A stretch of 64,000 nt of DNA, taken from positions 1,432-65,431 of the forward strand of contig CANIEV010000002.1 in the NCBI GenBank assembly GCA_947466535.1, read 5' to 3'. The notes beneath the pieces were generated by a model that was not told the DNA's origin, made no database searches, and saw only the letters and a list, made by a program, of their open reading frames with translations. The number at the start of each line of letters is the position of its first letter. The stretch's first letter is position 1. The position numbers were made by a program, and so were the translations under genes. This stretch comes from Betaproteobacteria bacterium (GTDB taxonomy: Bacteria; Pseudomonadota; Gammaproteobacteria; Burkholderiales; SG8-39). This document shows, in pieces, positions 1 to 64,000 of this stretch.

Positions 1-1
1 T

Positions 2-421
2 CTCGCGCTGGATTCAAAGGATCCCGGCTGGGTGAAGGCGGTGCAGGAGGCGACCGGCGGCAGGGGCGTTGACCTGATCATCGACGTGGTGTCGGGCCCG
101 CTTGCCAACCAGAACATGGAGGCCGCGGCGGTGTGCGGCCGCATCGTAAGCGTGGGACGGCTCGGGGGTACGTCGGGTCAGTTCGACTTCAACCTGCACG
201 CGCTGAAGCGGATTTCCTTCATCGGGGTGACGTTCCGCACGCGCTCGGTTCAGGAGATACGCGATCTCAACGCAAAGATGACGGCGGATCTGTCCGATGC
301 GGTGGCATCAGAGGCGCTGCGCATGCCGGTGGATAAAATTTTTCCACTTGATCAGGCAGCGGGGGCGTTCGAACACATGCGGACCAACCAGCACTTCGGG
401 AAAGTCGTGCTGTCCCTGTAG
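2..421 (+). CDS. NADPH:quinone oxidoreductase / zinc-type alcohol dehydrogenase (MDR) family protein, C-terminal part; 5' end outside window
   Basis: The frame is open from the window edge. GGRGVDLIIDVV and the C-terminal FEHMRTNQHFGKVVLSL are typical of Qor-like MDR enzymes. Confidence 0.8.
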   Translation, partial: LALDSKDPGWVKAVQEATGGRGVDLIIDVVSGPLANQNMEAAAVCGRIVSVGRLGGTSGQFDFNLHALKRISFIGVTFRTRSVQEIRDLNAKMTADLSDAVASEALRMPVDKIFPLDQAAGAFEHMRTNQHFGKVVLSL

Positions 422-453
422 CGGGTCAGGCTTCGCGAATCAGGTCCGGAAGA

Positions 454-657
454 TCAGGCGCGCTTGTTGTTCGGGCCCCAGTAGAGTTGGCCCTTCGCAA
501 GCTCGTGTGCAGCGACGAAATTGGAATGAAAGTCGGCAAACGGGACTTCGGCGAGGGGAAACTCGCTCCAGTTGAGAGGAATGCCGGGGGGGCAGACTTC
601 CTGCTCCAGCGGAAAGCGGTCAAGGTCGGGACCGTAGACATCGTCGAGCGTTCTCAT
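454..657 (-). CDS. hypothetical small protein (67 aa)
   Basis: Lies within ORF 454..729. I prefer the ATG at 657 because GGAGA lies 5 nt upstream. No family recognised. Confidence 0.4.
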   Translation of the reverse strand: MRTLDDVYGPDLDRFPLEQEVCPPGIPLNWSEFPLAEVPFADFHSNFVAAHELAKGQLYWGPNNKRA

Positions 658-945
658 CGCAATCTCCGTTTGTGTTGAGACAATGTGTTCGATGATTCTT
701 CCACTTGCTGCAACACGAGTTTGCTGCACCTTCAGGACAGTTAACGGCCGATTAGCGTTACAAGTTGACGTCTATTTCTCAGATTGAACATGAGCATGTG
801 CGCGCAAGCAGATGGGGCGGCGGGCACAGATGCAAGGCGATGGGCGCCAGGGTTCGGGGCTTGCTTCAGCTTCCCAGCGCAAGCCCCGGATTTTCTGGGA
901 CAATAAGTTTCCCGGACCCACAGCGCCCTGCGGCGCACCGCCCCC

Positions 946-3048
946 TTGGCCTCTGCTTCCTCGTCTGCGTCCTTCTTCAATCTGTACCGGCACAACTTCG
1001 CGCGCGTTGCGGTTGCGATTCCCGAGGTGCGCGTGGCCGACCCGGCGTTTAACGCAGTCAAGACCCTCGAACTGCTGCGCGAAGCAGCGGCGAAGCGTTG
1101 TGCTCTGGTGCTGTTCCCCGAACTCGGCCTTTCTTCCTACACCTGCGACGACCTGTTCCAGCAACAGGCACTGCTCGATGCCAGTCTGACTGCGCTCGAC
1201 CGGGTGCGCGAGGCGACACGCAGGCTCGCGATCGTCGCGGTGGTGGGTGTGCCGCTTCGCGTCGACGGTCTGCTTTACAACTGCGCCGCGGTGCTCTCGG
1301 GCGGGCAGATCCTCGGCGTGGTGCCCAAGACCTATCTTCCCGGCTATCGCGAGTTCTACGAAACGCGTTGGTTCGTATCGGGGGACGTGGCGACTCACGA
1401 TCTGATCGACCTGCTCGGGCAGGAGGACGTGCCCTTCGGTGCGCGCCTGCTGTTCCAGGCCGAATCGCAACCGCTGCTCAATTTCGCGATCGAGATCTGC
1501 GAGGACCTGTGGACGCCGATTCCGCCGTCCTCGTTCGCGGCGCTCGCGGGTGCCAATCTTCTGCTGAACCTGTCTGCCTCCAACGTGACGGTGGGCAAGG
1601 ACCGCTACCGCACCGATCTGGTGGCGAACCAGTCGGCACGCTGCATCGCCGGTTACCTGTTCTCTGCCGCGGGCTACGGCGAGTCGACCACCGACATGGC
1701 CTGGGATGGCCACGGCATGATTTTCGAGAACGGCTCGCGGCTCGCGGCGAGCGAACGCTTTGCCTACGAGTCGCAGATCATTACCGCCGAGATCGACCTC
1801 GACCGGATCGTGCAGGACCGCATGCGCCAGACGAGTTTCGCGCAGGCAGTGGCCCGCCACGCGGACGAGGTCGAGAACTTCCGTACGGTGATCTTCCCGC
1901 TTGCGCTGCCGGTGCAGGGGACGCTCCTGCTCGAGCGGTCGTATGAGCGTTATCCGTATGTGCCGAGCGATCCCGCGACGCGCGATGCGCGCTGCGGCGA
2001 GGTGTACGAGATCCAGGTGCAGGGGCTGGTCAAGCGCCTGCGCGCGATGGGCGCGCAGAAGGTGGTGATCGGCATCTCGGGCGGGCTTGACTCGACGCAG
2101 GCGCTACTCGTTTGCGCGCGCGCGATGGACGTGATGAAGCTGCCGCGAAAGAATATTCTCGCCTGGACCATGCCCGGCTTTGCCACCAGCGACCGCACGT
2201 TGCGCCAGGCGCGCGCGCTGATGACCGGGTTGGGCGCCACCGCGGGCGAGATCGACATCCGGCCCTCCTGCCTGCAGATGCTTAAGGACATCGGCCATCC
2301 ATACGCGTCCGGCCGCAAGGTCTACGACATCACCTTCGAGAACGTGCAGGCGGGCGAACGCACCAGCCACCTGTTCCGAATCGCGAATCTACACAACGCA
2401 CCGGTGGTGGGCACCGGCGACCTTTCCGAGCTCGCGCTTGGCTGGGCGACCTACGGCGTGGGCGATCACATGTCGCACTACGCGGTGAACGCGAGCGTGC
2501 CCAAGACGCTGATCCGGTTCCTGATCCGCCATGTGGCGGAGAAGGGCGAACTCGGCCGCGAAGTGAGCCGCACGTTGCAGGACGTGCTCGACACCGCGAT
2601 CAGCCCGGAACTGGTGCCGGGCAAAAAAGGCGGCGAACCGGAGCAGCAGAGCGAGGCCTCGGTCGGCCCGTACGAACTGCAGGACTTTCATCTGTACTAC
2701 ACGCTGCGCTTCGGCTACACGCCCTCCAAGGTGGCGTTCCTTGCGTGGACCGCCTGGCACAGCGCCGCGCGCGGCCAATGGCCAGGTATTCCCGAGAAGG
2801 ACCGCAACGCGTATTCGATGGCCGAGATCAAGCGCTGGCTCGGCGTGTTCGTGAAGCGGTTTTTCCAGACCAGCCAGTACAAGCGAAGCGCGATCCCGAA
2901 TTCGCCCAAGGTGGGCTCGGGCGGCTCGCTCTCGCCGCGCAGCGACTGGCGCGCGCCGAGCGACAGTTCGGCCGAGGCCTGGTTGGCGGATCTGGCACGG
3001 GTGCCTGCATCTGCGCCCGCATCTGCGCCCGCCAAGAAAGGAAAGTGA
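946..3048 (+). CDS. nadE: glutamine-dependent NAD+ synthetase (large two-domain form)
   Basis: The N-terminal CN-hydrolase domain shows [15 protein letters not shown] and EICEDLW. The C-terminal ATP-pyrophosphatase domain shows GISGGLDST. The only in-frame start is TTG at 946, with no clear RBS. Confidence 0.9.
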
Positions 3049-3806
3049 TGGGCTTTGGCGCAATCATCATCGGCGAGGAGATCATCCGCGGCAAACGCCT
3101 GGACAAACATTTCTCCAGACTTGTCGAAATCATGGGTGAACGCGGCCTCAAGCTCGACTGGTGCACGTATCTCGGCGACGACCCCGCGCTGATCACCGCC
3201 ATGCTCAAACGCACGCTCGACACGGACGATGTCGTGTTCAGTTTCGGCGGCATCGGTGCGACGCCCGACGACCACACCCGCCAATGCGCGGGCACGGCGG
3301 CCGGCATGCCGCTGGAATTGCATCCCGAGGCGGAGGTGCTGCTTCGCGAGCGCTTCGGCGCCGAAACCACGCCGCTGCGCCTGCAGATGGGCGTGTTCCC
3401 GAAGGGATCGAACATCATTCCGAATCCGCACAACAAGGTGCCCGGGTTCTCTTACCGGCACCACCATTTCGTACCCGGCTTTCCGGTGATGGCCTGGCCG
3501 ATGTGCGCCTGGGTGCTGGATACGCACTACCCGCATCTGTTCCATCGCGTGGACGAAACCGAGGCTGCGATCTTTGTCTACGAACTGCCCGAGAGCACCA
3601 TTACACCGCTGATGACCGAGGTGGAAGCGAAGCATCCGGGACTCAAGAGCTTCAGCCTGCCCAACATGGGCGGTGGACCTGAGCGGCGGCATATCGAGCT
3701 CGGCGCGCGCGGTGCGCCGGATGCGGTGGCGCAGACCATCGAGTGCTTCAAGCAGGGCGTGGTCGAACTCGGCGGACGCTGGAGCTCGACGCTCGATCCG
3801 AAGTAG
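3048..3806 (+). CDS. CinA-like / COG1058 molybdopterin-binding (MoCF) domain protein
   Basis: [21 protein letters not shown] and FSFGGIGATPDDHT resemble a CinA N-terminal type domain. The ATG overlaps the nadE stop (TGATG). The longer ORF 2745..3806 overlaps nadE and is not needed. Confidence 0.75.
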   Translation: MGFGAIIIGEEIIRGKRLDKHFSRLVEIMGERGLKLDWCTYLGDDPALITAMLKRTLDTDDVVFSFGGIGATPDDHTRQCAGTAAGMPLELHPEAEVLLRERFGAETTPLRLQMGVFPKGSNIIPNPHNKVPGFSYRHHHFVPGFPVMAWPMCAWVLDTHYPHLFHRVDETEAAIFVYELPESTITPLMTEVEAKHPGLKSFSLPNMGGGPERRHIELGARGAPDAVAQTIECFKQGVVELGGRWSSTLDPK

Positions 3807-3830
3807 CGCGGCAACGCGTGCAGGGCGGCG

Positions 3831-4805
3831 CTACTGCCGCTCGATTTTCTTGATGTCCACCACGCGCGTCCAGCGCGTGATCTCGCGGGCGATCTGCTCG
3901 TGCATTTCCTCGGGCGACGAAGGATGCGGCACCGAGCCGATTTCGGCGAGGCGCGCCCGCACGTCCGCGAGTTGCAGGATCGAGTGGATCTCCGCGTTCA
4001 GCCGGTCGATGATCGGGCGCGGCGTGCCGGGCGCGACCGCCATGCCAAGCCATGACACCGCTTCCACCCCCTTGATCGTCTCGGCGATCGTCGGCACCTC
4101 CGGCATGAGCGCGAACCGCGCGGGCGAGGAGAGCGCGAGCGGCCGGAGTTTCCCGCCGCGGATCTGACCGATCGCGAACGGGCCGGTCTCGATCATCACA
4201 TCGACACGATGGCCGAGCAGATCCATCAGCGCGGGGGCGCCGCCCTTGTAGGACACCGGCAGCATGGTGGTGTCGGCTTCGATGTTCATCCATTCGCCGA
4301 GCAGGTGATGCAGGCTGCCCACCGACTGGATGGTGTAGGTGATTCGGCCCGGTTCGGCACGCGCGCGGGCAAACAGGTCGGCAAGCGTTCTGATCGGCGA
4401 ATCGGGTGTCACCGCGATCACCATTGGGTAGGAGGCAACCATGCCCACCATGCCGAAGCTTTTGAGCGGGTCGTAGGGAAGCGACTTGCGGATCGCCGCC
4501 TGCGCCGGCACGCCGCCGGTGAGCAGCACCATGCGGTAGCCGTCCGGCGGCGCTTTGGCCACCGAATCGTTCGCACCGGTGCCGCCGCCGCTGGTGTTGA
4601 CTTCGACGATCACCGGCTGGCCAAGTTTTTCCGAGAGTTTCTGTCCGACAAGGCGGGCGACGAGGTCGGTGCTGCCGCCCGGTGCGAATCCGACGAGCAG
4701 ACGGATCGGACGCGAAGGCCATGCCTGCGCGTGCGCCGCGTTTGCAAGAAGGCCAAGCAGCATCAGCGCGAGCGCAGCCAGGGTGCGCAGAGTGAACAAA
4801 CTCAA
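3831..4805 (-). CDS. Bug family (TctC-like) tripartite tricarboxylate transporter substrate-binding protein
   Basis: Signal peptide ending AHAQ, then PIRLLVGFAPGGSTD and VSYKGGAPA, which are Bug/TctC hallmarks. TTG start at 4805 is preceded by GAGGAGGAAA. Confidence 0.9.
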   Translation of the reverse strand: MSLFTLRTLAALALMLLGLLANAAHAQAWPSRPIRLLVGFAPGGSTDLVARLVGQKLSEKLGQPVIVEVNTSGGGTGANDSVAKAPPDGYRMVLLTGGVPAQAAIRKSLPYDPLKSFGMVGMVASYPMVIAVTPDSPIRTLADLFARARAEPGRITYTIQSVGSLHHLLGEWMNIEADTTMLPVSYKGGAPALMDLLGHRVDVMIETGPFAIGQIRGGKLRPLALSSPARFALMPEVPTIAETIKGVEAVSWLGMAVAPGTPRPIIDRLNAEIHSILQLADVRARLAEIGSVPHPSSPEEMHEQIAREITRWTRVVDIKKIERQ

Positions 4806-4870
4806 GGGAAGTTTCCTCCTCGGGGACGCGGCCAGTATACTTGCCGCCTGGGAGAGAACGAGGAGGGTGC

Positions 4871-5449
4871 ATGGACGGCAAGGTACGCCGCGTGGTGACC
4901 GGGCATGACCGCAAGGGCAGGGCGATCGTTGTGTCCGACGGGCTCGCGCCGTCGGTGCGCACGAATCCGAAGCGCCCGGGGCAGTATTCCACCGAGGTCT
5001 GGCGCACCGAGGGCGCGCCCGCGCCTATCGTTGCCGACGAGGCCGATCCGACGCTCGGTCCGCGCAAGCTGATGCCGCCCGAGCACGGCACCGTGGTGCG
5101 CATAACGCAGTTCGCGCCGGAGCCCGAGGCGATACGCAATCTCGATCCCGAATCGGCGAAGAAGATGTTCGCCGACATGGGGCACGGATCGGCCTCCACC
5201 TTCGAAGCGGGCGGCCGGCATCCGATGATTCATCGCACCGAGACGGTGGACTACGCGATCATCCTGTCGGGCGAGATCACGCTGGTTCTGGATGACGAGG
5301 ACGTGCTGGTGCGCGCGGGCGATGTGGTGGTTCAGCGTGGCACCAACCACGCGTGGAGCAACCGATCGGCCAAGCCCTGCACGGTGGCGTTCATACTGAT
5401 CGACGGCGGATTCGACGCGGATCTGGGCTCGAAATTCGAGCCTCAATAG
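4871..5449 (+). CDS. cupin domain-containing protein
   Basis: HRTETVDYAIILSGEITLVLDDEDVLVRAGDVVVQRGTNHAW is a cupin beta-barrel signature. The ATG at 4871 follows GAGGAGGG. Confidence 0.7.
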   Translation: MDGKVRRVVTGHDRKGRAIVVSDGLAPSVRTNPKRPGQYSTEVWRTEGAPAPIVADEADPTLGPRKLMPPEHGTVVRITQFAPEPEAIRNLDPESAKKMFADMGHGSASTFEAGGRHPMIHRTETVDYAIILSGEITLVLDDEDVLVRAGDVVVQRGTNHAWSNRSAKPCTVAFILIDGGFDADLGSKFEPQ

Positions 5450-5474
5450 GCGTGGACATCGCATCGGAATCGCC

Positions 5475-6506
5475 ATGCCAATACTGACAATTTGCAAAAA
5501 AGGCCCAGCATTGGCGCGGCAAAGCGGGTGTTTAACTGACATTTCGCTTTTTTGCGCTGCGCTGTTTCTGGTGCTTTCGGCCACGCCCTTGCGAACGATC
5601 GCGCAGGAGTTTCCCGCGCGCTCCATCCGCCTGATCGTGCCGTTTCCACCGGGTGGCAGCACCGACATCTTCGCGCGCATGTTTGGCCAGAAGCTGTCGG
5701 AGAACATCCGCCAGCCGGTGGTGATCGACAACCGTGCGGGCGGCGGCACGCTGATCGCCTCCGACGCGCTGATCAAGTCGCCCGCCGATGGCTACACGCT
5801 GATGCTGTCGAGTGTCACCACCTTCTCGGTGAACCAGTCGCTGTACGAGAAGCTGCCCTACGATCCCTTCACCGACTTTGCGCCGGTGTCGCTCACCGGG
5901 CGTTTTCCGCTGGTGCTGGTGGTCGGCAAGGACATTCCCGCACGCTCGATACGCGAGCTGCTCGCGCTTGTGAAAACCCGTCCGCAGGAGTTCCACTTCG
6001 GCTCGCCGGGGCCGGCGAGCGTGCATCGGCTCGCGATGGAGATGCTCAGCTTTCGCGCCGGAGTTGAACTCGTGCATGTCCCCTACAAGGGTTCGAATCC
6101 GGCGATGCAGGATCTGCTCGGAGGACGGATCGCGATGATGTTCGTGGGCGTGGATTCGGGCGCGGAGGTGATCCGATCCGGTCGTGTGAGGGCGCTCGGC
6201 ATCGGCACCGCCGAGCGGTTCGCCGGAATGCCGGATGTGCCCGCGATCGCGGAGTCCGGCCTGCCGGGCTTCGAAGCCTCGGCCTGGCAGGGCATGGTCG
6301 CGCCCGCGCGAACGCCGGCGCCGGTGGTGCAGAAGCTGAATGCAGAAATCGCGCGCGTGCTCGGCGATGCCGCGATCCGGCAGAAGCTGCTGGCCGCCGG
6401 GATTGAACCGCTGCGCAGCACGCCCGAGGAGTTCGCCGCCTACATGCGCACTGAAGCCGTCAAATGGGCTGAAGTGGTCAGGCGCGCCAAGGTCAGCGCG
6501 GATTGA
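5475..6506 (+). CDS. Bug family (TctC-like) substrate-binding protein
   Basis: SIRLIVPFPPGGSTD and VPYKGSNPAM motifs. The start is uncertain because the N-terminal region is long; an internal TTG is possible. Confidence 0.85.
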   Translation: MPILTICKKGPALARQSGCLTDISLFCAALFLVLSATPLRTIAQEFPARSIRLIVPFPPGGSTDIFARMFGQKLSENIRQPVVIDNRAGGGTLIASDALIKSPADGYTLMLSSVTTFSVNQSLYEKLPYDPFTDFAPVSLTGRFPLVLVVGKDIPARSIRELLALVKTRPQEFHFGSPGPASVHRLAMEMLSFRAGVELVHVPYKGSNPAMQDLLGGRIAMMFVGVDSGAEVIRSGRVRALGIGTAERFAGMPDVPAIAESGLPGFEASAWQGMVAPARTPAPVVQKLNAEIARVLGDAAIRQKLLAAGIEPLRSTPEEFAAYMRTEAVKWAEVVRRAKVSAD

Positions 6507-6572
6507 GCGCAAGGGCGCATTGAATTTCAGCGCCCTCATCGAAAAATGATTTCACACGTTCAGGAAACAGAA

Positions 6573-8213
6573 ATGCCCGCCACCTCTGGCACCAATAAAA
6601 AAATCATCGAAACGCCTGTGCTGATCATCGGCGCCGGTCCGGTCGGCATGGCGCTCGCGCTGGATCTTGCCTGGCGCGGCATCGGCTGCATGCTGATCGA
6701 GCGCACCAGCGGCGAGATCCGGCATTCGAAGATCGGGCTGATCTCCGCGCGGACGATGGAAATCTGCCGGCGTCTCGGCATCGCGCAGCGGGTGCGCGAC
6801 TGCGGCTTTCCGATGGACCTGCCGCTCAATCAGGTGTTCTGCACCAGCTTGGCGGGTTATCCGCTGTCGGTGATCGAGTTTCCCAGCCTGCGCGAGGAAA
6901 CGATGCCGGCCATCGGGCCGGAGAAAAAGCACCGCTGCCCGCAACTCTGGTTCAACCCGATTCTCGGTCGTGCGGTGAGCGAGCAGTCGGGCATCGACGC
7001 GCGGTACCACTGCGAACTCGAATCGTTTGATCAAGGCGAGAATGGTGTCAGGGCAAAGGTGCGCGATCTCAAGGGCGGCGACGGCTTCGAGGTATCCGCG
7101 CAATACATGGTGGCCTGCGACGGCGCGGGCAGTTCGGTGCGGCAGGCACTTGGCATCGTGCTCGAGGGCGATCCGGCGCTGAGTTATTCGACCGCCATCT
7201 ACCTGCGCTCGCCCGGCCTCCCCAAGCGCCACGACAAGGGACCGGCGGAGCGGTATCTGTTCATCGGCCCCGAAGGCAACTGGGGACATCTCACCGTGGT
7301 GGACGGGCAGGACTACTGGCGCATGACGGTGGTGGGATCGAAGGAGAAAGTGGAAGCGGCGGATTTCGACGCGGCCGCCTGGGTGCGTCGCGGGCTCGGT
7401 TCGGACGACATCCCGTTCGAGATCGACTCGGTGATGCCGTGGCGGCGCAGCCGGCTGCTGGCAAACAGTTACGGCAAGGGGCGGGTGTTCATCGCGGGGG
7501 ATGCGGCGCACGTGATGGCACCCAACGGCGGCTACGGCATGAACACCGGCATCACCGATATCGACAACCTCGGATGGAAACTGGAGGCGACACTGGGCGG
7601 CTGGGCGGGAGCGAAGCTGCTTGCGAGCTACGACGCCGAGCGGCGTCCGGTGGGACAGCGAATGGTGGATTCGGCCGCAGGCAACTTCGCGCTCAAGAAA
7701 AAGCCGATCGACAGTGAAGGCGTTCTCGATGCGACGCCGGAGGGCGATGCAAAGCGGATCGAAGTTGGCGAGAAGCTGAAGGCAAGCATCAAGCGCCACT
7801 ACGAGACGCTCGGCGCCGACATGGGTCATCGGTATGAAGGCTCACCGGTGATCGTGCCGGATGGCACGCCGCAGACACCGGACGATCAGGCGGTGTATGT
7901 GCCGACCGCGCGGCCGGGGCATCGCTCGCCGCACGGCTGGCTTGCGGACGGTCGTTCGACGCTGGATCTGTTCGGCCGCGGATTCGCACTACTTCAGTTT
8001 GGCAGCGAGGCGAAGGGTGCGGATGCAATTCTTGCGGCGGCGAAATCGCGCGGTGTGCCTGTTACGCTGACTCGGCTCGATGATTCCGCGCTCGGCGCGC
8101 TCTATGAACGCAAGCTCGCGCTGGTGCGGCCCGACGGGCATGTGGCCTGGCGCGGCGATGCGGCGCCGGCGGATGCGGGCGGCCTGATCGATACGGTGCG
8201 CGGGGCGGCCTGA
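6573..8213 (+). CDS. FAD-dependent aromatic-ring monooxygenase (PheA/TfdB/MhpA-like)
   Basis: VLIIGAGPVGMALALDL dinucleotide fold, CDGAGSSVR and GDAAHVMAPNGGYGMNTG motifs, about 550 aa. The ATG at 6573 has AGGAAA upstream. The ATG at 6546 is also in frame but lacks an RBS. Confidence 0.85.
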   Translation: MPATSGTNKKIIETPVLIIGAGPVGMALALDLAWRGIGCMLIERTSGEIRHSKIGLISARTMEICRRLGIAQRVRDCGFPMDLPLNQVFCTSLAGYPLSVIEFPSLREETMPAIGPEKKHRCPQLWFNPILGRAVSEQSGIDARYHCELESFDQGENGVRAKVRDLKGGDGFEVSAQYMVACDGAGSSVRQALGIVLEGDPALSYSTAIYLRSPGLPKRHDKGPAERYLFIGPEGNWGHLTVVDGQDYWRMTVVGSKEKVEAADFDAAAWVRRGLGSDDIPFEIDSVMPWRRSRLLANSYGKGRVFIAGDAAHVMAPNGGYGMNTGITDIDNLGWKLEATLGGWAGAKLLASYDAERRPVGQRMVDSAAGNFALKKKPIDSEGVLDATPEGDAKRIEVGEKLKASIKRHYETLGADMGHRYEGSPVIVPDGTPQTPDDQAVYVPTARPGHRSPHGWLADGRSTLDLFGRGFALLQFGSEAKGADAILAAAKSRGVPVTLTRLDDSALGALYERKLALVRPDGHVAWRGDAAPADAGGLIDTVRGAA

Positions 8214-8227
8214 GGCGCGCCCAGTTC

Positions 8228-9193
8228 TCAGTCGACCTTGGCTTTCGAGGCCGCCACGGCCTTGCCCCATTTGGTGATTTCGCTTGCGATCAGGTCCTGG
8301 AACTGCTGCGGCGTGCCGCCGTTCGCTGTAGCGCCCTGCGCGGCGTAGCTTGCGATCACCGCCGGCAGGGCGAGGACCCGGTTGATCTCCGAATTGAGTG
8401 CGTTGATCGCGGCGGCGGGTGTGAGTGCGGGTGCGAGCACGCCGTACCAGGCGATCACTTCGTAGTCGCGAAGGCCGAGTTCGCGCACGGTCGGCAGGTC
8501 GGGCAGGGCGGGTGAACGCGTCGGGGCGGTGAGCGCGAGCGCGCGCAGCTTGCCGCTTTTCACATGCGGGATGACGGTGATCATCGGTTCGATCATCAGG
8601 TCGATGCGTCCCGAGAGAAGATCGATGATTGCTGAAGGACTGCCCTTGTACGGGATGTGCTGGATGTCGAGGCCCGCGGCGAGCTTGAACAGTTCCCCCG
8701 CGAGGTGCTGCGGCGTGCCGTTGCCGCCGGAGGCGTAGCTCAACTTTCCAGGGGCCGAGCGTGCGCGAGCGATCAGTGCATCGAGCGTGGCGATGCCGGC
8801 GGCGGGACTGACGATCACCACCAGCGGCTGGGTAGCGAGTTGGCCGACGGCGCTGAAGTCCCTGATCGCGTCGTAGGGCTGATTGGGGTTGAGCGTCGCG
8901 TTGATCGCGTGGGTGACCGGCGTCATCAGGATGGTGTGGCCGTCGGGCGCGGATTTGAGCAGGGCCTCCGAGGCGATCTGGCTGCCCGCGCCCGGGCGGT
9001 TGTCGATGACCACCGGCTGCGGCAGGCGCTCGGTGAGCTTGTTGGCGACGATGCGCGCGAGCGTGTCGTTGCTGCTCGAGGGCGGCGCGGGCACGATCCA
9101 GCGGATCGGCTTCGAGGGAAAGGTCTGTGCAATCGAAGTGCCCGCGGCAAGGCCGAGCAGTATGCAGGCCAACGCGGATCGCAAGCGGATCAT
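8228..9193 (-). CDS. Bug family (TctC-like) substrate-binding protein
   Basis: Signal peptide MIRLRSALACILLGLAAGTSIAQ, then PIRWIVPAPP and IPYKGSPSA. AAGGAGGAAAGAAA lies upstream of the ATG at 9193. ATGA overlap with the upstream gene. Confidence 0.9.
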   Translation of the reverse strand: MIRLRSALACILLGLAAGTSIAQTFPSKPIRWIVPAPPSSSNDTLARIVANKLTERLPQPVVIDNRPGAGSQIASEALLKSAPDGHTILMTPVTHAINATLNPNQPYDAIRDFSAVGQLATQPLVVIVSPAAGIATLDALIARARSAPGKLSYASGGNGTPQHLAGELFKLAAGLDIQHIPYKGSPSAIIDLLSGRIDLMIEPMITVIPHVKSGKLRALALTAPTRSPALPDLPTVRELGLRDYEVIAWYGVLAPALTPAAAINALNSEINRVLALPAVIASYAAQGATANGGTPQQFQDLIASEITKWGKAVAASKAKVD

Positions 9194-9927
9194 TTTCTTT
9201 CCTCCTTGACGGCGTGCTTCTCCGCGCGCATCCGCTCGAGCGCATTCGCACGCCACATCACCCAGGCGCGGCCGTAGTCCTGCACCGGCACCGAGGCGGC
9301 AACTTCGCGTTCGTTGATCCAGGTGATTTCGCCGCCCGGCCCGGCGATCATCATCGCCTGCATCTGCATGCGTGCGCTCATCTCGAGATAGATGCTGCGG
9401 CCGACCGCGCGCGGCAGGTTTTCCCCCACCGTCACCGAGCCGTGGCCGCGCATCAGCGCCGCCGGCTTGTCGCCTAGGCAACGCGCGAGCGCCTGACCGA
9501 GATACGGCGTCTTCACCAGCAGGTCGGTGCCATCTTCGGCATCGCGGATCTCGAAATTCGGGATGCCCTGACCGACGAACGCCGCCATATGAAACAGCGG
9601 CCGCAGCGGCTGTGTGGTGACGCTGAAGGGCACGACCGAGGGCGAGTGGTTGTGCACCACCGCCATGATTTCGGGCCGGCTCTTGTAGATCTCGCCGTGG
9701 ATGAAGCGCTCGCGCACCGACTCGTGCCCGCCCGCGTCGAGCGGTTTGCTGTCGAGGTCGTATTCGATGATGTCCTGCACGGTGACGAGTTCGGGCGCGA
9801 GCGAGCGTGCGAGAAGATAGTGCGAGGGGTCGCATTCTGAACGTACGCTCACGTGGCCGTAGCCGTCGATCACGCCGTGTTCGGCGAGCACGCGGTAGGC
9901 GATTGCGAGGTCTTCGAGCTGACTCAT
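9190..9927 (-). CDS. class II aldolase/adducin family protein
   Basis: MSQLEDLAIAYRVLAEHGVIDGYGHVSVR, AVVHNHSP and MRGHGSVTVG are typical of the class II aldolase fold. GGAG RBS precedes the ATG at 9927. Confidence 0.85.
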   Translation of the reverse strand: MSQLEDLAIAYRVLAEHGVIDGYGHVSVRSECDPSHYLLARSLAPELVTVQDIIEYDLDSKPLDAGGHESVRERFIHGEIYKSRPEIMAVVHNHSPSVVPFSVTTQPLRPLFHMAAFVGQGIPNFEIRDAEDGTDLLVKTPYLGQALARCLGDKPAALMRGHGSVTVGENLPRAVGRSIYLEMSARMQMQAMMIAGPGGEITWINEREVAASVPVQDYGRAWVMWRANALERMRAEKHAVKEERK

Positions 9928-9974
9928 GCTGACTCCGGTGGGTTGTTGTTTCGGTTGTTGTCCTGCCGGGCGGA

Positions 9975-10967
9975 TCAATCCGCGCGGATATGCGCAGCAT
10001 CCACGACGCGCGTCCAGCGGGCGAGTTCCGACTTCAATGTCTGCGCCATGCGGTCGGGCGTGCCGCCCGCTGCGCTCAGTCCCTGTTTCGCGAGCAGTTC
10101 GCGGAGCTCGGGCTGGCGGAGGATGCTGTTCAGATCGGTGTTGATGCGGGCGATCACCGCTGGCGGCGTTCCGGCGGGGGCCAGCAGGCCGTACCAGGTC
10201 TCGACTTCGAGGTCCGGGTAGCCGACTTCGCGGATGGTTGGCACATCCGGAAACGCGGCTGAACGTTCGCCTCCGAGCACGGCCAGCATGCGCAGCTTCC
10301 CGCCGTGGATATACGGCCCGACGGTCTGCAGCGCGGTGATCATCGCCTGCACATGACCGCCCACCAGATCGGCAAGCGCACCGCCCGAGCCCTTGTAGGG
10401 CACGTGGACGAGCTCGATCCGCGTGTCGAGTTTTAGCAGTTCCATCGCAAGATGCTGCGGCGTGCCGTTGCCGGGCGAGGAGTAGTGCAATTTTCCCGGT
10501 TGCGCGCGCGCCGTATCGATGAATTCGCGCACCGAGTTCGCGTTGAGCTGCGGCGAGACGACGACGGCCATTGCACTGGTGGCGATCTGGATGACCGGCG
10601 CGAAGCTTGCGACCGGGTCGAACGGCAGCCTTCGATTCAGCGCGGGATTGGTGCCGAAGGCGGTTGCGGTGCAAAGCAGTGTGTAGCCGTCGGGCGACGC
10701 CTTTGCCACGAATTCCGCGCCGATGTTGCCGCTTGCGCCTGCGCGGTTCTCGGTGACCACCGCCGCCTTCCAGCGCTCGGCGAGCCGCGGACCGAGTGCG
10801 CGAGAAAGAATATCGGCACCGGTCCCCGGGGTGTACGGCACGACGATCTGCACGATGCCGGACGGGTAACGGTCCTGCGCCGACGCGTGCAATGCGGGGA
10901 CGAGCAGCGCGAATACGACTGCAAAAACGCGCATGAATGATGCAGCGATTCGCACGGCCCGGATCAC
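9975..10967 (-). CDS. Bug family (TctC-like) substrate-binding protein
   Basis: IVQIVVPYTPGTGAD and VPYKGSGGA motifs. The ATG at 10967 forms an ATGA overlap with the upstream Bug gene. An alternative ATG lies at 10934. Confidence 0.85.
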   Translation of the reverse strand: MIRAVRIAASFMRVFAVVFALLVPALHASAQDRYPSGIVQIVVPYTPGTGADILSRALGPRLAERWKAAVVTENRAGASGNIGAEFVAKASPDGYTLLCTATAFGTNPALNRRLPFDPVASFAPVIQIATSAMAVVVSPQLNANSVREFIDTARAQPGKLHYSSPGNGTPQHLAMELLKLDTRIELVHVPYKGSGGALADLVGGHVQAMITALQTVGPYIHGGKLRMLAVLGGERSAAFPDVPTIREVGYPDLEVETWYGLLAPAGTPPAVIARINTDLNSILRQPELRELLAKQGLSAAGGTPDRMAQTLKSELARWTRVVDAAHIRAD

Positions 10968-11950
10968 TCCGGCTGGATGCCAATGGAACTCACGAGTTTT
11001 GCAAAGCGCGCGACGTCGCGTTTCACGGTGTCGAGCATTTCTTCAGGAGTGCTTCCGAAGGGGTCGAGGCCGACCTTCGACAGGCGTTCAGCGACGTCGG
11101 GCTGGGCGAGGATGCGTTTGATATCCGCGCTCAGCTTCGCGATGACCGGGCGCGGCGAACCCGCGGCGGCCGCGAATCCGAAAAAGGTGAAGGCGAGCGT
11201 GTCGTCCCCGCCCCCGGCTTCTGCCATTGTCGGCACGTTCGGCAGCAGGGGCGAGCGCTTGGGTGCGCCGATCGCGAGCGCACGCACCCGGCCGTCGCGG
11301 ATATGACCGAGCAGGCTGGGCGGTGTGGCGATGGTGACTCCGACTTCGCCCGCGACCGCGGCGGCCACCGCGGGCGCGCCGCCCTTGTAGGGCACATGCG
11401 TGAGCTTGATGCCGAGCCGCTGGTTTAGCGCTTCGAAGTTGAGATGCGGCATGCTGCCGATGCCGTAGCTTGCGTAGTTGATCGTGTCGGGCTTTGCCCT
11501 GGCAAGCCGAACCAGGTCATCCAGCGTGTTGGCGCCGATGGCGGCGTTGGCCACCAGTACATACGCGCCCACGGTGGCGATGCCGATGTAGTCGAAATCC
11601 CGGGTGGGATCGTAGGGAAGCTTCTTGTACAGGCTGGGATTGATGCCGAGCGCGCCGCGGTCGGTGAGCAGCAGCGTGTAGCCGTCGGGTGCGGACTTCG
11701 AAACCGCGTCGGTGCCGACACTGCCGTTCGCGCCGGCGCGGTTGTCCACCACCACCGGCTGGCCGTAGGCCTCCGAGAGTTTTTGCGCCACCGTTCGCGC
11801 AGTGAGGTCGGCGCCCGCGCCCGGCGGAAAGGCGACGATCATGCGCATGGGGCGGTTGGGATAGTCGGTCTGGGCGTGGAGTGCGGGTGTGACGAGGCCG
11901 AGCGCGACGAGAATTGCAGCGGCGAGGGACTTGCGATGAATCGATGTCAT
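10964..11950 (-). CDS. Bug family (TctC-like) substrate-binding protein
   Basis: Signal peptide ending LHAQ, then PMRMIVAFPPGAGAD and VPYKGGAPA. The ATG at 11950 is preceded by AAGGAA. Confidence 0.9.
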   Translation of the reverse strand: MTSIHRKSLAAAILVALGLVTPALHAQTDYPNRPMRMIVAFPPGAGADLTARTVAQKLSEAYGQPVVVDNRAGANGSVGTDAVSKSAPDGYTLLLTDRGALGINPSLYKKLPYDPTRDFDYIGIATVGAYVLVANAAIGANTLDDLVRLARAKPDTINYASYGIGSMPHLNFEALNQRLGIKLTHVPYKGGAPAVAAAVAGEVGVTIATPPSLLGHIRDGRVRALAIGAPKRSPLLPNVPTMAEAGGGDDTLAFTFFGFAAAAGSPRPVIAKLSADIKRILAQPDVAERLSKVGLDPFGSTPEEMLDTVKRDVARFAKLVSSIGIQPE

Positions 11951-12132
11951 CGGGATTCCTTGTTGTTTGCGATACGTACCGGCACGAACGGGATGCATGT
12001 GAAAAATGCATGGGCGCACGGATCGGTCCGGACGGGTGCAGTCGGTGGTGTGACGCGGTTTGTACCGGGTGTGCGTCGCAACGCGGAGGCGTGCGGACGC
12101 AACTACATTGAACTCCTTCTCCTGCCGCTAGC

Positions 12133-13563
12133 TTAGAGGGGCGGGCCCGATGCGTCAAAACGCTGATCTGCGGATGCAAGATCGGCGAAGACATGCTGTT
12201 CTTCGCTGCCCGGATCACGCCTGAGAAAGGCAGCAAGGATGCGGAAGTTCTCGAGTTCGAAACGGCGCTCGCGGGTGAGGGCGAGTTCGCGGGCGGCGGA
12301 TTCGGTTTCGGCTCGTCCGAGAAAACACCAGCGATCGAACACCAGCCATTCATCGAACCCCTCACGGAATTCGCGTACCGCGAGCGGGCCGTCGTGCGGC
12401 CACGCCTGAAAGCGACGGGGCGCGAGGGTGTCGAACAGGCGAGCGCGGTGGGAGTCTGCGGATTCGCCGCCGCAGCAGGCGCCGCGGCAGCGGCGGATCT
12501 GGTAGCCGAAGCAGGGACCGGATCCGCGCTCCAGGCCGAGCGCCTTGGCGCAGAGTTCGTGCTCGCGGACGAGATCGATCAGGTGCATCCGTGCCGACTG
12601 ACGCGACGAGTACACCCCGTAGGAGTCGGCGAGTTCCTCTAGTGTGGAGATTGCCGCGAGGGGAAATTTCGGCCGGCCGCGGTCGAGGTCGAGCATCAAC
12701 GCGACCGCGTTGTCGCGCCGGCGCAGCCTCGCGTTGTGCGCAGGCATGCGCTCGCGCACCCATTCGGCCTCGAGAAGCAGGGCGCCGAGCTCACCCGCGG
12801 TCTCGTGCCATTCGAGGTCCTCGATCTCCTGCGAGATGCGCGCCTCGCGGTCGCGTCGATAGTCGCCGGAGAAATGCGCCGCCACGCGGTCGCGAAGATC
12901 GAGGCTTTTGCCGATGTACACCGGATGGCCGCCGGCGCCAAGGAAGACATAGACGCCGGGCGCGTGCGGCACCGCGGCCAGTCGCTCCGGCGGCAGGTTC
13001 TTCGGCAGGCTCGGCTGGCGCAGCAGGCGCCGCACAGCGGCATCGATTTCATCCTGCGGCAACTCGCGGTACAGCAGTTCGATGAAGCGCAGGAGGATGC
13101 GTGCGTCACCGCTTGCGCGATGGCGGTCGGCCTGGTCAAGCCGGTGCCGCGCGACGATCGCATCCAGCCCGTGCCCGCTTCGCTCCGGATAGAGCGCTCT
13201 GGACAACCGTGCGGTGCAAACTGTCTTTGCGGAAAAACTGCGGCCGGTGCGTTCGAATTCGGCCTTGAGGAAGCCGTAGTCGAAGCGCACGTTGTGGGCG
13301 ACGAGGACCCGTCCTTCAAGTAGTTCGGCAAGTTGGTCGGCGATCGCATCGAATCCCGGCGCGTCCTTCACCATCGAATCGCTGATGCCGGTGAGACCGC
13401 GGATCTCCGGTGGTATCGGGATGCCCGGATTGATCAGGCTGGACCATTCACCGACAAGGCGACCGTCATCGATCTCGAGCACGGCGATTTCCGTGACCCG
13501 GTCGGTGCGCGCCGACATGCCGGTGGTCTCCAGATCGACGATCGCAAGGCGGGGCGCAAGCAT
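12133..13563 (-). CDS. DnaQ-like 3'-5' exonuclease fused to a GIY-YIG (UvrC/Cho-like) nuclease domain
   Basis: The N-terminus shows the DEDDh motifs IVDLETTG, LVAHNVRFDYGFL and HRASGDA. The central part shows the GIY-YIG motifs PGVYVFLG, HPVYIGKS and GELGALLLEAEW. Confidence 0.85.
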   Translation of the reverse strand: MLAPRLAIVDLETTGMSARTDRVTEIAVLEIDDGRLVGEWSSLINPGIPIPPEIRGLTGISDSMVKDAPGFDAIADQLAELLEGRVLVAHNVRFDYGFLKAEFERTGRSFSAKTVCTARLSRALYPERSGHGLDAIVARHRLDQADRHRASGDARILLRFIELLYRELPQDEIDAAVRRLLRQPSLPKNLPPERLAAVPHAPGVYVFLGAGGHPVYIGKSLDLRDRVAAHFSGDYRRDREARISQEIEDLEWHETAGELGALLLEAEWVRERMPAHNARLRRRDNAVALMLDLDRGRPKFPLAAISTLEELADSYGVYSSRQSARMHLIDLVREHELCAKALGLERGSGPCFGYQIRRCRGACCGGESADSHRARLFDTLAPRRFQAWPHDGPLAVREFREGFDEWLVFDRWCFLGRAETESAARELALTRERRFELENFRILAAFLRRDPGSEEQHVFADLASADQRFDASGPPL

Positions 13564-13590
13564 GCGAGGGATCTTACCTGCCGGACAAAA

Positions 13591-13733
13591 GACAACAGGC
13601 CCGAGTTACTACAACGGTCCGGCAATAGACAACGGGCCCGAGCTGTTACGACGGGCCCGGGAAAAGACAACGGGCCCGAGAGCTATTACCACGGGGCCCG
13701 AAAAGACAACGGGCCCCGAGAGGGGCCCGTTGC
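13591..13733. repeat. tandem array of GGGCCC-containing repeats (about 19-bp sub-repeat, about 38-bp hairpin unit)
   Basis: There are seven direct copies of (G/T)AC(A/G/C)ACGG(G)CCCG starting at 13591, 13610, 13628, 13647, 13666, 13687 and 13705. One inverted copy lies at 13722..13732. Adjacent copies can pair as hairpins: 13633-13640/13652-13659, 13671-13677/13694-13700 and 13707-13717/13722-13732. Confidence 0.9.
13707..13732 (-). terminator. intrinsic terminator downstream of the phasin gene
   Basis: Perfect 11-bp stem CAACGGGCCCC/GGGGCCCGTTG with loop GAGA. On the minus strand it is followed by TCTTTTC. It starts about 50 nt after the phasin stop codon. Confidence 0.65.
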
Positions 13734-13780
13734 TCACACCGACAGAAGGAGGAGGAGTACTGAGGGTGTGAAAGCTTGTA

Positions 13781-14317
13781 TTACGCAGCCTTTTTCTTGA
13801 CTTCCTTGGTGACGCTGGTGGCGGCGCTGAAATTCGCTTCCGCGATTTCGGTCGCCTGCTTGGTCACCTTGGTGAGGCTGTCGTAGGCCGAGTTGGCCGC
13901 GGCGAGCGCGGACTTGACCGCGGCAACCGCCACATCGGAGCCGGCCGGCGCGTTCTTCGCAACCTTGTCCAGCATGCTGACGACGTTCTTGTTGTACTCG
14001 GTGGCCTGGCCTTCGAACAGCTTGGTGACTTCGGCCTGGGCCTGGTTCGCCACGTCATAGACACTGCGCGAGTAGGCGAGGGCTTTTTCGATCGTCGGCT
14101 GGGCGACAGCGGCGTTCAGATTCACCAGTTCCTGCACATCCTTGACGCCAAGCAGCGCCTTGGTGTGGCCGATGCTCTCTTCGAAGATGGCCTTGGTGGT
14201 GTTGAAGTTCAGCGCGGAAAGACGCTCGAACGCGGCGAACTGTGCGTGCGCCAGCGCGATGACGGCTTCCATGCCTGCTTTGTTCGATGCCACAACTTGC
14301 TCGGGGGTTACGTACAT
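13781..14317 (-). CDS. phaP: phasin family protein (PHA granule-associated)
   Basis: MYVTPEQVVASNKAGMEAVIALAHAQFAAFERLSALNFNTTKA is a typical betaproteobacterial phasin N-terminus, and the protein is Ala-rich and helical. AAGGAGA RBS precedes the ATG at 14317. Confidence 0.85.
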   Translation of the reverse strand: MYVTPEQVVASNKAGMEAVIALAHAQFAAFERLSALNFNTTKAIFEESIGHTKALLGVKDVQELVNLNAAVAQPTIEKALAYSRSVYDVANQAQAEVTKLFEGQATEYNKNVVSMLDKVAKNAPAGSDVAVAAVKSALAAANSAYDSLTKVTKQATEIAEANFSAATSVTKEVKKKAA

Positions 14318-14390
14318 GTCAAAGTCTCCTTTGGGTTTCCCGCGGCAAGGCGGGGAAATAAGTGATCTCATCAGCGGTTTGGCGACTTAT

Positions 14391-14403
14391 GTTGCGTCGC
14401 AAC
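14391..14403. promoter_or_regulatory. TGC-rich palindrome GTTGCGTCGCAAC just downstream of the phasin -10; candidate PhaR-type operator
   Basis: A 13-bp perfect dyad lies 8 nt from the -10 element. A second TGC-rich segment, TGCGCTGCAGCA (14450..14461), lies just upstream of the -35. Confidence 0.3.
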
Positions 14404-14410
14404 AAAACCA

Positions 14411-14438
14411 ATTCTACTGGAAAATCAGGCGCTGTCAA
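14411..14438 (-). promoter_or_regulatory. sigma70-type promoter of the phasin gene
   Basis: The minus strand reads TTGACA, a 16-nt spacer, then TAGAAT. This lies about 95 nt upstream of the phasin ATG. Confidence 0.6.
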
Positions 14439-14644
14439 GAAATTCTTCTGCGCTGCAGCAAAAATTAACGGGTCGCGTAAAACCGCTCTGAAAACAAGGG
14501 TTTGTGTCGGGCAGGTGTGCCGGCATAGTGCGTGGTCACGGCGAAAACGCCGAATTTTGTTGCATCGCCCTTTTTTGGGCGCACCGCCGGATTCAATGTA
14601 TTGAAATCAAACACTTTAGTGGCACTCTACTGTCGCCTTTCGGG

Positions 14645-15556
14645 ATGCGGCCGGTGAACGCGAGTGCATCCGCGCCCGGATTCTGGATCCGCGCGACTCC
14701 GCTCCTGTTCGTGTTCTTCTGGAGCACCGGATTCATCGCGGCGAAGGCGGGCCTCCTGCACGCCGGGCCGATGACTTTCCTGTTGTTGCGCTTCGCACTG
14801 GTGGTGGCCCTGATGCTCCCGATCACGCTCGCTTTCCGTGCGCCCTGGCCATCGACGCCGATGCAGTGGGTGCATATCGCGGTGGTGGGCTTGCTGGTGC
14901 AGGGCGGATACCTCGGCGGCGTGTTCTCAGCGATCCACGCGGGCCTTGCGGCCGGGCTTGCAGCGCTCATCTGCGGTCTCCAGCCGATACTCACCGCCTT
15001 CATCGCCGCACCGGTGCTCGGCGAGCGCGTGACGCGACGCCAGTGGACCGGTCTGCTCCTCGGATTGGCGGGCGTTGCCCTGGTGCTTGAGCAGAAACTG
15101 GATTTTTCAGGCGCCTCGGTATTCAGCGTGGGCCTGGTGCTGGTGGCGCTTGTTTCGATTACCGTCGGGACGGTCTATCAAAAGCGGTTCTGCCCGACCT
15201 TCGACCTTCGCAGCGGCTCGGTGATCCAGTTCGTCGCTGCCGCGTTCCTGCTGCTGCCGTTCGCTTTGCTTACCGAGACCCTGGCAGTGGACTGGACGCC
15301 GTCATTCGTGATCGCGCTCTTGCACCTCGTGCTGGTGCTCTCGATCGTGTCGATTTCGTTGCTTGCGCTGATCATCCGTCGCGGTGCGGCAACACAGGTG
15401 GCGAGCCTGTTCTATCTCACGCCACCTGTGACCGCAGTCGAGGCGTGGCTTCTTTTCGACGAGACGCTCGGCGGCTGGGCACTTGCGGGCATGGTGCTCG
15501 CGGTGGCGGGTGTCGCGCTCGTCGTCAATCAGGGTGGACAGCGCACGGGACGGTAA
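14645..15556 (+). CDS. DMT superfamily (EamA-like) transporter
   Basis: The protein is a multi-helix hydrophobic type with two EamA-like halves. The ATG at 14645 was chosen so that the protein starts just before the first TM helix. Confidence 0.8.
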   Translation: MRPVNASASAPGFWIRATPLLFVFFWSTGFIAAKAGLLHAGPMTFLLLRFALVVALMLPITLAFRAPWPSTPMQWVHIAVVGLLVQGGYLGGVFSAIHAGLAAGLAALICGLQPILTAFIAAPVLGERVTRRQWTGLLLGLAGVALVLEQKLDFSGASVFSVGLVLVALVSITVGTVYQKRFCPTFDLRSGSVIQFVAAAFLLLPFALLTETLAVDWTPSFVIALLHLVLVLSIVSISLLALIIRRGAATQVASLFYLTPPVTAVEAWLLFDETLGGWALAGMVLAVAGVALVVNQGGQRTGR

Positions 15557-15612
15557 AATCGGGGCTCCCTGCGATCATGTAGTGCCCTTTTTTAAATCCT
15601 CCCGCCAACCCG

Positions 15613-16050
15613 ATGAGCAAACTTTTACCCCTGCATCGCAGCGAATTTCGCCATTTTCAGGCGATACAGACCCGCTGGATGGACAACGACGCCTACCGGC
15701 ATGTAAACAACGTCGTGTACTACTCCTTCTTCGACACGGTCGTGAACGGTTATCTGATTTCGAAGGGCGTGCTTGATCTCGACGCGAGCGAGGTGATCGG
15801 TCTGGTGGTGGAGACGCGCTGCAACTATTTCAGTCCGATCGCATTTCCCGACACGGTGCATGCGGGCATGCGGGTGGCGAAACTGGGCAATTCGAGTGTT
15901 CGCTACGAGGTGGGCATCTTCAGGAATGACGCACAGGAGACCTCCGCCCAGGGGCATTTCGTTCATGTCTATGTCGACCGGGCAAGCAACCGTCCGGTTC
16001 CGATTCCCGCCGCGGTGCGCGCCGTGCTCGAACCGCTGGTCGTGGCTTGA
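15613..16050 (+). CDS. acyl-CoA thioesterase, 4HBT/YbgC-like hotdog fold
   Basis: QTRWMDNDAYRHVNNVVYYSFFDT and GHFVHVYVD are typical of 4HBT-type thioesterases. Confidence 0.8.
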   Translation: MSKLLPLHRSEFRHFQAIQTRWMDNDAYRHVNNVVYYSFFDTVVNGYLISKGVLDLDASEVIGLVVETRCNYFSPIAFPDTVHAGMRVAKLGNSSVRYEVGIFRNDAQETSAQGHFVHVYVDRASNRPVPIPAAVRAVLEPLVVA

Positions 16051-16141
16051 GTTCGCGGCGCAGGGTCGCCGGTCTGCGGTGTGCCCGATTGTGCGGGGGG
16101 CATTCGCCGTCGGTCGTGTGCGGCCGGACTCCGAGGCGCTT

Positions 16142-17062
16142 ATGAATGAGCGCATACCACTGCAGTTGTATGTATTGCTCGCGATGCTCTCAGTAGTCTG
16201 GGGATGCAACTGGCCGATCCTGAAGATCGTCCTCGGCGAAATGGCGCCGATGCATTTTCGTTCTTGGTGTCTCGGCGGGGGCGCGGTCGGACTCTCGCTG
16301 CTGGCGCTTGCCACGCGACAGTCGCTCGCAGTACCCAAGGGGGCCTGGCCCGCGCTGATTGCCGCCAGCTTGCTCAACGTCGGCGCATGGAACATCTGCG
16401 TTGCATTCGGCGTGCCCCTGCTTGAATCCGGGCGTGCGGCGATCCTGTCATTCACCTTTCCGGTATGGGGCGTCATCGCGGGGGCGCTGATCGCCAACGA
16501 GCCCCTGACACGGCGCCGGGTCGTCGGGGTGGCCCTCGGTCTCGCCGCGGTGCTGGTGCTGATCGGCGACGATCTTGCGGCACTCGGTCGATCGCCTATC
16601 GGCTCATCACTCATGCTCGGGGCGGCGGTTGGCTGGGCCATAGGCACGGCCGTGATGAAGCGCTGGCCGGTGCGCATGCCGGTGTTGTCCTACACCGCAT
16701 GGCAGATCGGGATCCCGGCGATACCGATCATCCTGATCGCGGCAGTCAACGAGCAGGGAAGCTTCAATCCGTTCTCGCTGTCGCTATGGCCGATGCTCGG
16801 GGTCGCGTACAACGTGTTCATCTGCTTCGTGTTCTGCTACTGGGCGTGGATGAAGGTTGCGACCAGCCTGCCGGTGGCGGTGTCGTCGCTCGGGACCTTG
16901 TTTGTTCCCGTGATCGGCCTGATCAGCGGTGCGTTGGTTCTTGGCGAGCGCCCGCATCTGAGCGACTACGTTGCGCTGGTTCTGGTGGTGGCCTCGATGG
17001 CGGTCGTGCTCATACCGGCGGATGTGTTTTCCCGCAGGGCGAAACGCGCGGGGGCGGAGTGA
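16142..17062 (+). CDS. DMT superfamily (EamA-like) transporter
   Basis: MNERIPLQLYVLLAMLSVVWGCNWPILK; 306 aa; 10-TM-like profile. Confidence 0.8.
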   Translation: MNERIPLQLYVLLAMLSVVWGCNWPILKIVLGEMAPMHFRSWCLGGGAVGLSLLALATRQSLAVPKGAWPALIAASLLNVGAWNICVAFGVPLLESGRAAILSFTFPVWGVIAGALIANEPLTRRRVVGVALGLAAVLVLIGDDLAALGRSPIGSSLMLGAAVGWAIGTAVMKRWPVRMPVLSYTAWQIGIPAIPIILIAAVNEQGSFNPFSLSLWPMLGVAYNVFICFVFCYWAWMKVATSLPVAVSSLGTLFVPVIGLISGALVLGERPHLSDYVALVLVVASMAVVLIPADVFSRRAKRAGAE

Positions 17063-17979
17063 GCCCCCGGACGGAGACATCCACGCTGCCCGGATCGGTG
17101 ATCTGGCTGCTCGTGGCCATGTCGCTTGTGTGGGGCGGCAACTGGCCGATCATGAAGCTGGTGATGGCGGAAATGCCGCCGCTTTCGTTCCGTGCGTTCT
17201 GCCTGCTCATCGGCTCCGCAGGACTGTTCCTGATTGCCATCGGGCGCGGAATATCGGTTCGTGTCCCCGAGGGGCAGTGGCCGAATCTCGTCACACAGGC
17301 GGTGCTCAACATGGCCGCCTGGAATGTTCTTGCGGTGTTCGGCTTGCGTTACATGGATTCGGGACGCGCGGCGATCATCGCCTACACCTTCCCGGTGTGG
17401 AGCACGCTGCTGTCGGTGTGGTGGCTGCGCGAGCCGCTGACCGTGCGAAAGGTCACCGGGCTTGTGCTCGGCATGGGCGGGATGGCCCTGCTCCTCGGCA
17501 GCGACATTGCCGCGGTCGGGCGTTCGCCCACGGGCGCGTTGCTGCTGAGTGCATCTGCGGTCTGCTGGGCGGTGGGGACGGTGGTGATGAAAAAGCGGCC
17601 GGTGGGACTGTCGCCCCTGCCGCTTGCTGCCTGGCAGGTACTCATCGCGTCGATTCCCTTGAGTGCGGGGGCGTTGATGTTCGAGAATGGCCCTTATCAT
17701 CCGTTCGGCTTGTCGCCCGGGCCGATGTTCGGGGTGCTCTACAACGCAATGGGCTCGTTCGTGTTCTGCAACTGGGCCTGGTTCAAGATTGCGAACTCCT
17801 CCTCGCCGAGCGTGTCTTCGTTGTCCACGCTGATCATTCCGGTGGTGGGCGTCATCTCGGGTGCACTGTTGCTTGGAGAGCGACCCGCTCCGGCCGATCT
17901 CGCGGCGCTGGCACTGGTCATCGCGGCTCTCGCCACGGTGATTCTTCCGCCCCGTAAAGCGCTTCGGAACGCGGCCTGA
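17059..17979 (+). CDS. DMT superfamily (EamA-like) transporter, tandem paralog
   Basis: GSVIWLLVAMSLVWGGNWPIMK parallels the upstream gene. The GTG at 17059 overlaps the upstream stop (GTGA). It is also 306 aa. The 504-aa ORF 16465..17979 is an out-of-context extension. Confidence 0.75.
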   Translation: MSPRTETSTLPGSVIWLLVAMSLVWGGNWPIMKLVMAEMPPLSFRAFCLLIGSAGLFLIAIGRGISVRVPEGQWPNLVTQAVLNMAAWNVLAVFGLRYMDSGRAAIIAYTFPVWSTLLSVWWLREPLTVRKVTGLVLGMGGMALLLGSDIAAVGRSPTGALLLSASAVCWAVGTVVMKKRPVGLSPLPLAAWQVLIASIPLSAGALMFENGPYHPFGLSPGPMFGVLYNAMGSFVFCNWAWFKIANSSSPSVSSLSTLIIPVVGVISGALLLGERPAPADLAALALVIAALATVILPPRKALRNAA

Positions 17980-17992
17980 GACAGCGCGCGGA

Positions 17993-18931
17993 TTACCCTG
18001 CGTGTATCGATCGCAACCGGGGAACTCGATCAAGCGACCAGTGCGCGAATGCCCATTGCCATAGTTCGTTCACGGATGCGCGCCCGAGTTCGCCGGGAAC
18101 GTCCTGCCCGAGAAACGAGAAGGCACAAAGCAAGGCGCGCGGGCCGTCCTTCGGGTCAATCGCCGGCGCAAGGGTCTTCTTGGAAAGCTTCTCACCCGCC
18201 TGATTCACCGCCACCGGAACGTGTGCGTAACGAGGAAGGGGGTATGCGAGCAGGCGTTGCAGGTGAATCTGGCGCGGCGTGGACCCGAGCAGGTCCGCGC
18301 CCCGGACGATATCCGTTACCCCTGCCTCGGCATCGTCGACCACCACGGCAAGCTGATACGCAAACAGGCCATCGGCGCGGCGCACCACGAAATCTCCGAT
18401 GTCGTTCGAGAGATTCTGCCGGATGTGCCCCTGGAGGGCATCGTCGAATTCGATCGTGCCGCTCCCGGCGCGCACACGTATCGCGCGCGGCGAACGGCCG
18501 GGCGGAATCCCGTTGCGGCAGGTGCCGGGGTAGACGAGTTCGTCCGTGGGTGTCATGGAACGCGTTTGTGAATCCGCGATTTCCTTGCGCGTGCAGGCGC
18601 AGGGGAATACCGATGCGGAAGCAAGGAGTCGTTCGAGGGCCGCTACGTAGGCTTCGGTGCGCCTGCTCTGATAGACGATCGGGCCATCCCATTCGAAGCC
18701 GAGCGCGGCAAGGGCCGAGATTTGCTGGTCCGCGGCGCCGCGTACTGTGCGCGGTGCGTCGACATCCTCGATGCGCAACAGCCATCGGGCCCCGTGAGTG
18801 CGGGCTTCGCAGAAACTCGCTACTGCGGTGACGAGCGATCCGAAATGGAGCGGTCCGGTGGGCGAGGGCGCAAAGCGTCCGCAACGGGTGGGGGCATTCG
18901 CAGGCACCTGCGGATTTTCCCTGATTCTCAT
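17993..18931 (-). CDS. gluQ: glutamyl-Q tRNA(Asp) synthetase
   Basis: GRFAPSPTGPLHFGSL (HIGH-like) and KLSKK (KMSKS-like) motifs. At about 310 aa it is a truncated GluRS paralog. Confidence 0.85.
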   Translation of the reverse strand: MRIRENPQVPANAPTRCGRFAPSPTGPLHFGSLVTAVASFCEARTHGARWLLRIEDVDAPRTVRGAADQQISALAALGFEWDGPIVYQSRRTEAYVAALERLLASASVFPCACTRKEIADSQTRSMTPTDELVYPGTCRNGIPPGRSPRAIRVRAGSGTIEFDDALQGHIRQNLSNDIGDFVVRRADGLFAYQLAVVVDDAEAGVTDIVRGADLLGSTPRQIHLQRLLAYPLPRYAHVPVAVNQAGEKLSKKTLAPAIDPKDGPRALLCAFSFLGQDVPGELGRASVNELWQWAFAHWSLDRVPRLRSIHAG

Positions 18932-18997
18932 ACGTGACCATTTGCCGGATCGTTAGGTAGACCGCTGATATACTTGAACATTAAACAGGAGACGGCG

Positions 18998-19363
18998 ATG
19001 GCCACGATTGAACTCACCAAGGAAAACTTCGAATCGGTCGTGACCGGCAATGACATGGTGGTGGTGGACTTCTGGGCGCCCTGGTGCGGCCCGTGCAAGG
19101 GTTTCGCGCCCACCTTCGAGGCCGCCTCCGAAAAGTATCCCGAGGTTGTGTTTGCGAAGGTCAACACCGACGCGGAGCAGGAAATCGCCGCTGCGTTCAG
19201 CATTCGCTCGATCCCCACGCTGATGCTGTTCCGTGAAAACGTGATGATCTACAACGAGGCCGGCGCGCTTCCCGGTTCCGCGCTTGATGAGGTGGTCACG
19301 GAGGCGAAGGCAATCGACATGGCGGAAGTGCGCAAGGAAATTGCCTCACGCGAGAGCGCGTAG
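18998..19363 (+). CDS. thioredoxin
   Basis: FWAPWCGPCK active site. GGAGA RBS precedes the ATG at 18998. Confidence 0.9.
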   Translation: MATIELTKENFESVVTGNDMVVVDFWAPWCGPCKGFAPTFEAASEKYPEVVFAKVNTDAEQEIAAAFSIRSIPTLMLFRENVMIYNEAGALPGSALDEVVTEAKAIDMAEVRKEIASRESA

Positions 19364-19377
19364 CAGCGACCGGCGGA

Positions 19378-21750
19378 ATGGCCACGCCGGACTCGGGCAG
19401 CGACATCACTTCCTCGCAGGAGGCGATCGCACGCCGCGTTCGCACGGAGCAGGTTCGGCTCGCATTCGAGTTCGACCGCTTTCGCCTGGCTGTAGGCCTG
19501 GTCGGTTTGCTTGTGGCCTACGCGGCACTCGACGGTGTGGTTTCCGGATGGGCGCTTTATTTCTGGATTTCGTTGACGCTTGTAATCCTGGTGGCACAGG
19601 CAGGCGTGAGCGTCGCCTATCGCCGCAGCGCGGATGCGACGTCGGCACCGGACCTCTGGGAAAAGCGACTCGTCGGCGGGCTCACCGCATCGGGCGTGGC
19701 GTGGGGCCTGTTGCCGTTGATGCTCATGCCGGAGCACAGCCTGGTGCACCAGATGTTCGTCATTTTCCTTGTGCCGACCATCACGATGTCGCGTGTCGCC
19801 GCACTGCAGAACAGCCGGCCGGCATTTCTCGGCTTTGCCGTACCCGCGATCGGCGGTTTGCTTGTCGAACTCGTTTTCCTGCGCGAAGGCGGGTTGTATG
19901 ACGCCGCGGCCCTGGGCATCGGAGCGTTCACCGCCCTGATGTATTTCATGTTTTCCGTGCTCAACCGCACCAGCTCGCGGACTCTCCTCGCACGTTTCGA
20001 GAACGAGGTGCTGCTGGCGGAAATCGGGCAGGCGGAGCGAACTGTCTCTGCGGCGCTGGCAGAAGAGGAGTTGATGTTCAATACCGCGCCGGTGGGGATG
20101 ATGTACCTCGATTTCAACGGCGGGCGGCGGATCACCAAATGCAACCGCATGATGGAGGATATTTTCGGTTACGGCCGCGGCGAGCTTGTTGGTCGTTCCG
20201 TGCGCGTGCTCTATCCGGGGCAGGAGGAATTTGATTCGCAGGGCGCCGAGATACTCGCGAGTTTCGGGTTGCGCGGCGTGCATGACGAAAATATCGCCAT
20301 GGTGCGCAAGGACGGCTCGCAGGTGTGGTGCCGTGCGATCGGGCGGCCAGTCGACCCCGCCAATCTCGACCGCGGCGTGATCTGGGTATTCGAGGATCTC
20401 AGCCAGAAGCGGCGAGCAGAAGACGAGCGGATGCGCAGCGAGCATCGTTTCGATCTCGCGACGCAGGCTTCGCCTGCGGGGTTCTGGGATTGGGATATCG
20501 CGCTTGACCGTGTGAACTACTCCCAGCGCTTTCGCGAACTACTCGGCTATTCGGGCGACCGCGAATTCCGCAAGGACTTCGATTTTCGGGAGAATCTGCA
20601 TGACGAGGACCGCGGCCGGGTACTCGAGTCGGTGCGGCGTCTTCTGGACGAGAAGGTGCCGTTCGAGGAAGTGTTGCGCATGCGTTGTGCCGACGGCGGA
20701 TTTCGGTGGATACAGGCGCGCGGGCGGGCGGAATGGGACGGTCAGGGCAAGGCAGTGCGTTTTGCGGGGGCGATCAGCGATTTCACGCTGGTTAAGGAGC
20801 GGGAGGAGGCGTTGTCGCGCCTGCGTGGGGAACTGGACGTCACGCGCGGCCGGATGCGTGATGCGATAGAAAGCGTTCCGGATGCGTTTGCGCTCTTCGA
20901 CAGCGAGGACAGGCTCGCGATGTGCAATCTCCGGTACGCCGAGCGGTATTCGGAGCATTACCGTCCCGAGGACATCATCGGGATGAGTTTCGAGGAACTG
21001 GTGCGCCGCTCGATCGCGCTCGGTGAAATCATTCCACCGGAGTACGTGGGGGATGTCGAAGCCTGGATTGCCGTGCGCGTGGAGCGGCACCGCAATGCGA
21101 ACGGTGAATCGTTCGTCTATCGCATTCCCGGAGACCGTTGGATACAGACGAGCGAAAGGCGCACGAGCGAGGGCGGCATCGTGGGCGTGCGTACCGATGT
21201 CACGGCGCTCAAGCGTGCCGAAGAGCAGGCGCAGCATCTTGCCAACCACGATTCCCTGACCGGATTGCCGAACCGCAGGCTCCTCGTGGACCGCCTCGAG
21301 CGCTATTTCAGCCAGGCAAGGCGTGACAAATCGCTGATGGCGGTGCTGCTGGTGGATCTGGATTACTTCAAGCTCATCAATGACAGGCACGGGCACGGTG
21401 CGGGCGACGATGCCTTGCGCGAGATTGCGCTGCGGCTGCGTGCGGCTGTGCGCGAGGTCGATACGGTCGCCAGGCACGGAGGCGACGAGTTCGTCGTGGC
21501 GTTGCCGCAGTTGTCGCGTCCGGAGGATGCGCTGCTTGTCGCCGACAAGATCGTGGCGGAAGTCACGCGTCCGCTGGAAATACGCGGCGAGCGTTTTCAG
21601 GTGTCTGCTTCGATCGGGATCAGCGTCTTTCCACGCGACGGTTCGGACGCGGAGGCGCTTATAAGGCTCGCCGACGACGCGATGTACCGCATGAAGCAGG
21701 ACGGGCGCAGCGGCGTGCGGTTCCATTCTGAGCCGAAAGCGCAGCCGTGA
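19378..21750 (+). CDS. membrane-anchored PAS/PAC sensor diguanylate cyclase (GGDEF)
   Basis: The N-terminus is multi-TM and is followed by repeated PAS-like segments. The C-terminus shows DSLTGLPNRR and RHGGDEF, the GGDEF signature. No EAL domain is seen. Confidence 0.85.
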   Translation: MATPDSGSDITSSQEAIARRVRTEQVRLAFEFDRFRLAVGLVGLLVAYAALDGVVSGWALYFWISLTLVILVAQAGVSVAYRRSADATSAPDLWEKRLVGGLTASGVAWGLLPLMLMPEHSLVHQMFVIFLVPTITMSRVAALQNSRPAFLGFAVPAIGGLLVELVFLREGGLYDAAALGIGAFTALMYFMFSVLNRTSSRTLLARFENEVLLAEIGQAERTVSAALAEEELMFNTAPVGMMYLDFNGGRRITKCNRMMEDIFGYGRGELVGRSVRVLYPGQEEFDSQGAEILASFGLRGVHDENIAMVRKDGSQVWCRAIGRPVDPANLDRGVIWVFEDLSQKRRAEDERMRSEHRFDLATQASPAGFWDWDIALDRVNYSQRFRELLGYSGDREFRKDFDFRENLHDEDRGRVLESVRRLLDEKVPFEEVLRMRCADGGFRWIQARGRAEWDGQGKAVRFAGAISDFTLVKEREEALSRLRGELDVTRGRMRDAIESVPDAFALFDSEDRLAMCNLRYAERYSEHYRPEDIIGMSFEELVRRSIALGEIIPPEYVGDVEAWIAVRVERHRNANGESFVYRIPGDRWIQTSERRTSEGGIVGVRTDVTALKRAEEQAQHLANHDSLTGLPNRRLLVDRLERYFSQARRDKSLMAVLLVDLDYFKLINDRHGHGAGDDALREIALRLRAAVREVDTVARHGGDEFVVALPQLSRPEDALLVADKIVAEVTRPLEIRGERFQVSASIGISVFPRDGSDAEALIRLADDAMYRMKQDGRSGVRFHSEPKAQP

Positions 21751-22178
21751 GCAGGTACTTCGGATTGTTCGAGGGCAGGCGACCCGCGAGGTCCGTCAAC
21801 TCGGGTGGCCGCCTTGCGCCGCTTCGTTCCTTGCCGAATGCGGTGAGCAGTCAGTGTGACCCGCGGGATTCCGTGCATTACATCGCGCCCTTGCAGCTTC
21901 GGGGCGAGCCCGACGTCCACTGGGCGCGGCTGGTCGGCACCGTACGCGAAATGCCGGGGTGCAGCGTGGTGGAGGAGCGTCGTGACTACTTCTACGCGGA
22001 GTTCCGGTCGAGCTTCTTTGGCTTCGTCGACGACGTGGAGTTTGCCCTCGACGCCGAGGCCGGGTTGATTCATGTGCGTTCTGCCGCGCGTCTCGGGCGC
22101 AGCGATTTCGGAGTGAACCGCAGGCGGGTAGAGAGTATTCGCCGATCCGGCGGTATTTCTGCGCAAGTGCCCGGCTGA
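21747..22178 (+). CDS. DUF1499 domain-containing protein
   Basis: YFYAEFRSSFFGFVDDVEF and IHVRSAARLGRSDFGVNRRR resemble DUF1499. The GTG start overlaps the upstream stop. Confidence 0.6.
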   Translation: MSRYFGLFEGRRPARSVNSGGRLAPLRSLPNAVSSQCDPRDSVHYIAPLQLRGEPDVHWARLVGTVREMPGCSVVEERRDYFYAEFRSSFFGFVDDVEFALDAEAGLIHVRSAARLGRSDFGVNRRRVESIRRSGGISAQVPG

Positions 22179-22195
22179 CGCTGTCGGGCGGCGTG

Positions 22196-23188
22196 TCAGC
22201 GAAGGATCTTGCGGGCGCGGGAAGATTTGCGCGGGGGCGCCGGCGTTGCCGGATGGCTCTGGAGTTCTCCCAGCAGGCTGGCGTGAATTTCGGGCGCCTC
22301 CAGTCGATGCAGGAACCAGCGCAGGGCGCGCCCTTTGTTATCGGTGCGCCAAGCATAGGCATAGTTTGCCTCTGGTTTGCTTCCCTCCACGGCCTTGACG
22401 GTCAGGCGTCGGGCGCCGACCTCGATGAGTGCGGCGAATTTGGGCAGGTAACCGCAACCCAGGCCCGCAACCTGAGCTGCGACCTTCGACTCCAGATCGG
22501 GAACCGTAAGGACGTCCTGGCCCGAAAGCAGGCCTACCGAACGCGGCGCAAGCGTTCGCGAGGTGTCGCCTACCGCGACTGCGCGATACGCCTGTATCTG
22601 TTCGTGACGCAATGGCTCGGGCATGGATGCAAGCGGATGCGAAGGCGCAACGGCAAACACGAAGTCGATGGTTCCCAGCGGACGGACGGAGCAGCCTCCA
22701 CTGCCAGGGGCATCCCCGGACACGCCGATGACGAGATCGGCGCGGCCCGAGGCGAGGGCATCCCATGTTCCGCCGAGTACCTCGTAGGAAAGCCTGATGC
22801 GCGTGGCGGTACGTTCACTGCCGTTGTCGCGGTAGAACGCTGCGACGAGCGGCAGCAGGCTCGATACATCGATCATGTCGTCGCAGGCGATGCGCAGTTC
22901 CGTCTCCCAGCCGGTGGCGAGCCGTTTGACGCGATGCTCGAGTTCGCCCGCGGCGCGAAGCAGGTGTCGCCCCTGGTCAAGAAGTTCCCGCCCCGCAGGC
23001 GTGAGCGCGGCGCGATGTCCCCGGCGATCGAATACCAGCACATCAAGATCGCGTTCCAGTTTTTGCACCGAGTAGGTCAGGGCCGAGGGGACACGGTGCA
23101 ACTCGTCGGCGGCGGCGGCAAAGCTGCCACGGCGGTCGATGGCATCGAGCACTTCGATGGCATCGAGCGACAGGCGAAGATTGCTCAT
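22196..23188 (-). CDS. LysR family transcriptional regulator
   Basis: N-terminal wHTH SFAAAADELHRVPSALTYSVQKLE plus a LysR substrate-binding domain. Divergent from the pirin gene. Confidence 0.9.
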   Translation of the reverse strand: MSNLRLSLDAIEVLDAIDRRGSFAAAADELHRVPSALTYSVQKLERDLDVLVFDRRGHRAALTPAGRELLDQGRHLLRAAGELEHRVKRLATGWETELRIACDDMIDVSSLLPLVAAFYRDNGSERTATRIRLSYEVLGGTWDALASGRADLVIGVSGDAPGSGGCSVRPLGTIDFVFAVAPSHPLASMPEPLRHEQIQAYRAVAVGDTSRTLAPRSVGLLSGQDVLTVPDLESKVAAQVAGLGCGYLPKFAALIEVGARRLTVKAVEGSKPEANYAYAWRTDNKGRALRWFLHRLEAPEIHASLLGELQSHPATPAPPRKSSRARKILR

Positions 23189-23300
23189 GTTGTTGAATTA
23201 TTTTGACTGATAAGAACGGTATTTTTCGCTTTTATAGCGCCATTTGCAAGAATAAGATGCGAAATATGTATTCAAACAATTTGTATGAAAGGGGCCTGAA

Positions 23301-23999
23301 ATGATTGAAATTCGGAAAGGCGCGGACCGTGGATACGCCGACCACGGGTGGCTCAAGTCGTTCCATACCTTTTCGTTTGCCGACTACTACGATCCGGCGA
23401 ACATGGGTTATGGCGCACTGCGTGTGATCAACGAGGATCGTGTCTCGCCGGGGCGCGGGTTCGGTACACATGGACACAAGGATATGGAGATCATCAGCTA
23501 CGTGCTGGAAGGCGAACTCGAGCACAAGGACAACATGGGCACCGGATCGGTGATCCGCCCGGGAGACGTGCAGCGAATGAGCGCAGGACGCGGCGTGTTG
23601 CACTCGGAGTACAACCCATCGAAATCGAACGGGGTGCACTTTCTGCAAATCTGGATACAGCCCGATGTGGTCGGAATCGCGCCGAGTTACGAGCAAAAGC
23701 GATTCGAGGCGGCCGAGAAGCGCGGCAAGTTGCGGCTGATTGCATCCCCGGATGCGCGTGAGGGCTCGGTTACGATTCACCAGGATGCGACATTGCTCGC
23801 GGGCCTGTTCGATGCTGGCGAGAAGGAGGAATACGCGCTTTCTGCCGGTCGGCGCGCCTGGGTGCATGCTGCACGGGGTGAAGTCACGATAAACGGCATT
23901 CGGCTTACTGCAGGCGATGCGCTCAAGGTCGCCGATGTCGACAGCTTGGCAATCGAACAGGGTAACAAGTCCGAAATACTTTTATTCGATCTCGCCTGA
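23301..23999 (+). CDS. pirin family protein
   Basis: GFGTHGHKDMEIISYVLEGELEHKD and MSAGRGVLHSEYN are pirin bicupin signatures. Confidence 0.9.
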   Translation: MIEIRKGADRGYADHGWLKSFHTFSFADYYDPANMGYGALRVINEDRVSPGRGFGTHGHKDMEIISYVLEGELEHKDNMGTGSVIRPGDVQRMSAGRGVLHSEYNPSKSNGVHFLQIWIQPDVVGIAPSYEQKRFEAAEKRGKLRLIASPDAREGSVTIHQDATLLAGLFDAGEKEEYALSAGRRAWVHAARGEVTINGIRLTAGDALKVADVDSLAIEQGNKSEILLFDLA

Positions 24000-24156
24000 G
24001 CGCCGTGCGAAGGAGTGATCGCCCCGTGGCCGGACCTCGCATTGCGGTCGGTCCCGGAGGCGGTCCTGCCCTTTGGTATGATCGACTTTTCATCGGTCCA
24101 TCTTCGCGAGCCATGCCAGATACGCGCAGCCTGATGCAAACGAGGCTGGCGCGAAA

Positions 24157-25362
24157 ATGAGCGCCTCCAACGGAATCCCTGCGCTTTCCCGGCGAGTGAC
24201 GCTTTTGCTGGTCGCGAGCCTCACCGTCATGTCGACTGCCACCATTGCGCCGTCAATGCCGCACATGGCGGAGGTATTCAGCGGCACGCCGAACGCCGAA
24301 TTTCTCACCAAGCTGATTCTTACAACCCCGGCGCTTGCGATCGCATTCTGCGCACCGCTTGCGGGGGCGATCGTCGATCGGTTCGGTCGACTGCGATTTC
24401 TCAAGCTGAATCTGGTGTTGTACGGATTTGCCGGCGCGTCGGGGTATGTGCTGGACAATCTGCACCACATACTCGCAGGGCGCGCCTTGCTGGGGGTGGC
24501 CGTGGCCGGGACGATGACCACGATGTCGACACTTACCGGGGACTATTTTTCTGGCGAAGCACGCGGCCGTTTCGCGGGAATCCAGAGCCTGTTCATGTCC
24601 CTTGGAGCAGTATTGTTCATCGGGCTCGGCGGCTTGCTTGCGGACCTCGACTGGCGCAGCCCGTTCCTTCTCTATCTTTTCGCATGGCTCATTCTCATCC
24701 CGGTCACGGTGTACCTGGAGGAGCCCAGGCGCGCCGCGAAGCACGGTACGGAAGGAGAAGGCGCAGACGGTCGCGTTCCCAAGGCGACCATAGGCCTTCT
24801 GTACCTGATCGTTCTTCTGTCGATGGTCGCCTATTACATGACGCCGGTGCAGTTGCCGTTCTATATACGGCAATTGGGTGTCGAGTCGAGCGCGCTTGCG
24901 GGTCTTGCGATCATTGTCTCGTCCCTTGCGGCGGCATTCGCATCATTCAGCTATGCACGCCTGCGGCGCCACCACGGTTTCCTCTCGATCTATGCGATCG
25001 GTTTCATGCTGATGGCTGCGGGATACGCGTTGATCGCGCTTGCAAGCGACTACTGGATTGTTCTCGGTGGGGCGATGCTCTCGGGCCTCGGCGTCGGCTT
25101 CATATTTCCGAACGGGAGTCTCTGGATCATTTCACTCGCACCGCAGCGGTATCGAGGCCGGCTCGCGGGAGGACTCACGGCGTCGATATTCCTCGGCCAG
25201 TTCCTGTCGCCGATTGTTGCCCAGCCCGCGGTGTCGGGATTCGGACTCGCGGGTGGATTTGCCGTGATGGCGGGTTCGCTCGTGCTGCTTTCCGTGTTGC
25301 TGTATGTTATTCGCACCGCAGTTCCCCGAGCGGACGAACGGGGCGGTCGAGGGCGAATCTGA
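24157..25362 (+). CDS. MFS transporter
   Basis: 12-TM-like hydrophobic profile; GAIVDRFGR is the MFS loop 2-3 motif. Confidence 0.85.
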   Translation: MSASNGIPALSRRVTLLLVASLTVMSTATIAPSMPHMAEVFSGTPNAEFLTKLILTTPALAIAFCAPLAGAIVDRFGRLRFLKLNLVLYGFAGASGYVLDNLHHILAGRALLGVAVAGTMTTMSTLTGDYFSGEARGRFAGIQSLFMSLGAVLFIGLGGLLADLDWRSPFLLYLFAWLILIPVTVYLEEPRRAAKHGTEGEGADGRVPKATIGLLYLIVLLSMVAYYMTPVQLPFYIRQLGVESSALAGLAIIVSSLAAAFASFSYARLRRHHGFLSIYAIGFMLMAAGYALIALASDYWIVLGGAMLSGLGVGFIFPNGSLWIISLAPQRYRGRLAGGLTASIFLGQFLSPIVAQPAVSGFGLAGGFAVMAGSLVLLSVLLYVIRTAVPRADERGGRGRI

Positions 25363-25466
25363 AACCATGGCCGTGTATCGGTCATCCACGCGGGAGCGGT
25401 GCGCCGGTTTGAGCCGACGCCGCGTTGTTTCGATGCTTTGATTTATACGGGGCGCAAAGCGTGACC

Positions 25467-26042
25467 ATGACACCGAAGATTCTCGCTTTTGCCGGAAGCG
25501 CCAGGTCGGAGTCGCTCAACAAGCGACTTGTCCGCGTCGCAGCGGAGGGTGCGAAAGCCGCCGGTGCGGACGTGACGCTTGTCGATCTTGATGACTATCC
25601 GATGCCGGTTTATCACGGCGATCTTGAGGCGAGGGAGGGTATTCCGCCCAGCGCGCGGGCGCTGAAGACGCTGTTTCGCGAGCATCACGGATTGCTGATC
25701 GCATCGCCTGAAAACAACGCGTCGATTCCTGCGATGCTGAAGAATTCGCTCGACTGGGTTTCACGGCCCGACGGCGGACAGAACGGGCTGGTTCCATACC
25801 AGGGCAAGGTAGCCGCATTGCTCTCGGCCTCTCCCGGGGTGCTGGGGGGCTTGCGCGGACTTGTCCAACTTAGGGCGGTGCTGCAGGCACTTGGCGTTTT
25901 AGTCATATCCGAGCAGTTAGCCCTGCCGCGCGCCCACGAAGCATTCGCAGATGCCGGAGGCCTGTCGGACCCGAAACAAAGGACATCCCTGCTCGGAGTA
26001 ACCGGGCGACTCGTCGAGGTTACCCGCCGCATGGCGGGGTGA
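25467..26042 (+). CDS. NAD(P)H-dependent FMN reductase family oxidoreductase
   Basis: MTPKILAFAGSARSESLNKRL and LLIASPENNASIPAMLKNSLDW are flavodoxin-like FMN reductase motifs. Confidence 0.85.
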   Translation: MTPKILAFAGSARSESLNKRLVRVAAEGAKAAGADVTLVDLDDYPMPVYHGDLEAREGIPPSARALKTLFREHHGLLIASPENNASIPAMLKNSLDWVSRPDGGQNGLVPYQGKVAALLSASPGVLGGLRGLVQLRAVLQALGVLVISEQLALPRAHEAFADAGGLSDPKQRTSLLGVTGRLVEVTRRMAG

Positions 26043-26064
26043 ACCCGAACAGCGGCGAAGCTCC

Positions 26065-27634
26065 ATGCACCTGCTCGGACAAGCGGCGGTATTTCTCCTG
26101 ACGGCGGTGTTGATCGTCCCGGTTTTCCAGCGACTGAAACTCGGTGCGGTGCTCGGCTATCACGCGGCCGGAATGCAGATCGGTCCGTGAGGCTTGAAAC
26201 TCGCCGGTGAAGTCGGTGCATCCATGGAGATCGCTGAATTCGGGATGGTGCTCCTGTTGTTTCTCATAGGTCTTGAGCTTGAGCCGCGACGCCTGTGGGT
26301 GTTGCGCCGGCCGGTGTTCGGGCTTGGTGGTGCACAGGTTGCTTTTACCGGACTCGTGCTTTTGGCCTGCGCCGCGGCCTTCGGCATGAATGTTTCTTCA
26401 TTGCTGGTCGCCGGGCTCGGTCTGGCGATGTCTTCGACAGCTCTGGTCCTGTCATCCCTTGCGGAGCGAGGCCAGCTTACCGCCCGTCACGGTCGGGAGG
26501 CGTTTGCGGTTCTCCTGTTCCATGACCTTGCGGTGATTTCGCTACTCGCGTTGCTGCCCTCTGTTCGCCGAGGGGGCGTACGCAGTCCTCCGGAGGCTGG
26601 CTTGCTGCGGCAAAGGGTGTGACAGTCATCGTCGGTGTCGTGATTGCCAGCCGGCTTGTCGTGCGCCCTGCGCTGAAGGCTATTGCTGCCTATGGGGGAG
26701 CGAGGTCTTCACCGCCGCAGCACTGATGCTTGAGGTGGGTGGCGCACTCCTGATGCATTCGATCGGGTTGTCTGCCTCGCTCGGTGCCTTTCTAGCCGGG
26801 GTATTTCTCGCGGATTCGGAGTTCCGGCATGAACTGGAGGCGGATATCCAGCCGTTCAAGGGACTGCTGTTGGGATTGTTCTTCATGGCTGTTGGCATGG
26901 GCGCCAATCTCGGTGTGTTCGCGGACCGACCGCTCGCGGTTTGTGCGCTGTCGCTCGGGCTTGTCGTCGTGAAACTGGTGATGATGTTCGCGATGGCGAG
27001 TTCGACACGATCGACGGCGAGGGCAGTCCGGTAGCCATTGCCGGCTACGGGCGTGTAGGACAGGTCGCGTCGCGGATGTTCAGGAGGGTGGGTTCCTTTC
27101 ACGGCGCTGTAGGCATGCTACCAGCAGGTGGACTTCGTCCGCCGATTCGGCAGCAAGGTGCATTACGGAGACGCATCGCGCCTCGAACTTCTGGAGGCGG
27201 CAGAGGCGGCGAACGCCAAGCTGTTTGTGCTCGCGATCGATGATGTCGAGGCTTCGGTGTGAACCGCAGAGGTCGTCAGGAGGCACTTTCCTGCGCTGCC
27301 TATCGCGGTGCGCGCACGAAACCGGGTGCATTACTTCCGGCTGCGCGACCTCGGTATCCGGGCAATATTCCGCGAGACGTTTCCGTCAAGCATCGAAATG
27401 GGACGAACGGCGCTGCTTCGCCTGGGAATATCCGGAACCGCGACCGAACGTACGATGGCGGCATTCAGGATCCACGATGAGGAATTGCTGGATGCCCAAT
27501 ATGCGGTTCACCATGATGAAGCGCAGCTCATCCAGACCACAAAGGAAGTGAGCGAGCAGTTGCGGGAGGTGTTCGAGGCGGACTCGGCCGCGCCGATCGT
27601 GCCGGATTCCGGCGCGTCTTCCCGGGACGGGTAA
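26065..27634 (+). pseudogene. decayed kefB/kefC-type glutathione-gated K+/H+ antiporter gene
   Basis: Homology starts at the ATG at 26065. A TGA at 26188 replaces the conserved Trp of IGPWGL. Similarity then hops between all three frames (frame change near 26560-26600, near 26690-26720 and near 27085). The end of the membrane domain is missing, indicating a deletion near 26990. The KTN/TrkA-N part (VAIAGYGRVGQ, HYGDASRLELLEAAEAANAKLFVLAIDD) carries an in-frame TAG at 27110 and TGA at 27260. Confidence 0.85.
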
Positions 27635-27800
27635 GACATCTCCGTACCTGGTAATCATGTGCATCGCTCGTGCACGTCGGCGGGCTTCAGGCCGATCTGG
27701 TGCACAATCACGGCCTGCGAAGCGCGGAACGCACCCGTGCGGGCATCCCCTCGTGCGGCATCATTCGTGCAACCGTGTTTCCGGTTCTTTCGTTTTCTCC

Positions 27801-28436
27801 ATGAAAAACATTGTCATCCTGATTTCCGGTCGTGGAAGCAACATGCAGGCTATCGTAGATGCGGGCGTTCCCGCGCGCTTGGCGGCCGTGATCTCAAATC
27901 GTGGCGATGCCGAAGGTCTCACGTGGGCTGGCGGACGGGGAATTGCAACGGACGTGGTGGATCACAAGGCGTTTCCCAGCCGCGAGGCATTTGACGATGC
28001 GCTGGCGGCGCGTATTGATGCGGAATCGCCGGATCTCGTGATACTCGCCGGCTTCATGCGTGTTCTCACCGAGAAGTTTGTTCGTCACTATGACGGGCGC
28101 CTGCTCAATATCCACCCGTCGCTGCTGCCGTCCTTTCCCGGACTTCATACTCACAGGCAGGCAATCGGTGCCGGAGTCAAGGTGCACGGTTGCACGGTTC
28201 ATTTCGTGACGCCGGCCCTGGATCATGGTCCGATAGTCATTCAGTCAGCCGTGCCTGTGCTGACGGATGACGACGAGGACTCGCTCGCGGCGAGGGTGCT
28301 TGCGCAGGAGCACAAGATTTATCCGAAGGCTGTCCGGTGGTTTCTTGAGGGAAATCTGGTCATCGTACAGGGCAGTGTGCGCGTTAAAGGTGGTAGTCAA
28401 AGTCAGTTCGTGATGTGTAACCCCGGAGTTTCATGA
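27801..28436 (+). CDS. purN: phosphoribosylglycinamide formyltransferase
   Basis: MKNIVILISGRGSNMQAI, NIHPSLLPSFPG and GCTVHFV motifs. The ATG at 27801 gives the normal length of about 211 aa. Confidence 0.9.
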   Translation: MKNIVILISGRGSNMQAIVDAGVPARLAAVISNRGDAEGLTWAGGRGIATDVVDHKAFPSREAFDDALAARIDAESPDLVILAGFMRVLTEKFVRHYDGRLLNIHPSLLPSFPGLHTHRQAIGAGVKVHGCTVHFVTPALDHGPIVIQSAVPVLTDDDEDSLAARVLAQEHKIYPKAVRWFLEGNLVIVQGSVRVKGGSQSQFVMCNPGVS

Positions 28437-29146
28437 AAAAGTTCCCAGGATTCATTGTTTTTGGCATCGTTCCGCTGATCGCTTGGGGGCTTGGCGTTTC
28501 GTATGCGTCTACGCTGCCTGCCGAAATCACCGTCCAGTACGATCTATCCCGAAACGGCAGTGCAATGGTGGAGATTTCCGAGCAGTTTAGGCACGGCAAC
28601 GGGCGTTACCGCATTGATTCCGAGGCTAAAGGAAAAGGCATCCTTGCGTTGTCCAACCGTGGATCGATCCGGCGATCGAGCGAAGGCGAAATCGTCGCCG
28701 GTGGATTAAGGCCGACTGAATTCAGGGATCGGCGTGGCAACGGACCGGTATCGGCCGCGAAATTCGACTGGCCTGGCAAACGGATCGTTCACGAGTTTGA
28801 TGGGCGAACGGAAACGACCGACTTGAAGGGCGGATCGACGCAGGACCGATTGAGTTTTCTTTGGGAATTCGCATTCCGTTCGATCCCCGAGCGAAACATC
28901 GCGGTCCTGCTCGCGGACGGCAAGGGAGCGAGCCAGGTGCGCTACCGGGTGGTCGGGCGCGAAAAACTCGATACTCCCGTCGGGGTTCTGGATACCTTGC
29001 ACATCGCGAAAGAGCAGGATGCCGGCGATGAACGGGGGACGGAAATCTGGTTCGCAGTTCAGAAAAACAATCTCCCGGTGAGGCTCCTTGTCATCGAAAA
29101 AGATGGCACGCGGCTGGACCAGATCGTGACGCGGATCCTTCCATGA
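28433..29146 (+). CDS. DUF3108 domain-containing protein (signal peptide)
   Basis: N-terminal signal or anchor followed by a beta-rich domain. ATGA overlaps on both sides. The family call is from memory of purN-DUF3108-rsmB synteny. Confidence 0.6.
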   Translation: MKKFPGFIVFGIVPLIAWGLGVSYASTLPAEITVQYDLSRNGSAMVEISEQFRHGNGRYRIDSEAKGKGILALSNRGSIRRSSEGEIVAGGLRPTEFRDRRGNGPVSAAKFDWPGKRIVHEFDGRTETTDLKGGSTQDRLSFLWEFAFRSIPERNIAVLLADGKGASQVRYRVVGREKLDTPVGVLDTLHIAKEQDAGDERGTEIWFAVQKNNLPVRLLVIEKDGTRLDQIVTRILP

Positions 29147-30420
29147 GCGAAACCGTATCGATCAGATTCGGCAAGGGCGTGTACGGCGCGTCCTGTGCCG
29201 CCGTTGCCGATGTCATGCGTCTCGAGCACCCGGCGGACGGGATGTTGTCCCGTTTCTTTCGCGAACATCCCAATGTCGGGCAGCATGACCGGGGTACCGT
29301 CGCCGAGACGGTGTACGCGATTCTCCGGAGGAGGCGCCTGCTCGATTTTCTGTGGCCCGGCGCAGACGTGCGTGAACTGGTCCTGCTCGCATGGGCCATT
29401 CTCCTGGGGGCCAATTTGCGCGAGCTGGAGCCGATTGCCAATGAGGCCCAATCGAAGCGCCTGGCAGAGGCGAAAGCCGCGGCCCGCGGGGAATTGCCCT
29501 TTGCCGTGGCCTGCGATCTGCCCGATTGGGTCATATCGCGTCTGCTCCTCCGGCGAACGGAGGAGGAGGTGCATGCGCTCGCCAATGGCCTGTTGGTAAG
29601 CGCGCCCCTCGACCTGCGCGTCAATTTGTTGAAGACGACGCGCGAGGAGGTGCTCGCCCGCCTTGCCGCTGACGGGTTCTCCGTAGCGCCAACGCCTCTT
29701 TCTCCTGCGGGTGTGCGTCTCCAAGGCAAACCGGCGATCAACCGTCATCCCTTGTTTGTTGACGGTTCGGTGGAGGTGCAGGATGAGGGAAGTCAACTCC
29801 TCGCGTACCTTGTGGGTGCACGCAGGGGCGAGATGGTGGTTGATTTCTGTGCAGGTGCCGGTGGAAAGACGCTTGCGCTCGGCATGCTCATGCATTCTAC
29901 GGGGCGCCTATACGCATTTGATGTCTCGGAAAAGCGATTGACCAATTTCAAGCCAAGGCTCGCTCGGTCCGGTCTTTCCAATGTGCATCCTCAACGCATA
30001 TCGAGTGAGCGCGACGTGCGAATCGGCCGTCTTGCAGGAAAGATCGATCGAGTCCTGGTAGATGCGCCCTGCAGCGGTCTCGGGACGCTCAGGCGAAACC
30101 CTGACCTGAAGTGGCGCCAGGACGAATCTGCAATCGACGAGCTGCGCGAAAAGCAGCGTGCGATCCTCTCCGGCGCTTCACGTCTTGTCAAACCGGGGGG
30201 GCGACTTGTTTATGCAACGTGCAGCCTGCTCGATGAGGAAAACGCGGGGACCGTGGATGGATTCCTAACGGCGCATCCGGACTTCCGGCGGATCAGTGCG
30301 ACCGGGGCGTTGGCCAAAGAGCGGATTGTTGTTCCCGGTGGCGAGGATCTGGAGCTTGTGCCACATGTACATGGCACTGACGGATTCTATGCGGCAGTCC
30401 TTGAGCGGATCGGGAAATGA
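29143..30420 (+). CDS. rsmB: RsmB/NOP2/Sun family RNA m5C methyltransferase
   Basis: VVDFCAGAGGKT (SAM motif I), DRVLVDAPCSGLGTLRRNPD and YATCSL (catalytic Cys motifs). Confidence 0.85.
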   Translation: MSETVSIRFGKGVYGASCAAVADVMRLEHPADGMLSRFFREHPNVGQHDRGTVAETVYAILRRRRLLDFLWPGADVRELVLLAWAILLGANLRELEPIANEAQSKRLAEAKAAARGELPFAVACDLPDWVISRLLLRRTEEEVHALANGLLVSAPLDLRVNLLKTTREEVLARLAADGFSVAPTPLSPAGVRLQGKPAINRHPLFVDGSVEVQDEGSQLLAYLVGARRGEMVVDFCAGAGGKTLALGMLMHSTGRLYAFDVSEKRLTNFKPRLARSGLSNVHPQRISSERDVRIGRLAGKIDRVLVDAPCSGLGTLRRNPDLKWRQDESAIDELREKQRAILSGASRLVKPGGRLVYATCSLLDEENAGTVDGFLTAHPDFRRISATGALAKERIVVPGGEDLELVPHVHGTDGFYAAVLERIGK

Positions 30421-30980
30421 AATCGTGGATCGGACTGGGTGCTGCCTGTATTGTTGCTGTCCAGCTTTCAACGGCATCTGCTCAATCCATCCCCGAGTCG
30501 ATATCGGCCCGCGGATCGGTTCAGGTGGCATTCACCCCTTGGGACAATGCCGAAGGCATGATCGTGGACGCGATCAACCGGGCAAGAACTGAAGTACTCG
30601 TGCAGGCATACGGTTTCACCAGCCGTACTATTGCGGATGCCCTTCTGACCGCGCACCGTCGGGGCGTGCGCATCCGGCTGCTTGCAGATCGCGAGCAGAC
30701 TTTTTCCGGTGACAACAGCAGGGTCCCTGACCTAGCTTCTGCAGGCGTGAGTGTTTCGCTCGAAGTTCGTTATCAGAGCGCGCACAACAAGGTGATGGTG
30801 ATCGATCCGGTGTCCGTCGACGGCGCCGTTATTACGGGAAGTTATAACTGGACTTACTCTGCGCAACACCGAAACGCCGAGAATGTCGTCATTTTCAGGC
30901 GTAGTCCTGAGTTGCTGAGGAGGTATGCGGAGAATTGGTACCGCCACTTCGCCGATGCGCTACCGTACGATTCCCACTGA
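30417..30980 (+). CDS. phospholipase D family, Nuc-like single-HKD nuclease with signal peptide
   Basis: Signal peptide ending TASAQ, then the HKD motif HNKVMVID and GSYNWTYSA. About 165 aa when mature, like periplasmic Nuc endonucleases. Confidence 0.75.
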   Translation: MKSWIGLGAACIVAVQLSTASAQSIPESISARGSVQVAFTPWDNAEGMIVDAINRARTEVLVQAYGFTSRTIADALLTAHRRGVRIRLLADREQTFSGDNSRVPDLASAGVSVSLEVRYQSAHNKVMVIDPVSVDGAVITGSYNWTYSAQHRNAENVVIFRRSPELLRRYAENWYRHFADALPYDSH

Positions 30981-31087
30981 AGGTGTAGGTCGTGTCACCA
31001 AGGCGATTGGGTCGACTGTCTTGTGGGACGCGCACTATCGTTATCCGGACTTGGGATAGGGATAGGGATTCATCGGGGGGGCGTTGA

Positions 31088-32374
31088 ATGGATGAGAGTG
31101 CCGGAATTCTGATTCTTGAAGCCTGGGCGGACCTGAGGGCGCCCAGCGTGGCTTGGCAGATCGGGACGGTCGTGGTCGCCCTTGTGGTTGCCGGAGTCGC
31201 AAGCCGTCTGGCTCACCTCGAGCGTATCGAGGCGAGCGGGGTCTGGAAGTTTGGCGTCGGCGGACTGCGTCGGATTCTGGGCCCGGCGGTAGCTCTTGTC
31301 GCGGTATTGATTGCCGGTGCGGTGCTCGGCAGGCATATGCGCGTCGAATTGCTTCATCTCGTTGTTCCGCTTTTGCTTTCAATGGTTCTGATTCGCGTGC
31401 TCGTTTATGTGTTGAGGCACGTGTTTTCCCCAAGCAGCGCGCTCGGCCTGTTCGAGCGTGCGATTGCTGCAGCGATTTGGGTTGTTGTTGCATTGCACAT
31501 CACCGGTCTTTTGCCCGAGGTGATGCGTTTTCTAGAGCAAGTCGGGTTTCACGTTGGGAAGCAGCAGATTTCCCTCTGGCTCCTGATGCAGGGAGTCTTC
31601 TGGATCGCTGTCACGATGCTGGGGGCGCTTTGGGCGGCTGGAACCATCGAGGCGCGTCTGATGCGTGCGGAAGTGCTCCACTCAAGCCTGAAGGTGGCGC
31701 TGGCCCGGTTGAGCCGGTCGGTCCTGATCCTTATGGCTTTTCTTGTCGTGTTGCCGCTGCTTGGTATCGACTTGACGGTGCTATCCGTTTTTGGCGGTGC
31801 CCTTGGCGTGGGATTGGGTTTCGGGCTGCAAAAAATCGCGAGCAACTATGTGAGCGGTTTCATCATTCTGCTCGACCGCTCGGTGCAGCTCGGTGACATG
31901 ATCACTGCGGATACGTTCTCGGGAGTCGTAAAGGAGATCACCATCCGGTACAGCGTTGTTCGCTCGCTTGACGGCCGGGAAGCCCTGATTCCGAACGAGA
32001 CACTGATTGCGCAGACTGTACTGAATCACACGCACACCGACTCCAAGGTCCGCATCGCGACCGAGGTCCAGGTCGGTTACGACACAGACATCGACAAGGT
32101 GACGGCATTGTTGCTTTCGATTGCGGGCGTGCATCCGAGGGTCCTTGCCGATCCGGCTCCGGTGGTTTTGCTGACGAAATTCGCCGAGAACGGACTTGAT
32201 CTGGAGCTGGGTTTCTGGATCGAAGATCCGGAAAACGGACAAGGCAGTGTCAAGTCGGATCTGAACCGCGAAATCCTGCGGGTATTCCACAGCGAAGGGA
32301 TTGATATTCCGTACCCCCACAGGGTGGTCAGAATGGCGGGTCCGAGCACGTCATTGAGTCATTCAAGTAATTGA
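31088..32374 (+). CDS. mechanosensitive ion channel family protein (MscS-like)
   Basis: Multi-TM N-terminus, then the MscS core ALGVGLGFGLQKIASNYVSGFIILLDRSVQLGDMI. Confidence 0.85.
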   Translation: MDESAGILILEAWADLRAPSVAWQIGTVVVALVVAGVASRLAHLERIEASGVWKFGVGGLRRILGPAVALVAVLIAGAVLGRHMRVELLHLVVPLLLSMVLIRVLVYVLRHVFSPSSALGLFERAIAAAIWVVVALHITGLLPEVMRFLEQVGFHVGKQQISLWLLMQGVFWIAVTMLGALWAAGTIEARLMRAEVLHSSLKVALARLSRSVLILMAFLVVLPLLGIDLTVLSVFGGALGVGLGFGLQKIASNYVSGFIILLDRSVQLGDMITADTFSGVVKEITIRYSVVRSLDGREALIPNETLIAQTVLNHTHTDSKVRIATEVQVGYDTDIDKVTALLLSIAGVHPRVLADPAPVVLLTKFAENGLDLELGFWIEDPENGQGSVKSDLNREILRVFHSEGIDIPYPHRVVRMAGPSTSLSHSSN

Positions 32375-32392
32375 AATAAAAAATATTTCAAT
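32370..32392. promoter_or_regulatory. AT-only perfect palindrome ATTGAAATA-N5-TATTTCAAT
   Basis: Two 9-bp arms overlap the mscS stop codon, about 105 nt upstream of the desaturase start and about 17 nt upstream of its predicted -35. Confidence 0.35.
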
Positions 32393-32408
32393 ACTTTCCG
32401 GAATCCCC

Positions 32409-32436
32409 TTGCAGGTCCGCGGGATTCCCGTAAAAT
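32409..32436 (+). promoter_or_regulatory. sigma70-type promoter of the desaturase gene
   Basis: TTGCAG, a 16-nt spacer, then TAAAAT. It is bracketed by the inverted repeat GGAATCCC (32400..32407) / GGGATTCC (32421..32428). Confidence 0.45.
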
Positions 32437-32496
32437 CGCCCCACAAAACAGGCGCCGGACGTTCTGTCCGGGGCAAAAATTGAGGAAGTCTGACTG

Positions 32497-33678
32497 ATGG
32501 TTTTTTTCGGGATTCTGGACCTCCCAGCGTGGGGGCTTGTCCTTGTTGCGCTCGCATTCACCCACATCACGATTGCCGCTGTCACTATCTTCCTTCACCG
32601 TTGCCAGGCACACCGGGCCCTTGATCTGCACCCGGTGGTTAGCCATTTTTTCCGTTTCTGGCTCTGGGCTACGACAGGGATGGTCACCATGGAGTGGGCG
32701 GCCATTCACCGCAAGCACCATGCTCGATGTGAGACGGCAGAAGATCCCCATAGTCCGCAGGTACTCGGTATCAAGAAGGTTTTCTGGGGCGGCGCATGGC
32801 TCTATAACCGCGAGACCTACAATCGTGACACGATGGAGCGATACGGTCATGGGACCTGTGACGACTGGGTCGAGCGCAATGTGTATGCGCGCCATACCGT
32901 GCTCGGGCTTGTGCTGATGGGAGCGGTGGACGTCGCACTTTTCGGCATTGTCCCGGGTGGTCTGATCATGTTGACCCAGTTGATCTGGATTCCGCTCTGG
33001 GCGGCTGGGGTGATCAACGGAATCGGGCATTACTGGGGATATCGCAACTGGGACGCCGGTGACGCGAGCCGGAACATCTTGCCGTGGGGCATTCTTGTCG
33101 GCGGTGAGGAACTTCATAACAACCACCATGCGTACGCGTCGTCTGCAAAGCTCTCCAGCAAATGGTACGAGTTCGACATTGGCTGGATGTACATCAGGAT
33201 TCTCGAGACGCTTGGCTTGGCCGAAGTGAAAAAGGTTGCGCCGACGCCTCGGTTTTCGGAAATGAAATCGACGGTAGATTTGGAGACCCTTCAGGCGGTG
33301 ATTACCTATCGTTACGATGTGCTCGCGAAATACGCGAAATCACTTAAGGCGACGTACGTGGAGGAGGTTGGAAAATTGCGCCACTTCTCTCCGCAGGACG
33401 CACGTCTGCTTCAGAGTCTGCGTCGATGGTTGCACCGCGATGCTGCCCAGATTCCAGAAATCGAGCGCATGCGCCTTGCGGAAGTGCTGGCGAAAAGCAA
33501 GCGGCTCAAGACGGTGTATTCGATGCGCCAGGAGTTGCCCATGCTTTGGGCACGTTCCACGGCATCCAAGGAACAGTTGCTCAAGCAATTGCAGGACTGG
33601 ATTCAAAGGGCGGAGCAGAGTGGTATCGCGCCGCTGGTCGAGTTCTCCCAACGGTTGAGATCTTATTCATTGGTTTGA
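32497..33678 (+). CDS. membrane fatty acid desaturase (acyl-CoA/acyl-lipid delta-9 type)
   Basis: Three histidine boxes: HRCQAH, HRKHHA and HNNHHAY. Confidence 0.85.
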   Translation: MVFFGILDLPAWGLVLVALAFTHITIAAVTIFLHRCQAHRALDLHPVVSHFFRFWLWATTGMVTMEWAAIHRKHHARCETAEDPHSPQVLGIKKVFWGGAWLYNRETYNRDTMERYGHGTCDDWVERNVYARHTVLGLVLMGAVDVALFGIVPGGLIMLTQLIWIPLWAAGVINGIGHYWGYRNWDAGDASRNILPWGILVGGEELHNNHHAYASSAKLSSKWYEFDIGWMYIRILETLGLAEVKKVAPTPRFSEMKSTVDLETLQAVITYRYDVLAKYAKSLKATYVEEVGKLRHFSPQDARLLQSLRRWLHRDAAQIPEIERMRLAEVLAKSKRLKTVYSMRQELPMLWARSTASKEQLLKQLQDWIQRAEQSGIAPLVEFSQRLRSYSLV

Positions 33679-33703
33679 CTACATGCTTCGATTTTAGCCA
33701 AAT

Positions 33704-33731
33704 AAAAAACCCGCCATCCGGCGGGTTTTTT
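33704..33731. terminator. bidirectional intrinsic terminator (desaturase / rpmG)
   Basis: AAAAAACCCGCC-ATCC-GGCGGGTTTTTT: a GC stem flanked by an A-run and a T-run. Confidence 0.8.
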
Positions 33732-33770
33732 ATTGCAGTTTTGCGGACTGCGATCGATTTGCAAGCGTGG

Positions 33771-33926
33771 TTACTTGATCTTCGTTTCCTTGTAGATCAC
33801 GTGCTTGCGCGCCTTGGGATCGTACTTCTTGATCTCCATCTTGTCGGGCGTAGTCCGCTTGTTCTTGGTGGTCGTATAGAAATGGCCGGTGCCGGCGGTG
33901 GATTCGAGCTTGATCTTGTCACGCAT
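33771..33926 (-). CDS. rpmG: 50S ribosomal protein L33
   Basis: Translates to [51 protein letters not shown] (51 aa). It is below the ORF-track cutoff. Confidence 0.95.
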
Positions 33927-33951
33927 GCTTATAACTCCTCGATGTCACGTA

Positions 33952-34185
33952 TCAGAGAGGGCCGCGCTCGCGCATTTCGGCGAGGACGACTTCAATGCCC
34001 TTCTTGTCGATGGTGCGAAGTCCGGCATTGGAAACACGCAGCGACACCCAGCGCTTCTCGTTTTCGAGCCAGAAGCGACGGTATTGAAGGTTGGGCAAGA
34101 AGCGTCTCTTTGTCTTGTTGTTGGCATGAGAGACATGATTGCCGACTTGCGGCTTCTTTCCGGTAACTTGGCAAACGCGAGCCAT
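33952..34185 (-). CDS. rpmB: 50S ribosomal protein L28
   Basis: [34 protein letters not shown] (77 aa). The longer ORF extension upstream is not needed. Confidence 0.95.
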
Positions 34186-34212
34186 GACGCACTCCACTAA
34201 GCAAAGCCGGGA

Positions 34213-34241
34213 ATTATAGTGGGTAATGCTTGATAATTCAA
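34213..34241 (-). promoter_or_regulatory. sigma70-type promoter of rpmB-rpmG
   Basis: The minus strand reads TTGAAT, a 17-nt spacer, then TATAAT. The -10 lies about 28 nt upstream of the rpmB ATG. Confidence 0.6.
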
Positions 34242-34333
34242 GGAAGATCGCTGGACGGACATGTCGGGGATGGCTCGGCGAAATGATCTGGGGCTTTACG
34301 AGGTCCTCGAATTTTCCGCGCAAGAATAATGAC

Positions 34334-35008
34334 TTAAAGAATCCCTCGCTCGGCAAATGAAAGCGACCTTGCACCTGCCACGATGAAATGGTCGAGCACC
34401 TGAATGTCGACCAGGGCAAGCGCCGACTTCAACGTGCGGGTAAGCATTTCGTCGGCATGGCTGGGTTCGGCTACGCCTGACGGATGGTTGTGCGCAAGGA
34501 TGACGGCGGCTGCATTCGCACGTAGTGCGGCCTTGACGACTTCACGGGGATATACGCTCGTCTGCGTCAAAGTTCCTGCGAAAAGCTCTTCAGCGTGCAG
34601 GACGCGATGCTGTGCGTCGAGCCAGAGCGCAAGGAAAACCTCGCGGTCACGCGAGCCGATCGTAAGTCGCAGGTAGTCCCGGACCGCTGCGGGCGAGCCG
34701 AGGGCGCTACGCTCGCTGCTTTCCTCGCGCAGAACCCTGCGCGCAAGTTCGCTTGCGGCGATGAGTGGGGCGAGCTTTGCAGGGCCGACGCCCGGTATCG
34801 CGAGCAGCTTCTTCCGGTCTGTGGAGAGCAGCACGCGAAGGGAGCCGAAGTTGGATATCAGGTCGCGCCCGATATCGACTGCGCTGCGTCCCCTGACGCC
34901 GGTTCTGAGGAAAATCGCAAGAAGTTCTGCATCGGAGAGTCCCTGTGGTCCCATTGCGAGCATCCGCTCGCGAGGACGGTCCTGGCTTGGCCATTCGGTA
35001 ATCCTCAT
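34334..35008 (-). CDS. radC: RadC family (JAB/MPN domain) protein
   Basis: [21 protein letters not shown] and [17 protein letters not shown] (JAMM motif). Confidence 0.9.
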
Positions 35009-35065
35009 CCCAGCCTCCGTCGCTTACAATGTGTTCTCAACTGAACGCGCAAGGATGGCCCAAGG

Positions 35066-36268
35066 ATGACCGGGACTTCGAACGTCCGATCCAACAGACG
35101 GGTGCTGCTTGGGCTGACCGGCGGCGTCGCTGCCTATAAGGCGGCAGAACTCGCGAGACGCTTTGTAAAGGGCGGAGCGGATGTTCGCGTCGTCATGACG
35201 CGGGCAGCCTGCGGATTCATCACTCCTGCGACGATGCAGGCACTGACCGGTCAGCCGGTGTTCACGGACATGTGGGACACGCGGATTGCAGACGGGATGG
35301 CGCATATTGAACTATCTCGGGACCGGGATCTCATCCTCATTGCCCCGGCCAGCGCGGACTTTCTTGCGAAGCTGGCGACGGGGCTCGCCGACGACCTGCT
35401 GTCGACGCTGTGCCTCGCACGGAGTTGCCCGCTGGCGGTTGCTCCCGCAATGAACGTCGAGATGTGGAATCAGGCAGCCACGCAGCGAAATATCGCGCAA
35501 TTGCGCGCGGACGGGATTTCGATATTTGGCCCGGGTGACGGAGAGCAGGCGTGCGGCGAGATGGGTCTTGGGCGGATGCTGGAACCTGCGGAGATTCACG
35601 ACGCCGTAGCTGCGTTGCTCACGCCCGGAACGCTGTCGGGAAAGCGGGTACTGATAACCGCGGGTCCGACCTATGAACCGATCGATACGGTACGCGGGAT
35701 CACGAATCAGAGTTCAGGGCGCATGGGGTATGCGGTTGCGCAGGCTGCGGTTGACGCTGGCGCGTCGGTGACCCTGGTCACCGGGCGTACTTCATTGCCG
35801 ACACCCGCGGGTGTCGTGCGTGTTGACGTTGTCACCGCACGCGAAATGCATACGGCGGTAATGGCTCGAACCAACGAATGCGACATTTTCATTGCTGTTG
35901 CCGCGGTTGCGGACTATCACGTCGTGGACGCGAGAAACCACAAGATCAAACGCGGTGACGGTGGCATGACCGTCGAACTTGCGCCGAACCCCGACATTCT
36001 TGCAGACGTGGCATCTCTGGAACGACCGCCGTTTTGCGTGGGATTCGCAGCGGAGACGGAGAACATGCGCGCCTATGCACAGGAAAAACGGCGAAAAAAG
36101 CGCGTGCCCCTGATTGCAGCCAATCTCGCGCAGGAGGCATTCGGGCGGGAAGACAATGCGTTGACCTTGTTCGATGACGCAGGTGAGCATGAGATCGCAA
36201 GAGCGCCGAAAATTGTCGTTGCACGCCGTCTCGTGGAACATATCGCCTCAATGCTGGGTCTTCGTTGA
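35066..36268 (+). CDS. coaBC: bifunctional phosphopantothenoylcysteine decarboxylase / phosphopantothenate-cysteine ligase
   Basis: LLGLTGGVAAYKAAEL flavoprotein N-domain, APAMNVEMW and ITAGPTYEPIDTVRGITNQSSGRMG in the CoaB domain. Confidence 0.9.
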   Translation: MTGTSNVRSNRRVLLGLTGGVAAYKAAELARRFVKGGADVRVVMTRAACGFITPATMQALTGQPVFTDMWDTRIADGMAHIELSRDRDLILIAPASADFLAKLATGLADDLLSTLCLARSCPLAVAPAMNVEMWNQAATQRNIAQLRADGISIFGPGDGEQACGEMGLGRMLEPAEIHDAVAALLTPGTLSGKRVLITAGPTYEPIDTVRGITNQSSGRMGYAVAQAAVDAGASVTLVTGRTSLPTPAGVVRVDVVTAREMHTAVMARTNECDIFIAVAAVADYHVVDARNHKIKRGDGGMTVELAPNPDILADVASLERPPFCVGFAAETENMRAYAQEKRRKKRVPLIAANLAQEAFGREDNALTLFDDAGEHEIARAPKIVVARRLVEHIASMLGLR

Positions 36269-36342
36269 CCTGCTCTGAACGTAACCGGCGTTACTCGAAC
36301 CCACACTGTGACCAGACGCCGGCAGATGCACCGGCTTAACAA

Positions 36343-36792
36343 GTGCAATCGATCGACATAAAAATTATCGATGCACGCTTGCGGCAGCACCTGCCGCGGT
36401 ATGCGACCGATGGTGCCGCCGGCCTTGATCTGCGGGCATGCATTGATTCACCTTTGGACGTCGCGCCAGGGACGTCACATCTGGTCAAATCAGGAATCGC
36501 AATTCACCTGGCGGATCGCGGATTTGCAGCTCTGGTGCTCCCTAGGTCCGGCCTTGGGTCCAAACACGGCATCGTGCTCGGCAACCTGGTGGGACTGATC
36601 GATTCCGACTATCAGGGCGAAATCGTCATTTCCGTCTGGAATCGGGGGCACGCGCATTTCGTGATTGAACCGCTGGACCGTATTGCCCAACTGGTCATCG
36701 TCCCAGTGGCTCAAGTCAGGCTGAACATTGTCGAGGAATTCCCTGCAAGCTTGCGTGGAGACGCGGGGTTCGGAAGTACCGGGAAGTCATAG
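36343..36792 (+). CDS. dut: dUTP diphosphatase
   Basis: [37 protein letters not shown] and [10 protein letters not shown] motifs. GTG start. Confidence 0.9.
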
Positions 36793-36793
36793 G

Positions 36794-36814
36794 GCGGGCG
36801 TGTCAGACGCCCGC
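36794..36814. terminator. hairpin between the convergent dut and fccB genes
   Basis: GCGGGCGT-GTCAG-ACGCCCGC forms an 8-bp GC stem. There is no clear U-tract on either strand. Confidence 0.35.
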
Positions 36815-36842
36815 TGCTGGCGAATGCGGTTCGACAGAATTG

Positions 36843-38117
36843 CTACGCAAGCATGTCGGACCAGATGTTCTGGGCCCAGGCCCATCCGTAGGAGCCTTCC
36901 AGTTCGCTACGTTGCGACGACACGCCGCCTGCGCCGCTGACCGGAACAAGCAGCTTTTGTGCAGCGTCGTAGCGATGCACCGATGAAACGTGTATCACTT
37001 CCTTGTCGCTGACGAAGCTGTAGCAGGTATTGGCGAGAACGGGGCTTGTGCCCGGTTCGCGGTCGTTCATCAGCTCCACGATCGCGGCGGCTGCGAGTTT
37101 CCCGTGCTGGTTCGCCATGTGTCCGGACTTTGGCATTGCAGGAGCTGAAAGGGTGGAGTCGCCCAGGATGTGGACTCCTGGCATTTTTAGCGATTCCATC
37201 GTCAGCCAGTCGACTCCACACCAACGATTGTTCGCAGTTATCAGTGGTTGGGCGAGATCGCCTGCCCGCATCGGCGGGAGTACGTTGAGCACGTCCCCCT
37301 TGATGCTTTCAAAGTCAGTCTTGACTGACATTTCCTTAAGGTCAATGTCCTTGGCCTCAGCATTGCCTCGATATTCGATGATGCCCGGATAAAGATCCCG
37401 CCATGCGGCCTTGAACAAGGGGCCCTTCGAGGTTACATCTTCATTCGCGTCGAGGATCAGTACTTTCGATCTTGGCTTGGCCTTCTTGAAATAGTGCGCA
37501 ACCTGTGAGGCGCGTTCGTAAGGTCCAGGAGGACACCGGTATGGGGCGCGCGGAATTGCGAGGACATACACGCCGCCATCGCGCATCGATTCCAACTGCT
37601 TTCTCAGTGCCAGCGTGTCCGGGCCCGCTTTCCAGGCATGCAGCACCTGCTTTTGTGCTTCCGGGCTTTTCAATCCCGGGATGGATTCGTAGATCATGTC
37701 CACGCCCGGGGACAGGACAAGCCGATCGTATGGCAGGTCTTCGATGCGTCGCAGTGAGACGCGTTTGCGATCGAAGTTGATACTTGTGACTTCGTCGCGA
37801 ATGACCTGTACGCCATAGTCCCGCAGCTTCGAATAGCTTCGAGTGATGTCGGACATCTGACGCGACCCGCCCAACACCAGATTTGACATGGGGCAGGAGA
37901 CGAATTCGGGATTGCGTTCGATCATGAACACTTCGATCGCGCCACCCGACCACATCCTGAGATACTTCGCAGCAGTCGCGCCGCCGTATCCGCCGCCTAC
38001 GATCAGGACCCGGCCGATCGGTTTCTTGATATCTCTCGTGCTTGCGCAACCCGCGAAAATGGGAAGTGACGTGGATGCGGTCGCGGCAAACTTTAGAAAC
38101 CCGCGTCGAGTGGTCAT
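36843..38117 (-). CDS. fccB: flavocytochrome c sulfide dehydrogenase, flavoprotein subunit
   Basis: Tat signal TRRGFLKF, then VGGGYGGATAAKY, APYRCPPGPYERASQVAHY and MPKSGHMANQ match FccB closely. The ATG at 38117 is preceded by GAGGAT. Confidence 0.85.
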   Translation of the reverse strand: MTTRRGFLKFAATASTSLPIFAGCASTRDIKKPIGRVLIVGGGYGGATAAKYLRMWSGGAIEVFMIERNPEFVSCPMSNLVLGGSRQMSDITRSYSKLRDYGVQVIRDEVTSINFDRKRVSLRRIEDLPYDRLVLSPGVDMIYESIPGLKSPEAQKQVLHAWKAGPDTLALRKQLESMRDGGVYVLAIPRAPYRCPPGPYERASQVAHYFKKAKPRSKVLILDANEDVTSKGPLFKAAWRDLYPGIIEYRGNAEAKDIDLKEMSVKTDFESIKGDVLNVLPPMRAGDLAQPLITANNRWCGVDWLTMESLKMPGVHILGDSTLSAPAMPKSGHMANQHGKLAAAAIVELMNDREPGTSPVLANTCYSFVSDKEVIHVSSVHRYDAAQKLLVPVSGAGGVSSQRSELEGSYGWAWAQNIWSDMLA

Positions 38118-38127
38118 CTTTTGATCC

Positions 38128-38436
38128 TCAATTCGATTTCTGAGTAGCGAAGTAGGCGGCAACCGCATCAATCTGTTCGTCCGTGTAGCCCTTCGACAGT
38201 TGATGCATTATGGTCGCGGGGCGCTTCCCTTCCCGGAACTCGCGCATCTGCCTGGATATGAATTCCGCAGATTGTCCGGCAAGCGCAGGCATTCCACCGA
38301 CACTTTTCCCGTTCGTTCCATGGCAGTTGGCACAATTCGCCGCAATGTTGCGGCCGGCGTTGCGGTCGATCGTTTGAGCGTGTGCGAGGAGAGATACAGA
38401 CGACAACGCGAGCGCCGCTGCGTACTTGTTGAGCAT
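38128..38436 (-). CDS. monoheme c-type cytochrome, probable FccA partner of FccB
   Basis: Signal peptide ending AHAQ and a single CANCH heme motif. It lies 10 nt upstream of fccB. GAGGA RBS. Confidence 0.75.
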   Translation of the reverse strand: MLNKYAAALALSSVSLLAHAQTIDRNAGRNIAANCANCHGTNGKSVGGMPALAGQSAEFISRQMREFREGKRPATIMHQLSKGYTDEQIDAVAAYFATQKSN

Positions 38437-38545
38437 GACGAGTCCTCGAGCAGTAAATCCGTTAGGGCGGGGCAATTGAGTGTTATTGCAGGTACGCCAG
38501 CTGTCAAGCTCTGACACGTTGGCAGGGCTAATACATCCACTCCAA

Positions 38546-38575
38546 ACGAAAGGCCGCCATCTGGCGGCCTTTCGT
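38546..38575 (-). terminator. intrinsic terminator downstream of clpA
   Basis: 13-bp stem ACGAAAGGCCGCC/GGCGGCCTTTCGT with loop ATCT. On the minus strand it is followed by TTGG, a short U-tract. Confidence 0.6.
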
Positions 38576-38595
38576 CTCACAGTGGACCCCGCCGA

Positions 38596-40869
38596 TCAGG
38601 TCTGGGGAGCAACTTCAGGTTGTTTCTTTTCCACGAACTGAAGTAGGACTTTCCCGGATTCATCGATGTCAATTGTGACTCGACCGCCATCGGCGAGTTT
38701 GCCGAACAGCAATTCGTCAGCCAAAGCGCGCCTGATCGTATCCTGAATGAGCCGGGACATCGGTCGCGCACCCATAAGGGGGTCAAATCCGTTCTTCGCA
38801 AGCCATTCCCTTAGCTTGTCTGTGAAAAGAGCCTCGACTTTCTTCGCTTCGAGTTGAGCCTCCAGTTGCAGGAGGAATTTGTCCACAACGCGGAGGATGA
38901 TGTCGTTGTCAAGTGCCCGGAAGGATATGGTGGCATCGAGGCGATTCCGGAATTCCGGAGAGAACATCCGCTTGATTGCCTCCATTTCGTCGCCGACTTC
39001 CTTCTTGGCGGTAAAACCCATGACCGCCTTGTTCAGTGCTTCCGCGCCCGCATTGGTCGTCATTATTATGGTGACGTTCCGGAAGTCAGCCTTGCGCCCG
39101 TTATTGTCGGTCAGAGTGCCGTGATCCATCACCTGCAGAAGGATATTGAAAATGTCCGGGTGAGCCTTCTCGATTTCGTCCAGAAGAAGCACGGAGTAGG
39201 GCTTCTTAGTGACGCCCTCTGTCAGGAGGCCACCCTGGTCGAATCCGACGTATCCAGGAGGCGCGCCGATCAGTCGCGATACGGCATGGCGTTCCATGTA
39301 TTCCGACATATCGAAGCGAATCAATTCCACTCCGAGAATTAGCGCCAACTGTCGCGCGACCTCGGTCTTTCCGACACCGGTGGGGCCAGAGAAAAGGAAG
39401 CTGCCAATCGGCTTCTGGGGGCTGCCAAGACCCGAACGCGCGGTGCGAATCGCGGACACAAGCGCATCGATCGCCTTTTCCTGGCCAAAAACGACCGCCT
39501 TGAGATCCCGATCGAGTGTCTTCAGTGCGGTGCGATCGTCCTGTGACACCGTCGCAGGAGGGATTCTCGCGATTTTTGCGACGATTTCCTCGATCTCGAG
39601 TTTTCCGATGACCTTCTTTTGCTTGGATTTAGGGAGAATTTTTTGCGCCGCACCGGCTTCGTCGATAACGTCAATCGCTTTGTCTGGAAGATGACGATCG
39701 GTAATAAACCGGGACGACAACTCAGCAGCGGTTTCGAGAGAGGCGAGATTGTATTTGACGCCGTGATGCGCTTCAAAGCGCGACTTCAGGCCCTTGAGGA
39801 TCTGTACGGTTTCGTCGATCGACGGCTCGGGCACATCGATTTTCTGGAATCGACGGGATAACGCATGGTCCTTCTCGAATACTCCGCGGTACTCGTTATA
39901 GGTTGTAGCTCCAATGCACTTTAGCGCCCCCGAAGATAGAGCTGGCTTGAGCAAGTTGGACGCATCAAGGGTGCCTCCCGATGCTGCACCGGCGCCAATC
40001 AGAGTATGGATTTCATCTATGAAAAGGATCGTATTCGGGTTGTCGACAATCTGTTTTAGAACCGCCTTCAGACGCTGTTCGAAGTCACCACGGTATTTTG
40101 TGCCTGCCAGCAGGGCTCCCATGTCGAGCGAATGGACTTGGCAACGAGCCAGAATTTCGGGGACCTGACCCTCGACAATGCGCCGTGCCAGACCTTCTGC
40201 GATTGCTGTCTTGCCGACGCCAGCTTCACCTACAAGCAACGGGTTGTTTTTTCTTCTGCGGCAGAGCGTTTGAATTACGCGTTCGAGTTCGCGATCGCGC
40301 CCGATCAGTGGGTCGATCTTGCCAACCAGCGCGAGCGCATTCAGGTTTGACGTGTAGGTTTCGAGCGCTCCACCGGACTGCTGCTCTTCTGTTGTCTGTT
40401 CTTCCTGTTCCGCCGGCTTTTGCTCTTTTGCTGCCGGAGCCTTGGTAATACCATGCGAAATGAAATTTACAACATCGAGACGGGTTACCCCTTGTTGGTG
40501 GAGGAAATAGACAGCGTGCGAATCCTTTTCGCCGAAGATCGCGACGAGTACGTTGGCGCCTGTAACTTCCTTTTTCCCGGAGGACTGGACGTGAAGGATT
40601 GCACGCTGAATAACACGCTGAAATCCCAGCGTCGGCTGGGTGTCAATTTCCTCGGTACCGGCTACGGTAGGAGTATGCGCGTTGATAAAGTCTGCAAGTG
40701 CCTTCCTTAGCTCGTCGATGTTTGCTGCGCAAGCGCGCAGCACTTCTGCCGCGGTCGGGTTGTCCAGTAGGGCGAGAAGCAGATGCTCCACAGTAATGAA
40801 CTCATGCCGCTTCTGGCGGGCCTCCACAAATGCCATGTGCAGACTGACTTCGAGTTCTTGCGCGATCAT
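38596..40869 (-). CDS. clpA: ATP-dependent Clp protease ATP-binding subunit ClpA
   Basis: Clp N-domain plus two AAA+ modules (GEAGVGKT and GPTGVGKT Walker A motifs), 757 aa. Confidence 0.95.
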
Positions 40870-41178
40870 CTAAGTTTCCTCCATCACGCACTGCAAAGGG
40901 TGCTGGTGCTTTCGGGCATACGCAGCCACCTGCTCAACCTTGGTGGTCGCTATATCTTTAGGGTAGACACCGCAGATCCCCATGCCTTCTCTATGCACTT
41001 TGAGCATGACTTGCGTCGCCTTCTCCTGATTTAATGAGAAGAACTTCTGCAGAACCAGAACGACGAACTCCATCGGAGTGTAGTCGTCATTCAGTAGGAT
41101 GACTTTGTATAGCGGTGGTGGCTTGAGTTTGCTCTTCTTTGCCTCAAGAACTGTACCGTCCCTAGCCCGTGTCGCCAT
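40870..41178 (-). CDS. clpS: ATP-dependent Clp protease adaptor ClpS
   Basis: [20 protein letters not shown] and [12 protein letters not shown]. The stop codon TAG abuts the clpA ATG. Confidence 0.95.
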
Positions 41179-41433
41179 ACGTATCGCAAGTTAAGTCAGA
41201 AGATAGCGTGCGTCAAACGCCTTAGTGCAAGCCCTGTACGAGAGGTAATCGCGACAGATCATGCAGAGTCCATGCAATCTGTCACCAGATGACTCTGCCA
41301 CACTACCTTCGTTTGAATTGCCGGATCGCATTTTTCATTATTTTCACACGATTCGAGCTGTCTCCTGTTGGGGGAACTTTTTAAGTGTTCGGGAGACTTG
41401 CGGATGGCCGGATTTCCTCGCTTTTGAGGCGTC

Positions 41434-41462
41434 TTGACGACTATTTTCAAAACGCGTAAAAA
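41434..41462 (+). promoter_or_regulatory. sigma70-type promoter of the cold-shock-domain gene
   Basis: TTGACG, a 17-nt spacer, then TAAAAA. This leaves a leader of about 105 nt, as is usual for csp genes. Confidence 0.5.
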
Positions 41463-41571
41463 AGCGGCGTGTCTGTTCCTTCGGGGGCTTTCGTGGACGA
41501 GGGTCAGAGTGTTCCTGAGGAACCAGGCTTGGTCCGGCTACGTCCGGAGGTCAACGAGTGAGGAAGGATCT

Positions 41572-41778
41572 ATGCCAACCGGTACCGTGAAATGGTTCAA
41601 CGATGCTAAGGGGTTCGGCTTTATCACGCCGGACGATGGGGGCGAGGACTTGTTCGCTCATTTCTCAGCGATACAGATGAGCGGCTTCAAGACTCTCAAG
41701 GAGGGGCAGAAAGTCAGGTTCGAGGTCACTCAGGGACCCAAGGGAAAACAGGCGGCGAATATCCAGTCCAACAGTTGA
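41572..41778 (+). CDS. cold-shock domain protein (CspA/CspD family)
   Basis: [31 protein letters not shown] carries the RNP1 and RNP2 motifs. It is divergent from clpS, as cspD is in E. coli. Confidence 0.9.
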
Positions 41779-41793
41779 CGTGCAAGTAACGTG

Positions 41794-41824
41794 AAAAAAA
41801 GACGGGCGCTCTCCGCGCCCGTCT
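41794..41824. terminator. intrinsic terminator between the csp and icd genes (strongest for icd on the minus strand)
   Basis: 10-bp stem AGACGGGCGC/GCGCCCGTCT. On the minus strand it is followed by TTTTTTT. Confidence 0.75.
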
Positions 41825-41855
41825 ATTCGGTCAATCGATTACCGATATTTCCCGG

Positions 41856-43070
41856 TCAGTTCATTTTGTCCCGAAGGCCGGCGTCTACGGCATCCATGAA
41901 CGCCTCGGTTGTCAGGTAGGGGTGGTCCGGCCTGATCAGGATCGCAAGATCCTTGGTCATTTCGCCTGCTTCGACCGTATCCACGCACACCTTTTCCAGC
42001 GTTTCCGCAAACTTCACCACCTCGGGTGTTCCGTCCATGCGGCCACGGTACTGCAGACCGCGTGTCCAGGCAAAAATGGATGCGATGGGGTTTGTGGAGG
42101 TCGGCTTTCCCTGCTGGTGCATGCGGTAGTGCCGCGTGACCGTGCCGTGCGCCGCCTCGGATTCCACGGTCTTGCCGTCCGGTGAGGTGAGGACGGAGGT
42201 CATCAGGCCCAGGGATCCGTATCCCTGAGCTACGGTATCCGATTGCACGTCACCGTCGTAGTTCTTGCAGGCCCAGAGGTATCCGCCACTCCATTTCAGG
42301 TTCGAGGCGACCATATCGTCAATCAGGCGGTGCTCGTACGTAAGTCCCTTGCCGTCAAAGGCCTTCTTGAACTCGTTCTCAAAAATCTCCTGGAAGAGAT
42401 TCTTGAAGCGGCCGTCATAGACCTTCAGGATCGTGTTCTTCGTCGACAGGTAGACGGGGTAATTTCTTGCGATAGCGTAGTTAAAGCACGCGCGAGCAAA
42501 GCCCTTAATGGACTCGTCGAGGTTGTACATCGCCATGACGACGCCGGCCCCGGGAGCCTTGAATACCTCCTTTTCGACGGGCGCACTGCCATCGCTGGGG
42601 GTGTAGACCAGTTTTAGTGTACCGGGGCCGGGAAACTGGTAGTCGGTGGCGCGGTACTGGTCGCCAAAGCCGTGACGAGCCACCACCACCGGTGTATTCC
42701 AGTGAGGGACAAGCCGGGGCACATTTTTGCAGATGATCGGCTCACGAAAAATCGTGCCATCGAGGATATTGCGGATAGTCCCGTTCGGGCTTTTCCACAT
42801 TTGCTTGAGTTTGAATTCCGTTACTCGAGCTTCATCCGGGGTAATCGTCGCGCATTTGACCGCTATGCCGTGCTTCTGGGTTGCCTTGGCAGAGTCGATC
42901 GTGATCTGGTCATCGGTGCGATCCCGCGCTTCGATTCCCAGGTCGTAATACTTGAGGTCGACATCGAGGTACGGCAGTATCAGCTTTTCGCGAATACGCT
43001 GCCAGATAATGCGTGTCATCTCGTCCCCATCCATCTCGACGATTGGGTTTTTGACCTTGATCTTGCTCAC
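41856..43070 (-). CDS. icd: NADP-dependent isocitrate dehydrogenase, homodimeric type II (eukaryote/alphaproteobacteria-like)
   Basis: [38 protein letters not shown] and NYDGDVQSD. The GTG at 43070 gives the canonical N-terminus and has AGGAG upstream. The ATG at 43139 would add 23 non-conserved residues. Confidence 0.9.
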
Positions 43071-43333
43071 GCAGAAGCTCCTGTAGCGGGTGGTTGTTTG
43101 TAGAAGATGGGGTATGCAAATCGAAGCCCTGGACCGCACGGCTGCCCAAGGCCACGAATTCGAAGCACCAAGCCCCTCATGTCGTCGTCAGTATACCAAA
43201 CGACACGAGTTGCTTCCCTGAAGTGTCAACCGGCGGCGGCACTAATGCGTTACGCGCCAATCGACTCGCCCGGAATATTGGGTCTCGGGGAGGCGATATT
43301 GCTGCGTATCGCTGCTTCCTAAAAGGGAATTAT

Positions 43334-43546
43334 ATGAAAGCCGTACTTGCTGCCGTTGTTGCACTGGCGATTGCCTCCTTGAGTTCGATCTCGCTTGCGC
43401 AACAGCCTGCCCCTGCGCAGCCTGCCGCACAACAACCCGCTCCCGCAGTGGAAGCCCCGAAAGCGAACGCGCCCAAGGCGGGAAAGGCCAAAGCGAAAAA
43501 AGCAAAAGGGGCAAAGAAAGCGAAGCGTCGCGCAAAGGCTATTTGA
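43334..43546 (+). CDS. small secreted low-complexity protein (70 aa): signal peptide plus a Pro/Ala/Gln-rich and Lys/Ala-rich tail
   Basis: MKAVLAAVVALAIASLSSISLA then QQPAPAQPAAQQPAPAVEAPKANAPKAGKAKAKKAKGAKKAKRRAKAI. AAGGGA RBS. Low-complexity composition makes the coding call less certain. Confidence 0.5.
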   Translation: MKAVLAAVVALAIASLSSISLAQQPAPAQPAAQQPAPAVEAPKANAPKAGKAKAKKAKGAKKAKRRAKAI

Positions 43547-43638
43547 GAACCGTTCAATACTGTCCAGTCGGGTTTGGGTGGCGGATCGTTTGCTTCGGGT
43601 CATTTGCCGTCAACCTGGAACCGGATTGCGCGTTATTT

Positions 43639-43686
43639 GAACTGACCGGATGGAAATCCGGTGAACTGACCGGATGGAAATCCGGT
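43639..43686. repeat. perfect tandem duplication of the 24-bp unit GAACTGACCGGATGGAAATCCGGT
   Basis: Two identical units lie at 43639..43662 and 43663..43686. Each contains the dyad ACCGGA-N6-TCCGGT. The repeat ends 33 nt before the sORF-1 ATG. Confidence 0.95.
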
Positions 43687-43719
43687 CGATCCTAAGTTGC
43701 AACCACAGAGAGGAAAACC

Positions 43720-43839
43720 ATGAACAAGATTCTTGCGATCGTCCTGGCTTCGATTTTTGCCGCTGTAAGCTTCAGCGCCGTTGCGGCGGACAAAAAAGAC
43801 GAAAAGAAACACGAAAAGAAAGACGAAAAGAAGAAGTAA
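43720..43839 (+). CDS. 39-aa small ORF: signal peptide plus Lys/Glu/Asp peptide ([39 protein letters not shown])
   Basis: GAGAGGAAAA RBS 3-4 nt before the ATG, a hydrophobic Sec-like leader with AVA-A, and its own terminator. A paralog lies at 44053. The ORF is absent from the ORF track because it is under 60 aa. Confidence 0.6.
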
Positions 43840-43862
43840 GCATTCTTCTTCAGCATCAACTC

Positions 43863-43891
43863 AAAAGGCAGGTTTTCAACCTGCCTTTTTT
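43863..43891 (+). terminator. intrinsic terminator after sORF-1
   Basis: AAAAGGCAGGTT-TTC-AACCTGCCTTTT followed by TTG TTTT. Confidence 0.8.
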
Positions 43892-43907
43892 GTTTTCTTA
43901 CAGGGAC

Positions 43908-43936
43908 TTGACCGTTCGGAAACATCCCTCGATAAT
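43908..43936 (+). promoter_or_regulatory. sigma70-type promoter of sORF-2
   Basis: TTGACC, a 17-nt spacer, then GATAAT. The -10 lies about 115 nt upstream of the sORF-2 ATG. Confidence 0.55.
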
Positions 43937-44052
43937 CCTTCCCACAGTAATTTCGGACCTCAGCGTAGGAAGTTTGCGCTGCAAAACAAGAACCGATTGC
44001 TGGTTGATCGAAGTAAATTGAAATTTACCCAACAACGCAGAGAGGGAATTAA

Positions 44053-44172
44053 ATGAACAAGATCGTCGCCGTTATCCTTGCCGCCATGTTCGCTGCCGTC
44101 AGCTTCAACGCGGTTGCCGCCGACAAGAAAGATGAAAAGAAAGCGGAAAAGAAGGACGAAAAGAAGAAGTAA
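44053..44172 (+). CDS. 39-aa small ORF, paralog of sORF-1 ([39 protein letters not shown])
   Basis: GAGAGGGAA RBS and its own terminator. 32 of 39 residues are identical to sORF-1, with 14 silent against 7 replacement codon differences. Confidence 0.6.
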
Positions 44173-44188
44173 TTCTTCAATAGAGTCG

Positions 44189-44220
44189 CAAAAGGCAGGG
44201 TTTATCCCTGCCTTTTTCTT
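44189..44220 (+). terminator. intrinsic terminator after sORF-2
   Basis: AAAGGCAGGG-TTTAT-CCCTGCCTTT followed by TTCTTTT. Confidence 0.8.
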
Positions 44221-44254
44221 TTGTGGCATTCCAATGCAAATACCAACCCATACC

Positions 44255-44695
44255 ATGCTGAAACGTGCGGTCCTTTGCGTGCTGTTGGTTCTGGCTTCGC
44301 GTGTGACCTGTGCGCAGCAACTCCCGCATTTTCCCCTCAGGGCGGGAATGCACCTGATACAGGCCGAGTTGGCGCATACCTTTGACACACGCTCCCGGGG
44401 ACTGATGTTTCGGGAGTCTCTCGGGCCCAATCAGGGAATGCTATTTGTGTTCGAAGGAGCCGGCAGGCAATGCATGTGGATGCGAAATACGCTTATCCCT
44501 CTTTCCGTCGCTTTTCTTGATGCAGACGGAACCATCGCAAACATCGCCGATATGCAGCCCAAAAGTGAGCAGACTCACTGCGCGGTTCGGGACGTGAATT
44601 TCGCGCTTGAAATGGACAAGGGCTGGTTCGCGGCGAGAGGCATAAAGCCCGGGGCGAAAATCGTCGGGATCGACAAAGCGCCCGGTCCGAGGTGA
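44255..44695 (+). CDS. DUF192 domain-containing protein with signal peptide
   Basis: MLKRAVLCVLLVLASRVTCAQQ leader, then GLMFRESLGPNQGMLFVF, WMRNTLIPLSVAFLD and ALEMDKGWF as in DUF192 (COG1430). An alternative ATG lies at 44234. Confidence 0.75.
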   Translation: MLKRAVLCVLLVLASRVTCAQQLPHFPLRAGMHLIQAELAHTFDTRSRGLMFRESLGPNQGMLFVFEGAGRQCMWMRNTLIPLSVAFLDADGTIANIADMQPKSEQTHCAVRDVNFALEMDKGWFAARGIKPGAKIVGIDKAPGPR

Positions 44696-44740
44696 TTCGA
44701 AATCAAGCGTTGGTTGTCGTCATTCGATTGAGCAACCAAT

Positions 44741-44767
44741 AAAAAACCCGCGTGGACTCCACGCGGG
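44741..44767 (-). terminator. intrinsic terminator downstream of sodB (hairpin shared with the DUF192 gene)
   Basis: 9-bp stem CCCGCGTGG/CCACGCGGG. On the minus strand it is followed by TTTTTTATT. Confidence 0.75.
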
Positions 44768-44787
44768 CTTGGAAGCAGCTTTTAGGC

Positions 44788-45366
44788 TCAGCCGAAGTGC
44801 TTCGCGGCAAATTCCCAGTTCACAAGATTCCAGAATGCGCCCACATAGTCGGGGCGTCGATTGCGGTAATCGACGTAATACGCATGCTCCCAGACGTCGC
44901 AGGTGATCAGCGCGGTGTCCGACCCGGTGAGGGGCGTGCCAGCGCCTGTGGTATTCACGATATCGACAGTTCCATCGGCTTTCTTGACCAGCCAGGTCCA
45001 GCCGGAGCCGAAATTGCTGACGGCACTCTTGGTGAAGGCGTCCTTGAACGCATCGAATGAGCCCCACTTCTTGTCGATCGCGGCGGCAAGTGCTCCGCTG
45101 GGCTTTCCTCCGCCTTTGGGCGACAGGCTGTTCCAGTAGAACGTGTGGTTCCAGATCTGGGCTGAATTATTGAAGACCCCGGCCGAGGACTTCTTGATGA
45201 TTTCCTCGAGCGAGAGATTTTCGAACTCCGTGCCCTTGATCAGGTTGTTGAGGTTGGTCGCGTACGCCTGATGGTGTTTCCCGTAGTGGAATTCCAGGGT
45301 TTCCTTCGAAATGTGCGGCTGCAGCGCGTCCATCGCATAGGGAAGCGGCGGCAATTTGTGTTCCAT
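44788..45366 (-). CDS. sodB: Fe superoxide dismutase
   Basis: [31 protein letters not shown] and [18 protein letters not shown]. Collinear with E. coli SodB. Confidence 0.95.
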
Positions 45367-45493
45367 GACGGTCTCCGGTGATCTGAAATTACAGCGGACA
45401 GAAAAAGAAGTACTGCGGGATAGTCCCGAGACTTACATCGCAAGCGGGTCCCGATTGTAGGAAAGATCGGGGCAAGCCGCAAATCGGCCTGCG

Positions 45494-46858
45494 TCAAGGG
45501 GTGCGAGGCGGCATGATTTCTGCCAAGGCGGATCCCTGCGCAAAAGTGATTTCAATCTTCTGGTGTGTCGAAAGAGTTGCACTGTTCCGCACCAGTGTGC
45601 CGCTGCCGGCATCGCGGACGAGGCTGAAGCCGCGCTCAAGGACCCGTTGAGGGTTCAGATGTGCCAGATTGGTTTCGAGCGAGGCGAGGTAGTCCGTGCG
45701 TTGCCTTGCGGCAATCGACCAGCGGTTGACAAGGCGGGCTCGAAGGCTTGCAGCGAGTTGCGCAAGGCGGTCGAGGTCCGGCGCCTGAAGCCGGGTCCGG
45801 TGCTGCAGTTCCCGTAGCTTCCAGACACGATCACCGAACATTGAGGCGGTGGCGCGGGACAGACGGGTTGCCAGGCCATCGACGGCCTGGCGCCGTTCAT
45901 CCAGTCTGCGGGCGGGATGTACCAATCGGCGCAGGACGCTGTCGAGGAACTGCTCCTTGATTTCCAGCGTGCGTCGAGTCCGCTGTCGGATCCGACCGGT
46001 GAGCGTGCTCACATGCGCCAGCAGTTCGGCGCGAGAGGGGCTCACGAGCTCAGCGGCGGCGGTTGGCGTCGGCGCTCGTTTATCCGCGGCGAAATCCGCA
46101 ATCGTGAAATCGGTTTCATGTCCGATCCCGGTGACGACCGGAATCGGACAATTCCGTATCGCCCTTGCGACCGACTCGTCGTTGAATGACCAAAGGTCTT
46201 CGATGCTGCCGCCGCCTCGGCAGAGCAACAAAACGTCGCACTCCGCCCTCATCCCGGCGTTGTTGATCGCCGCGGTAATTTCGCGAGCTGCCGACTCACC
46301 CTGAACTGTCGTCGGGTAAATCACCACACCTATCGCGGGATTCCTGCGCGAAAGTGTGGTGAGTACATCACGCAATGCGGCGGCCTTGAGAGAAGTGACT
46401 ACGCCGATGCGCTGCGGAGACGTGGGCAGCGGGCGCTTGAGGTCTTCCTCAAACAGCCCCTCTCGGGACAACTTATCCTTCAATCGAAGAAACGCCTCGT
46501 AAAGCGCCCCAATGCCTGCACGTCGCGCTGCTTCGACGACCAGCTGGTAATCACCGCGTGCTTCGTAAAGGGTGACCAAGCCCTGGACTTCGACTTGCAT
46601 TCCGTCGGCCGGACGCCATTCGACGTACTGGAAACGGTTGCGAAACATCGCGCAACGGATCTGCGATTGCGAGTCCTTGAGCGAGAAGTACGCGTGTCCG
46701 GATTTCGCGACCATGAAGTTTGAAATTTCCCCCCTGACCCAAAGCAGCGGGTATCGGTGCTCGAGCAGGTCTCGAACACTCCGATTGAGCTGCGAAACGC
46801 TGAGAATTTCCGTTGGCATTCCGCCGGTAACCCGCGCCAAATCTGGATCTGTAGGCAT
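45494..46858 (-). CDS. xseA: exodeoxyribonuclease VII large subunit
   Basis: LSVSQLNRSVRDLLE, VRGEISNF, HAYFSLKD and PVVTGIGHETDFTIADF. Confidence 0.9.
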   Translation of the reverse strand: MPTDPDLARVTGGMPTEILSVSQLNRSVRDLLEHRYPLLWVRGEISNFMVAKSGHAYFSLKDSQSQIRCAMFRNRFQYVEWRPADGMQVEVQGLVTLYEARGDYQLVVEAARRAGIGALYEAFLRLKDKLSREGLFEEDLKRPLPTSPQRIGVVTSLKAAALRDVLTTLSRRNPAIGVVIYPTTVQGESAAREITAAINNAGMRAECDVLLLCRGGGSIEDLWSFNDESVARAIRNCPIPVVTGIGHETDFTIADFAADKRAPTPTAAAELVSPSRAELLAHVSTLTGRIRQRTRRTLEIKEQFLDSVLRRLVHPARRLDERRQAVDGLATRLSRATASMFGDRVWKLRELQHRTRLQAPDLDRLAQLAASLRARLVNRWSIAARQRTDYLASLETNLAHLNPQRVLERGFSLVRDAGSGTLVRNSATLSTHQKIEITFAQGSALAEIMPPRTP

Positions 46859-46950
46859 CGGTTGATTCTAACCTACCCACACTGGGACGACGCGTTTCGG
46901 CGATCCGGTGCGCTTGACGTTCCGTCACTGGGAAGTACTTCCTAAGTACA

Positions 46951-46970
46951 TGATTATTAATGATAATAAG
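46951..46970. promoter_or_regulatory. AT-rich imperfect dyad TGATTATTAATGATAATAAG, Fur-box-like
   Basis: It contains AATGATAAT, matches about 12 of 19 positions of the E. coli Fur consensus by my alignment, and overlaps a possible xseA promoter (TTGAAC-N17-TAATCA on the minus strand). Confidence 0.3.
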
Positions 46971-47050
46971 TTCGTTCAAAAAAGAGTCAAACAAAGAAAT
47001 CCCCTTGAAAACACGCGATTTATGAGAAATCTCTACAGGCTATGCACATA

Positions 47051-47075
47051 CTTATCCACAGGTTCTGTGGATAAG
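47051..47075. promoter_or_regulatory. inverted pair of perfect consensus DnaA boxes
   Basis: cTTATCCACA-ggttc-TGTGGATAAg. Both 9-mers match TTATCCACA exactly, and the dyad extends to 10 bp per arm. Confidence 0.55.
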
Positions 47076-47232
47076 CATGTCTGCGACTCATAACTCAGAA
47101 ATCGATGACGGACGTCAAGAGAAATCAGGCGGAAAGACCGCGCGTCGGATCGTCGGCTGTGCGGCAATTGGAAGTGCCGCTCCGTAACCCCTTGTGGACA
47201 GCGAGGAAATCCGGGAGCGGCCCCGGGGTTCC

Positions 47233-47261
47233 TTGCCGAACTGACGCTCGCAGGCTAAAGT
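47233..47261 (+). promoter_or_regulatory. candidate sigma70 promoter of exbB-exbD
   Basis: TTGCCG, a 17-nt spacer, then TAAAGT. The -10 ends about 40 nt upstream of the TTG start. Confidence 0.4.
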
Positions 47262-47300
47262 GGCGGGCGCATTTTTCTTTACTCGGCAGGAGTCCCAGAG

Positions 47301-47960
47301 TTGTTCGCAATCATTCAGGCAGCGGGTTGGCCCATTTGGCCATTGCTAATTGCATCAATCGTCGCGGTTGCGCTCATCATCGAGCGCTTGGTGATCCTGC
47401 GTAAGCAGAGAATCAACCCGCGCGGACTTCTGGACAAGGCCGTTGGCGCTTATCGCAAGCAGGGGGTAACCGAAGAACTCGTGACCAAGCTTGAGGGGGA
47501 TTCTCCTCTCGGCCGGGTTCTGGCGGCGGGCCTCAGGAACGTGAAGAGTTCGCGTTACGTGATGAAAGAGGCGATAGAAGAGCAAGGGCGGGCGGTAACG
47601 CATGAACTCGAGCGCTTTCTCACAACGCTGGGTACGATCGCGTCGATTTCACCTCTCATGGGGCTTTTCGGCACGGTCGTTGGAATGATCGAGATATTCG
47701 GATCGAATTCGCCAAGCGGAACGAATCCGCAGCAGCTTGCCCACGGCATTTCGGTCGCGCTCTATAACACCGGTTTCGGCCTGGTCATCGCCGTTCCGTC
47801 AATGATTTTCTTCCGCCACTTTCGCGGCAAGGTGGAGTCGCTCGTCTTCGAGATGGAGCAGCAGGCGTCCAAACTCGTTGACGTGGTTCATGGAGAGCGC
47901 TTTGATTTAGTACCGCCTACCGGTCAGGATGGCGAAGGCAAAGGGCGGCAGGCGCAATGA
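47301..47960 (+). CDS. exbB: MotA/TolQ/ExbB proton-channel family protein
   Basis: IASISPLMGLFGTVVGMI and GISVALYNTGFGL motifs. TTG start with AGGAG upstream. Confidence 0.85.
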   Translation: MFAIIQAAGWPIWPLLIASIVAVALIIERLVILRKQRINPRGLLDKAVGAYRKQGVTEELVTKLEGDSPLGRVLAAGLRNVKSSRYVMKEAIEEQGRAVTHELERFLTTLGTIASISPLMGLFGTVVGMIEIFGSNSPSGTNPQQLAHGISVALYNTGFGLVIAVPSMIFFRHFRGKVESLVFEMEQQASKLVDVVHGERFDLVPPTGQDGEGKGRQAQ

Positions 47961-48376
47961 ATTTTCGCAGCAGCCACAACAGGGAGGATCCGGAAATCAA
48001 CCTGATCCCCCTGATCGATGTCCTGCTCGTAATCATTATTTTCCTTATGCTGACCACGACGTACTCGAGGTTTGCCGAACTCCAGATCAACCTGCCGAGT
48101 GCGGATGCGGAAAAGCAACTCGACCGCCCGAACGAGATCAGTGTTGTCATGGCGGCGAACGGACAGTACCTGGTCAACAGGCGTCCGGTTGCATTTCGCG
48201 ATGTGTCCTCGTTCGCGCAGGAGTTGCGCCGCGCTGGAGCGGAACTCAAAGAGCCGGTGATCGTGATCAACGCCGACAGCGGTGTGACTCATCAGTCAGT
48301 AGTGAGAGTCATGGACGCTGCGCGCCAGGCGGGCTACGGGCAGATTGCGTTTGCGGTCGAACAGGCGGCAAAATAG
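47957..48376 (+). CDS. exbD: ExbD/TolR biopolymer transport protein
   Basis: EINLIPLIDVLLVIIIFLM signature. ATGA overlap with exbB. Confidence 0.85.
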   Translation: MNFRSSHNREDPEINLIPLIDVLLVIIIFLMLTTTYSRFAELQINLPSADAEKQLDRPNEISVVMAANGQYLVNRRPVAFRDVSSFAQELRRAGAELKEPVIVINADSGVTHQSVVRVMDAARQAGYGQIAFAVEQAAK

Positions 48377-48406
48377 ATCGCCGCACCGCATCGCGGTGCC
48401 ATCAGC

Positions 48407-49408
48407 ATGACTTCGACGAGCACTCCGGATTTTCCTCTGCGACACTGGAGCCGGAGAGGGGCGGGCGCCCTGTTCCTGTGGCCGGTGAGCCAGATTTACC
48501 GCGCACTCTCGGGCTTTCGTCGTTTCCTCTATGCGCGACGCTTGCTGCGTACCGGGCGCCTTGATGTCCCGGTGGTGGTCGTTGGTAACCTGACTGTTGG
48601 CGGAACCGGGAAGACGCCTCTCGTGATCGCGCTCGCGCGGGCACTGCTCGTAGCAGGCTATCGTCCCGGCATCGTGTCGCGTGGCTACCCCGGTAGTGAC
48701 CCCGGACCCCGGGAGGTACACCCTGGGGATTCGCCGTCTGAAGTCGGAGATGAGTCGCTGCTCCTGGCCGCGCGTTGCGAATGTCCTGTATTCATTGGTC
48801 GCAAGCGATTTGCCGCAGGCGGCGCACTCCTGGCACAGCACCCTGAGGTGGACGTGATCCTCTGCGATGACGGACTCCAGCACTACGCGCTCGCGAGGGA
48901 TATTGAAATCGCCGTTGAGGATTCGCGCGGTTCGGGCAATGGATTCCTGCTGCCTGCGGGGCCCTTGCGGGAGCCCGTTTCCCGACGGGTTGACTACAGA
49001 GTTGCAAATGGAGTGACGAGGACGGGAACCTCACGCATGGACATCGTTCCGGCGGGTTTTTTTTGGGTCGATTCCCCTCGCGATCCGGTCGGTGACGGCC
49101 TGCTCACCGGCAGCGTGCATGCCTTCGCCGGCATCGGGTCGCCCGACCGCTTTTTCCGTAGTCTGCAATCCTTGGGACTCAGTTTTGTCGAGCACCGGTT
49201 TCCGGATCATCACGCGTATCGCGCGGAGGATCTTCAGTTCGAGGGCGCCGATTGGATACTGATGACCGAGAAGGATGCGGTAAAATGCCGGCGTTTCGGC
49301 CGCGACAATTTGGTGTATCTGCGCGTCGATGCACGTCTCGATCCGGCGTTCCTTCAACGTCTGACAAGCCAACTGCGTGAGTGCCTCAATGGACGCCAGA
49401 CTTCTTGA
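48407..49408 (+). CDS. lpxK: tetraacyldisaccharide 4'-kinase
   Basis: [19 protein letters not shown]-loop and ILCDDGLQH. Confidence 0.9.
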
Positions 49409-49571
49409 CATACTCGTGTGCCCGATCTGCAAAGGACCGCTGGTCCTCCGCAAGGCAGAGAAGGAACTCGTCTGCAAGCCGGACAGGCTCGCCTTTCAGA
49501 TTGCCGACGGAATTCCGGTAATGCTCGAGAGCGAGGCGCGCAGGCTCGACCCGCTCGAAGAAATCGAATAG
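49389..49571 (+). CDS. Trm112/YcaR family small zinc-ribbon-like protein
   Basis: [18 protein letters not shown] and [14 protein letters not shown]. It overlaps the 3' end of lpxK. An alternative start lies at 49377. Confidence 0.8.
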
Positions 49572-49582
49572 GTCCCCCGGCT

Positions 49583-51075
<1,493 letters not shown>

Positions 51076-51147
51076 ATCAGACGCCCGGTGACGGCCGGCT
51101 GCATCGCAAGATGCTGCCGGAATTGGCTTTTTCCTGTCCTACGCCGG

Positions 51148-51153
51148 TATAAT
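51148..51153 (+). promoter_or_regulatory. candidate -10 element of the hppA promoter
   Basis: A perfect TATAAT lies 74 nt upstream of the hppA ATG. The nearest TTGGCT is 19 nt away, too far for a good -35. Confidence 0.3.
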
Positions 51154-51226
51154 CGCCGGCTGTTCCAACAAGACCGGGCCACCTCGGAGGTCCGGAAAAA
51201 AGACTTTCAGCGGAGGTTTGCCAATC

Positions 51227-53290
51227 ATGTCTACACCTTTGTGGTTCGCCCTGGTATGCGCGGTCATCGCCATCCTCTATGGGTGGACGTCGACCACCTG
51301 GATCCTGCGTCAGCCCACCGGAAATGCGCGGATGCAGGAAATAGCCGCAGCCATTCAGGCCGGTGCGCAGGCGTACCTGAACCGACAGTACGTCACCATC
51401 GGCATCGTCGGCGTCATACTGCTGTTCGTGATCGCGATCGCGCTTGATCTCGCAACGGCTGCGGGCTTCGCACTCGGTGCGGTGCTATCCGGACTGACCG
51501 GCTACATCGGGATGAACGTCTCGGTCCGCGCCAACGTGCGCACCGCGGAGGCAGCGCGCAGCGGCCTTAACGAGGCGCTCACGGTTGCGTTCCGTGGTGG
51601 CGCGATCACCGGGATGCTGGTGGTCGGCCTTGGCCTCCTGGGCGTGACAGGCTTCTATGCCATCCTGGTTGCCACCGGCAAGGCCGGTGCGTCCCTTTCG
51701 GAAGTCATCCATCCCCTGGTGGGTCTGGCTTTTGGCGGTTCGCTGATCTCGATATTCGCGCGTCTGGGTGGAGGCATCTTCACCAAGGGCGCGGACGTCG
51801 GTGCCGACCTTGTCGGCAAGGTCGAAGCGGGCATCCCCGAGGACGATCCGCGCAACCCCGCGGTTATCGCGGACAACGTGGGTGACAATGTTGGCGACTG
51901 CGCTGGCATGGCGGCTGACCTGTTCGAAACGTACGCGGTGACCATCGTCGCCACGATGGTGCTCGGCGCACTGATGGTCAAGACCACCAGCGACGCGGCG
52001 GTCATCTATCCCCTCGTGATGGGCGGCTTTTCGATCATCGCGTCGATCATCGGCTGTGCAATGGTCAAGGTGCAACCCGGCAAGAAGATCATGAGCGCGC
52101 TGTATCGCGGGCTCATCGTGGCAGGCGTCCTCGCCGGGATCGCGTTCATACCGATCACCATGTGGATCATGGGCGATGTGGTCAAGACCACCCCGTTCGA
52201 TATCGGTGGCGGCAAGGTCATGATCACTGTCTGGCACCTCATCGGTGCGGCCTGGATTGGTCTCGTTCTCACCGCGCTCATGGTGGTGATCACCGAGTAC
52301 TACACCGCAACCGAATACGCGCCGGTTCGCCACGTTGCCCGGGCGTCGACCACCGGGCACGCCACTAACATGATCGCAGGCCTGGGTGTTTCGATGAAGT
52401 CAACTGCCTGGCCGGTACTGTCGGTCTGTGCCGCGATTCTGCTTGCTTACAAGCTTGCCGGCCTCTACGGCATCGCGATTGCCGCGACCTCGATGCTATC
52501 CATGGCGGGCATTATCGTCGCCCTCGACGCCTACGGCCCGATCACCGACAACGCCGGTGGCATCGCCGAAATGTCGGATCTGCCTGCTTCGGTTCGTGCG
52601 ATCACCGATCCGCTGGATGCGGTGGGCAACACCACCAAGGCGGTGACCAAGGGTTACGCCATCGGTTCGGCCGGTCTGGCTGCCCTGGTGTTGTTCGCCG
52701 ATTACACGCACGCGCTTGAAGCGGCGGGCAAGTCGATTCTGTTTGACCTGTCGGATCACCGGGTGATCGTCGGCCTGTTCATCGGGGGCCTGATTCCCTA
52801 CCTTTTCGGCGCGATGGCGATGGAAGCGGTGGGCAGGGCGGCTTCGGCGGTCGTGATCGAAGTCCGCCGACAGTTCAAGGAAATTCCCGGGATTATGGCG
52901 GGCACGAGCAAACCGGAATACGGCGTTGCGGTGGACATGCTCACCAAGGCCGCGATCAAGGAAATGATCGTTCCGTCGATTCTTCCGGTGCTGGTGCCGA
53001 TTCTTGTGGGCGTGCTGCTCGGCCCGCAGGCCCTCGGCGGCGTGTTGATGGGGTCGATCGTGACCGGTCTGTTCGTCGCGATCTCCATGACCACCGGTGG
53101 TGGCGCATGGGATAACGCGAAGAAGTACATTGAAGACGGTCACCATGGCGGCAAGGGTTCCGATGCCCACAAGGCCGCGGTCACGGGTGACACGGTCGGT
53201 GATCCCTACAAGGATACGGCGGGACCGGCGGTGAACCCGCTGATCAAGATCATCAACATCGTTGCGCTGATGATCGTCCCGCTGCTGTAA
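51227..53290 (+). CDS. hppA: membrane-bound proton-translocating pyrophosphatase
   Basis: [39 protein letters not shown] and [15 protein letters not shown]. The ATG at 51227 is preceded by CGGAGG. A TTG at 51218 is also in frame. Confidence 0.95.
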
Positions 53291-53310
53291 GAAACAAAGC
53301 AGGAACGGAC

Positions 53311-53341
53311 AAGGGCGGCTTCGGCCGCCCTTTGCTTTTTG
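53311..53341 (+). terminator. intrinsic terminator after hppA
   Basis: AAGGGCGGC-TTCG-GCCGCCCTT followed by TGCTTTTT. Confidence 0.8.
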
Positions 53342-53403
53342 GGGGTGCTTCCCTACGATGGTGCAGCGGAGCGGACCCTGAGAGAATGCCCTGACGGCGC
53401 GCT

Positions 53404-53955
53404 TCAGCGCACGCGGCGAAGCGTCTTCCTGAATTCGACCAAGGCACGAAAGTGCTCGAGCAGTGCCTTGGGGTTGGCCGCCGGATTGGCGCCGCTCGGG
53501 TTGGGCGTGACGAATATGCACGTCCTGCCGATCCGCTCTGCCTGCTCGCCTGCGGCCACCTTGCGCCGGGATTCCAGCGCGTACTCAAGAAATTTCGCGT
53601 ACGCGCTTGTGCCCTGGAACCAGGCGATCAGGGGTTCGTGGCGCTCAATCTTGCGCAGAAGCGCTCTCGCCCCCCGCCGGTAGTCGGCTTCGTTGAGTTC
53701 GATCGCTGTGTGCGTGGGGCGCTTTACGATATCCGTAAAACCGATTCGATCGCGTTTGAACAGAATTCGCATCGCCGCCGGCCCCGGTTCGACCGGTTCG
53801 ATCAGCAGTCCGGAGGTATTTGCCGCCGGCCAGAAGCGGTTTCCCGGGCGTGCGAAGTTGAATCCCTTTTCGACCGAGTACACGGACGGATTGATTCCGA
53901 TCGACAGGAGGTCGAGCCCCGGGCCGATGCGGTCGCGTAGCGTGGGTTCAGCCAT
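53404..53955 (-). CDS. mug: G/U mismatch-specific (Mug/TDG family) DNA glycosylase
   Basis: GINPS, PGNRFW and PNPSG motifs collinear with E. coli Mug. Confidence 0.8.
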
Positions 53956-54895
53956 GGAAGGCGTGCTCGGTCACCAGGTTCACCACGCGCTCCAGCGCGT
54001 CATCGGCAAGGCTGTCCACCGCATGGATATCGGGCCAGCCGCGAAGCCAGGTGAGCTGTCTTTTGGCAAGCTGGCGCGTCGCGAAAATTCCCCGGTCGCG
54101 CAGCTCCGATTTAGGCAGCCTGCCTTCGAGCATTTCCCAGACCTGCCGGTAACCAACGCAGCGCATCGAGGACATCGTCTCGGTGAGCTTGAAGCGATTG
54201 CGCAATCCGACGAGCTCCTCGACGAATCCTGCCGCAAGCATCGCATCGAATCGCCGGGCGATGTTTTCGTGCAGGCGCGATCGTTCCGCCGGCAACAGGG
54301 CAATCTGGAGCATGTCCCACGGAGGTGGTTCCCTCCGGTGGCCGAGCTGGCTCGACATGGGGGTGCCGGTCTGTTTGAATATTTCCAGCGCACGGCCGAT
54401 ACGTTGCGAATCGTTCGGGGGCAGGCGCATAGCCGTCTCGGGGTCGACAGTGGCGAGCTCACGATGCAGGGCGGGCCATCCCTCGACCGCAGCGCGCGCC
54501 TCGATCTCAGCGCGTACGGATGCGTCCGCGGGGGGCAGATCCGAAAGGCCTTCGCGAAGCGCCTTCAGATAGAGCATCGTGCCGCCGACGAGAAGCGGCG
54601 TCCTGTCGCGCCCGAGGATGTCCGCCATCGCGGCGCCGGCATCCGTGCAGAATCGAGCCGCTGAATAGGATTCGTCGGGATCAAGCAGGTCGAGCAGGTG
54701 GTGCGGGATCGCGGCGCGTTCGTTGGCGTCGGGCTTTGCCGTGCCGATGTTCATACCGCGGTAGATCTGTGCCGAATCGACGCTGACGATCTCGACCGGA
54801 AAGCGCTTCGCGAGTGCGGCGGCAAGCGCGCTTTTCCCGCTCGCGGTCGGCCCGAGGAGCGCGATCACGCGCGGGCGTATTGCGCCGGAAATCAC
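53948..54895 (-). CDS. miaA: tRNA dimethylallyltransferase
   Basis: [14 protein letters not shown]-loop, [19 protein letters not shown] and GGTMLY. Confidence 0.95.
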
Positions 54896-55005
54896 TTCTG
54901 AAAGTCAAACATTTTTCTTGAAACTCCAACACCGGTGCCTAAAAGAAGGCGATTAATGATCAATTCTGGTGCAATAAACCAGGACGAAACCCTCGTTTCT
55001 GCCAC

Positions 55006-56859
55006 CTACTGGCCGCGAAGGAACAGCTTGTCGAGGTCGGAGAGCGCCATCTGGTACCAGGTCGGGCGTCCGTGATTGCACTGGCCAGCGCGCTCGGTTT
55101 CTTCCATTTCGCGAAGAAGGGCATTCATCTCGGGAACAGTCAGCATGCGATTGGCACGGACCGCGCCGTGGCAGGCAAGCGTGGACAGCAAGTCGTCCCG
55201 GCGCTCGGTGAGAACGCGGCTTGCGCCAAATTCGCGCAAGTCCGCCAGCAGTGCGCGAACGAGCACAGGAAGGTCACCGCCCGCGACCATCACCGGCACC
55301 GCACGGACCGCGAGCGTGGTCGGTGACAACGGTGAAACATCGAAACCGAGACGCGCGAGCACATCCTTCTGTTCATCCGCTGTGGTGACATCGAGTGCGT
55401 CGATAGAAAGCGTGACCGGGATGAGCAGTCGCTGGGTGGCGATCGTCTCGCCGTCCAGCGCGAGTTTGAGCTTCTCGTAGAGGATGCGTTCGTGCGCGGC
55501 GTGCATGTCGACCAGCACCAGGCCTGCGGCATTTTGTGCGAGCACGTAGACGCCGTGCAGTTGCGCGAGGGCGTAACCCAGCGGGGGGCTGAGTCGGCTT
55601 GCGCCAGGACTGGATGTGAACGACGCTGTTCCGGGCTGCGCCGCAGACTCGCCGGCCGAACCGGATGCGAAGCCGGGAAGGTTCAATCGAGGCGCACCGG
55701 AGAAGGCGGTGGGGAACGCCGATGCATTGCCGCTGCCGAATGCATAGGCGGGGCGCGATTCCATCGCGTTTTCGCCCGTCATCGGAAACGAGGACTGGAA
55801 CGCGGTTTGTGCGCGTTGGGGCGCGGCCGTCGGCGATGCGTAGGCAACCGGCGCTTCGGCGGCATTCAGGGACAGCGCCCGCTGAAGTGCGTGGTACACG
55901 AACTGGTGTATCGATCGCGAGTCGCGAAAGCGGATTTCCGTCTTCGCCGGGTGAACATTCACGTCCACGCTGGACGGGTCCACCTCGAGGAAAAGTACAT
56001 AGGACGGGTGCCGGTCGCCGTGCAGCAGGTCGCGATAGGCTTCGCGAATCGCATGCGCGATCACCTTGTCCCGCACGAATCGGCCGTTGACGTAGGCGTA
56101 CTGGGCGTCGCGTCCCGAGCGGGCATCTGCGGGCGAACCGGCGAACCCGCGCAGCCGGATTGTGCCGGCGGCCTCGTCGACGATCCTCGCACCTGCCGCG
56201 AAGGAATCGCCAAGAAGCGCCGAGACGCGGCGGCGCAGATCCGAGGCGGTGAGGTGCAGCGACACGCGATCATTGTGGCGTAGAGTCGCGGCGACATCGG
56301 GCCGGGCCAGCACGATCCGACGAAAGACGTCGTCGCAATGCGCGAACTCCGTGGCATCGGTGCGCAGGAACTTGCGTCGTGCCGGCGTATTGAAGTAAAG
56401 GTCGCGCACGGTCACGGTTGTTCCGGCCGGCACCGCGGCCGGTTCGACAGCACCGACTACGCTGCCTTCGGCGCGTTGCCGGAAGCCGTGTGCCGACTGT
56501 ATATCGGGGCCATTGATACGACTGGCAATTTCCACCCGCGCAACTGATGCAATACTCGCGAGCGCCTCACCGCGAAACCCGAGGGAGTTCACGTTCTCGA
56601 GATCGTGAAGGCTGGCGATCTTGCTGGTGGCATGTCGCTCGAAGGCAAGAGGCAGGTCCTCGCGGGAAATTCCCCCGCCGTCATCGGTGACGCGGATTTC
56701 GCGCACGCCGCCTTCGGCGAGCGTCACGTCGAGGCGCGTCGAACCCGCGTCGAGTGCGTTCTCGAGCAGTTCTTTCAGCACCGACGCGGGGCGCTCGACC
56801 ACCTCGCCTGCGGCGATCTGGCTGATGAGTGTGTCCGGCAGGCGGCGAATGGCTGTCAT
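55006..56859 (-). CDS. mutL: DNA mismatch repair protein MutL
   Basis: IRRLPDTLISQIAAGEVVERPASVLKELLENALDAG (GHKL ATPase) and the C-terminal dimerisation domain. Confidence 0.95.
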   Translation of the reverse strand: MTAIRRLPDTLISQIAAGEVVERPASVLKELLENALDAGSTRLDVTLAEGGVREIRVTDDGGGISREDLPLAFERHATSKIASLHDLENVNSLGFRGEALASIASVARVEIASRINGPDIQSAHGFRQRAEGSVVGAVEPAAVPAGTTVTVRDLYFNTPARRKFLRTDATEFAHCDDVFRRIVLARPDVAATLRHNDRVSLHLTASDLRRRVSALLGDSFAAGARIVDEAAGTIRLRGFAGSPADARSGRDAQYAYVNGRFVRDKVIAHAIREAYRDLLHGDRHPSYVLFLEVDPSSVDVNVHPAKTEIRFRDSRSIHQFVYHALQRALSLNAAEAPVAYASPTAAPQRAQTAFQSSFPMTGENAMESRPAYAFGSGNASAFPTAFSGAPRLNLPGFASGSAGESAAQPGTASFTSSPGASRLSPPLGYALAQLHGVYVLAQNAAGLVLVDMHAAHERILYEKLKLALDGETIATQRLLIPVTLSIDALDVTTADEQKDVLARLGFDVSPLSPTTLAVRAVPVMVAGGDLPVLVRALLADLREFGASRVLTERRDDLLSTLACHGAVRANRMLTVPEMNALLREMEETERAGQCNHGRPTWYQMALSDLDKLFLRGQ

Positions 56860-56947
56860 GTTTTGGAGCGGGACGGGGCGGAGCGGAGCAAGACCCCACC
56901 GGGTCGTGGCGACAGGATTATAGGGCGACGCAGGTTAGAATCGCCGC

Positions 56948-57589
56948 ATGGATATCTTGCTTGCATTCTGGGACATCGTACTGCACCTGGATCGGCATCT
57001 GGCAGCCCTTCTCGCGGAGTACGGAACATGGATTTATGTCTTGCTGTTTGTGATCATATTTTGCGAAACCGGGTTGGTGGTTACCCCGTTTCTTCCCGGC
57101 GATTCGCTGCTGTTCGTGTCAGGCGCCCTTTGGGCGGCGGCCGGGATGGATGTGCGTTTGCTCGCCGCCACGCTGATCGTTGCGGCCCTGCTTGGTGATC
57201 ACTGCAATTATTTTGCGGGCCGGTTCTTCGGTCCGCGCGTATTCAGGTGGGAGCAGTCAAAATTCTTCAATCGGCGAGCGCTTGACCATACGCGCGGGTT
57301 CTATGAGCTGCATGGAGGGAAGACGTTGGTCATCGCCCGCTACCTGCCGCTGGTGCGCACATTCGCGCCCTTCGTGGCCGGTATCGGCCGAATGCATTAC
57401 CCGAGGTTCCTGTCCTTCAGTGTGACCGGGGCGGTGTTGTGGGTCGTGTCACTGGTCGGGGCGGGATACTACCTAGGCAACCTCCCGTTCGTGAAGCAGA
57501 ACCTGTCTGCCATCATCGTCGGGATCATTTTTGTGTCGCTCCTGCCGGTTGTGGTCGAGGCGATCAAGCACAAGCTGCGCGCTCGCTAG
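56948..57589 (+). CDS. DedA family membrane protein
   Basis: FCETGLVVTPFLPGDSLLF and LPLVRTFAPFVAG. Confidence 0.85.
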   Translation: MDILLAFWDIVLHLDRHLAALLAEYGTWIYVLLFVIIFCETGLVVTPFLPGDSLLFVSGALWAAAGMDVRLLAATLIVAALLGDHCNYFAGRFFGPRVFRWEQSKFFNRRALDHTRGFYELHGGKTLVIARYLPLVRTFAPFVAGIGRMHYPRFLSFSVTGAVLWVVSLVGAGYYLGNLPFVKQNLSAIIVGIIFVSLLPVVVEAIKHKLRAR

Positions 57590-57604
57590 CCACAGAATTC
57601 ACGA

Positions 57605-59095
57605 TCAGGGATTGGCGGCGAGTACCGGGCGCTGCGGGAGCGTGGCCGGCGTCGCTGTCGCGACCACCGGCTTTGAGGTCGCCGGGTTCCGGGTGAAGTG
57701 GCGGCGGATGCCGCGAAGCACGGCCTGTGCGAGTTTGTCCTGGTAGGACTCGTCGGTCAGTTTCGACTCTTCTTCCGGGTTGCTGATGAACGCGGTCTCC
57801 ACAAGGATCGAGGGAATATCCGGTGCCTTGAGAACTGCAAACCCCGCCTGCTCGACGTTGTCCTTGTGCAGGGTGTTGATAGTGCCGATCTCGCCCAGCA
57901 CCGCGCGCGCGAGTTTGATGCTGTCCTGGATGGTCGCGGTCTGGGACAGATCCAGCAGTGTCTGAGCGAGGTGCTTGTCCTTGACATCAAGATTGACGCC
58001 GCCGATCAGGTCAGCCTCGTTTTCCTTCTTTGCGAGCCAGCGGGCGGCGGCACTCGTCGCACCGCGTTCCGAAAGTGCGAACACGGACGATCCGCGTGCA
58101 TGGGGCTTGATGAACGCATCCGCGTGAATGGACACGAACAGGTCCGCCTTAACGCGTCGTGCTTTCTCGACACGGGTCACCAGCGGGACGAAGAAGTCGC
58201 CGTCGCGGGTGAGGACTCCGCGCATGCCGGGTTCTGCGTCGATGAGCGCCTTCAGGCGGCGCGCAATCATCAGCGTCACATGTTTTTCCTGTGTGCCGCG
58301 CCGGCCTTTTGCTCCGGGGTCTTCTCCGCCGTGTCCGGCATCGATCGCGACGGTGATCAGGCGTTGCACCGCGGCGGGCTTCGTGGCGTCGGGGGGCCGT
58401 TGCACCGGTTTTTCCGCACGCGTATCCGGCTTGGGATCCGCCGGCAACGCTGCGCTGCCGGTACGAATTTCGGTGTGCACTTCCGGTTCCATGCGGAGCG
58501 GCAAGGACGCCGGAGTGGACGGCGCGTCTTTTGCGGGTTCTGCAGGCGGTGTGTCGCGGGTGTCTCCTTTGTATAGAAGGGCCATAAGCGGATCCGCGGG
58601 TTTGGCGGGATAGATATCCAGCACGAGCCTATGGCCGTATTCACCCACCGGTTTCAAGGTGAAGATCTGCGGTCGTGCTTCGCTTTTGAGATCAAACACC
58701 AAGCGAACCACACCTGGCTTGAAACGTCCGGCGCGCAGTGCTGCGATGTACGGGTCTTCGGCGCCGATTTTTCCGGAGATTTCCTTCGCGAGGCTTTGGT
58801 AGTCGACGTCATCGAGGTCAAGCACCAGCCGGTCCGGGTTCTTGATCGTGAGAAGGGTGTGCGAAATGGCGGACTTCGATTCCAGCGTGACGCGGGTGTA
58901 GTCCTGGGCGGGCCAGATGCGGACGGCCCGTACCGGCTCGCCTGCGCGATTCACCGCGCGTTCGGTTTCCTGCGCGCGGACCGTGGCGACGACAAGTTGC
59001 GAAAGAATCAGGGCGACAAAACCAAACAGCACCAGACGCAGCAGCAGGTGGCCGCTCAGGAACAAGCGTCGGGCGATTTCAGGTCCGATACGCAA
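57605..59095 (-). CDS. N-acetylmuramoyl-L-alanine amidase (AmiB/AmiC type with N-terminal AMIN domain)
   Basis: AMIN-like VRIWPAQDYTRVTLES and LVLDL, a Pro-rich linker, then Amidase_3 IAIDAGHGGEDPGA, SIHADA and LVETAFISN. The TTG start at 59095 overlaps tsaE by 40 nt. An alternative TTG at 59065 is possible. Confidence 0.85.
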   Translation of the reverse strand: MRIGPEIARRLFLSGHLLLRLVLFGFVALILSQLVVATVRAQETERAVNRAGEPVRAVRIWPAQDYTRVTLESKSAISHTLLTIKNPDRLVLDLDDVDYQSLAKEISGKIGAEDPYIAALRAGRFKPGVVRLVFDLKSEARPQIFTLKPVGEYGHRLVLDIYPAKPADPLMALLYKGDTRDTPPAEPAKDAPSTPASLPLRMEPEVHTEIRTGSAALPADPKPDTRAEKPVQRPPDATKPAAVQRLITVAIDAGHGGEDPGAKGRRGTQEKHVTLMIARRLKALIDAEPGMRGVLTRDGDFFVPLVTRVEKARRVKADLFVSIHADAFIKPHARGSSVFALSERGATSAAARWLAKKENEADLIGGVNLDVKDKHLAQTLLDLSQTATIQDSIKLARAVLGEIGTINTLHKDNVEQAGFAVLKAPDIPSILVETAFISNPEEESKLTDESYQDKLAQAVLRGIRRHFTRNPATSKPVVATATPATLPQRPVLAANP

Positions 59096-59565
59096 TCGAT
59101 ACCTGCCTGAGTACGTGCTGTGAGTGTCGCAAGCCGGCCGCTTGCATCGGTTTGAAGAGAGATTTCCAGATCAGGCGGGGGCAGGAGGCCGATGGCCTTG
59201 TCAGGCCATTCCACGATACAGACTCCGTCACCATCGAAGTGTTCCCTGAATCCGGCTTCATCCCATTCCTTCGGATCCCGAAACCGATAAAAATCAAAGT
59301 GGTACAAGTCTAACCTAGAAACTGTATAAAGTTCAACCAGTGTGTAGGTCGGGCTTTTCACCCGACCGGCATATCCGAGCGCCCGCAGGAGTCCCCTGAC
59401 CAGCGTGGTCTTTCCGCTGCCGAGTTCTCCGGTCAGGTAAAGCAGGAAGCCGGGGCTCAATCGGCGTGCGAGGGCTGAGGCAAGTGCAATCGTCGCCGCC
59501 TCATCCGCGAGTGAAATCGCCAGCGTGTCATGCGGGGCCGCCTCGGTATCATCCTGCTTATGCAT
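59056..59565 (-). CDS. tsaE: tRNA t6A37 biosynthesis ATPase TsaE
   Basis: LYLTGELGSGKTTLVRG, KSPTYTLVELY and HFDFYR. Confidence 0.9.
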   Translation of the reverse strand: MHKQDDTEAAPHDTLAISLADEAATIALASALARRLSPGFLLYLTGELGSGKTTLVRGLLRALGYAGRVKSPTYTLVELYTVSRLDLYHFDFYRFRDPKEWDEAGFREHFDGDGVCIVEWPDKAIGLLPPPDLEISLQTDASGRLATLTARTQAGIDCVSDLKSPDACS

Positions 59566-60618
59566 GCGTCCAATGACCTCTCGTCACTCGCTTCAAACAT
59601 CAAGAACTGGGGAGCAGAACTGGGTTTCCAGGCGATCGGCGTCTCAGACGTCGACCTGTCGGCTGTCGAGCCCGGCTTCGTCGATTGGTTGCGACGAGGG
59701 CTGCACGGCGAGATGGATTATATGAAACGCCACGGGACCGCACGCTCGCGGCCCGGAGAACTTGTTCCCGGCACCATCCGGGTCATTGCCGCACGGATGA
59801 ATTATTTTCCAGCTTCTGCCGATGCGTCGGCGGTTTTGGCAGACGGGCAGACCGGATACGTCGCGCGCTATGCGCTGGGGCGCGACTATCACAAGGTGAT
59901 GCGCTCGAGGCTTGCGAACCTTGTTGGCCGAATCGGAAACGCAATCGGTGATTTCGGATACCGCGTGTTCAGCGATTCCGCGCCGGTGATGGAGGTGGAA
60001 CTCGCGCGCAAGGCCGGATTGGGATGGCGCGGCAAGCACACCTTGTTGCTTTCGAGGGATGCGGGCTCCTATTTTTTTCTGGGCGAGATCTACACCGATC
60101 TGCCGCTGCCGGTAGACACAGCGGCGTCGGAGCACTGCGGGTCGTGCAGCAAATGCATCGACGTTTGTCCGACGAAGGCGATTCTCGCGCCTTATCTGCT
60201 GGATGCACGCCGTTGCATTTCCTACCTGACGATAGAACTCAAGGGAGCCATACCGGTCGAATTGCGTGGATTGATCGGCAATCGTGTCTATGGATGCGAC
60301 GATTGCCAGATTTTCTGTCCGTGGAACAGCTTTGCGCAGGTGACGCAGGAGAAAGACTTCGAGGTTCGCAACGGACTGGACTGCGCGCGTCTGGTGGAGC
60401 TTTTCTCCTGGACTGAACAGGAGTTCGATGCCCGCCTTGCCGGGTCCGCGATCCGGCGTATCGGTCATGAACGCTGGCTGCGGAATATTGCCGTTGGGCT
60501 CGGCAACGCGCCTACAAGTGAGGATGTCCTCGATGCGCTCGGCGCACGTGCGGATCACCCCTCGCCGATGGTCCGCGAACATGTCGCCTGGGCCCTCGAT
60601 CAGCATGCGACGCGCTAA
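59560..60618 (+). CDS. queG: epoxyqueuosine reductase
   Basis: With the ATG at 59560, the N-terminus MHASNDLSSLASNIKNWGAELGF is collinear with E. coli QueG. 4Fe-4S motifs CGSCSKCIDVCP and CDDCQIFCPWN. Confidence 0.9.
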   Translation: MHASNDLSSLASNIKNWGAELGFQAIGVSDVDLSAVEPGFVDWLRRGLHGEMDYMKRHGTARSRPGELVPGTIRVIAARMNYFPASADASAVLADGQTGYVARYALGRDYHKVMRSRLANLVGRIGNAIGDFGYRVFSDSAPVMEVELARKAGLGWRGKHTLLLSRDAGSYFFLGEIYTDLPLPVDTAASEHCGSCSKCIDVCPTKAILAPYLLDARRCISYLTIELKGAIPVELRGLIGNRVYGCDDCQIFCPWNSFAQVTQEKDFEVRNGLDCARLVELFSWTEQEFDARLAGSAIRRIGHERWLRNIAVGLGNAPTSEDVLDALGARADHPSPMVREHVAWALDQHATR

Positions 60619-60642
60619 ACTCGACGCTTCAGGATATCGATA

Positions 60643-61173
60643 ATGCGCCTTCACCAGATCAAGCTTGAGTATCGCCCGGAACACGACCGGATTCTCATGC
60701 GCCTGTCGACCAACGACGGGCAGGAGATGTTCCTTTGGCTTACCCGACGGTGCGTCAAGCTGCTGTGGCCCGCACTTCTCAAGCTTGCGGAATCGAGTGC
60801 GCGGGTTGTGACGCAGGCATCTCCCGATGCGCGTGCAGCTTTGCTCGGGTTCGAACACGAAAAGGCGGTCGGTAACTCCGACTTCTCTACGCCTTATGAG
60901 GATCAGTTCGCCCGAGCTCGCCCTCTCGGATCGGAGCCCGTGCTGGTGTCAAAAATTCAAACTGCCCTCAACAAGGACGGTACCTATCTGCTTTCCCTGC
61001 AGCCCAGCGCAGGGCAGGGCCTCAACCTGAACCTCGATGACAAGCTTCTGCATTCCGTGTGCAAGCTGCTGCAGTCGTCGGTGAGTGGTGCGGAATGGGA
61101 TATCCGGCTTGAATTTCCGCAGGCGCTGTTGCCGGATGCAGTACCCGGGGCAGCATCCCGAACGCTCAATTGA
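60643..61173 (+). CDS. hypothetical protein (176 aa)
   Basis: Clean ORF with ordinary composition. No family recognised. Its 3' end overlaps the convergent ABC-F gene by 8 nt. Confidence 0.5.
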   Translation: MRLHQIKLEYRPEHDRILMRLSTNDGQEMFLWLTRRCVKLLWPALLKLAESSARVVTQASPDARAALLGFEHEKAVGNSDFSTPYEDQFARARPLGSEPVLVSKIQTALNKDGTYLLSLQPSAGQGLNLNLDDKLLHSVCKLLQSSVSGAEWDIRLEFPQALLPDAVPGAASRTLN

Positions 61174-63088
61174 TCCGGGCATCCGAGTCCAGTTTTTCCA
61201 GGGCTTCGGTCAGCTCAAGCCATTCGGATTCGCATCGCTCTACCTCGCGCGCGAGTCGGGTCTGCTCTTTGAGAGCCAGCGCGACTTCGCTGGCCGGGGC
61301 ACCGCTGTAGAACGCGTCGTCGGCCAATTTCGATGCGATGATTTTTTGGGCGTCGTGGAGCTTCTTCAGTTCGACTTCGAGGCGCTCGAGTTTTTTTCCA
61401 AGCGGCTTGCGCTCGTTGGCGCGCGACTGGCGTTCGGCCGCTTCGCGCTTGCGCTCGTCTTTCCTGCTGGCGCCGCTAGTGGAGTTCCTGCCTGACTTGT
61501 CCCTCGCCAGGGTATCGCGGTAATCGTCCAGGTCGCCCTCGAACGCCTCCACTTGTCCGTTTCGAACGAGGCACAGTTCGTCGGCGCAGGTGCGAAGCAA
61601 GTGTCGGTCGTGGGACACGAGGATCAGGGCACCCTCGTATTCCTGCAAGGCTTCCGCAAGGGCTTCACGCATATCGATATCGAGATGGTTCGTCGGCTCG
61701 TCGAGCAGGAGCAGGTTCGGTCGGTCCCAAACAAGAAGTGCGAGTGCAAGGCGGGCGCGCTCACCGCCCGAAAAATCACGCGCTGGTTCAAGTGCCATAT
61801 CGCCCACAAAGCCAAAACCGCCGAGGAAGTCCCGCAGAACCTGCTCCCTCGCATTGCGGTCACGCCGTTGAATTTGCAGCAGAGGGCTGGCTTCGGAATC
61901 GATCGCGTCCACCTGATGTTGCGCGAAATAGCCGATGCGCAGGTTTCTGCCGTCCACGCGCGTACCGGAAAGCTCGGGCAGCATGCCCGCGAGCATCTTC
62001 ACGAGCGTGGATTTGCCAGCCCCGTTGCGACCGAGAATCCCCAGGCGTGCGCCATTGCGAATTTCAAGCTTTATGCCGGTGAGTACCGGGGTGTTCCCGT
62101 ACCCGACCGAAATATTGTCCAGTGCGAGCACCGGATCGGGGCTGCCGGGGAATTCGCGAAACCGGAACCGGAAAGGCGAGTCGACGTGTGCAGGCGCGAT
62201 GAGTTCCATGCGCTCAAGCGCTTTCAGGCGGCTCTGTGCCTGACGTGCTTTGGTTGCCTTTGCGCGAAAGCGGTCAATGAATTGCTGCAATTCCGCCACG
62301 CGCCTTGTCTGCGCGTCATGAACCGATTGCTGCTGCTCGAGTGCACTGGAGAGCTGGATTTCGAATTGGGTGTACGTGCCCCGATACAGGCGCAGCTTGC
62401 CGTGATCGAAGTGCAGAATGTTGTTGGCGGTTGCGTCGAGGAACTCCCGGTCGTGAGACACGAGAAAAAGTGTTCCCTTGTATCCGACCAGCCATTCCTC
62501 CAGCCAGAAAACGGCGTCGAGATCCAGGTGATTCGTGGGCTCGTCCAGAAGCAGCACGTCCGATCGCCGCATCAGCGCTCGCGCAAGGTTGAGCCGCATG
62601 CGCATGCCGCCCGACAATTCCGCGACCGCGCGGTCATGGTCGCTGCTTTGCACTCCGAGCCCGGCGAGGAGTGTCGCAGCACGACTCCGCGCCTCCCAAC
62701 CGCCAAGTTCGGTGTAGCGTTCGTGAGCGTGTGCAATCCGTTCCCCTGCGGCCGTGCTGTCTGCATCGTCGCCGTGTGCTGCTTCTGCCTCCGTCATTTC
62801 ACGCTCGGCAAGGCGGAGTTCCAGGTCGCCGTCCAACACGTATTCGATGGCCGCTTGAGCGACACCCGGTGTTTCCTGTGCGACATGTTCGACAGCAAAC
62901 GCAGCGGGAATGTCCAGGTCGCCCCGGTCCGGATGAAGCTGGCCGAGCAGCATGGCGAAGAACGAGGATTTTCCGCTTCCGTTGGGACCGACGACGCCGA
63001 TGCGCTGTCCAGGGAAAAAGGCGAGGCTGGCACCTTCGAAGAGGCGTTTGGCACCGCGTGCCAGGGTGACATCGCGAAGTGAGATCAT
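61166..63088 (-). CDS. ABC-F family ATPase (two ABC domains, no TM domain; YheS/Uup-like)
   Basis: Two Walker A motifs (GPNGSGKS and GRNGAGKS), two LSGG signatures, and a charged coiled-coil C-terminus. The ATG at 63088 starts at MISLRDV. Confidence 0.9.
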   Translation of the reverse strand: MISLRDVTLARGAKRLFEGASLAFFPGQRIGVVGPNGSGKSSFFAMLLGQLHPDRGDLDIPAAFAVEHVAQETPGVAQAAIEYVLDGDLELRLAEREMTEAEAAHGDDADSTAAGERIAHAHERYTELGGWEARSRAATLLAGLGVQSSDHDRAVAELSGGMRMRLNLARALMRRSDVLLLDEPTNHLDLDAVFWLEEWLVGYKGTLFLVSHDREFLDATANNILHFDHGKLRLYRGTYTQFEIQLSSALEQQQSVHDAQTRRVAELQQFIDRFRAKATKARQAQSRLKALERMELIAPAHVDSPFRFRFREFPGSPDPVLALDNISVGYGNTPVLTGIKLEIRNGARLGILGRNGAGKSTLVKMLAGMLPELSGTRVDGRNLRIGYFAQHQVDAIDSEASPLLQIQRRDRNAREQVLRDFLGGFGFVGDMALEPARDFSGGERARLALALLVWDRPNLLLLDEPTNHLDIDMREALAEALQEYEGALILVSHDRHLLRTCADELCLVRNGQVEAFEGDLDDYRDTLARDKSGRNSTSGASRKDERKREAAERQSRANERKPLGKKLERLEVELKKLHDAQKIIASKLADDAFYSGAPASEVALALKEQTRLAREVERCESEWLELTEALEKLDSDARIN

Positions 63089-63190
63089 GAACGCTTGGTA
63101 GGAAGATTCTATGTGAGTCGCGAAGGGGCGCGATTGTCTCATGCCGACCTCGCAGACGGATCGGCGCTAGGCCTGATTGGTGGAAATAAC

Positions 63191-63199
63191 TGATATAAT
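63191..63199 (+). promoter_or_regulatory. extended -10 element (TGATATAAT) upstream of the DEAD-box helicase gene
   Basis: TG-N-TATAAT lies 93 nt upstream of the proposed start. The leader contains a long imperfect inverted repeat (63212..63225 / 63258..63270). Confidence 0.35.
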
Positions 63200-63291
63200 T
63201 CAGAAAATTAGTCCGCAAATCCTGCTGTCCGCGTTGTTTCAATGTCTTCCGGTCCGCGCAGGATTGCGGAGTCGCAGATCGGAGCGTGCCT

Positions 63292-64000
63292 TTGCCCAGT
63301 TTCGCTGAACTTGGATTACTTCCCGAACTTCTCAAGGCAGTTGAGGAGCAGGGATATTCAGAGCCGACGCCCATTCAGGCGCAAGCGATACCTCTTGTGA
63401 TGGAGGGGCGTGATGTTCTGGGCGGTGCCCAGACGGGTACCGGGAAGACAGCGGCGTTTGCGCTGCCCCTGCTTCACCGACTCGCCCGGCACGCGAACAC
63501 GAGCGCCTCGCCAGCTCGCCATCCGGTCCGGGTTTTGGTTCTGACGCCAACTCGCGAGCTCGCGGTTCAGGTTGAGGAAAGCTTCCGGACGTACGCCAAA
63601 TACCTTCCCGTTCGAGTGACGGTCGTGTACGGCGGGATGAACATGGACCCGCAGACTCAGGCATTGCGTCGAGGGGTCGAAGTTCTGGTTGCAACGCCAG
63701 GCCGTCTTCTCGATCACGTACAGCAGAAGACGCTGAACCTGGGTCAGGTGGATGCTTTCGTGCTTGATGAGGCGGATCGCATGCTTGACATGGGGTTCAT
63801 TCCCGACGTCAAACGTATCATGTCTCTGCTTCCCAAGCAGCGGCAAAATTTGCTCTTTTCAGCGACATTTTCGGCGGAAATCCGCACGCTCGCTGACGCG
63901 TTTTTGCATGATCCGGTACAGATTCAGGTGGCGCGTCGAAATGCTGCTGCTGAACTTATCCGACACTGCGTAATCCCGGTTGCACGGGAGCGCAAACGCG
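63292..64000 (+). CDS. DEAD-box ATP-dependent RNA helicase (RhlE-like), N-terminal part; 3' end outside window
   Basis: Q motif FAELGL and PTPIQ, then AQTGTGKTAAF, PTRELA, DEAD and SAT. The TTG at 63292 lies 7 nt after GGAG. A GTG at 63286 is also in frame. The gene is not in the ORF track because there is no stop inside the window. Confidence 0.85.
   Translation, partial: MPSFAELGLLPELLKAVEEQGYSEPTPIQAQAIPLVMEGRDVLGGAQTGTGKTAAFALPLLHRLARHANTSASPARHPVRVLVLTPTRELAVQVEESFRTYAKYLPVRVTVVYGGMNMDPQTQALRRGVEVLVATPGRLLDHVQQKTLNLGQVDAFVLDEADRMLDMGFIPDVKRIMSLLPKQRQNLLFSATFSAEIRTLADAFLHDPVQIQVARRNAAAELIRHCVIPVARERKR

Follow-up and report, generated by a model that had tools for sequence, protein, structure and literature searches.

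Several hairpins in a row behind a bacterial gene are familiar as tandem terminators, of which rrnB T1-T2 is the classic case. Minisatellites (VNTRs) evolve by slippage and unequal recombination, and REP elements, present as many dispersed copies that usually alternate in orientation within BIMEs, are tied to RAYT transposases; REP/BIME elements can block exonucleases or attenuate transcription. The WebGeSTer DB calls a terminator U-shaped (tandem) if two or more hairpins follow one another at distances under 50 nt, and counts 100,364 such cases among its 977,173 'best' terminators (PMC3013805); clusters of hairpins have also been put forward as common units of termination (Gupta and Pal 2021, PMC8355165). 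The cuckoo, alpha-r14 and CcsR sRNAs are built from 2-4 adjacent hairpins, each with CCUCCUCCC in its loop (PMC4615179).

The array described here lies between a phasin gene and a nuclease gene in the window, the whole 64-kb stretch of DNA that was analysed. Like tandem terminators, it presents several hairpins in the sense orientation past a stop codon, with U-rich trails and with the first hairpin strong and canonical; the hairpins stand 9-13 nt apart, inside the spacing that defines the U-shaped class. Unlike the catalogued cases, its extra hairpins are paralogues that arose by recent tandem duplication of the first one's right arm and U-tract, and the total number of units is 1, 4 or 5 in close relatives; the catalogues ignore common origin, and nothing specific on tandemly duplicated terminators was found in the literature. 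The sequence-only reading of this DNA had held that no element with such a layout is described, which is too strong, since tandem and hairpin-cluster terminators are catalogued (PMC3013805, PMC8355165), and the array reveals no new kind of system.

Other comparisons are partial. The array shares with bacterial intergenic minisatellites a 38-40-nt period, variable copy number, concerted evolution and a decayed edge copy, but its repeat is a functional-looking signal whose self-complementary arm makes each copy terminator-like. It recalls REP/BIME elements in its GC-rich palindromic units clustered between genes, yet it occupies a single locus within the 64 kb, is composed of direct copies only and is locally derived. 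As in the cuckoo and ar14 RNAs, modular hairpins adjoin one another and a CCUCCUCC-type anti-Shine-Dalgarno (anti-SD) loop lies just upstream of the first unit; in contrast with those RNAs, the motif is confined to that upstream hairpin and absent from the repeated units, and the match scores under the Rfam threshold. The reading favoured here, at a probability of about 0.6, is that amplification of the phasin gene's own Rho-independent terminator, at the spot where it stood, gave rise to the array, which acts as stacked fail-safe terminators.

Anatomy of the array and its neighbours

The repeat structure is unambiguous in several independent measures. Tandem Repeats Finder places the array at 13581-13716 with a period of 37-38 nt, 3.4-3.6 copies, 81-82% matches and a score of 147-151, and counts 6.8 copies of the 19-nt sub-period. 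A repeat search returns four 37-nt copies in register from 13566 on, scores 13566-13602 as a 65% copy of the unit, and finds the two arms of the first unit (U1) as a perfect 11-nt inverted repeat with 4 nt between them. On the plus strand the motif ACAACGGGCCCG recurs with at most 2 mismatches at 13592, 13611, 13629, 13648, 13667 and 13706; a further direct copy, the seventh, stands at ∼13687 with one extra nucleotide inserted, and an inverted copy occupies 13722-13733. All matches to this motif with 0-1 mismatches in the 64 kb fall inside the array. With up to 3 mismatches allowed, the 17-mer CGGGCCCGTTGTCTTTT matches the 64 kb four times, each time in the array (0.33 expected; four reached in 0/100 shuffles), and 6 of the window's 18 GGGCCC sites are packed into the 95 nt of 13634-13728. 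The sense strand of the array folds at -93.5 kcal/mol (z = -5.4 against shuffles). Five independent metagenome contigs share an identical intergenic sequence and a sixth is nearly identical, so the array is not an assembly artefact. The layout proposed by the sequence-only reading stands throughout: four tandem units of ∼38 nt in minus-strand sense, a perfect 11-bp stem with a tetraloop in the first, stems of 7-8 bp in the next two, a degenerate fourth, a 19-bp motif in seven direct copies and one inverted copy, and a near-consensus phasin promoter.

Table 1. Features of the phasin-nuclease interval, by position in the window; arm, loop and tail sequences are given in the sense of the minus strand, and energies are in kcal/mol
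Feature	Position	Strand	Details
Phasin promoter, sigma-70-like	14411-14438	minus	TTGACA-16-TAGAAT; 11/12 positions match
Phasin gene	13781-14317	minus	178 aa; Phasin_2, E = 2.7e-25; stop codon 13781-13783
Anti-SD-like hairpin (context, not part of the array)	13734-13771	minus	stem TCACACC...GGTGTGA, C/U-rich loop UACUCCUCCUCCUU
Stretch containing the array	13566-13735		tandem period 37-38 nt, sub-period 19 nt
U1, predicted primary intrinsic terminator of the phasin gene	13701-13732	minus	arms 13722-13732 and 13707-13717; stem CAACGGGCCCC / GGGGCCCGUUG, loop UCUC, tail UCUUUU 13701-13706; -26
U2	13662-13700	minus	left arm CGGGCCC 13694-13700, right arm GGGCCCG 13671-13677; tail UUGUCUUUU 13662-13670, U = 7/9; -16.4
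U3	13624-13659	minus	both arms CGGGCCCG, 13652-13659 and 13633-13640; tail UUGUCUAUU 13624-13632; -17.7
U4, degenerate unit	13587-13622	minus	arms CCGGACCG and CGGGCCUG; tail UUGUCUUUU 13587-13595; -5.6
Pre-start segment	13564-13586	minus	GUCCGGCAGG-UAAGAU-CCCUCGC, then nuclease ATG at 13563
-10-like TAAGAT	13571-13576		7 nt ahead of nuclease ATG
DnaQ-like exonuclease fused to Cho/UvrC-like nuclease	12133-13563	minus	476 aa; RNase_T, E = 2.9e-32

Past the phasin stop codon the order from 5' to 3' is anti-SD hairpin, U1, U2, U3, U4 and pre-start segment (Table 1), with every unit in the sense orientation of both flanking genes. The 38-nt unit consists of two related 19-nt halves: CGGGCCCG-TTGTCTTTT, which supplies the right arm and the tail, and CGGGCC(C)CG-TNGT followed by variable sequence, which supplies the left arm and the loop. 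The stem core CGGGCCCG is a perfect palindrome, which allows direct copies of it to pair together.

Intrinsic terminators have a U-rich tract of 7-9 nt right after the stem. U1, U2 and U3 are each predicted to form a GC hairpin in sense downstream of the stop codon, followed by UCUUUU in U1 and by U-rich 9-nt tails in U2 and U3. The U1 stem has 11-12 pairs, including the 11-bp perfect repeat; those of U2 and U3 have 7-8 GC pairs, with only weak pairing inside the loops, and the tails of U2-U4 carry 6-7 U in 9. The fold of U4 is far weaker. Terminator loops are normally about 3-8 nt, and U1 (4 nt) conforms, as do two extra units of the relative L129 (U2a and U2b, 4 nt each); the loops of the window's U2 (16 nt) and U3 (11 nt) are longer than is typical, which counts against the terminator reading. 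A simple terminator scan flags none of the units, U1 included, because of its tail rule and its gapless-stem rule. Unit energies were taken from RNAfold in its place, and stem pairs were counted from individual folds, the MAFFT unit alignment having a misplaced gap in U3.

The phasin promoter is the sole site of its kind within 12000-15000, and it is also found in L129. Identity to relatives at third codon positions is 0.87 in the phasin gene vs 0.69 in the neighbouring gene, which would fit strong constraint on the codons of a highly expressed phasin gene; PhaP is typically among the most highly expressed genes during PHB storage. The nuclease start has no Shine-Dalgarno sequence before it (segment 13564-13586, read directly), and a by-eye search upstream found no convincing LexA box or sigma-70 -35 element; TTGTCT and TAAGAT stand 13 nt apart. 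A TAnnAT hexamer lies 6-7 nt upstream of the nuclease start in every relative, reading TAATAT or TAGAAT at the equivalent place in L005, L129, L006 and L007. Together with the missing Shine-Dalgarno sequence, this hexamer suggests that the nuclease mRNA is probably leaderless, starting from a promoter directly after the array. The DnaQ-like part of this gene has the RNase_T match of Table 1, and the GIY-YIG match is weak, its 19.5 bits lying below the Pfam cut-off of 22.6; the precomputed domains are RNase_T, UvrC_M and Cho_C. The neighbouring genes called are phasin, nuclease, EamA and TctC.

The hairpin between the phasin stop codon and U1 is a feature in its own right. It is kept in 6/6 lineages and is also predicted in the consensus fold, and a more distant locus (L143) has an equivalent hairpin with the loop AUCUCCUCCUCCUCC, a wholly different stem (CGCGG/CCGCG) and another terminator behind it. 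Rfam gives no match at the gathering threshold; in E-value mode it gives sub-threshold matches only, at 33.1 bits for ar14 (gathering 58.8) and 16 for CcsR1 (65.3), the ar14 match covering the anti-SD hairpin, U1 and U2. The hairpin may be a regulatory RNA module that derives from the 3'UTR. In Sinorhizobium the trans-acting sRNA MmgR (alpha-r8 family) lowers phasin protein levels (PMC8401924), which sets a precedent for a phasin-linked riboregulator.

Origin of the array

The loci of relatives were obtained through exact-protein look-ups of nuclease and phasin homologues. L134, at 98.3% nucleotide identity to the window over 2.3 kb, has four units, with two T>C changes in the tail of U3; L129 (phasin 96% identical to the window's in amino acids) has five units and L005 (nuclease 89%) has four. 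U1 is present on its own in L006 (nuclease 79%), where it is followed at once by an unrelated 15-nt tandem repeat that folds into no hairpin, in L007 and L135 (nuclease 77%), and in L130-133 (phasin 90%), which have a different gene and no nuclease downstream. Since four or five units occur in the clade of the window, L129 and L005 whereas the others have U1 alone, the array is younger than both U1 and the adjacency of phasin and nuclease.

U1 itself occurs in all relatives, and one position of its stem varies as AU in three, GU in one and GC in one. This series of A-U, G.U and G-C covariation in the stem marks U1 as a true, conserved hairpin of the RNA. The junction TTGTCTTTTGT follows the last unit in the window and follows U1 in L006 and L007, and its retention after the last copy matches the prediction of in-place tandem duplication. 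The array is thus very probably the right arm and U-tract of the phasin terminator, amplified where it stood. A source for the loops in the -10/start region of the nuclease gene is hinted at marginally, by p = 0.06 for U2 of the window and p = 0.012 for the L129 units, with no signal in the others.

Turnover of the units has been fast. The nuclease genes of L129 and L005 are 95.7% identical, yet the two loci differ in the number and types of units: L129 has two units with the loop GTCGTATTGGCGCAT and one with GTCGTGACATCGAT, and L005 has two of the GTCGTGACATCGAT type. Units resemble their neighbours in the same lineage more than their counterparts in other lineages, a likeness that implies duplication and loss, or gene conversion. 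The last unit is decayed in L005 and L129 also.

Searches for copies elsewhere bear on the same question. Outside the array, the 17-mer has no match within the 64 kb at up to 3/17 mismatches and the 12-nt motif none at up to 1/12, so the motif search called for by the sequence-only reading, run on the 64 kb, confines the motif to the array and argues against a dispersed REP family. The pattern CGGGCCCN{4,20}GGGCCCGYTGTCT, scanned over the genomes of 185,579 species, is too generic: it matches at least 120 genomes from Actinomycetota to Planctomycetota, with one ordinary terminator hairpin each among the matches listed and no genome among them with several copies. Such single, ordinary hairpins across phyla place U1 in a very common type of terminator. 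The sole array-like match among those listed is an unrelated 17-nt repeat in a Pirellulaceae MAG (L093). A specific unit pattern, searched in a metagenome collection, gave one unrelated single terminator (L136), in a search that did not return the short contig L134 with its two exact matches and is therefore a weak test.

Constraint and competing explanations

The pattern of substitution separates the parts of the unit. Between best-matching units of the window and L129, arms and tails are identical at 44/46 positions and loops at 22/33 (Fisher p = 0.0012), and an identity of 44/46 has P ∼9e-6 given the third-codon-position identity of the nuclease gene (0.69). The arms and tail of the window's U2 are identical at 23/23 positions to those of U2a in L129 and of U2 in L005, the loops at 10-11 of 16-17. 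The L129 units have 11-13 pairs and about -20 to -24 kcal/mol; its extra units fold with 13 pairs around a tetraloop, at -24.2 and -21.2 kcal/mol, and have 7 U in the 9 nt behind the stem, and U3 of L129 and U3 of L005 have 11 pairs each. These longer stems indicate loops that drifted towards more pairing. The substitutions seen in left arms (U3 of L005, U2b of L129) are C>T, which leaves a G.U pair in place. Conserved arms and tails, wobble-only C>T changes and self-complementary loops point to constraint on a single-stranded hairpin and not on a double-stranded DNA site. A multi-stage terminator or insulator, as the sequence-only reading had offered among its options, fits the comparative evidence best: U1 covaries, arms and U-tracts are kept while loops drift, and the extra units of a relative are full-strength hairpins of canonical terminator form.

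The same observations can be read without selection on termination. Where a heavily transcribed gene ends in a stable GC hairpin, slippage may be promoted in the DNA beside it, the copies being homogenised with U1 by conversion or unequal crossing-over and having an effect invisible to selection. The conservation of right arm and tail could then stem from gene conversion with U1 and not from selection on each unit. Within a small clade this position has seen two independent expansions, one giving the 38-40-nt array and the other the 15-nt non-hairpin repeat of L006, which suggests a mutational hotspot rather than terminator selection. Units are most like their neighbours, and copy number shifts between sisters that are 96% identical; the edge unit is decayed in every lineage, and edge decay with rapid gain and loss is the behaviour of a neutral minisatellite too. 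The two substitutions in L134 weaken the U-tract of U3, and relatives cope with a single terminator, both of which count against selection for stacked terminators. Conversion from U1, on the other hand, leaves unexplained the loop changes that lengthen stems to 11-13 pairs in L129 and in U3 of L005; left-arm changes are limited to wobble-compatible C>T, and hairpins of -16 to -24 kcal/mol with U-rich tracts are expected by terminator rules to stop some polymerases. A purely neutral minisatellite is unlikely on balance, although it is the rival that survives best.

The extra hairpins might instead act on the RNA after transcription, stabilising the phasin mRNA against 3' exonucleases or yielding longer isoforms of a 3'UTR-derived sRNA, in which the U-rich linkers could be Hfq or RNase E sites. 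In favour of such a role, mRNAs are known to be stabilised by REP hairpins, U1 is immediately preceded by the conserved hairpin with the anti-SD loop, and the sub-threshold ar14 match runs over that hairpin, U1 and U2. This role is nonetheless improbable: the loops of U2-U4 are without CCUCCUCC, the motif that defines cuckoo/ar14 modules (PMC4615179), the Rfam score is well under the gathering value, and most lineages that keep the anti-SD hairpin have no array.

An iteron-like array, also suggested by the sequence-only reading, is highly improbable; in it a DNA-binding protein would occupy the 12-nt direct repeat CGGGCCCGTNGT at a spacing of ∼19 bp and regulate the nuclease gene. Seven direct copies 18-20 bp apart do stand just upstream of the nuclease start, and the lineages share, in their loop-side half-units, a conserved GTNGT beside the left arm that the hairpin does not require; the shared origin of the half-units from right arm and tail explains that conservation. 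Elsewhere in the 64 kb the ∼19-bp direct repeat has no copy, its neighbours include no rep or par gene for replication or partition, and relatives have the same nuclease gene without the array. The C>T changes in the arms keep an RNA wobble pair and break the DNA palindrome, the gain of complementarity by loop halves has no rationale in a double-stranded site, and 19 bp is 1.8 helical turns, which would set successive sites on different faces. The suggestion gains no positive support.

A REP/BIME-like dispersed element that landed beside the phasin terminator and then expanded locally resembles BIMEs superficially, in its short GC-rich palindromic units forming an intergenic cluster, and is barely credible: the 64 kb contain no dispersed copy (at 3 mismatches in 17), the units are all direct and do not alternate, and the called neighbours include no transposase family; the units copy the right arm and tail of U1 and retain the ancestral junction after the last copy; a lone hairpin stands in relatives that share the gene pair; and the collections returned one ordinary hairpin per genome among the matches listed (at least 120 genomes) and, for the specific pattern, the one unrelated match in a search that missed L134. 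Of the earlier proposal that a REP-like element had expanded locally, the local expansion stands and the REP-like nature does not, the gene's own terminator having expanded instead.

How stacked terminators may arise and act

Amplification of the phasin terminator in place can be set out as a sequence of steps. The ancestor would have had the phasin stop codon, the anti-SD-loop hairpin and then the single terminator U1. In the small clade of the window, CGGGCCCG-TTGTCTTTT and some of the following spacer would have been duplicated head to tail, first in a step of ∼19 nt and later in steps of ∼38-40 nt, likely by replication slippage or unequal recombination. Through the self-complementary CGGGCCCG, each duplication would create a new GC hairpin with a copy of the U-tract immediately behind it.

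On the nascent phasin transcript, U1 would be the first hairpin to form and is expected to stop the majority of polymerases. Any polymerase that got past U1 would transcribe a single left arm, followed by a right arm with its U-tract, forming U2, and the same would happen again at U3. An alternative pairing register, with the U-tract inside the loop, has a similar energy (-16.5 kcal/mol); the order of emergence would favour the terminator pairings over it. U2 and U3 have a somewhat better than even chance of terminating measurably. The array may in this way insulate the DnaQ-Cho nuclease gene from the strong phasin promoter, and as the nuclease mRNA has no Shine-Dalgarno sequence, transcripts that read through would be poorly translated. 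That selection maintains the array is doubtful, the alternative being a by-product of homogenisation with U1.

The account of the array as the phasin terminator amplified in place would supply a clean, dated case of the birth of tandem terminators, from a palindromic core and head-to-tail duplication, with one-, four- and five-unit states preserved in relatives. This is useful for the annotation of terminators in GC-rich genomes, and it bears on how a weak promoter is insulated from a very strong gene upstream of it. A bolder version, distinctly unlikely, is a self-propagating terminator: slippage of an arm with a palindromic core and its U-tract spawns terminators, and selection keeps two to four of them as an insulator tunable by copy number. 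If this were true, the gain and loss of units would tune read-through, and with it the expression of a potentially mutagenic nuclease, between strains, and the leaderless nuclease promoter would be shielded from one of the cell's strongest promoters.

The 3' end of the phasin gene

Past the phasin stop codon, six of six lineages keep a hairpin whose loop is C/U-rich and anti-Shine-Dalgarno-like, the loci including the relatives L005 and L129, which have the array of extra terminator-like hairpins, and L006, L007 and L130, which have only the primary phasin terminator. In the more distant relative L143 the hairpin is present again, with a wholly different stem (CGCGG/CCGCG). For the window, comparison with the Rfam small RNA family ar14 gives a sub-threshold match (33.1 bits, E = 3.6e-4). 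The hairpin is a candidate phasin-linked small RNA module derived from the 3'UTR. Within the gene itself, third-codon-position identity to relatives is 0.87, as against 0.69 in the adjoining nuclease gene, consistent with strong synonymous constraint on a highly expressed gene.

Features in and around the phasin locus and elsewhere in the window
Feature	Position	Strand	Description
DnaQ-Cho nuclease gene	12133-13563	minus	
Hairpin with anti-Shine-Dalgarno-like loop	13734-13771	minus	loop CUCCUCCUCCUU; between phasin stop codon and terminator
Phasin gene	13781-14317	minus	
Perfect 24-nt tandem repeat	43638-43686	plus	TGAACTGACCGGATGGAAATCCGG, two copies; closely 5' of first 39-codon gene
39-codon gene, first paralogue	43720-43839	plus	
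39-codon gene, second paralogue	44053-44172	plus	

Nuclease start region and small paralogous genes

At 13561-13576 (minus strand), no Shine-Dalgarno sequence precedes the ATG of the DnaQ-Cho nuclease gene, and a TAnnAT hexamer (TAAGAT, TAATAT or TAGAAT) lies 6-7 nt 5' of this codon, conserved in the window, L005, L006, L007 and L129. Together these two features of the sequence suggest that the nuclease mRNA is leaderless.

Elsewhere in the window, the products of both 39-codon paralogues combine an N-terminus resembling a signal peptide with a tail rich in lysine and glutamate, and each gene is followed by a hairpin-plus-T-tract terminator of its own. Each copy of the 24-nt repeat contains the palindrome CCGGAT...ATCCGG.

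Duplication and gene content beyond the phasin terminator

Directly 3' of its single phasin terminator, L006 carries about three tandem copies of a 15-nt repeat, TTTTGTACCGTCGGC (158-206), which has no significant structure (z = 0.1) and, in a lineage without the hairpin array, is independent of that array. Tandem duplications seem to arise readily at the site immediately 3' of the phasin terminator.

Locus L093 of a Pirellulaceae MAG (CAZHTX010000238.1, ~7350-7450, minus strand) carries four to five tandem copies of a 17-nt unit, CGGGCCCGCTGTCTATT. In this unrelated planctomycete, as in the window, the copies consist of a palindromic arm and a T-rich tail and run head to tail, and the process may have occurred there independently.

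In L130-L133, the lineage with 90% phasin identity, a convergent MoCF_biosynth gene directly follows the phasin gene. In the window lineage the nuclease gene stands between the two, along with a block that comprises TctC-family, aldolase and hydroxylase genes; this intervening block is ~9.7 kb in locus L001, and the window span compared was 9500-13563. Gene content has changed in the region 3' of the phasin terminator.
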